Positions 1 to 42,742 of a stretch of DNA of 42,742 bases are shown piece by piece. The stretch is from Candidatus Moanibacter sp. (GTDB taxonomy: Bacteria > Verrucomicrobiota > Verrucomicrobiia > Opitutales > UBA2987): the NCBI GenBank assembly GCA_965215885.1, contig CBDCEW010000074.1, forward strand, positions 1-42,742, written 5' to 3'. The notes below the pieces were generated by a model. It was given only the letters and a program-made list of their open reading frames with translations, did not search any database and was not told the origin of the DNA. A program made the position numbers and the translations under genes. The number at the start of each line of letters is the position of its first letter. The stretch's first letter is position 1.

Positions 1-128
1 CCGGCGAGGGCCGCGCGGCATTTGTCCAAAGCGCGCGCTGCAATGACAAAGCCCCCCAGTGTCTCATGAGGGCTGCGAGGGTATTCTACCGCCAGATCTT
101 TGGCGAGGATCTTTACATTTTCGTTCAT
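1..128 (-). CDS. DUF5069-like protein, 5' part (runs off window)
   Basis: Minus-strand ATG at 128 translates to MNENVKILAKDLAVEYPRSPHETLGGFVIAARALDKCRAALA; the PRSP..LGG...AR.LDKCRA pattern resembles DUF5069 proteins (from recall). Confidence 0.7.
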   Translation of the reverse strand, partial: MNENVKILAKDLAVEYPRSPHETLGGFVIAARALDKCRAALA

Positions 129-293
129 GAATGAGGTGTGTATACGCATGAGAGTTCAATGTCCACTCTCACAACCCGAAAGTGCGAACTTTGCAGACCT
201 CTCTACCGCCGAGGTCTCCCGAGTGACGAAGACGGGCAACCCACGGCGGCTCCGCCGACCCACTGTTCCTTGCGGTGATAATTCACTCCTGAA

Positions 294-357
294 GTAGGAG
301 AGGCTTTAAGCCTCGATCCGTACCACCATGATCATCGCGAGGTAAACTCGCTCCTAC
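294..357. repeat. GTAG-type REP pair (REPIN-like)
   Basis: gtaggagaggctttaagcctcgat ... atcgcgaggtaaactcgctcctac: two inverted GTAGGAG-headed imperfect palindromes. Confidence 0.7.
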
Positions 358-487
358 ATCCCTCTCGGGTATTCGAGCTGCATCTTCGAGTCCGCCCAAG
401 GTTTAAAATGGACGAAGTCTTATACATTTTTAAGAAATGTTAAATAATAATCTATTATCAAATAGTGTTTAACCCGGGAGATCGCGG

Positions 488-515
488 TTGACAGTAAGGA
501 AGTGGGAATTAACCT
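488..515 (+). promoter_or_regulatory. Putative sigma70 promoter for the metG leader
   Basis: TTGACA (488-493), 16-nt spacer, TAACCT (510-515), with AT-rich sequence upstream. Confidence 0.55.
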
Positions 516-548
516 GTATGTTTCTATAGACAGGAAAGAACCTGAGAA

Positions 549-626
549 ATGAATCTGTATCACAGCAGTTTGATGATGCGACTTCGCCGGTTAATTGTCG
601 GTGAAGGCATGCGAATGCGCAGGTAA
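549..626 (+). CDS. Met-rich leader peptide MNLYHSSLMMRLRRLIVGEGMRMRR
   Basis: 25-codon ORF with 5 ATG codons (positions 1, 9, 10, 21, 23), purine-rich AGGAAAG upstream, located between the promoter and terminator ahead of metG. Confidence 0.7.
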   Translation: MNLYHSSLMMRLRRLIVGEGMRMRR

Positions 627-655
627 AAGAAGCCCGAATCGGTAGACAATTTTCC

Positions 656-693
656 GGCCCAAGAGAACAAATGCTCTTGGGCCTTTTTATTTT
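656..693 (+). terminator. Intrinsic terminator (attenuator) in the metG leader
   Basis: Perfect 10-bp stem ggcccaagag/ctcttgggcc with an 8-nt loop, followed by tttttatttt, 30 nt before the metG ATG. Confidence 0.85.
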
Positions 694-723
694 CCGAAAT
701 CCAACATCCACTCAGATTTTCGC

Positions 724-2175
724 ATGAAGAAACAGATCTATATCACCACAACAGTTCCCTACGTAAACGCGAAGCCCCACATCGGGTTCGCTCTGGAGCT
801 TCTAGAGGCAGATGCCCTGAATCGCTACTACAAGCAATGCGGATACGCATCTTTCCTCCAGACAGGCACCGACGACAATGCTCTTAAGAACGTCAAGGCT
901 GCGAAGGAGGAGGGCGTGACACCCTCGGAATGGGTCGACCGCAACGCGGCTGCCTTCCGACAGTTAGCGGACATCCTCTCGATCGAATACGACTCCTTCA
1001 TTCGAACTACGGAAGATCGGCACAAGAGAGCGGTGCGGTCGTTCTGGAATCGGCTCTCTCCGGATGATCTGTACAAAAAGCCGTACCGAGGCTTATATTG
1101 TATCGGTTGCGAGGACTTTTATACGGAGAAAGACCTCGAGGATGAACTCTGCCCGGAACACGGGACGCCCGTTACCACGGTTGAAGAGGAGAATTACTTC
1201 TTTCGGCTGTCGCGCTACGAAAAGGAACTTCACACGCTTATCAGCCAGGATCGAATCCGAATTTTACCACATAAAAGAAAGAAGGAAGTTCTCACGTTCA
1301 TTGAAAGCGGACTGCATGATTTCAGTGTATCCCGTTTAGCATCTCGTGCGGATGGCTGGGGGATCCCCGTTCCCGGAGATTCACGTCAGGTCGTATACGT
1401 ATGGGTCGATGCACTCATCAACTACCTGTCAGGGATCGGTTTTGGCAACGGCGATGACTGGAAGAAGCTCTGGAACGAGAAGACGAGGAAGATACACGTC
1501 CTGGGGAAGAACGTTTGGAAATTTCACGCTATATACTGGCCGGCAATGCTTCTCTCCGCACGTATCAGTCTTCCGGATGAGCTTCTGATTCACGGATTTC
1601 TTACCGTAGAAGGAAAGAAAATAGGCAAGAGTCTCGGCAACGCAATTGATCCTATTGCCAGTTTAAATGTACTTGGTTTAGATGCTGTCCGATATTTCCT
1701 GTTGAAAGGCATACCTCCATCTGGCGACAGTGACTTTGCGAAAGCACGTGTAATTCAACTATATAACGCCGACCTCGCAAACGGCCTCGGAAACCTCGTC
1801 AGCAGATTGGCCCGCCTCGCTGAGAAGAGTAGTTACACTCCTCCAAACACTCAAAGGAAGGAGGTATTAGATTTACCTCAACCTTATCATGAAGCCTTTA
1901 TTCGCTTTGGGATCGATGAGGCAGCAGAGGCAGCCATCGATGAGGTGAGAGCTCTCAATCGCGAGGTGGATCGAGTCGAGCCGTGGAAACTATTGAAGTC
2001 CGGCCAGTTTCAAATTCTTCACGGTTTTCTCAGGGAGTGGTTCGAGCGCATTGTAATAGTGACGGAAGAGCTGAAACCGATAATCCCGCAGACCGGCCAA
2101 TTCGTAAATCAGAAACTATCAGACCCATCGTCTCTGGACGGTATCCGTCTCTTTCCGCGGAAGTTTTTAGCGTGA
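724..2175 (+). CDS. metG: Methionine--tRNA ligase, short form without the C-terminal tRNA-binding appendix
   Basis: PYVNAKPHIG (HIGH region), TGTDD, CxxC...CPEH zinc knuckle, WGIPVP, YVWVDAL, FHAIYWPA, KIGKSLGN (KMSKS variant), LANGLGNLVSR. Confidence 0.95.
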   Translation: MKKQIYITTTVPYVNAKPHIGFALELLEADALNRYYKQCGYASFLQTGTDDNALKNVKAAKEEGVTPSEWVDRNAAAFRQLADILSIEYDSFIRTTEDRHKRAVRSFWNRLSPDDLYKKPYRGLYCIGCEDFYTEKDLEDELCPEHGTPVTTVEEENYFFRLSRYEKELHTLISQDRIRILPHKRKKEVLTFIESGLHDFSVSRLASRADGWGIPVPGDSRQVVYVWVDALINYLSGIGFGNGDDWKKLWNEKTRKIHVLGKNVWKFHAIYWPAMLLSARISLPDELLIHGFLTVEGKKIGKSLGNAIDPIASLNVLGLDAVRYFLLKGIPPSGDSDFAKARVIQLYNADLANGLGNLVSRLARLAEKSSYTPPNTQRKEVLDLPQPYHEAFIRFGIDEAAEAAIDEVRALNREVDRVEPWKLLKSGQFQILHGFLREWFERIVIVTEELKPIIPQTGQFVNQKLSDPSSLDGIRLFPRKFLA

Positions 2176-2187
2176 TCCCGCTGAGCG

Positions 2188-3795
2188 CATACGCGTAAAC
2201 CTTATTTTCGCAACTTAGTCAGATTCAAAGACTTGCGAGGTATTTTGCGGCGGAGTATGAGGGTGTCTCTATCCTCGAGGTTCCACTCCATTTGTTCGCC
2301 CTTTTCTATTTGCTTCGTTTCGACCACAGCGGTGAGGAAATTCGCAGTTGAGCGAGTGCATTTTGGCCGGGTTATCTTCTCTACTTTTACCGTCTACCCC
2401 ATTTTTTTTCACTTTGGCAGCATTTTATACTGTACATTCGTTCATATATAGGATTTATCCTTCGGATGCAAAGTATAAAAAAAGCTGATTGTATCCGTCA
2501 AACCTTCCGTAAGTTGAACCTCACAGCCCTCGCTAAACAGAGTGGTTTTAGAGAGAGGAAATCGCGCAAGATCTCCCCTCTGAACTTTGTTTTGGCTTTG
2601 CTGGCGATGGCTTCTAAGGGGGCCTTGTCCCTTGGCAAAGAAGCCGAGCTTATTGGATTCTTAGCCAACCGCACCATTTCCAGACAAGCGGTCCAAAAGT
2701 GCGCCAAAAAAGCCACCGCTTTTATGACCTTAGTGCTCCTGAGGCTTTTAGAACTTAAAGCTTATGGGCCTGTGGGCAGAGCTGTTCCAAATTGCATGAG
2801 GAGCTTTGAACGGGTTCTCATTGCCGACAGCACTTCGATTGGCTTGCCTAAGGTCCCTGGCCCCCTTCTTCCCCGGAGCGTCCAATCAGACAGGCTCCAA
2901 ACAGGCTCAACTGAAGATTCAGGCCTATTACGATCTGCGCAATGAATCCTTCGTTGACTTCAGCCTCAGTAGCTTCCGAAAAAACGATCAGGCTGCTTCC
3001 AAAGACATTCTCGCTCTCGCTCAACCCAACGACTTGATCCTGCGCGACTTAGGCTATTTTGTCCTCGATGTCTTTAAGCAACTCGATCAGCGCGGCTGCT
3101 TCTTTGTGAGTCGTTTGAAAACCGGCACTTGCCTTTTAGCCAACGAAGGCGATGAAGAGCTCGATCTACGCAAACTTTTACGTGGCCAAAAGCTTCTCGA
3201 TATGCCCGTTCGGGTGGGTAAAAAAGCCAAGCTTCCGGTTCGTCTGATCGCCGTCAAACTCCCTCAGAAGGTGGCCCATAAACGCCGCCGCGAGCATAGA
3301 CAAAACCGCGACAATAGACTTCGATATACCAGCCGCACCAGCTTCCTTCTCGGTTTCCAAATCTTTATTACCAACCTCCATCAGAAAGACTTTAGCCCTA
3401 AGCAGATTCTGAGCTTTTACGGGCTTCGCTGGCGCATCGAAATTTTCTTTAAGGCCTTTAAGCAACATCTTAATCTCGGTCAGGTCAAAGAGACTACTCC
3501 CTACCAGATTGAGCTTCTTATCTACGCCCGTCCTCATCCTCATTACCCACTTACTCAACTTCGTCTATGGTCCCCTTAGACACTATTCGAATACCAGTTT
3601 GTCCTCTCCTCTGAGTATCCTTAAATTCTCCTACTGGTTTGGCTTCTTTGCTCCCTACTTCTTCATCCTCTCTCACCTTCCCAAAGATCAGATCATCCCC
3701 CGATGGCTCAAACAAATCCCCAAACACTGCACCTATGAAAAGCGTTCTCGTCTTGATTTCCTCTCTTGTTTCTTCTCCTTAGGTTAACGCAAATG
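2188..3795 (+). mobile_element. IS4-family insertion sequence (1608 bp)
   Basis: Imperfect terminal IRs catacgcgtaaacct / aggttaacgcaaatg; 9-bp direct repeat CGCTGAGCG at 2179-2187 and 3796-3804. Confidence 0.9.
2466..3787 (+). pseudogene. IS4-family transposase with two +1 frameshifts (~2852, ~3528)
   Basis: IADSTSI, RDLGYF and Y..RWRIEIFFK (YREK) motifs are spread over ORFs 2466-2945, 2806-3579 and 3509-3787. Confidence 0.85.
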
Positions 3796-3968
3796 CGCTG
3801 AGCGGGACGCCTTAATTCGATCTTTCGAGAAAGGGGTAAAATAGTCACTCAAAACAGTAAGAAAGGTGATAGGATTTCCGGGCTTGTATTTTTTCAAACT
3901 CCCAACATTCTTGCCGCCTTCAATCGATCCAGATTTCATATCTTGATCTGGAGGAATTCAGTGAAATC

Positions 3969-5693
3969 ATGAGAGACCACCTTATTCAACCGCATGGAGA
4001 ATCCCTGGTAGACTTGATCGTCTCGCCGGAGGAAACCGAAGAACTAAGAGCGAGTTCCAAGAACTGGCCATCCTGGGATTTGACAGCCCGCCAGCTCTGC
4101 GACCTTGAGCTGCTTCTGAACGGTGGATTCTCACCCCTTAAAGGTTTCATGTGCCGCTCCGACTACGAGTCCGTCGTGTCATCGATGCACCTGTCGGATG
4201 AAACACTTTGGCCGATCCCAGTCGTCCTCGATCTGCCGGATGCATTTGCTAAGGAGCTCTCTGCAAACGAAACCATCGCCCTGCGTGACCAGGAAGGGGT
4301 AATGCTGGCCGCACTGCGCATTGAAGATATCTGGAAGCCGGATCGTATCGTCGAAGCGGCCGAAGTCTACCAAACGACCGATCCTACACATCCAGGTGTA
4401 CAATATCTCACTCGCGAGACAAACCCATGTTACGTCGGAGGAACGGTCCTGGGAATTCAGTTGCCTGCACACTACGACTCAGGATCACACCGCTTCACGC
4501 CTGCCAGACTGCGGCGTGAATTCGGTCGCCTGGGATGGCGCAAAATCATCGCTTTTCAGACACGAAATCCAATGCACCGGGCGCATTTCGAACTGACCAT
4601 GCGCGCGATTCGAGAGCATCAAGCCAATCTCCTGATTCATCCTGTCGTCGGATTAACGAAACCGGGCGACGTGGACCATTACACGAGAGTTCGCTGTTAT
4701 GAGGCGCTCCTCCCACACTACCCTCTCAACTCCGTGAAGCTGGCCCTGCTTCCCCTATCGATGCGGCTGGCTGGACCCCGTTCCGCTGTCTGGCACGCAT
4801 TAATCCGGAAGAATTACGGCTGTACTCATCTCATCGTCGGGCGCGACCATGCGGGGCCGGGAAAGGATGCCAAAGGCAACGACTTTTACGGTCCTTACGA
4901 CGCGCAGGAACTCCTTCAGCAACTGGAACCTGAAACCGAAATCGGGATGGTCCCCTTTTCCCAGCTCAACTATGTGGAAGAAAGGAATGCCTACCTTTCA
5001 ACGAATGAAATTGAGCCGGAAATGCGCACTCTGAGCATTTCTGGAACAGAGCTGCGAATCCGCCTCTCCGAAGGCAGGGACCTGCCAAAATGGTTCACTT
5101 TCCCTGAGGTGGCCACGGAATTGCGTCGCAGCTATCCGCCCCGCTACCAACAGGGCTTCACCGTATTCTTTACCGGGCTCTCCGGTTCGGGAAAGTCCAC
5201 CATCGCCAATGTCCTCATGAGTAAGCTGCTGGAAATCGGAGGAAGACCGGTTACCCTGCTCGACGGTGATATTGTTCGAAAGAATCTATCCTCTGAGCTC
5301 GGCTTCTCCCGTGAACACCGAGATTTGAATATCCGTCGCATCGGATTCGTCGCGAATGAAATCACTAAAAACGGAGGAATTGCTATCTGTGCGCCCATCG
5401 CCCCCTACGATTCCGTTCGCGAAGACGTCTGTTCACTGATTAAAAAGCATGGCGGATTCATTCTTGTCCACAACTCTACTCCATTAGACGTTTGCGAATC
5501 CCGTGACCGAAAGGGCCTTTACGCAAAAGCTCGCGCAGGAATAATCAAAGAGTTTACGGGGATCTCAGATCCCTACGAGGAACCAGCCAACGCCGACCTC
5601 AGAATCGATACCTCCAACCTCACACCGGAGGAGGCCTGCCAAGCGGTTCTCCTCCACCTCGAACGCGAAGGCTACGTTTCCGGAAAGCCGTAA
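3969..5693 (+). CDS. sat: Bifunctional sulfate adenylyltransferase / adenylylsulfate kinase (Sat-CysC)
   Basis: FQTRNPMHRAH and VGRDHAG (ATP sulfurylase); C-terminal GLSGSGKST, LLDGD, FTGISDPYE (APS kinase). Confidence 0.96.
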   Translation: MRDHLIQPHGESLVDLIVSPEETEELRASSKNWPSWDLTARQLCDLELLLNGGFSPLKGFMCRSDYESVVSSMHLSDETLWPIPVVLDLPDAFAKELSANETIALRDQEGVMLAALRIEDIWKPDRIVEAAEVYQTTDPTHPGVQYLTRETNPCYVGGTVLGIQLPAHYDSGSHRFTPARLRREFGRLGWRKIIAFQTRNPMHRAHFELTMRAIREHQANLLIHPVVGLTKPGDVDHYTRVRCYEALLPHYPLNSVKLALLPLSMRLAGPRSAVWHALIRKNYGCTHLIVGRDHAGPGKDAKGNDFYGPYDAQELLQQLEPETEIGMVPFSQLNYVEERNAYLSTNEIEPEMRTLSISGTELRIRLSEGRDLPKWFTFPEVATELRRSYPPRYQQGFTVFFTGLSGSGKSTIANVLMSKLLEIGGRPVTLLDGDIVRKNLSSELGFSREHRDLNIRRIGFVANEITKNGGIAICAPIAPYDSVREDVCSLIKKHGGFILVHNSTPLDVCESRDRKGLYAKARAGIIKEFTGISDPYEEPANADLRIDTSNLTPEEACQAVLLHLEREGYVSGKP

Positions 5694-5700
5694 CCCGCAA

Positions 5701-5718
5701 ATTTCACGTACGTGAAAT
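5701..5718. terminator. Perfect 18-bp palindrome between convergent genes, possible bidirectional terminator
   Basis: atttcacgtacgtgaaat lies between the sat stop (5693) and the opposite-strand stop (5726); no clear U-tract. Confidence 0.35.
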
Positions 5719-5725
5719 CCTCGGG

Positions 5726-6043
5726 CTACTTCCACTCTTTATCGGTCGGCCAGATGTTGGTGCCGCCGATCACCGGATCGAAAGTCCTTTCATCGAGCCA
5801 TTCCTTTACCGCATCGCGCCATTTGATGAAGTGGGGCGTTTTAGTGTGCTCCTGAAAGGCGTCCTCATCTTTATAGACCTCGTAAAGCCAGATCCGGTTG
5901 GGATCCTTTGGGTCCTGAACGACGTCAAACCTCAGGCAACCGGGTTCTTTGTTTACCGACCCTTCGGCGTCACTTATGATTTCTTCAACAAACCTTTCCC
6001 TGAATCCTTCTTTTATCTGAAGCGGTGCGATTATTATATACAT
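5726..6043 (-). CDS. ABM-domain protein (putative quinol monooxygenase, LsrG/YgiN-like)
   Basis: EPGCLRFDV, LYEVYKDEDAFQEHTKTPHF. Confidence 0.88.
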   Translation of the reverse strand: MYIIIAPLQIKEGFRERFVEEIISDAEGSVNKEPGCLRFDVVQDPKDPNRIWLYEVYKDEDAFQEHTKTPHFIKWRDAVKEWLDERTFDPVIGGTNIWPTDKEWK

Positions 6044-6119
6044 GATCTCTCTCTGATTTGAAGTTCTCCGTTTACTATTGCGCCGGCTCTTTCGTAGAAA
6101 TTCTCATTACCATTGCCAA

Positions 6120-6162
6120 TAACTACCTTGCTAAGGGTGGATCGGGCGCTCCGCGCACGATG
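6120..6162. repeat. GGTGGA-type REP-like repeat, copy 1
   Basis: 43 bp matching 39695-39737 with 2 mismatches. Confidence 0.75.
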
Positions 6163-6191
6163 ACAATTGAGTCAAGTCAGTTTCATTTTCT

Positions 6192-6227
6192 CTAGCAGAT
6201 TGTCGGCGAAGTCCGACAGGCTGCTAG
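6192..6227. repeat. Minimal CTAG-flanked MITE-like hairpin
   Basis: ctagcagattgtcggcgaagtccgacaggctgctag; same end motif as 11830, 15352, 32212 and 37805-38025. Confidence 0.65.
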
Positions 6228-6234
6228 CCCGGGG

Positions 6235-7419
6235 TCAGGCTTCAGCCTCGGGGAAATCCGGATAAATCTCGACCAATTCTCCAATCCCGATTTTGACATC
6301 ATCTCCATAGGCAGCGATCTCGTCGTTCTTAAACACCCGCACGTTGGCCGCTTCACCAGCATTCTCTACCGTCCACTCCCACTTTCCGATCTCTAGAAAG
6401 CTCATTGGAACACCCTCTGTCCAATTTAATCCCGGGCCCTCTCCGCGAACATAAGGAGTGTTGCCTAGACCGATGTTCGTATGCGCAATCAAAGTAAGCG
6501 AAGCCGGGTCAGCGGAGGGACCTTTTGAGGGCTCGGGCGAGCCTTGTGCAGGCACCGGCGCAGGTATCTCTTCTTCTTCAAATTCGACATCCGGATTCTC
6601 CACGACGACTTCGGTAGTATTATCTTCCACCGCCTCCGGATCGATTTCAGGCGGTTCAGACCACAGTCCCGCTTGCTCATGAACTGGTTCAGATTTCTCC
6701 CTTTCTGGTTGCTTCTTCCCTTCTATCTTTACCGCTTTCTTCGATTCGCCCAAATCAGGAGTCGGCCGCTCTCCTGAAGAGGCAGTTTCATCTTTGGGAG
6801 TCCCTTCACCTAAGGAGTCCAGAAGGACATCTAGTTTTTCTCCGAGCCGCTCCAGTCCCGAATCAGAATCCTGCGACGCAGACCGGGCCTTATCAAAAAG
6901 ATCCTCCACCTCTTCCCGCACTTCCTTTAGTTGCGAAGAGAAACTCTCCAACTCTTTCGTCTGCGCCTCGCGAAGCGTCTTGAGATTCTCAGATAACTCA
7001 CTCTTTTGCTCCTTTACGGATTTCTCCACAGCGCTTTCCAGGTCAGCGATCTTCTCGTGCAATACAGGACCGATCTCCTTAAGTTGCTCAGCTGAAGAAG
7101 CCGACTTTTGTGCGAGTTCGGAAAGAGTACGTGTGACAGTCTGCAACTCGTCGATTACGTTTCGTGTCTGCTTAGCCTGTTCGTCCACACTTTCCTGAAA
7201 AAGGCTGTTAGCAACCTGAAGACGCGAAAAATACTCCACAATGAACGGAGCAGCAAAAAAGAGAACTGCCAGAACACCACTCAAAATTATCGATGACGCG
7301 GCAATCGCATCGTATGGTTTCGAAGAGAAGACCGCCAGGAGAATAGCCAATCCGACAAAAAACAGGTCACCCAATAGGAACGGCCACTTCGGAAGTCTAG
7401 GGTATGACTGGTTGTTCAT
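6235..7419 (-). CDS. Membrane-anchored coiled-coil hypothetical protein with a small C-terminal beta domain
   Basis: Two N-terminal TM segments, a coiled-coil, an acidic linker and C-terminal IGLGNTPYVRGEGPGLNWTEG. Confidence 0.8.
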   Translation of the reverse strand: MNNQSYPRLPKWPFLLGDLFFVGLAILLAVFSSKPYDAIAASSIILSGVLAVLFFAAPFIVEYFSRLQVANSLFQESVDEQAKQTRNVIDELQTVTRTLSELAQKSASSAEQLKEIGPVLHEKIADLESAVEKSVKEQKSELSENLKTLREAQTKELESFSSQLKEVREEVEDLFDKARSASQDSDSGLERLGEKLDVLLDSLGEGTPKDETASSGERPTPDLGESKKAVKIEGKKQPEREKSEPVHEQAGLWSEPPEIDPEAVEDNTTEVVVENPDVEFEEEEIPAPVPAQGSPEPSKGPSADPASLTLIAHTNIGLGNTPYVRGEGPGLNWTEGVPMSFLEIGKWEWTVENAGEAANVRVFKNDEIAAYGDDVKIGIGELVEIYPDFPEAEA

Positions 7420-7536
7420 TCGCCGATTAAGGGAACCCAGGACGCGACAATTGGAGGCAGTTACTCAGGCCGCGGCAATTGGAGGCGCCGCCTGCCCGGA
7501 AGAAGGATTAAAACCCCTCCCTGGAAAACCTCAACC

Positions 7537-8544
7537 CTAAACTGTGCGCCTTTCCAGAAAGCCTACCTTTCGGTAGACCTTACGCAACATTGCATCGGCC
7601 CGCATCTGCGCGGCTTCCGCTCCATCGGTCAACACAGAGGTAAGCGCATCCTTATCCTGCACAAGGGCGTTGTATCTATTTTGAATGGGCTCCAGCAGAG
7701 CAACTACCGATTCCGCCACCGCACTTTTGAATTCGGCATAACCCACCCCAGCGAAGCTTGATTCGAGTTGATCAATTGAGCGTCCGGTCACGCCACTCAT
7801 GATAGAGAGCAGATTCGTTATTCCCGGCTTCCCCTCATCCGCCCTGATCTCCCTGTCACTATCTGTGACTGAGCTCATGATTTTCTTGCGAATGGCACCA
7901 GGCGGATCCTGCAGGAAAATTGTCGCGTTCCGATTTTCGTCAGATTTTGACATTTTTTTGGTAGGCTCCTGAAGCGACATAACCCTTCCCGCCACTTTCG
8001 GAATATAAGGCTCGGGCAGAGTAAAAGTATCAGAATAAGTGCGATTGAACTTCTCGGCGATGTCTCGCGTAAGCTCCATATGCTGCTTTTGATCGCCGCC
8101 AACAGGTACCACATCAGCGTTATAGAGCAGTATGTCGGCCGCCATAAGAACAGGGTAGTAAAGAAGCCCCGAACCGACTGTTGCACCAATACGAGCCGAA
8201 CGGTCTCGAAACTGCGTCATCCGCTGCAATTGCCCGACCGGCGTGAGGCAACCGAGGATCCAGGCCAATTCCGTATGCCCGATCACATGAGATTGGAGAA
8301 ATATTCGGGATTTCTCTGGGTCGAGCCCACAGGCAATATAACCGGCTACACATTCCAAAGCGCCTCTTCTCAATTCCGACGGCACAGTGCTTACCGTAAT
8401 GGCATGGAAATCGACTATGGGGAAGAAGCACTCGTAATCATCCAGCATCTCCGTCCAGTGCTTGATCGCACCGAGGTAATTACCCAGGTGCAGCTGACCA
8501 GAAGGTTGGACGGCGGTAAGTATGACAGGCTTTTTCCGGCTCAT
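7537..8544 (-). CDS. trpS: Tryptophan--tRNA ligase
   Basis: QPSGQLHLGNYLGA, YPVLMAADILLY, VPVGGDQKQH, KMSKS. Confidence 0.97.
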   Translation of the reverse strand: MSRKKPVILTAVQPSGQLHLGNYLGAIKHWTEMLDDYECFFPIVDFHAITVSTVPSELRRGALECVAGYIACGLDPEKSRIFLQSHVIGHTELAWILGCLTPVGQLQRMTQFRDRSARIGATVGSGLLYYPVLMAADILLYNADVVPVGGDQKQHMELTRDIAEKFNRTYSDTFTLPEPYIPKVAGRVMSLQEPTKKMSKSDENRNATIFLQDPPGAIRKKIMSSVTDSDREIRADEGKPGITNLLSIMSGVTGRSIDQLESSFAGVGYAEFKSAVAESVVALLEPIQNRYNALVQDKDALTSVLTDGAEAAQMRADAMLRKVYRKVGFLERRTV

Positions 8545-8974
8545 CGGGAGTGTTCTTTCATGGTGGTCCTACGGAAGTCTGCTTTAAAAGCAAAATTCAC
8601 TCCAATTCAAATTGTTTTTCGGAGTGTCGACGTTTAATGGAAGGCAGCGCTTGCCGGAAATACAATCGATCTTTATACTCTCCTACCTTAAGATGCACCT
8701 GGTACAACCAAATTGCCGCAGTAAATTGAGCGAGGCTGACATCGCCTTCATCATATCCGTCTTTCAGGCCGGCCAGGCAGAAAGCGAAGCTCTAATGAAC
8801 TTGCTGGCGGATGGCGATACCCGCGATCTGCTACTTGACGAAAAAACGCTCTTCCATGCGCTATTGGAATCTCCCGCCTATCTTCGAATTTCCTTGAACT
8901 TGTATTTCTATGTTCAGAACTCGCTATCATGCGGGTTGGCGGGCAGGGGGCAATCGCAGATACAATTCCCGGCT

Positions 8975-9060
8975 TTTAATCGAATTCCCCGAAGCTTGCT
9001 TCGTTTCTAATTCATAAAGTCTAATATCAAATGCCTCGGGGCTTGCCCCGTAATCTTTAA
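8975..9060 (+). mobile_element. Non-autonomous IS200/IS605 derivative (PATE-like), both end hairpins and no gene
   Basis: aattccccgaagcttgcttcg (8983-9003) and aaatgcctcggggcttgccccg (9029-9050) are identical to the left and right subterminal hairpins of the IS200 element at 26974-27542 (minus strand). Confidence 0.8.
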
Positions 9061-9112
9061 GAGCTAAAGAAAACGGTAGGCTTCATCTTCGAACCATCAA
9101 ATTCGAAGAAAA

Positions 9113-11338
9113 ATGGAGAAACCTACCGTCAAAGAAGAGACCTTCTTACAGTGCATCCTTGGAGTGGACAAGGGTAATCCCTCGATCACGGTCTATCGGG
9201 ATCTGAGGGAAGGCAAACTGCACGTCTATTACGGGCATGAGCTTTTTGAAGTCGTAGAGGACGATCGGGAGCAAGTTGAATTCAAGCTATTGGAGGGGCG
9301 CCTCTACAATGCGGGGTTGAAGAAAGGGCGCTTAGAGAAGCAATTTGAGGTTGACCCCAAAACGATGAAGCGGTGGGGGGAGGCGCTTCAAAGCGGAGAT
9401 GCCGAGACCTTAGCGCGAGTGCTGGCGGGACGCAGCGCTCATCGCAAATTGACGAGGGAAATCCGGAGTTTTGTGCGGGTGCGCTTCGGGCAGATCTATG
9501 GGGAGAGTCGGTATGGCTACAGCAAGAAGATACGGGGGGAGATCGAGGAGGTGTTCGGAGTTAACCTCAGTGGGGAAACTTTGCGCCCTGTCTTTAAGGA
9601 GCTTAAAGAGGCCCGGGCAAAGGAGGCCGAAGCCGAGAGGGCGCAAAATCGGGAGACTCCCTGGGATTGCCCGGAGGACTCGGGGAGGGACGAACAGGAG
9701 CAAGAAGCAGAAAATAGCCCCGAAAGCGAAGGGGACAATCGCAAGGGGTCTCCCGATTTTTCGAGGGAGAGCTCCGAAGCGGTGCAATGGTATCGGCACC
9801 TGGGAGTACTTCTGTTCAGTGCCGCGCTCAGAGAAGTCGCTCAGATTGATCGCGAAGAGGGCTGGCTTTTGAAACAATGGGTGGCTTGCGGGTTGTTGGC
9901 CGCGGTCAATATCGAGCAGAGCAAACTGCTCGATCTCGAAGACCTGCAAAAACTCATCGGGCGAGTCCTGTATACCCCCTATCTGCAACGCCAAAGCCTT
10001 AGCGCCCTGGCCGATGAAGGGCTTTTAAGAGAGATCCTCAGAGTGAACGCGAGGGGCCTGAATGCTTCGGATGAAGAGAGCTTTTATTATGATCCGCACA
10101 CCAAACATTACACCGGAATGAGCAAGGTGCTGGCGGGATGGTGTCCGGGTATCCGTCTGGCCGACAAAGCGCTCCACAGCGATTTTATTCATACCCTCAA
10201 GGGCTATCCGGTCTATTTTGCGAGCACTGACAACTATGAGGATATAAGGGAACGGTTTATCCCCAACTGCGAAGCGATGCTCGAGCTGGTGCAGTTGCCG
10301 GCTGATAAGAAGGTGAGCATTTACGTGGACCGGGCGATCGCCGCGGAGTGGTTTTACGAAGCCATCGTGGAGCATCCTCAACTCGAAATCATTACCTGGG
10401 AAAAAGGTTACAAGGCCAGCGCCCAGCCCCTCCAACGGATCGACGGGCAGTTGCGCCTGCAGCGCGCGCGCAACCATGCCGAAGATCTCCAGGAGTATCA
10501 TCTTCGCTATCAGCGGGGCCCCTGGAAGAAAAATCCTCAACTGGTGCAGTGGATCGTGGAGGCGACCAATCCAAAAAATCGAACCATTACCGTGAGCATC
10601 CTGGCGACCGATCAGCAGGCCCGAAATGAAGAGGTAATCAAAGGGATGTTCAGTCGCTGGATTCAGGAGAATGACTTCAAATACCTCGATAAGCACTTTG
10701 GGATTAATCAGATCACCTCTTATCGCACCGTCCACTACAAGCGATTAGCCCAACACCTTGAGGACAAGCAGGAGAAAAGCGGTGCCGCCAAAGCCCTCCT
10801 GAAGCAAAAACAGCAATGCACCGAAGAATTGAAAAGACTGCTCCTGGCCGAGCATGCCCACCCGGGCAAAAGCGCCTCAAGGGGCGAAAAGATCCGTCGA
10901 CTCGATCAGGCCCTCAAAGCCCTCCAACTCGAACTGGAGCAAATCGACACCGAATGCTCGAGGCTGCAGCGCCTCATTGATGAAAACTATGTCCGCCTGG
11001 ACACCGCTAACAAGTCCCTCATGGATGCCTTGAAAATCTTCGCCCGTAACAGCTTCTACAAGCAGCTCGAACCCTTTAAAGCTCGCTACAACAACTATCG
11101 TGACGACCACGATCTGTTTCGCAATTTGACTCACAGTGACGGCGTTCTTATAGAGAGGGGCTGTGCGGTCGAAGCGCATTTATTCCCCACCGCAACTTAT
11201 CCCCCTCGGGTGCAGGCGGTGGTGCTTGAGTATCTGCAAACTCTCAATCAGAAGCCCTTACTGATGCCCGACGGTTCAGGCCGAAGAATCATCTTCCGAC
11301 TGGGCAAAAAATCGGGATTTAAACTTGCGATTGCATAG
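9113..11338 (+). CDS. Putative DDE transposase (741 aa)
   Basis: Fills the IR-bounded element; HTH-like N-terminus; candidate catalytic motifs YYDPH, YVDRA, RWIQENDFKY. Confidence 0.85.
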   Translation: MEKPTVKEETFLQCILGVDKGNPSITVYRDLREGKLHVYYGHELFEVVEDDREQVEFKLLEGRLYNAGLKKGRLEKQFEVDPKTMKRWGEALQSGDAETLARVLAGRSAHRKLTREIRSFVRVRFGQIYGESRYGYSKKIRGEIEEVFGVNLSGETLRPVFKELKEARAKEAEAERAQNRETPWDCPEDSGRDEQEQEAENSPESEGDNRKGSPDFSRESSEAVQWYRHLGVLLFSAALREVAQIDREEGWLLKQWVACGLLAAVNIEQSKLLDLEDLQKLIGRVLYTPYLQRQSLSALADEGLLREILRVNARGLNASDEESFYYDPHTKHYTGMSKVLAGWCPGIRLADKALHSDFIHTLKGYPVYFASTDNYEDIRERFIPNCEAMLELVQLPADKKVSIYVDRAIAAEWFYEAIVEHPQLEIITWEKGYKASAQPLQRIDGQLRLQRARNHAEDLQEYHLRYQRGPWKKNPQLVQWIVEATNPKNRTITVSILATDQQARNEEVIKGMFSRWIQENDFKYLDKHFGINQITSYRTVHYKRLAQHLEDKQEKSGAAKALLKQKQQCTEELKRLLLAEHAHPGKSASRGEKIRRLDQALKALQLELEQIDTECSRLQRLIDENYVRLDTANKSLMDALKIFARNSFYKQLEPFKARYNNYRDDHDLFRNLTHSDGVLIERGCAVEAHLFPTATYPPRVQAVVLEYLQTLNQKPLLMPDGSGRRIIFRLGKKSGFKLAIA

Positions 11339-11829
11339 TGCCTTTAGAGGGGCAATATAGTGAGGTCTGATGTTCTTGTACGAAATGTCTTGAAAGCAGC
11401 CGGGATCGATGATCGCGCCTTAGCCGACTACATCGCCGCCGTGCTCGCACATTTCGCCCGATTTACACCCAGAGCGGGGCGGAACAAGGCCAGGGAACCG
11501 CACTTTTATGTGGTCGACATCCTGGAAAAAATCGAGCGGGCCAACCCTCACCAACGCTTTTACCTCATCACCTACCTGGGAAATCAGGCTCTGGTATTAA
11601 CCAGCGTATTTCCCGATCACATTGAATACCGAGCCCGCTACCGAGCCTCGCCTGGTTTGGGATATTACGAATCGGTGGGAAGCGCTCAGTTTCATGCCGC
11701 CAGCCGCCACGCCCTCGCTCAGGAATTTCAGTTGGAAAGCGTCTACTCAGCCCTTTCGGATTCCTTTCGGATCGTGCGTTCCGCGCTTAACGATATGCGA
11801 TCCCGTCTGCTTTTCCTGGGTGAGCGCGA

Positions 11830-11866
11830 CTAACAGCCTGGCGGACTTCGTCCTTCAGGCTGTTAG
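11830..11866. repeat. Minimal CTAA-flanked MITE-like hairpin between convergent genes
   Basis: ctaacagcctggcggacttcgtccttcaggctgttag; overlaps the TAA stop at 11831-11833. Confidence 0.65.
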
Positions 11867-11868
11867 AG

Positions 11869-12441
11869 TTAGCCGGCCAAACCCAGCTCGGCTGCCATCT
11901 CCTTCATACTGTTGATGACATTCTGTACATGTTCACCCAGCTCGATACCGAGTTCGTCCCTACCCGTTAGAATGTCTTCGCGATTGATGGCGCGGGCGAA
12001 GGACTTGTCTCTCATTTTCTTCCTTACGGATTTGACTTTGAGCGAGTAAATCGATCGATCAGGTCGAACCAGAGCCGCCGCGCTGATCAAACCGGTCAGC
12101 TCATCGCAGGCGAAGAGCGCCTTGGCCAGGAGGGTGCGTCGTTCCACACCGGAATACGTGGCATGACCAAGGATCGCTTCGATCATTATGGACGGATAGC
12201 CTTTCTCCCTGAGGATGCCACACCCGACAAAAGGGTGACCTTCTTTGCTCAACTCGGGGTTCTGCTCATAATCGAAATCGTGAAGAAGTCCGGTATTGCC
12301 CCACAGTTCTTCATCCTCTCCAAAGTGGCGGGCGTACCAACGCATTGCAGCCTCGACCGCCACTCCGTGTTTTATGAGGCTCCCACTCTTAGTGTATTCG
12401 TTCAGGAGAGCAAACGCCTCGCTTCGAGTTTTCTTTGCCAT
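11869..12441 (-). CDS. HD-domain metal-dependent phosphohydrolase
   Basis: H...V.AAMR, GLLHDFDYE, ILGHA, LFACDELTG. Confidence 0.9.
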   Translation of the reverse strand: MAKKTRSEAFALLNEYTKSGSLIKHGVAVEAAMRWYARHFGEDEELWGNTGLLHDFDYEQNPELSKEGHPFVGCGILREKGYPSIMIEAILGHATYSGVERRTLLAKALFACDELTGLISAAALVRPDRSIYSLKVKSVRKKMRDKSFARAINREDILTGRDELGIELGEHVQNVINSMKEMAAELGLAG

Positions 12442-12724
12442 GTATGCTATATCTGCCTGTGAACTGTATGCCGGTGATAGAGAGGCTCACGAAAGATAGA
12501 GTCCTTCATTAGTCAATGAATATGCACAATCTGTCAAATTCGCAAGCGTGCGCGAAGTAAGAACTCCGATTTGAATGGCACTAAGCTACCGGATATAAAC
12601 GGTAAATCCGGCTGAGGTCCGTTTCGGCCGCAAGCGGCCTTCCCACAACAGCTTATATCCCGGCGAACCGGAATAGGAAGCTCGCTTGTCGGAGACCCTG
12701 AGCCTGCCGAGGGGCAAGCGTCTT

Positions 12725-14209
12725 TTAATCCGCGAAGGAGGTTTGAACGACCTCGTGGATCTCTCTTTTGAAATTTGGAATATGCTTACTCACCCAATCC
12801 TCAAAGAATTCATAAGAAAGCTTTCCTCCAACGCGGTCATTCAGGATAACCCAACCCGGCAAACTACAGAGATTTTCATTCTCAAAGTAAAGTTGAGAAC
12901 CGCTGAATCCAAGACCGAATCGCTTGCAGAGGTGATTAGAAATATTGACGAGGGCGCAAACAATCGGCTCCTCCTCGGCTTTTTGAGGCGCCCGGTGATA
13001 CCGCAGCGCCATTTCTAATGGCCGCGCTAATCGATTCTCCCTGGCGTAAATTCCACCGGCTTCCTCGTGGGTCATTCCGAAGACCATACTCTCCCAAATG
13101 TTGAGGGGATATTCGCGATCAAAGGTGTGCAAAAGAGCCTGTTTGTAACCCGCGGGATAGATATACGACAGTACGATCTTTCCGATGTCGTGTAATAAAC
13201 CCGCAACATAGTAATAGGCTGTGTCCGGCAGCTTCAAGTATTCAGCGAGCTCACCACTGAGGAGACCACAGGCAAAATTGTGGATCCACAGATTGCGCCA
13301 GTTTATTCCCTCCACGAGGAGATTCGCATCCGAGATCGTATTCAAGGCATAGGACAGAAACCGAACTCTACGTACTCCAATTAATTGAATAGCGTTATTC
13401 AGATTATCGACGGGCTGAGCGGTGGCATAGTAAGCACTATTGGCCGTGTGCAGGATTTTCGCACTTATTGACGGATCCTTATCCACCACTCTGACCACTT
13501 CGTTCACGTCCACATCGCTGCTTCCCACAACCGATCTAAAGGATCGAGCTATCGAAGCCAGGGCGGGCAGATCCTTCAGATCTCCGATTGCTTTTGCAGT
13601 CTGATCATTAGTGAAAATCTGCATCGTTTTGGGAAAGCCAAGTGAGGTCAGGAATTCCGTCGCGGGGCGGCCCCTTTCGATTTCCAGGAGTCTCTCCTGG
13701 AGTGATGGTTTGTCTACTCCATTGGGGGTCTCGCCGATCTCGATCTCTCCAATCCGGTGACCAGTAGAAACCCCTTCCTCAAAAAACGAATCCGCGGATA
13801 TCCCTTCTCCAGATTCTCTCACTATTTCAGTTACTCGCCCTCCCTCTACATCCGACTGCGCCTGCCCTGGAGCAATTCCCCGCTCTTGAGATGGAATAGC
13901 AACGCAGTTCGTTTTTGACGGGGAGCAATCCTGCTGAAGTATCTCCAGGAACGAAGTATAGTTATGAGCCCGAATTGCATCCCTATCGGACTTCCCGCTC
14001 GATTCCAGTTCATCTTCGGTGCGCAACCTTGTCTCTTTCCGCGAATTGGACTCCTCCATCCCACTCGCACTTTTCCGTGGAGTGCCGTCGCTTCCGTTCG
14101 ACGAAACGACACTTGTATCCGTATCAAGAATATCCGAACCGGGGTTTTCCGCCCTTCGGAAGGGCCAGAAGTCCAACAGATTCGCGAATAACTCAATGAT
14201 GCCTCGCAT
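12725..14209 (-). CDS. HDOD-domain protein with a low-complexity N-terminal extension
   Basis: LPAL, DPSISAKILHTANSAYY, AIQLIG, AGLLHDIGK, HEEAG; start uncertain, ATG at 14209 chosen to avoid overlap with the upstream ORF. Confidence 0.88.
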   Translation of the reverse strand: MRGIIELFANLLDFWPFRRAENPGSDILDTDTSVVSSNGSDGTPRKSASGMEESNSRKETRLRTEDELESSGKSDRDAIRAHNYTSFLEILQQDCSPSKTNCVAIPSQERGIAPGQAQSDVEGGRVTEIVRESGEGISADSFFEEGVSTGHRIGEIEIGETPNGVDKPSLQERLLEIERGRPATEFLTSLGFPKTMQIFTNDQTAKAIGDLKDLPALASIARSFRSVVGSSDVDVNEVVRVVDKDPSISAKILHTANSAYYATAQPVDNLNNAIQLIGVRRVRFLSYALNTISDANLLVEGINWRNLWIHNFACGLLSGELAEYLKLPDTAYYYVAGLLHDIGKIVLSYIYPAGYKQALLHTFDREYPLNIWESMVFGMTHEEAGGIYARENRLARPLEMALRYHRAPQKAEEEPIVCALVNISNHLCKRFGLGFSGSQLYFENENLCSLPGWVILNDRVGGKLSYEFFEDWVSKHIPNFKREIHEVVQTSFAD

Positions 14210-14222
14210 GAGAAAAGTCTTT

Positions 14223-14681
14223 TTAGTCATCCGAGATGTCTTCATTGCCCTCCGGGTTCTGAACCTTTGGGGAGGGCGCGCCTTGGCCACCTCCCAGCTG
14301 GAACGTAAAGTCCTGGTAGAGTCTGTCAGCGGCTACCGCGAGGTCCTCCTTGCCGTTTATAACAATGAAAAAGGATTCACCCGCGTTTTCAGGAAAAGTC
14401 ATGATTTGCCCTTTAAAAGCGGTCCGTTTTCCCGTATCCGGAATTGCCTGAACTTTCAGCGACGCTAAAACGAGCTCACTCTCGGGGTCATGCATATTAA
14501 GCGTAACCTGTCCTTTCCGAAAGTTTATGATTCTCCTAAGCAAAAGGGAGTCATGCCCGGGAATTTCTCTGTTGGACAGACCCTGGTTCAAGCAACCCTC
14601 AAGTTTCTCGATAAAATGTAGAGTTGAGACTCTCACTTCCCCAATTGTAAGATCCGATTCCTGGTACGTGTTCAGCGACAT
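14223..14681 (-). CDS. Hypothetical protein
   Basis: 152-aa ATG ORF directly upstream of and co-oriented with the HDOD gene; no motif recognised. Confidence 0.6.
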   Translation of the reverse strand: MSLNTYQESDLTIGEVRVSTLHFIEKLEGCLNQGLSNREIPGHDSLLLRRIINFRKGQVTLNMHDPESELVLASLKVQAIPDTGKRTAFKGQIMTFPENAGESFFIVINGKEDLAVAADRLYQDFTFQLGGGQGAPSPKVQNPEGNEDISDD

Positions 14682-14824
14682 CCATCCCAGACAGTTCCTT
14701 CTCGATCAGGTTATGACCGTACCCTCATTCCGTATTATTCGGTCATTTTTCCAATTTCATTAGAAATTCAGGCCTCAATTTCCGTGCTCGTTCTCTCCGT
14801 CCGGAAAACCCTATACTACTCTGA

Positions 14825-15355
14825 ATGGCCAGATTTGTCCTCCTCTTCTACGCCATTTTGAGCATCTTGGCGTTGTGTCTGATCCAATGGCGAATGGACA
14901 GCGCGTTTCTCTTCCACCCACTTTCACTACCTGCTTCAGGTATTCTCCTTCCGGCTGCATCAAGCATAATTCTCGTAATCCTTGTCCATTTACTCTCCCT
15001 GGCAGCGCTCGACCGCTGGCAGACACTTAAGGAATGCGCCGAGGACATGCGAAGCATACTTGGAGGCCTCTCCAAAGGGGAGATCTTCATAATCGCGGTA
15101 AGCAGCGGAATTGGTGAGGAGCTTTTCTTTCGAGGTTGGCTCCTCAATGAGACAGGTCTCGTCGTTTCGTCTCTTATATTCGGATTTGTGCATTTCCCCC
15201 CCAACAGGAATTGGTTCTACTGGCCCCTCTTTGCCTCAGCCATGGGTTTCCTTCTCGGGAGCCTCTGCCTGTGGACCGATACCTTGATCTATGCTATCGT
15301 CGTCCACGCAGGCGTTAATTTCTTCAATATACTTAAACTCCCTGAACGCGGCTAA
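14825..15355 (+). CDS. CPBP (Abi/CAAX) family intramembrane protease
   Basis: GEELFFRG, FGFVH, H...N motifs; hydrophobic. Confidence 0.92.
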   Translation: MARFVLLFYAILSILALCLIQWRMDSAFLFHPLSLPASGILLPAASSIILVILVHLLSLAALDRWQTLKECAEDMRSILGGLSKGEIFIIAVSSGIGEELFFRGWLLNETGLVVSSLIFGFVHFPPNRNWFYWPLFASAMGFLLGSLCLWTDTLIYAIVVHAGVNFFNILKLPERG

Positions 15356-15397
15356 CAGTCTGTCGGACGAAGTCCGATCCCGGCTAGCCGGGATTAG
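15352..15397. repeat. CTAA-flanked MITE-like element overlapping the CPBP gene stop codon
   Basis: ctaacagtctgtcggacgaagtccgatcccggctagccgggattag. Confidence 0.65.
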
Positions 15398-15407
15398 AAA
15401 CAAGAAA

Positions 15408-15954
15408 ATGAAACTGAATGACAGCACAGGATCGAGAATGCCCCCGATCAGAATTGGTCTGGGCGTGTCATTCACGATCCTCGGCGTCCTTTCATTCAGC
15501 CTCCTCGATTTAATCACAAAATATGCAACCAGCAATTATCCGATGATGCAGCTGGCATGGGCTCGCTTAATCTTTCACTTAGATCACCACAAAGATGCTG
15601 AGTGGCAGCGAATCCGTCATGGTCGTTCTCCAATATCCAGCCTTTGTCGGCTCCATAATTTTAAGTGGTATCGTCCCTTTTGTTTGGGTAACGCCTTCGA
15701 CAATCGGATGGCTCTTGTTCCTGGGGATGGGACTGTTCGGCATGCTTGGCCACGTGTTTCTCATTAAGGCTCTCGATTTCGCACCCGCCACTGCGATCAC
15801 GTCCTACCATTACACCCAGATTCTCTTTGCCACAATCTGGGGTTACATTTTCTTTGGGGATTTCCCTGATAACTATACGATAACCGGAACAATCTTGCTC
15901 ATCGCCAGTAGCCTCTATTCGTTCCACCTGCAGAGGAGAAACGTTTCGACTTGA
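15408..15954 (+). pseudogene. DMT/EamA transporter remnant with an internal deletion and frameshift near 15580
   Basis: The N-terminal EamA segment (..LDLITKY..QLAWAR) abuts an out-of-frame C-terminal segment (GMLGHVFLIKAL..APAT..YHYTQILFATIWGYIFFGDFP). Confidence 0.75.
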
Positions 15955-16029
15955 GCAGTCCTTGCAGGTCGGGGTTTGATCAGAAAATTCACTGTACATG
16001 CGGGTTACCGGGCGATGCAAACTAGTTCA

Positions 16030-16222
16030 ATTCGGTGGAAACACCATCGAAACGCTCCCGCGTTCCGCTACGGGTGTCGAAATACAGCGTAGCGGAATGC
16101 GGAAGCATTTCGTCCTGCGACAGCCGCAAGTGTCACTCTGCCGTACGGCAGAGTTTGATCCTGCAAGGAACACGCCGGGGGGGGGCGTCTGATGATAAGT
16201 AGCCGCGTTCGTAAGAACGTGG
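16030..16222. repeat. Cluster of GTAG-type REP palindromes
   Basis: 16030-16114 resembles 21241-21325 and 27627-27650; 16199-16222 is identical to 41900-41923; palindrome ctgccgtacggcag also occurs at 41852-41865. Confidence 0.75.
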
Positions 16223-16483
16223 TCGTGATTGCCGAAACGGCGACTCTTTCAGCAGAATCAGACTTTCGACTTGGTAATTCCCCGTCCCGGCGGGCCGAAA
16301 TGACGTGGCTAATTCTCTCAAGCATCATCGTGCGCTGCCCACTTCTCCGGCTCATTCCGATTGGAATACAGCGCGTTTGAACAGGGAATTACCAATTAAA
16401 CTACGCCGTTCCGAATCTGGGAAGAAAGGTTTTTTGTATCCTCGACTGGGATTTCACTGTGACATATGCTCTCCCCCTCTCAA

Positions 16484-19400
16484 ATGAAGAATCCCTACGC
16501 AGGTTTACTCTCATTGGCCTTCCTTCTGTTTGGCGCCCAGACCGCCATTCAAGGAGCTACGATACAGGGCCGTATCGAGCCGGACGAAGCGATCGATGCC
16601 GGCGGCCAGTGGCGCAAGGTTGGAACGACAGAATGGCTCAACCACCAGGACCAAATTACCGAGACGTTCAGCGGCAATCCATTCAATGTAGAGTTCGAGT
16701 TCCGCGATATATTCGGATTTAATACTCCCGCAAACCATACGCTCGAAGTCAATGACGACGGCTTCTTTTCCTTTACGGGAATCTACGAACTGGACGCTCC
16801 TGATTTGACCATCCAATCGATTGTTCAAGATCCCGATTCCTCCACCGCCGTAGACTGGGAGAAGTCCGTCACATTTACTATTATCATTGTCGACGATGGG
16901 GGAAATCCTGTCAGCGGTGCATTTGTGGAAGTTGCTGACACCGTCATGGATGGTACATTTCAGTCCGGTGAAAGCGACGGCAACGGAGTCGTAACCTATA
17001 CCACTACCGTGCCGAGCCAGACATCGGACGATACTTACACCCTCGATTTCGTGGCCATGCGTGCAAATGCAAACGACAGTGGTGTATTCCCCAGGCAGGT
17101 TATCGTCTCCTCGCACATCATTTCATTGAGCGGTGATCTGGACTTTGGTGATGTCGTGATCGACGATGCAGCTCAGAGGACTCTCTCAATCAATAATGAG
17201 GGCAGCTCCGCCATAAACATAAGCGGAATCAACTACCCTTCACCTGCCTTTGGCGGGAGCTTTATCGGAACGGTATTTCCGATGAGTACTCAGAATATTG
17301 TAATCACCTTTTTTCCTGATTCCGAGAGCGCGTTTGGTGGTGAAGTCGAAGTGGGGACGGTGGAAACCGTAACGGGAAACACTACGATTGCGATTTCAGG
17401 GAACGGCGTACCCGAAGCCATCTTCCCTCCAGAAACCGTTACCGCTACCAAGGCAGACTTCGGATTCAAGATCGTCATAAGCTGGTCACGGGTGGATGAG
17501 ATCACCGAATATGAGATCTTTCGCAATACCGAGGACAACTCGGAAACCGCTGCTTTGATTTCCACCCGCAATGAGACCGGCACCGAGGACCCCATCGTCT
17601 TTGATGATCTTAGTATCGAAGTGGGCACTCTCTATTATTACTGGATAAAATCGAAGCTCGACGATCAACGAAGTGAATTCGGCATTCCGGATTTCGGCTT
17701 TGCCCTGGCTGCTCCTCAGCGCGTCGAAGCGAGCGACGGAGTATTCGTGGACAAAGTCGTCCTGAACTGGGCCTTATCCTTCGGGGCGGATTCCTACGAC
17801 GTCTTTAGAAACACGGTAAATGATCAGGGAGCTGCGACCTTAGTCGGAAATACTGCAGAGCTTACATTCCCGGACACTACAGCCGTTCCCGGAACGACCT
17901 ATTTCTACTGGATAAAAACGGTTAAAAGCGGCTTCAGCACAGACTTCAGTTTCAGCGATACCGGTTTTGCCTTCGCCACTCCCCAAAAAATTGTCGCCAG
18001 CGATGGGGAGTTTTTTAACAAAGTGGAAGTCGCGTGGGATTTCGTTCAAGGTGCTCAGTCTTACACGATATTTCGTCACACCAGCAATGAAAGCGCAGAG
18101 GCCACACAGATTTCCGCAATACTTGGAACACGCTTCCAGGACATGACGGCGGAGCCCGGGCAAGTTTACTTTTACTGGGTCAAAGCCATCAATTCTCAAA
18201 ATGCAACAACCGACTTCAGTCGCTCCGACGCCGGTTTCATCTCCAACCCACAATCTCTAAATGACGGCTTGGTGGTCTTTTTCCCCTTTAACGGGAACGC
18301 CAATGACGAAGGAGACCTCGGCCTCGACAGCACTCTCAGCGGAGCCAGTTTAACCTCTGACCGATTCGGGAAGAGCGACAGTGCCTACAACTTCGACGGA
18401 ATCGATGATTTTATCGAGCTACCCGTCAACTCATTGAGTATCCTGGTCGGGCGTTATACCATCTCAGCTTGGATCAAGACTACTGCAACTCCGGAAACTC
18501 TTGGTCCGATATATTCCGGAAAACATGATTTCCTGGAAAGCCAGTTCGGAGGCTTTCAGATTTCGGTCGAAAGCGAGGGCAAGATTGACAGCGAGAATTA
18601 CACTTCGCCGATTGAGAGCTTTGGCGGTGTCACAACCACTCCCATAAACGATGGTGCGTGGCACCAGGTCGTGGGCACCTGGGACGGAACGGAATACCGG
18701 GTCTACGTAGACGGTACCCGGGAGTTGGTCGGCCAGGCAACTTTCGCCGGGCAAATCTCATGGCTCGCCTCTATTGAATCCATGTTTATCGGAAAAAATC
18801 TCGAAGAGGAATACTATCAGGGTACTATCGACGATCTGCGCCTTTACAACCGCGCTCTTTCGTCCGAAGAGATCACGGATCTTCGCGCGGCCACAACCGG
18901 TGAAGCCGCCGCTTTGCGGGTGGCCGGCAATGCCTCCTTCGTGAATGAAGGCACTGAGTTTCAAGGAAATTTCTACAATGGATTCGAACTAAAGGGAGCG
19001 ACCGGAGTCTTCTCCTCCAACCCGGGAGAGATTACACGCATATCTTTCCTCGACCTGGGCGGTGATCTCGTATTCGCCGAATTCGGTAGCGACGACCCAG
19101 ACACGACGCTTCTTATAAGTCTGGGAAACCACGTCGAGGCGGTTCCCTCTCCCTACAACCAGCCGGGCACAACCTACGAACAGGGATTGGCCTGTTTCTC
19201 CATCAACAATTCTACTGAGGCCACCTTTTTCTCCATATTTACTCTTGGAAACGACCCCTCCAGGGTCGATACCGCGCTCATACAATCCGACACGCTCTCC
19301 GGGAGCGTCGATGGGATCGCCGATCTCGGCTCAATTTCGGTAGCGGTGAATTCACAGCTTTCTGATCCCGGTGCTCAAACCAGAATCGGAGGTATTAACG

Positions 19401-20287
19401 CCGCCAACGCAAATTTCACCGATTCCGAGCGAATTGTCGGCATCGATGCAGAAGATATATCGGTGGACCTTTTTCTCTTTCTCGGCGATATCACTCCTTC
19501 CGGGGAGGCCACGCCCTGGCTTCGTATCGACCCCTCCTCGAGTATCTCCGAGATTCTTATCGCCGGTGGCGATCTACGCGAAGCTACCGGCCCCATGCAG
19601 ATCGATACAAACGGCATCGTTTATCCATTCAGCATTCGCGCAACGGATGGCCAGCGTTCTATCAGCAACAGCGCCTTCCGGCCGGATCTGGGCGACGGAA
19701 GAATTCCTCCTGCATCGGATACATTCGTCGCTGACACCGACGCATATTTTCTCACCGATGGACAATCCACCGGCCCTGCCGAAGCCACTGCCAGCTCTGC
19801 TCAGGCAGATTCCATGGCGGGGAGCAGGAAAACTGTGGGAGCAGCCTCATTACTTTCAACGTCCCGACCTGCCGTTCAACAACCCTATTCGAAACCGCAA
19901 CATAATGTCCCAGCCGACCCTTCGGCAACCTCAGTGGCGAATCTGCAAGGCATGAGTTCCCGTCTGCCTTCGAGCGGGGCCCGCGAGGGCTGGCAGGAGT
20001 CTCAGGACCTGTTCTCGCCAGACCCCTATCCTAATGACCGACAATTTAGAGACATTCTTCGGACCCTTTTCCTCGGTTCTTCAGGAAACAGGAACGAGGT
20101 TGCGGAAGGCGGCGGCATCTGGCTTTGGGTTCCCGATCTGGGCTGGATCTGGACCTCGCCGACTCACTTTCCCCTCTTTTGGAGATCATCGGCTGATCAG
20201 TGGGTTGTGTTTGAACTGGATGAAGATACCACGCAAGTCATGCCGTACGGCAGGCCCGGACGGAGAATTACCAAGTTCAATCGCTAG
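16484..20287 (+). CDS. Large secreted/surface protein (Ig-like, ASH/choice-of-anchor-D-like, 3 FN3-like repeats, LamG-like domain)
   Basis: Signal peptide MKNPYAGLLSLAFLLFGAQTAIQG; LDFGDV; three ASDG..V.W..Y.IFR..YFYWIK repeats; FPFNGNAND..WHQVVGT..IDDLRLYNRALS; alternative start at 16466. Confidence 0.88.
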   Translation: MKNPYAGLLSLAFLLFGAQTAIQGATIQGRIEPDEAIDAGGQWRKVGTTEWLNHQDQITETFSGNPFNVEFEFRDIFGFNTPANHTLEVNDDGFFSFTGIYELDAPDLTIQSIVQDPDSSTAVDWEKSVTFTIIIVDDGGNPVSGAFVEVADTVMDGTFQSGESDGNGVVTYTTTVPSQTSDDTYTLDFVAMRANANDSGVFPRQVIVSSHIISLSGDLDFGDVVIDDAAQRTLSINNEGSSAINISGINYPSPAFGGSFIGTVFPMSTQNIVITFFPDSESAFGGEVEVGTVETVTGNTTIAISGNGVPEAIFPPETVTATKADFGFKIVISWSRVDEITEYEIFRNTEDNSETAALISTRNETGTEDPIVFDDLSIEVGTLYYYWIKSKLDDQRSEFGIPDFGFALAAPQRVEASDGVFVDKVVLNWALSFGADSYDVFRNTVNDQGAATLVGNTAELTFPDTTAVPGTTYFYWIKTVKSGFSTDFSFSDTGFAFATPQKIVASDGEFFNKVEVAWDFVQGAQSYTIFRHTSNESAEATQISAILGTRFQDMTAEPGQVYFYWVKAINSQNATTDFSRSDAGFISNPQSLNDGLVVFFPFNGNANDEGDLGLDSTLSGASLTSDRFGKSDSAYNFDGIDDFIELPVNSLSILVGRYTISAWIKTTATPETLGPIYSGKHDFLESQFGGFQISVESEGKIDSENYTSPIESFGGVTTTPINDGAWHQVVGTWDGTEYRVYVDGTRELVGQATFAGQISWLASIESMFIGKNLEEEYYQGTIDDLRLYNRALSSEEITDLRAATTGEAAALRVAGNASFVNEGTEFQGNFYNGFELKGATGVFSSNPGEITRISFLDLGGDLVFAEFGSDDPDTTLLISLGNHVEAVPSPYNQPGTTYEQGLACFSINNSTEATFFSIFTLGNDPSRVDTALIQSDTLSGSVDGIADLGSISVAVNSQLSDPGAQTRIGGINAANANFTDSERIVGIDAEDISVDLFLFLGDITPSGEATPWLRIDPSSSISEILIAGGDLREATGPMQIDTNGIVYPFSIRATDGQRSISNSAFRPDLGDGRIPPASDTFVADTDAYFLTDGQSTGPAEATASSAQADSMAGSRKTVGAASLLSTSRPAVQQPYSKPQHNVPADPSATSVANLQGMSSRLPSSGAREGWQESQDLFSPDPYPNDRQFRDILRTLFLGSSGNRNEVAEGGGIWLWVPDLGWIWTSPTHFPLFWRSSADQWVVFELDEDTTQVMPYGRPGRRITKFNR

Positions 20288-20676
20288 CCCGCTTCCAGTG
20301 ACTGAAATTTCTCTATCTCCCGCCGTTCTTTCTTGGTTGGGCGCCCGCCGCGGCGCAAGCCGGAACCGACCACTTCCTCAATCATCTCCGCCCGACTATT
20401 CTTTTGAGGTGAACCGGTAAGTTCTTCAAAGCACTCCTGGGCCAATTTCGCTCCCACTCTTCTCTCAATCGTCTTCACAACTCTCAGGTTTCGAGTTTCC
20501 CTTCTCTTGTGTGTCTCGACAACATCTCCAATTCGAACCAAAGAGGAGGCCTTTACCCTCGCACCACCTATTTTCACATCCCCCGATCGACAAGCACGCG
20601 TCGCCGCTGTTCTAGTCTTAAACAAGCGAACCGCCCATAGCCATTTGTCTATTCTTATTCTCGATTCGCACATCAT
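20284..20676 (-). CDS. hslR: Ribosome-associated heat shock protein Hsp15 (S4 domain)
   Basis: RIDKWLWAVRLFKTR, GRPTKKERR; start trimmed to ATG at 20676. Confidence 0.92.
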   Translation of the reverse strand: MMCESRIRIDKWLWAVRLFKTRTAATRACRSGDVKIGGARVKASSLVRIGDVVETHKRRETRNLRVVKTIERRVGAKLAQECFEELTGSPQKNSRAEMIEEVVGSGLRRGGRPTKKERREIEKFQSLEAG

Positions 20677-20739
20677 GGGAAAATAAGCTGCCTCCTTCTC
20701 TGAACAAAACCCACTTAGGAATCTGTTCATATTACACCA

Positions 20740-21183
20740 ATGATATACTTTTTCGAGGATTTTGAAGTCGGAAGGGAATTTCAATCCGCTGAGAGAAACA
20801 TCACCGAGAGTGAGATTCTTGCTTTTGCGCGTGAATTTGATCCGCAAACATTCCACACCGGCGAAAAGGCTCACACTTCGTCGATATATGACGGACTGAT
20901 CGCAAGCGGCTGGCACTCGGGCGCCATCGCCATGCGACTTATGGTTGATTCCTTTATCGGCGAATCGGCCAGCCTCGGCTCACCCGGACTTGACTATCTG
21001 CGCTGGCCCAATCCTATGAGACCGGGAGATAAAGTGACACTATTTGCCAGGGTAGTCGAAGCCCGTCGTTCTCAAAGCAAACCGGACCGTGGCATCGTGA
21101 AGTTGCTGCTGGAACTCAAGAACAAAAACGGAGAACTGTTGATGGAGACCGTCGCAGTAGTATTCCTTTCCTGCCGCGACTAA
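20740..21183 (+). CDS. MaoC-family dehydratase
   Basis: FEDFEVG, FAREFDPQTFH, GLIASGWH, RWPNPMRPGD. Confidence 0.92.
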   Translation: MIYFFEDFEVGREFQSAERNITESEILAFAREFDPQTFHTGEKAHTSSIYDGLIASGWHSGAIAMRLMVDSFIGESASLGSPGLDYLRWPNPMRPGDKVTLFARVVEARRSQSKPDRGIVKLLLELKNKNGELLMETVAVVFLSCRD

Positions 21184-21240
21184 TGTGAAACTTCAATGCC
21201 GTGCGGCAGAGCGGGTCTCCGAGCGAGTCAAAGTAGCGCG

Positions 21241-21325
21241 ATTCGGCGGCAACTCCATCGAAAAGCTTCCGCTTTCCGCTACGGCACGGATCGCCGGCTG
21301 TAGCGGAATGCGATAGCATTTCGTC
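21241..21325. repeat. GTAGCGGAA-type REP pair
   Basis: Similar to 16030-16114; lies between convergent genes. Confidence 0.72.
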
Positions 21326-21416
21326 TTCCACATATCCTTCTCGTTATCGTGCTCGTCCTCGTTCTCGAATGAACATCGAACCAAAGCATTTCCCATCACG
21401 CTAAATTCTTACCTAT

Positions 21417-22493
21417 TTAGGGTCCGACGGATTCTTCCACCTTCCGAAACGTTTCCGCCACCTCACGGAGGATAATCACTGCTTCCTCCACATCCTGCCT
21501 GGAGACATCCAAATGCGTTAGGGCACGGCAACGGGTGCCCCCAGGTGTCGAAACGCGTATGCCATGCGCCATTAACGCATCGTTGAATTCCATGGCAGTG
21601 CAACCCAGTTCGGACACATCGAAAAACACCATGTTCGTCGTGACCAGCTCAGCGCGGATTCCCTCGATTGCATCAATTCCGGCCCCCAGAACCCTGGCAT
21701 TAGCATGGTCCTCCACAAGCCGATCGACATGGTTCATCAGCGCGTAGGTTCCGGCTGCGGCAATGACCCCGGATTGACGCATGGCCCCTCCAAACTGATG
21801 TTTCCAGCGCCACGCCTCATCAATGAATTCCCTGCTTCCGGCAAGCGCAGCGCCAACCGGCGCCCCAAGTCCCTTGCTGAAGTCGATCCACACTGAGTCA
21901 AAAGGCGCGGCATATGTCTGTGCGGAGATTCCGGATGCCGCAACGGCGTTGAGGAGCCGTGCACCATCCATGTGGCGAGCCAGTCCCCACTTCCCGGCAG
22001 TGTCGCAGATTTCCTCGATCGTATCCAACGGCCAGACCGTGCCTCCCCCTCCATTTGAAGTCTGCTCCACAATAACCAGCCGCGATCTCGGGTGATGGTT
22101 GTTAATTGGACGTATTGCCGCTTCAAGCTCTTCACGGTCGAATATGCCCCGACGCCCTTCAACAGGGAAGACAAACGCCCCGCTTAAGGCCGCCGCTCCG
22201 GCCCCTTCGTGGTTGCGCACATGCGCAGTCTTATCAAGAATAATTTCATCTCCGGGCCCGCAGTGAACGCGAATCGCGATCTGATTGCACATCGTCCCGG
22301 AAGGCAAAAATACCGCCTCCTCTTTACCGAGTAACTCACTCACCTGCTCTTCCAGATGCCTGGTGCTGGGATCTTCGCGCTTCTGCTCGTCGCCCACCTC
22401 AGCTTTCGCCATAAATCGGCGCATTCCTTCGGTCGGCCGAGTGATGGTGTCGCTGTAAAGATCAATCCGAATCTCTTTAGATGGCGCAGTCAT
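21417..22493 (-). CDS. ltaE: Low-specificity L-threonine aldolase family protein
   Basis: DLYSDTITRPT, PSGTMCNQ, HMDGARL, FSKGLGAPVG, GGAMRQSG. Confidence 0.92.
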   Translation of the reverse strand: MTAPSKEIRIDLYSDTITRPTEGMRRFMAKAEVGDEQKREDPSTRHLEEQVSELLGKEEAVFLPSGTMCNQIAIRVHCGPGDEIILDKTAHVRNHEGAGAAALSGAFVFPVEGRRGIFDREELEAAIRPINNHHPRSRLVIVEQTSNGGGGTVWPLDTIEEICDTAGKWGLARHMDGARLLNAVAASGISAQTYAAPFDSVWIDFSKGLGAPVGAALAGSREFIDEAWRWKHQFGGAMRQSGVIAAAGTYALMNHVDRLVEDHANARVLGAGIDAIEGIRAELVTTNMVFFDVSELGCTAMEFNDALMAHGIRVSTPGGTRCRALTHLDVSRQDVEEAVIILREVAETFRKVEESVGP

Positions 22494-22650
22494 TGAAAAT
22501 CAGAATTTATATGATCGTCTTTCGATCTTGAAAGAATTCCCCCCGCCAAAACCGTTGAAGGGCGCAATTAAAGCAATACATACAATCCCAGTAGGACTTG
22601 CACGAAAAAAAAGATGCGCTTGAAATACTAACCCGAAAATCTCAATGATT

Positions 22651-24917
22651 GTATGTGCCTAGCGTGCCTTTGATTGTTGGCTGCCCCGGTCTTGTGCCCA
22701 TAATTACGAAATTGGGTTGGAGAACCCAAAGTAAATGTTATTCAGGCACTTGCAAGATTCTATTGATTACATAGTATGCCAGAATGGAGTTTCAACGATT
22801 GTTGTGTGTGGGTTCGTTAGAGGTAGAGAGCTTTTCCTGCAGGTTTGTTTTCAGTTAGAAACTTGTTGAGTATTAATCAGTTACAAAAGCGCTTTGAACG
22901 GGGAGTTGATTTCTGGTGGCAATTGAGTAGAAGCGAAGGGAGCTGGAGAAAGTTGGTATTGGCATTGTATGTAAAATAAAGTTTGCAGTTTTGCCTCCTT
23001 TCATACTGTGCCGGTGCATGCAAGAAGAGCTTTCGCGTAAAGAGAGGGAGGTGGTCGAAGCGGTACGGCGGGATCGGGTAAGCACGGTGTGGAGGCTGAT
23101 GAAGGAGCAGAGGGTGTCGCGGCGAACGGTCTATCGGGCTTTGCAAAAATATGGCCATTACTCCAGTTACAATGCCAATTGTGGCTACCTGAGCTTGAAA
23201 GACATTCCGCGCTTTGACGGGGCCGGTTTGTGGCGTTTTCGCAAGGGGCGCTTTTCGCGCCACGGCACCTTGGAGGAGACCGTGGAGGCGGTGGTGGGAG
23301 CTTCGCTTTGCGGCTACACGGTGGCTGAGTTGGAGACCCTCCTTGGGGTACGGGTGCACAACCCCATAAGCGTGCTTTGTAGAAAGAAGCGGTTGAGTCG
23401 ATACTATGAAGGGCGTCACTGCGTGTATGTCTCGGCCGGGGAACAGGGCGGGGCCGAACAGAAAAAGCGGCGGCAAGGGCGAAGAACAGCGGCACAAGTT
23501 CAGGCAGGGGACCCCGGGGGCGCTTTGCAGGCAGCTCCCGAAGGGCTCGAAACGATGGTCGTGATCGCTTTGCTGGTCGCCTGTATCGGCCATCCCGAGG
23601 CCGGGGTCAAGGAGCTTGTCGAGCTTATGCAAGAGCAGGGAGTAGAGCTGAGCGGGGAGCAAATTGAGCGGGTGATGGCGTTTTACTCGCTCAAAAAAAA
23701 ACCGGACCGATCGCGGTAGCGGAGCTGTTACATGATTTGCGGGCAGAGGCTGAACGGGCCCTGCAAACGGTGGGGGCTGTGCCTGCGCAAACGAGTTATC
23801 GCTTCGATGCCCGGGAGGACGAAGAGGGTCCTTCAGAGGTGCGCAAGACCCTGCGCCGCAAGGTGGTCAGTTTCTCCTATGGATGCTTCCAGGCGGTGGA
23901 AGTTGTGCGCGAGCAGGGGCAAGGGAGCCACCGCAACAGCTACCGTTCTGCTCGCCTGGAACAGATCGTGCCCTCGCATAGTCGCTACGCTTACGATCTG
24001 ATTGCCTATGTGGGCAAGCGATGTTTGTGCGAAAGCGCCACCCTCAAAGAGGTGCACAGGGAACTGCGCGAGGGCCCGGGGCAGCTGCAGATTGCTCAAA
24101 GCAGCCTCTATGAGATGCAGCAGAAGTTTCTTTTTTATCTGGGTCGGCTGCACGCCGCGGCCGCTCCGGTGCTTAAAGATTACCTGAGCGCTCGCCCTTG
24201 CCTGCGCTGGCTGGTGGATGGGACCGTGGAACCGCAGACGCCGGTTTTCTTCGCTGTTCAGGAAGCCGACGAAGGGATCCTTTTGGGCAGCTGGAAAATG
24301 CCTTCCGAACAGAGCGAAACGATCAGTGGCTGTTTTGCCCGGGCGGCCCGGGCTTTTGGCCAACCCCACCATGTCTATCATGATTTAAGCGCTCAGATCA
24401 GCAAGGCCTGCGAGAGCGAAACCTTCCAGGCCCCCCATGGCGTCTGCCATTATCATTTCGCCCGCAATGTGGGCGAACAGCTTTATCGAAAACCCCAGCA
24501 GATGCTCAACGGGCGCTTGCGGCAATTGAAGCTCATGGAGCGCATGCGCGAGCAACGCAAACACATCACCGCAAAGCTCCGTGACGCCCTCCGTGAAAAA
24601 CACGCCCTCGTCCTGGCCGATTTGCTCACCGCCAAAGCGCTCGCAGTGCCCTTCGATCCCACCCTTGCACGGGAACTGCTCATGGCCCTGCAATTGTGGA
24701 TTTTGGATTATCCCTGCGACGGTCACCGCCAGGGCTTTCCCTTCGATCCTTACCTGCTTTATTGGCATCGGCGGGTCGTGCGCGCCCATGCCGCCCTGGA
24801 GCAGTGGCTTGCCCGCGCTCCTGCCAGTTGCTCTGTTCTGCGAAGCTTCTTTCATCTTTCGACCGGGTTGAAGCAGTATCTGGCTGATGCCCTCGTCATC
24901 GAAGCCGCTACTAGCTA
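22651..24917 (+). mobile_element. Two-ORF transposon 'A', copy 1 (left end, orf1, truncated orf2)
   Basis: End 22651-22701 matches 32242-32292 at 48 of 51 positions; 23485-24917 is near-identical to 33024-34465 inverted. Confidence 0.8.
22991..23719 (+). CDS. Element A orf1, probable DNA-binding N-terminal transposase part
   Basis: Basic, HTH-like ORF (SRRTVYRALQK) ending just after an A9 run; alternative ATG at 23018. Confidence 0.7.
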   Translation: MPPFILCRCMQEELSRKEREVVEAVRRDRVSTVWRLMKEQRVSRRTVYRALQKYGHYSSYNANCGYLSLKDIPRFDGAGLWRFRKGRFSRHGTLEETVEAVVGASLCGYTVAELETLLGVRVHNPISVLCRKKRLSRYYEGRHCVYVSAGEQGGAEQKKRRQGRRTAAQVQAGDPGGALQAAPEGLETMVVIALLVACIGHPEAGVKELVELMQEQGVELSGEQIERVMAFYSLKKKPDRSR

Positions 24918-24918
24918 G
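23737..24918 (+). pseudogene. Element A orf2 DDE transposase, truncated by element B
   Basis: Matches the first 392 aa of 32387-34204, then stops at the element B end. Confidence 0.85.
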
Positions 24919-26835
24919 ACCCCATTCGAAAAGCCTTTCGAGCGGACGGTTTCAGGTTTTCCGCCACAGGCGGACCAGCCTATGGCTGGCAGGCGTCGGG
25001 TTTCAGGCTGCCGACGCTGCCGATGAGCAGGTATTGAGCGGCCATCGGCGTGGCTTGCTGCACAATACGCATATTTGCCGCTGTTTGGAGGCATACTCAT
25101 CCCGTGGTGCTTTTTTCTCCGAGCTGCAAAGCGGTCAGATTCAGGCCGCCTGTTCCAGTTCCTCCCGTCGTCGTTTCTTCATCAGTATGATGCGGCAGAA
25201 GTTGTAGGCCAGAACCTTCTCGAGCAGTTCATCGCCTACCGCATCGATGCCGCGGCGGCCGAGTTCGCCAAAGGCAAATCCATCTTTAATCGTGAACATC
25301 AGCGACTCCACTGCGGAGCGATTGCGGCGTGCCTCGCGATACGCCTCGCTCTCCCGGTCCTCGGGGGTGGTCAACTTCTTGCCCTTCGCCCCACTGATAC
25401 TGATCTGCTTTACCCCCATGCCCAGCACCTCCTTGCGCCCCTTCGCCGAAGCATATCCGTCATCGGTGCTGATCAGTTCAGCAATGACACCGGTGCGCTT
25501 GATCGAATCGCCGATGGCCGGCGCCAGCTCAATGGAGTCTGCCGCATTGCCTTGCGGTACGATCAGGCTGGTGACAAAACCGTTTTCGCTGCGAACCAGT
25601 TGTGGCTTGTACCCGATCACTGGATTGCGGCTGCCCTTCTTGATGTAGGCCGCCGATCCGTCCGACAGGCTCAGGACCTTCTGCGTGGACGGTAGCTTCT
25701 TTTCGTGAAACACCCGATCATGAGCATACTCAACAACCCGCTTGGCGTCGGCAATATCGCGCCTGATCTGGCTCAATACCCGCTTCAGAAGCTCCCGGCG
25801 AGTGGGAGGCAGTGAATCCATCGACAGGCCCTCTTCAAGATGGCTCAGTTCCCCCGTTAGTGAGTCGGCCGCCTTGCGGCCCCGCTTGAGCAACCGCCGG
25901 TAGTGTTTCTTCAGCTTGCCCTTCGACTTCGGTTTGCCCGCGGGCAGACAAATCTGAAACTCCAGCTTGTCCATCTCCTGCAGCCAACGCCCAACCCATC
26001 CCTTGCGAAAATCCTCCAGCCCGAATATATGCAACTTCTGACCCAAACGATTGGCCCGCATCAAAAGACCGCTCAGAATCCTCCCATCGGTGGGCCAGCA
26101 GCTGTTTGCTTTCACCGAGGTGCTGTCGATCGTCAGCTTCCCGAAATCGTCCCATTGCTCCTGGAGGATAAACCCAATCTGTTTATCAAAGATCAGCTCG
26201 CGGGTCCTATGGCTGACCAGGTTCACGTTCTCCAGAATCGTCGTCACCGCCGGCATCCTCAGTCCCCGCCTCTGAAGAAATCCGTACAAGCTCATCGACT
26301 CGCGCAGAAACCGCCGTGCCGGTTTCGTGGTCAACGAACCGAGAAACCCACGAATCATCACGAACACGTATACCGCATAAGCCGGCATCCACGGCCGGCC
26401 TACCGCAAGATTCAATTCAGCAGCCAGAATATTCTCCTCCTCGATGTCCAGCTCCGGCAGCTCCGCTGTGCGCCCTTCAAAGAACCTTCGATCTTCCAAT
26501 CGAAGTTTCTTCTTCTCACGCGCATGGGCGTCCAGATCCTTCTCGATCGCCTCGATGATTTGCGCCGCGAACCCGGCCAATTCTTCAACTTCATCCAGAA
26601 AATCACGAAACTCCGTGTCTGGAACCGGCAGAATGAGGTTGCTAAGGGGCGTCTTGTCGCTTTTGTTCTCCTCTGTCGCACATGTTGGCATGTTTAACTC
26701 ATTTATTAATCTTAAGTTGTTAAACACTAGTATGTTACGACACTTTTTATCAAGCCGAAAAACTGATTTTTCTCAAGTTTTTCTTGCGCCTTTTGCGCCT
26801 CTTTGCGGCAAATCAGTAGCTTTTCGGATAAGGTC
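24918..26835 (-). mobile_element. IS element 'B', copy 1 (IS5/ISNCY-like), both ends present
   Basis: IRs gaccttatccgaaaagc / gaccccattcgaaaagc (14 of 17 match); TA on both flanks. Confidence 0.85.
25141..26727 (-). CDS. Element B DDE transposase
   Basis: IDSTSVKANSCWPTD, STDDGY, RRNRSAVESLM; true start uncertain. Confidence 0.88.
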   Translation of the reverse strand: MFNNLRLINELNMPTCATEENKSDKTPLSNLILPVPDTEFRDFLDEVEELAGFAAQIIEAIEKDLDAHAREKKKLRLEDRRFFEGRTAELPELDIEEENILAAELNLAVGRPWMPAYAVYVFVMIRGFLGSLTTKPARRFLRESMSLYGFLQRRGLRMPAVTTILENVNLVSHRTRELIFDKQIGFILQEQWDDFGKLTIDSTSVKANSCWPTDGRILSGLLMRANRLGQKLHIFGLEDFRKGWVGRWLQEMDKLEFQICLPAGKPKSKGKLKKHYRRLLKRGRKAADSLTGELSHLEEGLSMDSLPPTRRELLKRVLSQIRRDIADAKRVVEYAHDRVFHEKKLPSTQKVLSLSDGSAAYIKKGSRNPVIGYKPQLVRSENGFVTSLIVPQGNAADSIELAPAIGDSIKRTGVIAELISTDDGYASAKGRKEVLGMGVKQISISGAKGKKLTTPEDRESEAYREARRNRSAVESLMFTIKDGFAFGELGRRGIDAVGDELLEKVLAYNFCRIILMKKRRREELEQAA

Positions 26836-26973
26836 TAACTCTAATCAGGTAATATTCGAAGCGTCGGCAATGCATTTGCCCTGTGCACGCTGTGCACCGC
26901 CAATCCTCTATCGCCTCTCCAAGCCAAAGAAGGATAGCCATTTGGGGAACAAAAAGCGAGAAAATAAAGAGAT

Positions 26974-27542
26974 GTAAAGATCCTCGGGGCAAGCCCCGAG
27001 GCATTTTCAAAATAATCCCAACTCCAACTGCCCTTTATGCAATCGCTGGTAATTTGCCTCCTCACCTTGATTCGCGATATAGGCCGCGATCACGCTCTCG
27101 CTGCTGTGTTGCCCCACCGTGTTTACGAAGTACCCTTTTCCCCAGAACTCTCCGCCCCACAGTTGCTTCTTCACCTCCGGTGCTTTCGCAAACACTTCGC
27201 GCGCAGTTACACTCTTCACCGTCGTAACGATCCTCGTCGGACTGTAAGCCGGCACCGACTGGATCAGAAAGTGTGCATGGTCTCGATCTAATCCTATTTC
27301 CAAGAAGACAATCTCCCAGCGCTTTTCAATCTCGATGCAGGCTGCCCTCAGAACCTCGTCCACACGCTCACTCATCACAACTCGACGATACTTCGCTGCG
27401 CACACCAGATGATACATCAGCACCGATACATTGTGACTTTTGTGGATGTAACGACTTCCCATCCCCTATCATCATATACCACTAAAGCCGAAGCAAGCTT
27501 CGGGGAATTGAACCCAGCGAGATTAAACCCGAAGCGATTAAA
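26974..27542 (-). mobile_element. IS200-type element (tnpA only)
   Basis: Subterminal hairpins flank tnpA; TTAT precedes the left end on the minus strand; boundaries approximate. Confidence 0.85.
27007..27462 (-). CDS. tnpA: IS200/IS605-family HUH transposase
   Basis: YHLVCAAKYRR, DHAHFL (HUH), LWGGEFWGKGYFV, YIANQ. Confidence 0.95.
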   Translation of the reverse strand: MGSRYIHKSHNVSVLMYHLVCAAKYRRVVMSERVDEVLRAACIEIEKRWEIVFLEIGLDRDHAHFLIQSVPAYSPTRIVTTVKSVTAREVFAKAPEVKKQLWGGEFWGKGYFVNTVGQHSSESVIAAYIANQGEEANYQRLHKGQLELGLF

Positions 27543-27709
27543 AATAAGGTGCTTCCGCGACGGAAACCGTAGAGAGTCACTCCGAGAGGCCATCGATCCC
27601 CTGTCTCCCTGTGCAGTGGACGGGTCCGAAACGCTCTCGCGTTCCGCTACATTCGCTCCTTGGGTCGTAGGTATTTGTGGCCGGATCGCTCTGAAGAATG
27701 GCCTCCCGG

Positions 27710-27946
27710 TCACTCCTCGCCGTCGTCGCCCACTGCTTCGACGGGACAACCCTCCAAAGCGGCTGTCATGAGTTCGACTTCATCCTCGGTTGCCGGCTGC
27801 CTTGAAACGTAAGAATAGCAGCCCGCCTCATTTCGGGTAAACAGAGTGGGCGCCGTCTCACGGCAGAGGTCGCAATCGATGCACTGATCATCGACGAAGT
27901 ATTTTCCGGGTACGTTTTCCGGATATTTATACTCTCTATTGGCCAT
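27710..27946 (-). CDS. Ferredoxin
   Basis: ENVPGKYFVDDQCIDCDLCRETAP...CPVEAVG; start set at ATG 27946. Confidence 0.92.
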   Translation of the reverse strand: MANREYKYPENVPGKYFVDDQCIDCDLCRETAPTLFTRNEAGCYSYVSRQPATEDEVELMTAALEGCPVEAVGDDGEE

Positions 27947-28059
27947 AAGATCTCGATCGTCCCGAATATCCGCTTTTCTGTCAAACAGGTTGTTACCATC
28001 GCGGAAATTATAGACACCTCTCAAGGGAAGCGCAATATACCAAACCAGTGTGAGCAGCT

Positions 28060-29214
28060 ATGACTAAGGCACTGTTGAGGAAAGGTATTCTATATACGAC
28101 CATCGCGGTCAGCCTGTCAGGATGTACGGGTGGGGAGACACCGGCGGATCCTGAAGTTGAAGGAGCCATAAATATCGCGAATCTTCCCACCGACGTCGAG
28201 CACGCCCGAAATCTGAAACCATATCTGGAGCGTGTACAAAGACACCTACCGGGCGCTTCCTATGTTTCAGACGAATTCTTACCCTCGCCCGAAGAACTCG
28301 CCGCTCCGCCAACATTCGAAAAGGTGGAAGCTATCAAAATTGGTATGCCGTGGATTCTGAATGACGAATGTGCCGCCTGGTACATTGCCCAGGACAAGGG
28401 CTACTTCAGGAAAGCCGGACTTGCCGCCGAGTTGATAGCCGGAGGACCGGGCAGGGATCACCTCATCACCCTGATCGGAGGAGTTGTGGATATCGCCGTA
28501 ATAAATGACTCAAGTAAAGTGCCGAGATTAATCATCAGCCGCACCGGCGCCGATGTGGTAATCGTGGCAACTCTATTGCGGGAGAGCGCTGCCATCATAC
28601 TCGGTCTTGATCGAAGCATTCCGAAGGGCAGTCGTTCCCAGCGGACTTTGACACCGGCCGACCTCTTTGGATCCACCATTGGCGTTCAACTGAACTCCGA
28701 GTATGTTGCCGAATCTTTTCAGAACCGATACCGCATCCCTGAAGATGAATTTGAGATCCTGCGGGTCGGGAACAGCCCGGAAGCGCTTATTGTAGGAAGA
28801 GTCGATTTCATGACGGCCTGGATAGTCAACCAGCCGCGCCTCCTCGAGCAAGCCGGTTACCATAACTGGATCTATCTCCGTACTCAGGATTATCTTTGGC
28901 CCGAATACAAAGATACGTCGGTAGTGACCAGAGAGACGTTTGAAAAAAAGCCCGATTTGGTCAGACGATATCTCTGGGCGCTGCATAAGGCCACCCTGTT
29001 CCTCCTCGAGCGGCCTGAAGAGTCCGCCGACATCACTCTGCGGCACGCCACCCAGTCCGAACTTTCACGTGAGCAGATTTTACGTCGATTTGAACTGCAG
29101 ACTCCTTATATAGTGGCCGGTTCGAAAAGTGACATCCTCAAGGTTGCACCTCACGCACTGGACATCGCGGCGGCTAACATGCTGCTAAATGGATTCATTG
29201 AGCTACCCGAATAG
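28060..29214 (+). CDS. ABC transporter substrate-binding lipoprotein, NMT1/THI5/SsuA-like
   Basis: Lipobox LSGC; YIAQDKGYFRKAGL, GGPG, PDLVRRYL.A..KA. Confidence 0.85.
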   Translation: MTKALLRKGILYTTIAVSLSGCTGGETPADPEVEGAINIANLPTDVEHARNLKPYLERVQRHLPGASYVSDEFLPSPEELAAPPTFEKVEAIKIGMPWILNDECAAWYIAQDKGYFRKAGLAAELIAGGPGRDHLITLIGGVVDIAVINDSSKVPRLIISRTGADVVIVATLLRESAAIILGLDRSIPKGSRSQRTLTPADLFGSTIGVQLNSEYVAESFQNRYRIPEDEFEILRVGNSPEALIVGRVDFMTAWIVNQPRLLEQAGYHNWIYLRTQDYLWPEYKDTSVVTRETFEKKPDLVRRYLWALHKATLFLLERPEESADITLRHATQSELSREQILRRFELQTPYIVAGSKSDILKVAPHALDIAAANMLLNGFIELPE

Positions 29215-29460
29215 CCCGCTTTTGTCACGGACGCTTCAACACTTTCCAACAACAGAAGCATTCTGCCAGCGCTACCGTCTATTTCGGCAACGAAAAGCGG
29301 GCTATTGAACGACAGCCTTAAAATGTCTACTCCCCGTCTCGGTCGGCGGGCCTACGGGGAATCAACGGCTTTTCCCCTTATGCGGACCGGCTGTCGTCTT
29401 ACGAGGAGTATTTTTCGAAACTCTCTACCGGCCTGCTGTTACAGGGAATAATCAAGTTTT

Positions 29461-30489
29461 TCACGGGATCTCGCGCAAACCGTATTTTCTGCCAAGGGCG
29501 AGACAATCCTCCATCGGAAGGATACTTCCGGAGGTCGTCACGTGGTAGAGACAACTCGCGGCCACGCATATCCCGAGCTCGAGGCATTGTTCGAAGTCCC
29601 AACTTTGGTGCTGCCCATACAAGAGACCTGCCGCGAACGCATCGCCGGCTCCCACTGTTCCCACAATCTCCTCTTCCGGAACCATCACGGAGCCTTTCTT
29701 CACAGTCAGCCCATCCCGTCCCGCAGCCAGGACACCGACCGGGCAGTGAATTACCACCCACTCCCTGACGCCCATTCGCACAATGGAATGAGCGGCCACC
29801 TCCAGAGAATCCCAATCGGGATCGTGTCCCTCGCCCAGACTCAACCCTGAGAGACGCTCCGCTTCGAATTCATTGAGCATCAACGTGTCTACAAAGGGGA
29901 GCGCCGGACGCACCACATCCGTGAAATCCGCTCTATCGATGCTTACGAGATCCACCGATGTCTTAAGATCCGCCGCCTGCGCGCGCTTCAATACACGTGC
30001 CGCTCCTGTCTCTCCGTTTTCGTCTACGATCTCCAGTGATTCCATCAGGTTTATGTAGGCGAGATGAAAAAGGCGTCCTTCCGTCTCCAAGACATCGAAG
30101 TGCTCTTCTCCGAGCAACCGATTCGTGCCACCCCGATGGAAGAATGTTCTGCGTCCTGTAGACTCCACGCTTAAGACATCGGTGTAGGAGGTGGAACCCT
30201 CCTCAGATACCGCCAGAAACTCCGTCGCTATTCCGGATCCGCGGCAGTCATCTCTGATATATCGACCATTCTCGTCGTTACCAAGGAGACCAACTCCAAT
30301 GAGCGGAAATGAGGCGCCCATTTTCGAGAGGTCTTTTAGTAGATTATACGGACCTCCACCGTTGCTTTGCGACTCCCGCAGAATCACACCAAGAGCTGTC
30401 TCCTCGGGGTAACCATCGATCACTTTGACGTGATCCACACACCAGTTGCCGCCCGCGATGATGCCCCTGCGGTCGCTTGAACTACTCAT
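29461..30489 (-). CDS. PfkB-family carbohydrate kinase
   Basis: GGGPYN, NEFEA, VGAGDAFAAG. Confidence 0.92.
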   Translation of the reverse strand: MSSSSDRRGIIAGGNWCVDHVKVIDGYPEETALGVILRESQSNGGGPYNLLKDLSKMGASFPLIGVGLLGNDENGRYIRDDCRGSGIATEFLAVSEEGSTSYTDVLSVESTGRRTFFHRGGTNRLLGEEHFDVLETEGRLFHLAYINLMESLEIVDENGETGAARVLKRAQAADLKTSVDLVSIDRADFTDVVRPALPFVDTLMLNEFEAERLSGLSLGEGHDPDWDSLEVAAHSIVRMGVREWVVIHCPVGVLAAGRDGLTVKKGSVMVPEEEIVGTVGAGDAFAAGLLYGQHQSWDFEQCLELGICVAASCLYHVTTSGSILPMEDCLALGRKYGLREIP

Positions 30490-30736
30490 TGGATCAGGAG
30501 TTTAACTCGGAAATACCCCTCGGAGTTTTCATTTGATAGGCAGGATTGTATACCAAATATTTCCCGCTGAGCGAAAAGAGACAATAAGGTTTCTCATTTT
30601 CTTCATTTGGCATCGACTTTCGATATTGGCTCTTCTCCGCAAAAAACATAGATCTCACCGGTTAAGTCGCTAACATCTGGAGACGCCTTTCTCACTCTCA
30701 CTTTTGCATTCACTCTCAATCTCAGATTCACGCTCC

Positions 30737-32215
30737 ATGAACACACAAGATTCCGAACCACTCACGACCGTCCGTAAAGCCCTCACCATAAACTTCGATT
30801 CTTCGAAGTATGGCACCTTCGCTGAGATTGGAGCGGGTCAGGAAGTCGCGCGCCAGTTCTTTCAAGTGGGAGGAGCAGCCGGCACAATCGCGAAGAGCAT
30901 GTCCGCCTACGATATGACATTCAGCAACGAGATCTACGGAAAGGCCAGACGCTACGTCTCAAAAGAGAGACTCCTCTCAATTCTCGATCACGAGTATGAA
31001 CTCCTCAAGGACCGGCTTTGGGATTCGCGAGCAGAAAGGTCTCAGTTTTTTGTATTCGGCAATTCTGTCTCCGCGCGGAACTACAAGGGAACAAATGAAT
31101 GCCACGGTTGGATGGGAATCCGAGTCCAGCTGACACCACAGGCCGACCCTGATGACTGCTACCTGCACGTGCGGATGCTCGATCACTCCAATCAACTGCA
31201 ACAGGAGGCTCTAGGGATCATTGGTGTTAACTTGATATACGGCGCCTTTTATTATTTCGAAGACGCCGATAAACTCCTCGAGTCCCTCGCTGATAGTGTT
31301 GGGGCGGAACGGATCGAAATCGATATGATTGAATGCCACGGACCCAATTCCAAAGGCATCGACAACCGCCTTTTAAGCCTGAACCTTGTCACCCTGGGTT
31401 ATACGAATGCAGTAATGTTTGGGAGAAATCGCACCGTCCTCCAACCTGCTGAAGCCCTTTACAAGAAAGCCCTCCTTGTGGAGCGCGGCAGCTTTCGTCC
31501 GGTCTCCCACGTTAACATCGATATGCTACAGTGCGCCCGGGTGCAGTTCCTGCAGGATCAGAGAGTCAAAAGCAATAGGGTGCGCGTCCTTTTGGAGATT
31601 ACTATGAGGAATCTCCTTACCCATGGAGAAGGGAGCATCGATCGAGCGGATCTCCTGGCCCGGATCGACGTCATTACCGCTTTGGGATACACCGTGCTCA
31701 TTTCCAACTACTTTCGATACTATCGCCTCAGCGAATATCTACGCCAGTATACCCACGCCCCAATCGGGTTGGTCATGGGCATTAATCACGTTTTGGAAAT
31801 TTTCAATGAGTCCTACTACTCCGATCTTTCGGGAGGAATTCTGGAGGCAATGGGGAGGCTCTTTAAGGATAACATCCGGCTCTACGTCTATCCTATGACT
31901 GGGAAGGCATTCAGGAGGCATCTGGCCGAGCGTGGTGCTTCGACTAATGATGCCGGTAGGGTTTTCACATCGAAAGGCATTATCACGGACAAGAATCTTC
32001 AGGTTCCGCCTCATTTGAGGAACCTCTACGCTTACCTCCGCGAAAACCACTATCTGGAAAGCGTGACCGGGTACAATCGAAAGGTTATGGGAATCTTTTC
32101 ACGCGATTGCGTGAGACTTATTTCCGAGGGAGACCCGAATTGGGAAGAAATGTTACCGGATAAAGTCGTCGCTATTGTCAAACGACGCCGCCTCTGGGGC
32201 TATAAACCCGACTAG
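30737..32215 (+). CDS. Conserved protein with a C-terminal nucleotidyltransferase-like region
   Basis: YGTFAEIGAGQEVAR, GGAAGTIAKSMSAYDM, ECHGWMG, RGSFRPV; family recognised from recall, function unknown. Confidence 0.8.
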   Translation: MNTQDSEPLTTVRKALTINFDSSKYGTFAEIGAGQEVARQFFQVGGAAGTIAKSMSAYDMTFSNEIYGKARRYVSKERLLSILDHEYELLKDRLWDSRAERSQFFVFGNSVSARNYKGTNECHGWMGIRVQLTPQADPDDCYLHVRMLDHSNQLQQEALGIIGVNLIYGAFYYFEDADKLLESLADSVGAERIEIDMIECHGPNSKGIDNRLLSLNLVTLGYTNAVMFGRNRTVLQPAEALYKKALLVERGSFRPVSHVNIDMLQCARVQFLQDQRVKSNRVRVLLEITMRNLLTHGEGSIDRADLLARIDVITALGYTVLISNYFRYYRLSEYLRQYTHAPIGLVMGINHVLEIFNESYYSDLSGGILEAMGRLFKDNIRLYVYPMTGKAFRRHLAERGASTNDAGRVFTSKGIITDKNLQVPPHLRNLYAYLRENHYLESVTGYNRKVMGIFSRDCVRLISEGDPNWEEMLPDKVVAIVKRRRLWGYKPD

Positions 32216-32386
32216 TCCCGGCAAGCCGGGATCGGACTTAAGTATGTGTTTAGCGTGCCTTTGATTGCTGGCTGCCCCGGTCTTGTGCCCATCGTTCTGA
32301 ATTTCGGTTGGCACGCAAATTGCGTGGAGTTCTCTGGTTAGAGCATGAAGAAAATGGGGAGCAGAGGGAGGGCACTGGAGTCGTTG

Positions 32387-34204
32387 TCAGGAGGCAATCC
32401 GATGGGGTTGCGGGTTTAAGGATTGATCCTGGCGATTACAGACTTCGAAGAGTTCCTCAAGGAAGTTTTCTTTTCGCAGGAGCTTTTTGGGCAATCGACC
32501 CACGGCGAGGGTTTTTCTGTTCGCCCGCCAGTGACTGAAGGGGGGTGCTTTCTGTGCAGCCTGGGCAAGCTTTTGGGGCAGATTATCGATACTGCCTAAA
32601 ACCAGCTCCACATAGCGGGGATTGTGTAAGTTGGCCAGGAGCATGTATTCTTCGGGGAGCGCTTCAAAGTCGCGCGTCAGATTTTTGCGCCCGTGGGTTT
32701 GACGGCGTTTGCGCTTGGAGGTGCGCCAGGTGCCTTCCAGCTCATTGGTCGTGCGTACGCTGTCTGGATGGGCCGGTGGGGGAAGCAGCCGCTGCCAGTA
32801 TTTGTCCAGATGAGTGACCACGGTGCGGTAGAGTTTGGCTTTCGAGGGGTTGGTCAGGGAGGCGCCTTTTTGGCGATATTGGGCACGCAGCAACTGGAGA
32901 GCCTCGGTGAGCTCAGCGGCTTGTCCTGCTTGCAACAGATAAGGGTCGCTTAAAGGGCAGGGGCCGCTGGCGCTGAGCCAAAGGGCATCGCGCAAAGCGC
33001 TGAAAATGCAAAAAGCGTTTTCATAGATAGTAGCGGCTTCGATGACGAGGGCATCAGCCAGATACTGCTTCAACCCGGTCGAAAGATGAAAGAAGCTTCG
33101 CAGAACAGAGCAACTGGCAGGAGCGCGGGCAAGCCACTGCTCCAGGGCGGCATGGGCGCGCACGACCCGCCGATGCCAATAAAGCAGGTAAGGATCGAAG
33201 GGAAAGCCCTGGCGGTGACCGTCGCAGGGATAATCCAAAATCCACAATTGCAGGGCCATGAGCAGTTCCCGTGCAAGGGTGGGATCGAAGGGCACTGCGA
33301 GCGCTTTGGCGGTGAGCAAATCGGCCAGGACGAGGGCGTGTTTTTCACGGAGGGCGTCACGGAGCTTTGCGGTGATGTGTTTGCGTTGCTCGCGCATGCG
33401 CTCCATGAGCTTCAATTGCCGCAAGCGCCCGTTGAGCATCTGCTGGGGTTTTCGATAAAGCTGTTCGCCCACATTGCGGGCGAAATGATAATGGCAGACG
33501 CCATGGGGGGCCTGGAAGGTTTCGCTCTCGCAGGCCTTGCTGATCTGAGCGCTTAAATCATGATAGACATGGTGGGGTTGGCCAAAAGCCCGGGCCGCCC
33601 GGGCAAAACAGCCACTGATCGTTTCGCTCTGTTCGGAAGGCATTTTCCAGCTGCCCAAAAGGATCCCTTCGTCGGCTTCCTGAACAGCGAAGAAAACCGG
33701 CGTCTGCGGTTCCACGGTCCCATCCACCAGCCAGCGCAGGCAAGGGCGAGCGCTCAGGTAATCTTTAAGCACCGGAGCGGCCGCGGCGTGCAGCCGACCC
33801 AGATAAAAAAGAAACTTCTGCTGCATCTCATAGAGGCTGCTTTGAGCAATCTGCAGCTGCCCCGGGCCCTCGCGCAGTTCCCTGTGCACCTCTTTGAGGG
33901 TGGCGCTTTCGCACAAACATCGCTTGCCCACATAGGCAATCAGATCGTAAGCGTAGCGACTATGCGAGGGCACGATCTGTTCCAGGCGAGCAGAACGGTA
34001 GCTGTTGCGGTGGCTCCCTTGCCCCTGCTCGCGCACAACTTCCACCGCCTGGAAGCATCCATAGGAGAAACTGACCACCTTGCGGCGCAGGGTCTTGCGC
34101 ACCTCTGAAGGACCCTCTTCGTCCTCCCGGGCATCGAAGCGATAACTCGTTTGCGCAGGCACAGCCCCCACCGTTTGCAGGGCCCGTTCAGCCTCTGCCC
34201 GCAA
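32387..34204 (-). CDS. Element A orf2, DDE transposase with CxxH motif (IS66/ISL3/IS256-like)
   Basis: LVDGT, YHDL, CHYHF, RTTNELE..R..KR. Confidence 0.85.
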   Translation of the reverse strand: MRAEAERALQTVGAVPAQTSYRFDAREDEEGPSEVRKTLRRKVVSFSYGCFQAVEVVREQGQGSHRNSYRSARLEQIVPSHSRYAYDLIAYVGKRCLCESATLKEVHRELREGPGQLQIAQSSLYEMQQKFLFYLGRLHAAAAPVLKDYLSARPCLRWLVDGTVEPQTPVFFAVQEADEGILLGSWKMPSEQSETISGCFARAARAFGQPHHVYHDLSAQISKACESETFQAPHGVCHYHFARNVGEQLYRKPQQMLNGRLRQLKLMERMREQRKHITAKLRDALREKHALVLADLLTAKALAVPFDPTLARELLMALQLWILDYPCDGHRQGFPFDPYLLYWHRRVVRAHAALEQWLARAPASCSVLRSFFHLSTGLKQYLADALVIEAATIYENAFCIFSALRDALWLSASGPCPLSDPYLLQAGQAAELTEALQLLRAQYRQKGASLTNPSKAKLYRTVVTHLDKYWQRLLPPPAHPDSVRTTNELEGTWRTSKRKRRQTHGRKNLTRDFEALPEEYMLLANLHNPRYVELVLGSIDNLPQKLAQAAQKAPPFSHWRANRKTLAVGRLPKKLLRKENFLEELFEVCNRQDQSLNPQPHRIAS

Positions 34205-34221
34205 ATCATGTAACAGCTCCG

Positions 34222-34465
34222 CTACCGCGATCGGTCCGGTTTTTTTTTGAGCGAGTAAAACGCCATCACCCGCTCAATTTGCTCCCCGCTCAGCTCTACT
34301 CCCTGCTCTTGCATAAGCTCGACAAGCTCCTTGACCCCGGCCTCGGAATGGCCGATACAGGCGACCAGCAAAGCGATCACGACCATCGTTTCGAGCCCTT
34401 CGGGAGCTGCCTGCAAAGCGCCCCCGGGGTCCCCGGGGTCCCCTGCCTGAACTTGTGCCGCTGTT
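34222..34465 (-). pseudogene. Element A orf1, 3' remnant
   Basis: Matches the C-terminus of 22991-23719; the 5' part is replaced by element B sequence. Confidence 0.8.
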
Positions 34466-36205
34466 TGGAGGCATACTCATCCCGTGGTGCTTTTTTCTCT
34501 GAGCTTCAAAGCGGTCAGATTCAGGCCGCCTGTTCCAGTTCCTCCCGTCGTCGTTTCTTCATCAGTATGATGCGGCAGAAGTTGTAGGCCAGAACCTTCT
34601 CGAGCAGTTCATCGCCTACCGCATCGATGCCGCGGCGGCCGAGTTCGCCAAAGGCAAATCCATCTTTAATCGTGAACATCAGCGACTCCACTGCGGAGCG
34701 ATTGCGGCGTGCCTCGCGATACGCCTCGCTCTCCCGGTCCTCGGGGGTGGTCAACTTCTTGCCCTTCGCCCCACTGATACTGATCTGCTTTACCCCCATG
34801 CCCAGCACCTCCTTGCGCCCCTTCGCCGAAGCATATCCGTCATCGGTGCTGATCAGTTCAGCAATGACACCGGTGCGCTTGATCGAATCGCCGATGGCCG
34901 GCGCCAGCTCAATGGAGTCTGCCGCATTGCCTTGCGGTACGATCAGGCTGGTGACAAAACCGTTTTCGCTGCGAACCAGTTGTGGCTTGTACCCGATCAC
35001 TGGATTGCGGCTGCCCTTCTTGATGTAGGCCGCCGATCCGTCCGACAGGCTCAGGACCTTCTGCGTGGACGGTAGCTTCTTTTCGTGAAACACCCGATCA
35101 TGAGCATACTCAACAACCCGCTTGGCGTCGGCAATATCGCGCCTGATCTGGCTCAATACCCGCTTCAGAAGCTCCCGGCGAGTGGGAGGCAGTGAATCCA
35201 TCGACAGGCCCTCTTCAAGATGGCTCAGTTCCCCCGTTAGTGAGTCGGCTGCCTTGCGGCCCCGCTTGAGCAACCGCCGGTAGTGTTTCTTCAGCTTGCC
35301 CTTCGACTTCGGTTTGCCCGCGGGCAGACAAATCTGAAACTCCAGCTTGTCCATTTCCTCCAGCCAACGCCCAACCCATCCCTTGCGAAAATCCTCCAGC
35401 CCGAAGACATGCAACTTCTGACCCAAACGATTGGCCCGCATCAAAAGACCGCTCAGAATCTTCCCATCGGTGGGCCAGCAGCTGTTTGCTTTCACCGAGG
35501 TGCTGTCGATCGTCAGCTTCCCGAAATCGTCCCATTGCTCCTGGAGGATAAACCCAATCTGTTTATCAAAGATCAACTCGCGGGTCCTATGGCTGACCAG
35601 GTTCACGTTCTCCAGAATCGTCGTCACCGCCGGCATTCTCAGTCCCCCGCTCTGCAAAAATCCGTACAAGCTCATCGACTCGCGCACAAACCGCCGTGCC
35701 GGTTTCGTGGTCAACGAACCCAGAAACCCTCGAATCATCACGAACACGTATACCGCATAAGCCGGCATCCGCGGCCGGCCTGCCCCAAGATTCAATTCAG
35801 CAGCCAGAATATTCTCCTCCTCGATGTCCAGCTCCGCTGTGCGCCCTTCAAAGAACCTGCGATCTTCCAATCGAAGTTTCTTCTTCTCACGTGCATGGGC
35901 GGCCAGATCCTTCTCGATCGCCTCGATGATTTGCGGCGCGAACCCGGCCAATTCTTCAACTTCATCCAGAAAATCACGGAAATCCGTGTCTGGAACCGGC
36001 AGAATGAGGTTGCTAAGGGGCGTCTTATCGCTTTTGTTCTCCTCTGTCGCACATGTTGGCATGTTTAACTCCTTTCTTAATCTTAGGTTGTTAAACACTA
36101 GCATGTTGCGACACTTTTTATCAAGCCAAAAAATGATTTTTCTCAAGTTTTTCTTGCGCCTTTTGCGCCTCTTTGCGGCCAATCAGTAGCTTTTCGGATA
36201 AGGTC
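34456..36205 (-). mobile_element. IS element B, copy 2, missing ~160 bp at the right end
   Basis: Direct repeat of 25076-26835 with scattered substitutions and small indels; left IR intact at 36189-36205. Confidence 0.85.
34521..36182 (-). CDS. Element B DDE transposase, copy 2
   Basis: Near-identical to the 25141-26727 protein apart from a 3-aa deletion; true start probably downstream of 36182. Confidence 0.85.
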   Translation of the reverse strand: MAAKRRKRRKKNLRKIIFWLDKKCRNMLVFNNLRLRKELNMPTCATEENKSDKTPLSNLILPVPDTDFRDFLDEVEELAGFAPQIIEAIEKDLAAHAREKKKLRLEDRRFFEGRTAELDIEEENILAAELNLGAGRPRMPAYAVYVFVMIRGFLGSLTTKPARRFVRESMSLYGFLQSGGLRMPAVTTILENVNLVSHRTRELIFDKQIGFILQEQWDDFGKLTIDSTSVKANSCWPTDGKILSGLLMRANRLGQKLHVFGLEDFRKGWVGRWLEEMDKLEFQICLPAGKPKSKGKLKKHYRRLLKRGRKAADSLTGELSHLEEGLSMDSLPPTRRELLKRVLSQIRRDIADAKRVVEYAHDRVFHEKKLPSTQKVLSLSDGSAAYIKKGSRNPVIGYKPQLVRSENGFVTSLIVPQGNAADSIELAPAIGDSIKRTGVIAELISTDDGYASAKGRKEVLGMGVKQISISGAKGKKLTTPEDRESEAYREARRNRSAVESLMFTIKDGFAFGELGRRGIDAVGDELLEKVLAYNFCRIILMKKRRREELEQAA

Positions 36206-36207
36206 TA

Positions 36208-36270
36208 GCAAGAAACGCGCGCCACCCCGGCACAAGACCGGGGCAGCATTAAATAGAGCCAAACACGTAC
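36208..36270 (-). mobile_element. Divergent element-A-type terminus
   Basis: Minus strand gtacgtgttt...gctgccccggtcttgtgcc shares a 19-nt core and the GTAyGTG start with the ends at 22651 and 32242. Confidence 0.65.
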
Positions 36271-36424
36271 TGCAGTACGGCAGAACCCTACAATTCAGTC
36301 GACGGCAGTTACCTCCCTCAGCGAAGCTTGCAGGTGACAAATCAGCCAAAATTTGCTCATCTTAAGAATCCCTGAAATCTTTTCCTACCAAAATTCAGTT
36401 TCATATTCCTGTCTCTAACAAACC

Positions 36425-37792
36425 ATGTCCGGGCTAGAAATAAAGAAAGCCAACGGGACAGTCCCGATCTATGCCTGGTATGTCGTAGGTATCCTCGCAC
36501 TATTTTATGTCCTTTCTTTTGTCGACCGATTGATTCTGGCACTGCTCGCGGTCCCGCTGAAAGCCGATCTTGGACTGACCGACATCCAGTTGAGTTATCT
36601 CGGGGGAATAAGCTTTGTCCTCTTCTACACCCTCTTCGGTCTCCCCATGGGAAGGCTTGCCGATACGCGAAGCAGGCGCGGATTGATCGCCTTTGGGGTA
36701 GTGCTTTGGAGCGCAATGACAACTCTTTGCAGTTTGGCCACGCGTTTCTGGCACCTCCTCATTCTTCGCATGGGAGTGGGTATCGGTGAAGCAACCCTTT
36801 CTCCCTCCGCGTTCTCTCTCATTGCGGATTATTTTCCCAGGGAAAGACTCGCAACGGCAATCAGCATCTACTCCACGGGCGCGGCCATCGGGCTAGGGGC
36901 TTCCTATCTCGGAGGCGCCCTCATCCTAGATTGGGCAAACGCATTCGTTGCCGCAAATGAAGGGTTCAGTCTTCCTCTCCTCGGTGAAGTGCGCCCCTGG
37001 CAGCTTGTCATGCTTTCAGTAGGACTACCCGGTCTCATTTTCTCCCTCCTCCTCTTTACCGTCAAAGAACCGAATCGCAGGACAGCTGTTAATCGATTGG
37101 TATCGAATCAATCCCTCAAAGCGGGGCAAATTCCGCTTTCGGAAGTCGTGCGGTATTTTCGAGACAACTGGAAACTCTATGCCTTTCACAATCTGGGCAT
37201 GGCCTGCATTGCCCTGGGTGCTTTTGGCTCCGGTTTCTGGGATATCACCTTCCTGAGCCGAAGCTATGGATGGATGCCCGCTCAAAGCGGTCTCTGGTAC
37301 GGACTCATCGCGATGATCGGGCAATCCATCGGAAACCTGGCGGGTGGCCGTCTCGCCGATTACCTCACGCAACGGAAGGTTGCTTCTGCGATTATCCTGG
37401 TCATGCTGCTTGCCGCGCTAGCCAAGCTCCCCTTCGCATTCACCTACCCGCTCATGCCGAATTTCACTCTTTGTATGGTTGTCCTCGTCCCGACCCATTT
37501 TTTTACTGGAATGCCCTTCGGTTGCGCCGCCGCCGCCATACAGCTGGCATCTCCGCCAAGAATGCGAGGACAGGCATCGGCCGTCTATCTTTTCATAATG
37601 AACCTCGTCGGAATCGGCCTTGGTCCCACCACTGTGGCAATTCTGACCGAGTACGTTTTTGAAGACCTACAAATGTTGAACTATTCCCTCCTTATTGTCG
37701 GTGTTTTCTCTCTCGTCCTTGCTTCTCTATTCTTTGTTCTCGCTCTTAAACCCTACCGCCAAACCCTCGAGGAATTAGCCCGGAAATCTTGA
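36425..37792 (+). CDS. MFS transporter (spinster-like)
   Basis: SFVDR, GRLADTRSRR (motif A), RMGVGIGEA; about 12 TM segments. Confidence 0.93.
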   Translation: MSGLEIKKANGTVPIYAWYVVGILALFYVLSFVDRLILALLAVPLKADLGLTDIQLSYLGGISFVLFYTLFGLPMGRLADTRSRRGLIAFGVVLWSAMTTLCSLATRFWHLLILRMGVGIGEATLSPSAFSLIADYFPRERLATAISIYSTGAAIGLGASYLGGALILDWANAFVAANEGFSLPLLGEVRPWQLVMLSVGLPGLIFSLLLFTVKEPNRRTAVNRLVSNQSLKAGQIPLSEVVRYFRDNWKLYAFHNLGMACIALGAFGSGFWDITFLSRSYGWMPAQSGLWYGLIAMIGQSIGNLAGGRLADYLTQRKVASAIILVMLLAALAKLPFAFTYPLMPNFTLCMVVLVPTHFFTGMPFGCAAAAIQLASPPRMRGQASAVYLFIMNLVGIGLGPTTVAILTEYVFEDLQMLNYSLLIVGVFSLVLASLFFVLALKPYRQTLEELARKS

Positions 37793-37807
37793 GAGATTTC
37801 CGGGCTA
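37776..37807 (+). terminator. Hairpin over the MFS stop codon
   Basis: Perfect 14-bp stem tagcccggaaatct/agatttccgggcta with a 4-nt loop; no U-tract. Confidence 0.45.
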
Positions 37808-38025
37808 GGAACCTGTCGGACTTAAAATGAAAAGATGAGAACGTCGGCGCAACCAGCCGCTAAAATATGCGAATCCTGTCATTGCGAGGAAGAATGACGA
37901 AGCAATCCAGGTTTTCGCGCCTTCATAACCGTGGATTGCCACGCTGCGCTCGCAATGACAGGCGAGTGGTTGAGCAGAATCACTTGGACTGGTCCCATTG
38001 AAAACAAAGTCCGACAGATTGCTAG
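37805..38025. mobile_element. MITE with CTAG flanks and an internal palindromic element
   Basis: ctag-gaacctgtcggactt ... aagtccgacagattg-ctag; internal cctgtcattgcgag ... ctcgcaatgacagg at 37875-37962. Confidence 0.75.
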
Positions 38026-38217
38026 GGCCTACTACCTGGGAATCTGGTAGGGAATAGAACCCATTGCCTCCCAGCCTTCATGTCACGCAGCCGGGATTTC
38101 GGCAGATCTTTCCTTCATTTCCAATGATTTCGAGCGGAAAGCATTGAAAAATGATAGGAATGAAGCTAATCTTATATTGTATATAATTCTTATTAAGAAT
38201 GGCTATTAATCGATACA

Positions 38218-38697
38218 ATGAATATCATAAACAATACTCGACTACGAGCGTTTACGCTTGTGGAAATCCTCATCGTGGTGGTGATAATCGGGCTCCTCGC
38301 TTCCATGGCTCTGCCGGCTTTTCAAAAAGTGTGGCGAAACTCCAGGTACACCACATTCATCAACGATCTCCGGGTATTTAAGGACGCCCTTAGCACCTGT
38401 GTCTTCGAAACCGGCAATCCCAATCAGGGATCGGGAACAGGGTCACTCTCTGCCGAATTCGCGCCCTACGTCAGTAGCGACAAATGGACCGGAGGCACCC
38501 CCATAGGAGGCGGGTGGGACGTGGAGTATAACAAGAGTGGGATCGGCCTGGGCGTGGGAGCACAGGGCACTATTTTGCCCGACAGTGACCTGCTCATCAT
38601 CGACGGAAAATTTGACGACGGAAATCTCGGCACCGGGAAACTTCAAAAGATTGCCGGTGACCGTTATTACTGGGTCATCCAACAGAATTCCTTTTAG
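38218..38697 (+). CDS. Type IV pilin/pseudopilin-like protein
   Basis: RA|FTLVEILIVVVIIGLLASMALP prepilin cleavage/methylation motif. Confidence 0.92.
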   Translation: MNIINNTRLRAFTLVEILIVVVIIGLLASMALPAFQKVWRNSRYTTFINDLRVFKDALSTCVFETGNPNQGSGTGSLSAEFAPYVSSDKWTGGTPIGGGWDVEYNKSGIGLGVGAQGTILPDSDLLIIDGKFDDGNLGTGKLQKIAGDRYYWVIQQNSF

Positions 38698-38709
38698 GAA
38701 TCCGCGATC

Positions 38710-39540
38710 CTAAAAATCTGCCCGACTGACAGGCCTGGTCTGGAGTCTTCTGAATCTCACGATCTCCTGGCCGATACCGGTATCGGATTGCTGATTTTCG
38801 ATTGTCTCTTCGTATTCCTCGATGCTGGCCTGGTTAGCTTCGAGCTTCACAGCCAGTTCCTTTCTTTCCGCGATTAGCTTTTCTCGCAATACCGAACTGA
38901 GATCGTGGGCCTGCAATGATTCATGAATCTGATTGAATCGCTCCACCAGAGGCGCGCTTTCCTCGTTGATGCTCTCAATCTCATAGTTCAGGTGTTCCAC
39001 TGTATACTGACGTTCAAAGTCTTTCTCCGCCCGGTCCGACCGCATGCGAAACACGGCCTCCGCCCGTACCGTCTCCAGATTTACCAGTAGCATTCCCTGT
39101 CTTGTGGGCAAAAACCGGAAACATGCATCGACCAGAAGGTCTGTTTCCGGATCATCATATTTCTGAATCAGCAGGTAATAAGTCTCATTCCGACGGACTC
39201 GGGCGACAACGCGACCCTCGGAATTTGAAGTGAAGACGCTCACAGGATTGTAGGAAAGAAAGAGGTGGTTGAGTTTCCGCACCTCCTCCATCTTTCGACC
39301 ACCAGAGGCGCCGTTCCTCGTGTCCGGTTTATAACGCCGCAGACTATCCGCGTACTCCTTACCGTCTTCCTTCGATAGAATAATACACTTCACACGGGAG
39401 AGGCCGGAGATATCCGCAGCCGAGGTAATCGGCTTAAATTTCACTTCCTTATCCGTGATGTAGAACGGATAAAACACTTCCTCGGCGTGAGAGAATCTAA
39501 ATGTTGGAAAGGCGACCAACAAGAGTGCACATAACCTCAT
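38710..39540 (-). CDS. Hypothetical secreted protein with a C-terminal coiled coil
   Basis: Signal-like MRLCALLLVAFPTFRFSHA; start trimmed to ATG at 39540. Confidence 0.65.
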   Translation of the reverse strand: MRLCALLLVAFPTFRFSHAEEVFYPFYITDKEVKFKPITSAADISGLSRVKCIILSKEDGKEYADSLRRYKPDTRNGASGGRKMEEVRKLNHLFLSYNPVSVFTSNSEGRVVARVRRNETYYLLIQKYDDPETDLLVDACFRFLPTRQGMLLVNLETVRAEAVFRMRSDRAEKDFERQYTVEHLNYEIESINEESAPLVERFNQIHESLQAHDLSSVLREKLIAERKELAVKLEANQASIEEYEETIENQQSDTGIGQEIVRFRRLQTRPVSRADF

Positions 39541-39666
39541 ACACAGGTTAAGTACTTCAAACCGCAAACATACTGAAGACTCCCCGTCCCCGCATGCCGG
39601 GACGGGGCATCTAACTTTTTCGCCAATAAGTCCGTATTTGCCTGTGCTCATTACCTGGTTGAAAGA

Positions 39667-39737
39667 AACGTCCCCGAAGGGGCCGTTCCACCACTAACTA
39701 CTTTGCTAGGGGTGGATCGGGCGCTCCGCGCACGATG
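39667..39737. repeat. GGTGGA-type REP pair, copy 2
   Basis: Inverted GGTGGA-headed palindromes; 39695-39737 matches 6120-6162. Confidence 0.72.
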
Positions 39738-39821
39738 GACAATACAATCGAGTCAGCGAACCCGTCCCAGCATTTCGAGACACAAAATTACCAAGTAAAA
39801 GAAACACCTCCAATATTCGGC

Positions 39822-41594
39822 TTAGACAGATTTCCGCGAGAATACACGGAGCGAACGCAACCGATTCAGGGCTGCCGCAACTTCATGCCGGCGGGGCCGA
39901 CTGAAGTTTCCGGGATGCTCCGAACCATCCTCGGAGTAGCGATAATAGGGATTTAGGACGTCGAGTCCGCGCTGATCAAGCAATTCTTCAAAGGCGTCCA
40001 GTGCTTCACAAAGCGAGACTTGATTGTTCATAAACCGCCGGGACATCAAATGGAGCGCGTAACCCACGGCTCTTGTCTGGCTGCGTTCGACCAACTGTTC
40101 TACAGCCTGCATATCAATATTCTCGTATCCAAATCGGATCGTGTGGAGGGCAGGACAATCAATCTTTACCCTACCCCTCTTTCTCGTTGGGTCGATCGAT
40201 TTCCCTTCAGGACTCCTTTCGGTGACATCCGGAATATCACCAAGCGCCTCGGATTCTCTCTGAGTGGGAAACTTCGAAGCGATCTCCTTCACAGCGATGG
40301 TGGTATCGAGGGGACAATAATCCCGCATTACGATTACGGTATCGGCGCAGTCAAAATAGTCTCCCGAGCCTCCCATTACAAGCACGGTTGAGACGCCGTG
40401 TTTGGCATAGAGTTGTTGAACGCGGTCAACCACCGGGGTGATCGGCTCCTGGCTTCGCTTCACCAGCGCTTGCATTCGCGCGTCGCGAACCATGAAATTC
40501 GTAGCCGAAGTGTCCTCGTCGATGAGTAGCGTCTGCGCTCCCGCCTCAACCGCTTCAATAATCGCGGCCGCCTGGCTCGTGCTCCCGGACGCTTCCTCGG
40601 TGGAAAACGCTTCGGTGGACTGGCCACTTGGCAGGTCACGGATAAAAGGAGAAATATCCACCTTCTCAATTCTGCGTCGGTCCTCAGCCCGGATCTTTAC
40701 GGCGTGCGGATCCGTCACCACATATTCCCGGCCATCTCCCGGTACGTGGGGGTAAACGCATCGTTCCAGAGCCCGCAAAAGGGTCGATTTACCATGATAT
40801 CCTCCACCTGCAATCAGGCTCACGCCCTTCCCGATCCCCATGCCGGATACTCTCCGCCCACTTCCCCAGAACGAATCTACCGGATTCGGCAACTGAAACT
40901 CCACCCGAAGAGATTCGGGGCTGGCGAAGCGGACAGCCTGACCGATTTGAAGCGGCTGCTCGCTGACTCCAGTTCTGCGAGGCAGAATCGCACCGTCCCC
41001 AATAAATGCGACAAGCTCACGCTTTCCCAACTCAGCACGAATTGCCTCCTGGTTCTCTACACAAAAAGCCCACTTGCGGGCTGCCGTATCGACTTCATCA
41101 GTCCATACGAGGCCTTCGCGGGCCAGTTCCGGAAGATCCCGGCAGAGTATGTCGCCCGCGCGATGTCCCAGGATTCGCCTTCCGGCTGCGGGGAGACCAA
41201 CTTCGATCCGGGCTTCCACCCATCCCGCAGTGATCACGACCGCACTTCGCTCGAGAACTTCCTGCCCGCCGGCATCAATAAAAACCAGACCGCTCTTTCC
41301 ACTGCCTCCCCTTCGTTCCGTCTCCTCAATCTTACTCTTCACACGCCGCGCCAGAAAATCCGCGACAGCGATGCGGCGGATCTTGCGGTCACATACCTCT
41401 GGAGGGATGGCGGCGACTTCCGAAGAGAGTCGAAGTCGCAATTTAGACGGCGCCGCGAAGGGATCACCTTGCACATAATCGATGAATAAGCGACCACCGC
41501 TAAACTCGAAACTACCTGCGATATCGCGATAACTCTTGTAACCGCGACCATCGATTCGACGAAGTGTGTGCTCCAAGTCTTGAATATCACTCAT
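39822..41594 (-). CDS. Predicted ABC-class ATPase (ABC_ATPase domain family)
   Basis: VQGDPFAAPS, GGGYHGKST, ASGSTSQAA, LIDEDTSATNFM, AAALNRLR. Confidence 0.9.
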   Translation of the reverse strand: MSDIQDLEHTLRRIDGRGYKSYRDIAGSFEFSGGRLFIDYVQGDPFAAPSKLRLRLSSEVAAIPPEVCDRKIRRIAVADFLARRVKSKIEETERRGGSGKSGLVFIDAGGQEVLERSAVVITAGWVEARIEVGLPAAGRRILGHRAGDILCRDLPELAREGLVWTDEVDTAARKWAFCVENQEAIRAELGKRELVAFIGDGAILPRRTGVSEQPLQIGQAVRFASPESLRVEFQLPNPVDSFWGSGRRVSGMGIGKGVSLIAGGGYHGKSTLLRALERCVYPHVPGDGREYVVTDPHAVKIRAEDRRRIEKVDISPFIRDLPSGQSTEAFSTEEASGSTSQAAAIIEAVEAGAQTLLIDEDTSATNFMVRDARMQALVKRSQEPITPVVDRVQQLYAKHGVSTVLVMGGSGDYFDCADTVIVMRDYCPLDTTIAVKEIASKFPTQRESEALGDIPDVTERSPEGKSIDPTRKRGRVKIDCPALHTIRFGYENIDMQAVEQLVERSQTRAVGYALHLMSRRFMNNQVSLCEALDAFEELLDQRGLDVLNPYYRYSEDGSEHPGNFSRPRRHEVAAALNRLRSLRVFSRKSV

Positions 41595-41848
41595 GCGATC
41601 GGTTGAGTTGGGATCGGCAGCAAAATCCTTGAGTTTGCGAATTAATCGATCCGTATCGTACTCCGCAATTGCCTTCGTGCGCTTTTTGCGGAGTTAATTG
41701 CAATGTTTTATTATTTGGCCCACAAGCTGCCTGTCGAATATGTAAGTGTTGCACATGAAGGCGAATGCCTTAATTCGCTCTTCGAAGCAAGGGGTCAAGC
41801 CTCTGACCTGATTCCGCTGAAAAAGCCCTTCTTTCGTAGACCTCGACT

Positions 41849-41923
41849 ACCCTGCCGTACGGCAGGGCGGCTATAAATATCAACGACTTACGAGATCTTG
41901 TAGCCGCGTTCGTAAGAACGTGG
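41849..41923. repeat. GTAGCCGC-type REP pair
   Basis: accctgccgtacggcagggcggcta and gtagccgcgttcgtaagaacgtgg; the second is identical to 16199-16222. Confidence 0.72.
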
Positions 41924-42133
41924 GGGTTTTTCACCGGAATCTGACCGGTCCTACGACAGGATTCGGGTCAGCCGCGAGTGGCGCTAAGATAGACCGTATA
42001 TCTATCGCTCGCAACGGTCTCCGTCCTGCTGCGCGAACTGCGCCCAGTCAGGAGCGAGCTTCCTACGGGTTTCATAATTTGTTGCAGGAAGGCCGCTTGC
42101 GGCCGAAATCTCACCGAATTCGTTTTCGGAAAC

Positions 42134-42613
42134 TCAACCCGAGAAGGAACGGTTCCGATTCAGGTAACGCGCGTGGAGAAAGTACTTCAACGCTTTGAAC
42201 TGTTCTTTTTCGAGACGCCCTTCCAGATTCTTAAGATCCAAGATGGCCGATACTGTTCTTGGTAATCTCTTCTTATAGCCGCTGATCACTCTGTTCTGGA
42301 TCTTCCAAAGTTTGTCCGAAATGACACCTTCAGATATATCTACGTCTCCGAGGAAAATGTCAGCTCCCTGTTGATAGAGGGATAGATCAAGCTTTCTGAC
42401 AGTTGACGTCCCTTTAGAGGAATTTGCATACTCGTTGAATTCTTCTCTAGCTTCATTAGCGAATCTATCCGAACTGTTGCGAATCGTATCCATGTCGTAT
42501 TCGCCAAGACTGCCTGGGCTTTGCGCCCCACTGCCTTCGGCCGACACCGTCATCAAACAAGCAGCCGGAACCACAGAGAGAAATAAGAGAAAATTGTGCT
42601 TTTTCATGATCAT
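42134..42613 (-). CDS. Hypothetical exported protein
   Basis: Signal-like MKKHNFLLFLSVVPAACLMTVSA; AGGAG upstream of the start. Confidence 0.7.
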   Translation of the reverse strand: MIMKKHNFLLFLSVVPAACLMTVSAEGSGAQSPGSLGEYDMDTIRNSSDRFANEAREEFNEYANSSKGTSTVRKLDLSLYQQGADIFLGDVDISEGVISDKLWKIQNRVISGYKKRLPRTVSAILDLKNLEGRLEKEQFKALKYFLHARYLNRNRSFSG

Positions 42614-42742
42614 AAGAGAACTCCTGAATTGCTCCCATTCCTAAAATCGGAGCCAATTGTCACGTTAGAGAGGAGGCCCATGCTCAATTCCGCCAGGCTA
42701 CTAAAACCTAGAATTTCAGTCTCCCGAATTCCTTTCAGCAAC

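Follow-up and report, generated by a model that had tools for sequence, protein, structure and literature searches.

The E. coli pheM-pheST attenuator belongs with trpL and hisL to a class of leaders in which a short ORF, carrying control codons for the cognate amino acid, precedes RNA segments able to form a protector, an antiterminator and a terminator hairpin. The classical model of these systems, from translation of the leader through stalling of the ribosome to induction of the downstream gene, is well established. Vecchione and Sello have reportedly described ribosome-mediated attenuation of an auxiliary TrpRS of Streptomyces.

Related arrangements have been reported for other synthetases and amino-acid genes. 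PMC1262725 presents a candidate attenuator upstream of trpS2 and reports that the methionine operons of Actinobacteria are not preceded by a conserved RNA structure; PMC9437257 describes an indolmycin-resistant TrpRS1 in Streptomyces, and gives Ser, Ile and Trp as amino acids with known resistant second synthetases. In Rhodobacterales, cysS is preceded by a uORF with Cys codons (motif uORFC-8-2, PMC8632094), and leaderless polycysteine attenuators of mycobacteria, acting on access to the ribosome-binding site, are the subject of 10.1101/834739. As to methionine, a table in PMC3771891 includes a Met T-box before B. cereus metS, and PMC11109978 proposes an fMet-tRNA-dependent uORF for fthC; metG is not mentioned in the available parts of PMC4833913, PMC13285730 and PMC7373986. 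Our literature search, which covered main texts outside subscription journals, found neither a Met-codon attenuator nor a metG leader peptide.

The DNA analysed here, referred to as the window, is a stretch of 42,742 nucleotides of Candidatus Moanibacter sp. (contig CBDCEW010000074.1), in which positions 488-723, upstream of a metG gene on the forward strand, had been proposed to be a methionine-sensing leader-peptide attenuator. The promoter-like TTGACA-N16-TAACCT of this original prediction was found as described, and is a probable sigma70-type promoter (-35 box at 488-493, -10 box at 510-515, spacer of 16 nt), though a consensus promoter scan made no call at 488-515, TAACCT having 3/6 consensus matches; TTGAC is similarly placed in 6 of the 7 members of clade W, the MetRS clade that includes the window, with sufficient upstream sequence, which supports the promoter. 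A weak Shine-Dalgarno-like AGGA (532-535; -4.3 kcal/mol in a duplex with a generic anti-SD motif) presumably serves the leader ORF, or uORF, of 25 codons at 549-626, which was present in the ORF list and has equivalents in homologous loci. Its translation is MNLYHSSLMMRLRRLIVGEGMRMRR; the four internal AUG codons expected there stand at codons 9, 10, 21 and 23, and the same uORF holds six Arg codons and two +X+ motifs (RLR and RMR).

The predicted RNA structures are likewise present. The protector hairpin 1:2 (582-606) pairs 582-590 with 598-606 over 9 bp, and is supported by folding and by equivalent hairpins in homologs. It overlaps the 5' strand of the antiterminator 2:3 (586-658), in which 586-590 pairs with 654-658 and 593-599 with 645-651 around a 2x2 U loop (-21.7 kcal/mol). 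The intrinsic terminator 3:4 (656-693; -18.7 kcal/mol) was called as such and combines a perfect 10-bp stem (656-665/674-683) with the U tract TTTTTATTTT at 684-693, after which metG follows. The antiterminator does reach into the terminator base, as had been anticipated, but claims merely 3 nt of it (656-658), against 4-7 nt in the other clade W leaders. When the 300 nt preceding metG were shuffled 2000 times with dinucleotides preserved, 3.1% of the shuffles held a uORF with MM inside it and 0.15% one with at least four internal Met; the energy of the antiterminator duplex was equalled by 7/1000 base shuffles (p 0.007). A contig from another public run, which may be the run of the source sample, covers 435-2187 with one difference. 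RNA run X1 (share 0.08), the only one located, gave no contig over the leader.

The idea that the Met codons of the uORF act as the sensor was supported for one of the two groups only. The AUG AUG pair of Met9 and Met10 (573-578) is conserved and lies 7 nt before the antiterminator, and would be the only one placed to control; the Met-Arg-Met stretch (MRM, 609-617) lies past segment 2, is not conserved and probably does not contain control codons. A strong Rfam match to a T-box or SAM element would have spoken against the proposal. No Rfam family reached threshold over window positions 1-1500, where four weak unrelated matches all scored below gathering; T-box (RF00230) gave no match at E <= 10 in the same region, a covariance-model search of the leader found no SAM riboswitch family at gathering score, and the leader matched none of the Rfam leader families.

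The gene behind the leader, metG (724-2175, + strand, 483 aa; NCBIfam TIGR00398 above cut-off), is the second MetRS gene of the genome. The housekeeping metG lies on contig C98, its product is 35% identical to the window MetRS, and no such uORF-terminator unit was found upstream of it. A scan of the whole genome for units of a residue doublet in a uORF followed by a terminator returned three MM matches, namely the window locus twice and one weak unrelated hit. Contig C60, considered as a second copy of the gene, was ruled out, being the window locus with an IS insertion: this allele carries an IS4-type insertion of ~1.3 kb (C60 596-1914), ~40 nt upstream of the -35 box, around which an 11-bp target (438-448, no strand assigned) is duplicated, so that window positions 1-448 and 438-1033 match C60 about 1.3 kb apart. 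C60 overlaps C74, and strain variation may thus add to the 5.5% contamination figure of the assembly.

Several features surround the locus. An IS4-family element (2176-3808, + strand), which is context and lies outside the switch, begins at the first base after the metG stop; the assembly contains it in about 30 full-length copies that are nearly identical, and its transposase is split over two frames (2466-2945 and 2806-3579). On the other side, the start of a DUF5069 gene (3-149, - strand) is divergent from the metG leader, and a dispersed, palindromic, REP-like repeat of ~85 nt (294-380) has 79-90% matches on at least 10 other contigs. The AT-rich nested inverted repeat at 438-473, just upstream of the promoter, is a possible repressor site, and we take it to be loosely like the Fur box consensus; positions 420-464 match contig C93 at 91%. 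A trpS gene (7537-8544, - strand) and a gene for a bifunctional ATP sulfurylase/APS kinase (3969-5693, + strand) both lie within 8 kb.

The distribution of the auxiliary metG is patchy, and this suggests that the gene spread horizontally. Among 60 relatives, a close copy was found only in one genome of the same family (G006, 51% identical), and 300 further draws from the phylum gave three matches at E <= 1e-100, 38-40% identical and outside the clade; the phylum search centred on G065 returned small genomes, taken to be Patescibacteria, with a tally of 67/301, and G810 is counted in this tally only. Close relatives are present in Gemmatimonadota, Myxococcota and Actinomycetota, as well as on rhizobial and Streptomycetaceae replicons. 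A second MetRS match was present in 11/11 leader-bearing genomes checked; in the four checked genomes with a related MetRS and no leader, whose assemblies are incomplete, there was one MetRS match in three and two in G066. Inspection by eye of the downstream ORFs of the homologs found no shared neighbour.

To compare leaders, a tree was built from 241 fetched MetRS proteins and the C98 copy, two duplicate loci being removed. Met-rich uORFs group in two of its clades, clade W (9 loci including the window, support 1.0) and its sister, clade A (58 loci, support 0.97). After leaving out nine loci with <200 nt upstream, 7 W, 56 A and 169 other loci remained; the latter include CPR-type loci and were read over 300 nt only, so that leaders ahead of an operon would escape. 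uORFs containing an internal MM occur in 45/63 upstream regions of W and A, window included (W 4/7, A 41/56), versus 2/169 elsewhere, in agreement with the original prediction that homologous metG leaders would carry Met-rich uORFs; when MxM is admitted beside MM, the counts are 4/7, 49/56 and 8/169. The reverse strand gave 1/63, shuffles a mean of 0.6/63 with a maximum of 2, and no other residue doublet in the upstream uORFs of W and A came close to the MM enrichment. Since the clades were drawn after the leaders had been seen and the loci are kin rather than independent, the MM counts describe rather than test, and p-values for this conservation overstate it.

The three MM-negative leaders of clade W have a single Met at the equivalent place, and the truncated L121 reads MMM. 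The G006 uORF (...HRMMSPRALIVAG...) matches that of the window (...LMMRLRRLIVGEG...); Streptomyces and Embleya uORFs read ...MMPR..., and those of Rhizobium ...TMMM(L/P)RS. The Met leaders thus range over Streptomyces, rhizobia, Gemmatimonadota and a genome of the same family as the window's. The leader pattern had 4 matches in 22 genomes of one actinobacterial class, all upstream of an auxiliary metG. Met-cluster uORFs were also seen upstream of metG in L169 and L023, outside W and A and near Saccharibacteria proteins in the tree, possibly as an independent occurrence.

The arrangement of protector, antiterminator and terminator, recognised at the outset as that of an attenuator, is conserved together with its spacing. 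In clade W, 8/8 leaders have a protector, a stem followed by a U tract, and an antiterminator (shuffle p <= 0.01). The protectors of clade A vary in sequence and usually begin directly after the last Met. The 5' strand of the antiterminator starts one ribosome's width past the last control Met: it begins 0-15 nt past it in 44/57 leaders, 4-11 nt in 37/57, and at exactly 9 nt, the mode, in 20/57. These offsets were assigned automatically, with 13/57 outliers in which mostly a later hairpin had been picked; the window had been wrongly anchored on MRM, and its hand value, 7 nt from MM, equals that of L082 / G006. The letters of the helix vary with complementarity kept (GCCGG/CCGGC in the window, GGGCCC/GGGCCC in L082, GGCGG/CCGCC in rhizobia). 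Cognate antiterminator duplexes averaged -28.8 kcal/mol against -19.9 for non-cognate pairs, the cognate duplex ranking best in merely 4/8 rows; in the unguided MAFFT alignment A3, in which the helices are out of register and the counted columns were shifted, pair counting gave 35% paired, below the shuffles, and 80% at a +2 slide, and was uninformative.

U tracts in clade A are often weak, at least 4 T in 8 nt being present in 24 of all 57 automatic picks. A TAnnnT hexamer ends 5-7 nt before the uORF start in 31/49 clade A uORFs, compared with 1-3 at control distances, and for this reason many of them look leaderless. Some clade A leaders may be under translational control, as a second hairpin close to the ribosome-binding site of metG suggests; loci with leaderless-looking Met uORFs or such a hairpin include L111, L112 and L203-L208.

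Seven clade A loci are without a Met cluster, and two of these bear on the signal that is sensed. L134 has a T-box at 1179-1432 (98 bits, above gathering), and L180 one at 1155-1436 (81.5 bits, below gathering, E 3e-18), both with AUG at the specifier position as judged by eye. The Rfam scan of 13 homologous loci yielded only one T-box and one tRNA at gathering. In L134 and L180 a T-box thus stands in place of the Met leader, apparently two mechanisms for one signal in one gene clade, and the AUG specifiers make the signal point to tRNA-Met charging. L242 and L243, clade A loci lacking the Met cluster, are in genomes with one MetRS match.

Taken together, these data make it very probable that the window holds a classical ribosome-mediated attenuator, one that sets the expression of a back-up MetRS according to the supply of charged elongator Met-tRNA. 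Translation of the uORF, stalling, kinetic antitermination and induction of metG would proceed as follows. When Met-tRNA is plentiful, the ribosome would pass Met9-Met10 and strip segment 2, or the protector (582-606) would form first; the terminator would be completed and transcription would end near 690. A shortage of Met-tRNA would make the ribosome pause while Met9 or Met10 is the A-site codon; it would then cover the RNA to about 582-585 and remove the outer half of the protector, so that 586-599 would be left free for 645-658; with 656-658 held in the antiterminator, the terminator base would close too late and metG would be transcribed. Charging could fall because Met is scarce or because the housekeeping MetRS fails or is inhibited, and the leader could not distinguish the two.

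Folding with the ribosome masked is in part consistent with this scheme. If Met10 occupies the A site and the ribosome shields the RNA up to 585, the protector falls from -18.1 to -8.1 kcal/mol and the antiterminator forms; the terminator base is then paired at 0.60, versus 0.94-1.0 in the other seven states tested. A ribosome at Arg11 abolishes the antiterminator base in the model, and one at MRM (609-617) leaves the terminator base paired (1.00). The dip at Met10 depends on the footprint: it is absent at +11, falls at Met9 with +15, and dips to 0.6-0.7 occur at Arg24/25 as well. Equilibrium folding mostly favours the full terminator, and a full-transcript scan of the window kept the terminator at 0.78-1.0 at every ribosome position. 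The same type of scan gave a Met-specific dip in 0/7 homologs, the stems being mis-set in two. In transcripts ending at 660-680 the antiterminator is preferred by the model with no ribosome present at all, and the switch must therefore depend on kinetics. The weak points of the leader are its 3-nt overlap and its weak Shine-Dalgarno sequence, and the need of initiation itself for Met-tRNA could blunt the signal.

The ribosome might also stall near MM with Met-tRNA in good supply, through arrest by the nascent peptide, with or without the help of a ligand, or under general translation stress. The recurrence of MMPR in 28/57 leaders would fit such an arrest, and so would the three clade W leaders with a single control Met, which alone would be a weak sensor of starvation; on the other hand, there is no conservation of the residues ahead of the Met cluster, the gene under control is that of the cognate synthetase, and the replacement by T-boxes with AUG specifiers points to tRNA-Met charging, which leaves this explanation quite unlikely. 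Granted that the family is real, the copy in the window genome might have decayed, being constitutive and no longer switching; we judge this very unlikely. Its short overlap, the dominance of the terminator at equilibrium and the IS elements on both sides would agree with decay, but nothing is missing from the four segments or their spacing, and the strands of the helix still match although their letters are not those of L082. In run X7, moreover, a contig over 542-667 differs at just 2/126 letters, and contigs lying mostly in metG differ at 34/~535 and 48/~620, with the caution that the strains may differ between contigs. Finally, +X+ is the motif of antibiotic-sensing arrest leaders, and the original prediction had offered Arg supply or drugs as the alternative signal, with stalling at the Arg codons or at RLR/RMR giving read-through; this is highly improbable, since, notwithstanding the Arg content of the window uORF, the frequent Arg after the control Met and a mild enrichment of Arg doublets (34/63 vs 60/169), such doublets are equally common on the reverse strand (33/63), +X+ is found in the 5 codons behind the control Met in just 11/57 leaders (anywhere in 17/57), the frequent Pro-Arg results from the protector's CCCCG strand and disappears where other letters keep the pairing, and a ribosome that has reached Arg11 or gone beyond it covers 586 and what follows, removing the antiterminator base.

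If the leader is a Met-tRNA attenuator, the function of the enzyme deserves consideration. The auxiliary MetRS has one CxxC..CxxH knuckle, no C-terminal domain, and the motifs HIGF, DDNA and KIGKS. The HIGH motif ends in Phe in 8/9 W proteins and at least 31/58 A proteins, versus 0/101 in the outgroup, and no W or A protein retains DEHG; the same changes occur in many CPR-type members of the larger clade, sole-copy ones included, and by themselves are therefore no proof of resistance. Enzymes of the MetRS2 type have two knuckles, and the window enzyme, with its one, does not fit this type. Its nearest solved structures are 4dlp, 2csx and 1a8h, which we take to be MetRS1-type. The two types are defined in PMC7916415, MetRS2 being the inhibitor-resistant one. 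A divergent second copy beside the housekeeping enzyme, as in resistant auxiliary synthetases, was found in 11/11 genomes. According to PMC10485003, an altered HIGH motif gives mupirocin hyper-resistance in IleRS2; given this and the resistant second synthetases for Ser, Ile and Trp, leader and gene may form a mobile, inducible rescue cassette against a natural antagonist of methionyl-tRNA synthesis, a suggestion that we make tentatively and regard as rather unlikely. Were it correct, soil and sediment bacteria from at least five phyla would use the Met leader to sense inhibition of MetRS, and the leader could serve directly as a biosensor for finding the antagonist compound.

Apart from this suggestion, methionine would join the amino acids read by leader-peptide attenuation. 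This could not be taken for granted, since the initiator tRNA with which the leader begins and the elongator tRNA to be sensed are charged by one and the same synthetase; the same design before a second metG in culturable Streptomyces and Rhizobium makes this initiator/elongator question testable. The leader would moreover mark a widespread clade of auxiliary MetRS as a stress-induced back-up, and could be used as a simple reporter for MetRS inhibition.

As a kind of switch, the window leader would be classical, and its new part would be the specificity for Met, for which our literature search returned no earlier description. The fthC system is alike in its proposed methionine-dependent uORF control, but it would act through the speed of initiation on a folate enzyme, while the window has internal Met codons and a terminator before metG. 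The uORFC-8-2 and polycysteine leaders resemble the window leader in having a cognate-codon uORF before a synthetase or amino-acid gene, clade A being often leaderless-looking too; they read Cys instead of Met, and the mycobacterial ones gate the ribosome-binding site where the window has an intrinsic terminator. The B. cereus metS T-box shares the inferred signal (uncharged tRNA-Met) and the target, and Met T-boxes replace the leader in L134 and L180; unlike the window leader, which has no T-box, it binds the tRNA directly without a ribosome. The auxiliary TrpRS of Streptomyces is also a low-identity second synthetase under a leader with cognate codons; that system reads Trp, with its natural inhibitor and resistance known, whereas for the window enzyme both are conjectural. 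With pheM-pheST, trpL and hisL, the window has in common the cognate leader ORF and the three hairpins, and with pheST the control of an aminoacyl-tRNA synthetase; it differs in that the amino acid is Met, the synthetase is a second, dispensable one, and the uORF runs past segment 2.

Follow-up and report, generated by a model that had tools for sequence, protein, structure and literature searches.

Leader-peptide attenuators control aminoacyl-tRNA synthetase (aaRS) and amino acid operons such as E. coli pheST (pheM), trp, his, and leu. Auxiliary synthetases are also known: trpS1 of Streptomyces coelicolor is an attenuator-controlled, indolmycin-resistant auxiliary TrpRS, and MetRS2 of Streptococcus pneumoniae and Bacillus anthracis gives tolerance to synthetic MetRS inhibitors. 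We know of no report that MetRS2 is depleted in Met or preceded by a Met-codon leader. The sections available of one paper describe classical attenuators, likened to that of pheST, upstream of Streptomyces trpS and leuS, and state that no RNA element was found for methionine operons (PMC1262725). The cognate-bias hypothesis, as set out in the accessible part of its source, holds that the enzymes a cell needs to recover from starvation for a given amino acid tend to avoid that residue, the classic case being the tryptophan synthetase alpha subunit with zero Trp; it is framed there for biosynthetic enzymes, and aaRSs are not discussed.

The gene described here, metG2, lies in a 42,742-nt stretch of DNA, the whole of which is called the window. 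It shares with the leader-peptide attenuators a short ORF, tandem codons for the amino acid that would be sensed, and alternative hairpins ahead of an aaRS gene. Unlike in those systems, the proposed sensed codon is AUG, the leader has no Rfam 15 family, and the enzyme itself has been stripped of the sensed amino acid. Like S. coelicolor trpS1, metG2 is a second aaRS beside a housekeeping one and would be induced, on a failure of charging, through a ribosome-mediated attenuator; the role of trpS1 is resistance, whereas for metG2 resistance is a rival reading. Like MetRS2, it is a second metG, apparently acquired horizontally, beside the native one. Its cognate bias is near-total and occurs in an aaRS paralogue. 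We put at about two in three the joint probability that metG2 is an accessory, horizontally spread MetRS that backs up housekeeping metG, and that it is built for expression when charged elongator Met-tRNA is scarce.

A second MetRS almost free of methionine

The 483-aa metG2 protein has Met at residues 1 and 275 only (0.41%), in agreement with the initiator and single internal Met (in WPAML, codon 275, nt 1546-1548) counted in the original prediction. Among 2560 ORFs of the genome that do not overlap and are 300 aa or longer (mean internal Met 1.93%), metG2 ranks tenth from the bottom (0.21%), a shortage beyond chance expectation. The Met-rich comparators named alongside it were also as described: TrpS (7537-8544, minus strand) contains 11 Met among its 335 residues, and Sat/CysC 10 among 574. 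ATG occurs twice in frame within metG2, vs. 14 and 3 times in the other two frames, so that what is avoided is the Met codon, not the trinucleotide.

metG2 is a second MetRS copy, not the only metG of its genome. A canonical metG that the original prediction had supposed to exist is present on contig C98 (112366-113874); it encodes a 509-aa protein (448.5 bits) with HLGH and KMSKS motifs and 8 Met. The TrpS on that contig, the sole TrpS of the genome, is 66-68% identical to those of members of the window's family, and the GC content of the contig falls inside the genome range, which together place the contig in the lineage. The canonical MetRSs of 16 relatives from the same family or order all have 8-14 Met (mean 1.94%); the two Met of metG2 thus lie outside the range for MetRSs of this lineage, as had been anticipated.

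Profile searches identify metG2 as a MetRS, with 381.3 bits against the TIGR00398 metG profile (cut-off 336.35) and 310.2 against PF09334 (cut-off 20.1; E = 2.3e-92). The closest solved chains are the MetRSs of Brucella, Aquifex, and Thermus (E about 1e-100 to 1e-96); alignments with these short enzymes (Brucella 4dlp, Aquifex aeolicus 2csx, and Thermus thermophilus 1a8h) are near-full-length (E = 8e-101 to 7e-96), and all share with metG2 the domain order and a single knuckle, whose C126, C129, C143, and H146 are invariant in homologue alignment A3. Where 4dlp and 2csx have TGTDEH, GKD, and Met at the KMSKS position, metG2 has TDDN, GKN, and Ile. The Met-pocket residues Y13, D50, W227, A230, Y234, and H268 are invariant (alignments A2 and A3) and align with solved MetRSs; we take their equivalents in E. 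coli MetRS numbering to be Y15, D52, W253, A256, Y260, and H301. Also invariant are N353, R361, P420, and W421 in the anticodon-binding region, a helix bundle in which Asn/Arg and Trp presumably read CAU. metG2 thus retains the residues of both sites, and its predicted activity is the charging of tRNA(Met) with Met.

The motif readings first noted (HIGF, TDDN, GKN, KIGKS, and PIIP) were all confirmed by translation; as features peculiar to this protein they did not survive, since HIGF, TD(E/D)N, GKN, and KI(S/G)KS are common to the whole clade. HIGF keeps the first His and the Gly and replaces the fourth residue, His, by Phe. Of the 120 best homologues, 87 have Phe at this position, 27 have His, and one has Tyr (the motif was not found in five), so that HIGF is the clade norm. 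At the KMSKS site the same set reads KISKS (76), KIGKS (35), KMSKS (4), or KVGKS (1), with none in four; K299, K302, and S303 are invariant and only the Met and first Ser vary. The idea that conserved Met had given way to Ile holds at this site; elsewhere the replacement is mostly Leu. The PIIP column is M in 9 of 28 Met-rich relatives and L (44), I (5), or V (3) in Met-poor ones; the residue-275 column is M in 17 of 28 Met-rich relatives and M (27), I (13), or L (8) in Met-poor ones.

Lacking the fourth class I His, metG2 may have reduced or altered catalysis. Its non-canonical class I signatures (HIGF and KIGKS), and a score of 458.8 against the full-length equivalog NF008900 that is under the cut-off of 598 (model positions 3-477 of 648 matched), could also be those of a diverged paralogue devoted to a Met analogue, a single tRNA(Met) species, or a non-translational function. 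This seems very unlikely, given the invariance of the Met-pocket and anticodon-recognition columns, the TIGR00398 score above cut-off, and the service of the same family as sole MetRS in small genomes.

Met is prone to oxidation, and its loss might keep a MetRS faithful or active under oxidative stress, a condition in which, according to the part available of one report, the fidelity of mammalian MRS shifts (PMC4179492). That metG2 is an oxidation-proof MetRS of this kind is nevertheless improbable in the extreme: other oxidation-prone residues are retained (4 Cys and 10 Trp; 4-12 Cys in homologues), and a leader of Met codons would sense Met-tRNA, not oxidants.

The region upstream of metG2

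Ahead of metG2 lie a short leader ORF that contains tandem AUG codons, a predicted intrinsic terminator, and a predicted competing antiterminator (Table 1). The parts of the upstream attenuator of the original prediction, a short ORF with clustered Met codons included, were found; its regulatory action is predicted.

Table 1. Features of the metG2 locus, in window coordinates
Feature	Position	Strand	Remarks
Leader ORF, MNLYHSSLMMRLRRLIVGEGMRMRR	549..626	+	25 codons plus stop; 5 AUG including start
Tandem Met codons	573..578	+	Leader codons 9 and 10; proposed sensing site
Local hairpin, CUUCGCCGG...UCGGUGAAG	582..606	+	9 pairs; MFE fold of 530-725
Antiterminator (predicted)	586..658	+	586-590 (GCCGG)/654-658 (CCGGC); 593-599 (AATTGTC)/645-651 (GACAATT)
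Two more Met codons	609..617	+	Leader codons 21 and 23; near leader end
Intrinsic terminator (predicted), GGCCCAAGAG/CUCUUGGGCC, then UUUUUAUUUU	656..693	+	10-pair stem (656-683), 8-nt loop
metG2, auxiliary methionyl-tRNA synthetase	724..2175	+	483 aa; TIGR00398, PF09334, Met count
HIGH motif reading HIGF	778..789	+	Residues 19-22
TDDN replacing TDEH	868..879	+	Residues 49-52; Asp50 invariant
Single zinc-knuckle-like CxxC...CPxH	1099..1161	+	C126, C129, C143, H146
GKNVWKFHAIYWPAML	1504..1551	+	GKN replacing GKD (residues 261-263) and sole internal Met
KMSKS motif reading KIGKS	1618..1632	+	Residues 299-303
PIIP replacing canonical P-F/V-M-P motif	2077..2088	+	Residues 452-455
Insertion sequence, DDE_Tnp_1 transposase in two frames	2179..3795	+	PF01609; context, not part of the system

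The leader ORF has an AGGAAAG about 10 nt upstream. A second copy of the leader ORF and gene lies on contig C60, where the leader is identical, and a leader covariance model found full matches in the window's own genome only at these two copies of metG2. The terminator half of the model also matched a ThrRS gene on contig C82; this ThrRS is not Thr-poor (4.4% vs. a genome mean of 4.8%). In an alignment of 11 related leaders, ATGATG(ATG) is invariant, and related leaders retain one AUG two to three codons ahead of the stop.

When 573-663 is folded (-25.1 kcal/mol), the predicted antiterminator starts 14 nt past the first tandem AUG, and the local hairpin competes for its 5' strand. Its overlap with the terminator stem is only 3 nt, namely the basal G/C at 656-658. 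Between the stretch that follows the Met codons and the 5' flank of the terminator it has 9 pairs, where 100 shuffles averaged 1.23 and two of them reached 9; its folding energy is unexceptional against shuffles (z = -0.76). All 11 related leaders have such an antiterminator, starting 13-15 nt past the first tandem AUG, with 6-14 pairs vs. shuffle means of 1.2-2.1. The terminator hairpin (-20.1 kcal/mol) lies 30 nt ahead of the metG2 start codon; its stem covaries among relatives, with double changes in four of nine pairs, and RNAalifold on related leaders recovered the terminator alone. Scans against Rfam 15 gave no hit that reached the gathering score in the window, nor, apart from an unrelated TPP riboswitch, at 12 related loci; a permissive scan of 400-760 gave only sub-threshold matches, driven by the terminator.

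KISKS or KIGKS MetRSs and tandem-Met-codon leaders co-occur in many phyla, a co-occurrence that the original prediction had proposed to test. Tandem-AUG leader ORFs were found at 28 of 39 loci whose MetRS has at most one Met, 34 of 53 with two or three, 17 of 36 with four to six, and 0 of 14 with at least seven; at least one is thus present in 79/128 loci with at most six Met. Controls gave such leaders in none of 18 regions ahead of canonical metG and in 77 of 4000 random windows. When phylogenetically independent pairs were compared across the family tree, leader presence and low Met content were not associated (median p = 1), so that the two share a few large clades and were not repeatedly gained together.

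Spread and copy number of the Met-poor clade

Along with metG2, its clade is almost free of Met codons. The 120 best homologues, at about 50% identity, come from several phyla; Met is absent from 2 of the proteins, occurs once in 69, twice in 30, and three to seven times in 19, and the motif is KISKS or KIGKS in 111. In each of 18 genomes with both types, Met residues are fewer in the clade copy than in its canonical counterpart (1-5 vs. 8-20; means 0.55% vs. 2.04%). Cognate bias is thus apparent both in metG2, whose Met content is well below that of the proteome, and in clade copies relative to their canonical paralogues.

The copy-number count covered 40 carrier genomes, with loci L069-L108 left out; 30 of the 40 have at least two separate MetRS places, and genome G006 holds both MetRS types. 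In two larger genomes, G049 (10.1 Mb) and G080 (3.4 Mb), only the metG2-type MetRS was seen. Sole-copy MetRSs of the same family also occur in genomes of 0.5-1.3 Mb (L033, L034, L040, L041, L057, L066, and L067) and have 3-8 Met, so that the scarcity of Met may in part be a property of the family.

These sole-copy enzymes bear on a rival reading, in which metG2 belongs to a MetRS lineage that CPR bacteria and DPANN archaea also have and whose paucity of Met is neutral or compositional; the trait would have been inherited on transfer, with no adaptive link to Met-tRNA shortage. Several sole-copy relatives have only 3-5 Met (L040, L041, L057, L067, L101, and L104), and the null independent-pairs result fits this explanation too. 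We think it quite unlikely all the same, because basal family members are Met-richer (12, 15, and 20 in Uhrbacteria; 7 in Nanoarchaeota) and 71 of the 120 homologues keep to at most one Met despite identities of about 50%. Moreover, metG2 has I, L, or V at sites where its Met-rich relatives have Met, ATG is depleted in frame relative to the other frames, and leader ORFs have tandem Met codons, none of which favors neutrality.

metG2-type MetRSs are sporadic in the window's family and order (2 of 41 genomes) and common in actinomycetes, which form a 50-row tree group; many named Streptomyces, Nonomuraea, and Amycolatopsis carry them. Cultured carriers include Kribbella qitaiheensis, Longispora albida DSM 44784, Streptomyces antnestii, and Edaphobacter aggregans. 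To our knowledge, there is no natural MetRS inhibitor, which counts against a reading that this distribution otherwise invites: that metG2 is primarily an inhibitor-resistant MetRS whose attenuator responds, in the manner of that of indolmycin-resistant trpS1, to a competitor's compound blocking the housekeeping enzyme, the Met-poor composition permitting synthesis while charging is blocked. The sporadic occurrence, which points to horizontal transfer, and the frequency of the clade in actinomycetes agree with such a role, as do the clade-wide altered residues (HIGF, TD(E/D)N, GKN, and KI(S/G)KS) that adjoin the active site and the attenuators that the available part of PMC1262725 describes for Streptomyces trpS and leuS. 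On the other hand, 30 flanking proteins from 15 loci include no recurring neighbor family, and so no operon partner or biosynthetic cluster, and the same family provides the only MetRS of tiny genomes. Resistance as the primary role is therefore unlikely in our judgment; it is compatible with a back-up MetRS, and the two are not exclusive.

Proposed mechanism and wider context

Under the back-up MetRS model, a ribosome amply supplied with Met-tRNA would complete the leader (549-626) and open the antiterminator strand; the terminator (656-693) would then fold and transcription would end ahead of metG2. When Met-tRNA(Met) is scarce, the ribosome would stall with the tandem AUG codons (573-578) in its A site, leaving the antiterminator (586-599 with 645-658) free to form. 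Because the antiterminator takes the base of the terminator stem, RNA polymerase would read into metG2, whose message, needing one initiator and one internal Met, would be translated while Met-rich messages stall. The added enzyme would restore charging and the switch would close again. A single RNA-library contig maps to metG2 (157 nt, 1865-2018; run X20); neither transcription nor transcript ends, level, or regulation can be read from it.

The second metG, the low Met content, and the leader with its switch support the original idea of a back-up MetRS translatable at scarce Met-tRNA, and the cell can probably still make the metG2 enzyme when charged Met-tRNA is short. As modeled, the switch does not distinguish the cause of the shortage, be it Met or sulfur starvation or inhibition of or damage to the main MetRS. 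Initiation requires Met-tRNA(fMet), so that even the metG2 enzyme still depends in part on MetRS activity.

aaRSs are made by the process they feed, so that one collapse of charging blocks synthesis of the very enzyme that would repair it. A purged, self-sensing synthetase would be a clean evolutionary answer to such a collapse, breaking the autocatalytic trap in which a shortage of Met-tRNA blocks its own enzyme. The broader proposition, to which we give even odds, is that metG2 represents a mobile 'rescue' synthetase present in many phyla, essentially all of its own-amino-acid codons purged by selection and its leader sensing the same codon. In that case, other amino acids too may have aaRS paralogues that are cognate-free and lie behind cognate-codon leaders, as members of a general, undescribed class; in the literature searched, which left most subscription journals and supplements outside its scope, neither a Met-poor MetRS nor a metG Met-codon leader turned up. 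Such a system would bring the translation apparatus, and not biosynthetic enzymes alone, within the cognate-bias idea. Methionine would join the amino acids sensed via leader-peptide attenuation, and the system would account for odd MetRS annotations of the HIGF/KISKS kind in Streptomyces, Nonomuraea, Amycolatopsis, Acidobacteria, Chloroflexota, and others. A Met-free MetRS may have distinct kinetics (e.g., a lower Km for Met) or inhibitor tolerance; in practical terms, it would offer a natural Met-free MetRS scaffold and its leader a candidate Met-tRNA-responsive genetic switch. Since spare MetRS copies are widespread in environmental bacteria, MetRS-targeted inhibitors need caution.

As for a wider Met-starvation regulon, no methionine-pathway gene was recognized by eye among the 25 lowest-Met ORFs of the genome. 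On the same inspection, these ORFs look secreted, outer-membrane-like, or spurious. The window has no tRNA genes. The adjacency of metG2 to sat/cysC (3969-5693) is not a clade feature, since no neighbor family recurs, and an insertion sequence, placed 3 nt past the metG2 stop, separates the two. A contig from another run joins 2178 directly to 3796, skipping the 1617 nt between (depth 178 vs. 3.9).

Methionine depletion in a second MetRS

As originally predicted, metG2 encodes a methionyl-tRNA synthetase (MetRS) almost free of methionine: its 483 residues include Met at residues 1 and 275 only. The predicted comparison counts (11 Met in the 335 residues of TrpS and 10 in the 574 of Sat/CysC) and variant motifs were all recovered. 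The 6.36-Mb assembly has 2560 non-overlapping ORFs of 300 aa or longer; internal Met averages 1.93% (sd 0.84%) in them, and the 0.21% of metG2 is the tenth lowest value. ATG occurs twice in frame versus 14 and 3 times in the other two frames, so that avoidance concerns the Met codon, not the trinucleotide. That the low Met content makes metG2 an oxidation-proof enzyme is a weaker explanation.

Features of metG2, its leader and adjoining DNA
Feature	Position (window nt unless marked)	Strand	Remark
Leader ORF, 25 codons, MNLYHSSLMMRLRRLIVGEGMRMRR	549-626	+	AGGAAAG upstream
Tandem AUG in leader ORF	573-578	+	two further AUG near ORF end
Antiterminator pairing	586-590 with 654-658; 593-599 with 645-651	+	fold, long stem
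Terminator hairpin, 10 pairs, G+C-rich, then U run	656-693	+	30 nt 5' of metG2 start
metG2	724-2175	+	
HIGF	metG2 residues 19-22	+	
TDDN	metG2 residues 49-52	+	
GKN	metG2 residues 261-263	+	
WPAML	metG2 residues 272-276	+	
KIGKS	metG2 residues 299-303	+	
PIIP	metG2 residues 452-455	+	
Insertion sequence, DDE_Tnp_1 transposase in two frames (2466-2945, 2806-3579)	2179-3795		starts 3 nt past metG2 stop
TrpS	7537-8544	-	

Judged by sequence, metG2 is a genuine MetRS. It scores above the TIGR00398 cut-off (381.3 vs 336.35 bits), also passes the PF09334 profile, and aligns over nearly its full length (E = 8e-101 to 7e-96) with its nearest solved structures, the short MetRS of Brucella (4dlp), Aquifex (2csx) and Thermus (1a8h). 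In alignments of metG2 with homologues and the canonical paralogue, invariant columns include both lysines and the serine of the KMSKS motif, the CxxC...CPxH knuckle, and residues that we take, from E. coli residue mapping, to form the methionine pocket (Y13, D50, W227, A230, Y234, H268) and to bind the anticodon (N353, R361, W421). The fourth HIGH residue is Phe in metG2, whose chemistry may differ from the canonical. An altered function is a weaker reading than that of a MetRS under attenuator control.

A canonical metG, sought as a second copy, is present on contig C98 (448.5 bits, 509 aa, HLGH, KMSKS, 8 Met). The window contig is not a contaminant, because its TrpS, with no other in this genome, shares 66-68% identity with the TrpS of family members, and because its GC content (52.6%) falls in the range of the large contigs. 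Among 41 family and order genomes, this one included, a close metG2 relative (51% identity) occurs only here and in G006; in the remainder the match, at 35-39% identity, is the canonical copy. Canonical MetRS of the family and order have 8-14 Met in all 16 cases extractable from 18 loci (mean 1.94%), and metG2, with 2, lies outside that range. Thus metG2 is neither the only metG of its genome nor within the Met range of its lineage, the two sequence-based findings that could have told against the original prediction of a backup MetRS.

The proposed upstream switch

Folds running from the first tandem AUG through to nucleotide 8 of the terminator arm gave a common antiterminator layout in the window leader and ten related leaders from other phyla (11/11), in which the stem base begins 13-15 nt past that AUG and engages the terminator 5' arm. 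The eleven antiterminators have 6-14 pairs versus shuffle means of 1.2-2.1, the observed number being reached by 0-12 of 100 shuffles each; shuffling of single nucleotides makes for a lenient control, and the leaders are mutually related. Compensating differences in the paired segments were seen by eye on the alignment, GGGCCUGG with CCAGGCCC in locus L129 and GGGCGUGG with CCAUGCCC in locus L139. The window switch looks the weakest of the eleven because its antiterminator overlaps only three basal pairs of the terminator stem and its fold energy is unremarkable (z = -0.76).

We surveyed 142 loci having 300 nt or more of upstream sequence for an ORF that contains in-frame ATGATG and stops 40-130 nt short of the gene. 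Such ORFs preceded 28 of 39 genes encoding at most 1 Met, 34 of 53 with 2-3 Met and 17 of 36 with 4-6 Met, and were absent at loci with at least 7 Met (0/14) and upstream of canonical metG (0/18); the background rate was 77 in 4000 random windows. Leaders typically end in MMPRSRGR in actinomycetes; the window type is MM(M)PRAWSVAGSGIMxx. A leader covariance model found full-length matches in the window's genome only at metG2 and its second copy (84.3 bits each). At L148:895-1045 the model matched (45.3 bits) a leader with ATG CAG instead of ATGATG, preceding a 1-Met MetRS; this leader may be a variant sensor.

The best-supported reading of these features is a ribosome-mediated attenuator driving a MetRS whose message would need almost no Met-tRNA. 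From the observed sequence we infer that scarcity of elongator Met-tRNA would open the attenuator by stalling and read-through, and that metG2, its own message almost independent of Met-tRNA, would then be expressed, with presumed activity and benefit. An inhibitor-resistance role, which does not exclude the attenuator reading, stays live because the switch would sense starvation and inhibition of the main MetRS alike. Leader-peptide attenuators precede other aminoacyl-tRNA synthetase genes, namely pheST, and trpS and leuS in Streptomyces (PMC1262725); the Streptomyces study reports nothing for methionine. Avoidance of the cognate amino acid by starvation-recovery enzymes is a known idea for biosynthetic pathways (PMC4209129). 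Full-text searches of chiefly open-access literature found neither idea applied to MetRS.

Distribution and ancestry of the clade

The Met purge is shared by a clade that is both large and widespread. The best 120 database matches to metG2 are ~480 aa long and share 48-55% identity with it, except for two near-identical proteins (93% and 91%); named sources are Dehalococcoidales, Chloroflexota, Edaphobacter, Hydrogenedentes and Thermodesulfobacteriota. Among these 120, Met numbers 0 in 2, 1 in 69, 2 in 30, 3 in 9, 4 in 6, 5 in 2, 6 in 1 and 7 in 1; the KMSKS motif reads KISKS in 76, KIGKS in 35, KMSKS in 4 and KVGKS in 1 (not found in 4), and position four of HIGH is occupied by F in 87, by H in 27 and by Y in 1 (motif not found in 5). 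A species-genome scan added many actinomycete members with 1-6 Met (Streptomyces, Nonomuraea, Amycolatopsis, Kribbella, Micromonospora and others). Where both copies could be extracted (18 of 20 genomes attempted), the clade copy had fewer Met in 18/18 (1-5 vs 8-20 in the canonical copy). At columns holding Met in Met-rich relatives, Met-poor members have I 42, L 8 and M 2 in KMSKS; L 44, I 5 and V 3 in PFMP; M 27, I 13 and L 8 in WPAM; and L 28 and M 23 at a fourth column (window residue 365).

By TIGR00398 search, two or more separate MetRS places were found in 30 of 40 carrier genomes and a single one in 10; G068, among the 40, is flagged unpublished and is nowhere the sole basis of a statement. 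Seven of these ten single-place genomes are small (0.5-1.3 Mb) and carry labels such as Patescibacteria, Saccharibacteria and Aenigmatarchaeota; their sole clade-family MetRS has 3-8 Met. Six MetRS of this family from those three groups (L040, L041, L057, L067, L101 and L104) lack a tandem-AUG leader and contain just 3-5 Met; the first four were confirmed as the sole MetRS of their genomes, so low Met is not restricted to accessory copies. Low Met as a neutral family trait is a weaker explanation than the attenuator reading. Contig C16 of G064, the source of locus L052, carries at 231-3301 on the minus strand a head-to-tail pair of MetRS-family genes (231-1751 and 1862-3301; 471 and 430 bits to TIGR00398).

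A FastTree of 99 MetRS rows, a quick tree with compositional warnings that gives a coarse picture only, placed metG2 in a starred seven-row group with L010, L029, L030, L031, L032 and L035, and put the actinomycete copies into another starred group, of 50 rows. Both groups fall inside a set of CPR and DPANN enzymes in which the basal members carry 7-20 Met. The accessory copies look to have been transferred from a lineage of small genomes with already variable Met, then further purged. An independent-pairs test on this tree found no association between the leader call and Met ≤3 (median p = 1; 15 state changes for leader, 5 for low Met), so that the raw association reflects few clades, not many repeated gains.

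Genomic context and related loci

The insertion sequence behind metG2 has terminal inverted repeats of roughly 24 bp and is high-copy (depth 178 vs 3.9 in the flanks, run X1). In run X2, from another study, one contig lacks it and runs directly from 2178 to 3796. Without the insertion, metG2 would lie ~170 nt upstream of sat/cysC, a neighbourhood not common to relatives. In the window's genome, the leader and first 103 metG2 codons occur again at C60:2-565 (L003), a second copy cut off by the contig end inside the gene. Compared with window 438-1033, its leader is identical and one change, H100Y, falls at an otherwise invariant His; the transposase upstream (DUF4372 + DDE) is unlike the window's. 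It may be a true duplicate or a strain variant. Just upstream of 438, where this match begins, a short repeat at 269-461 reaches a depth of ~25 vs 3.9 (bin 269-402 of run X1); at 380-461 several contigs break or diverge.

The protein encoded at window 6235-7419 (-) is acidic, 394 aa long and of low complexity; its N-terminal part includes a hydrophobic stretch, and it too has just 2 Met. Its only match, to Apolipoprotein, is sub-threshold (20.5 bits vs a cut-off of 90). On contig C82 of this genome (~31170-31330, minus strand; L211 1474-1660), a 29-codon ORF with 5 Thr codons (..STIEGTTPLTRT..) and a terminator-like hairpin with a U run precede a ThrRS-like gene of 610 aa that is not Thr-poor (4.4% Thr); ORF and hairpin may form a Thr leader attenuator. 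On a metagenome contig (L139:2712-2827), a TPP riboswitch (RF00059, 63.1 bits) lies just downstream of a Met-poor MetRS gene.
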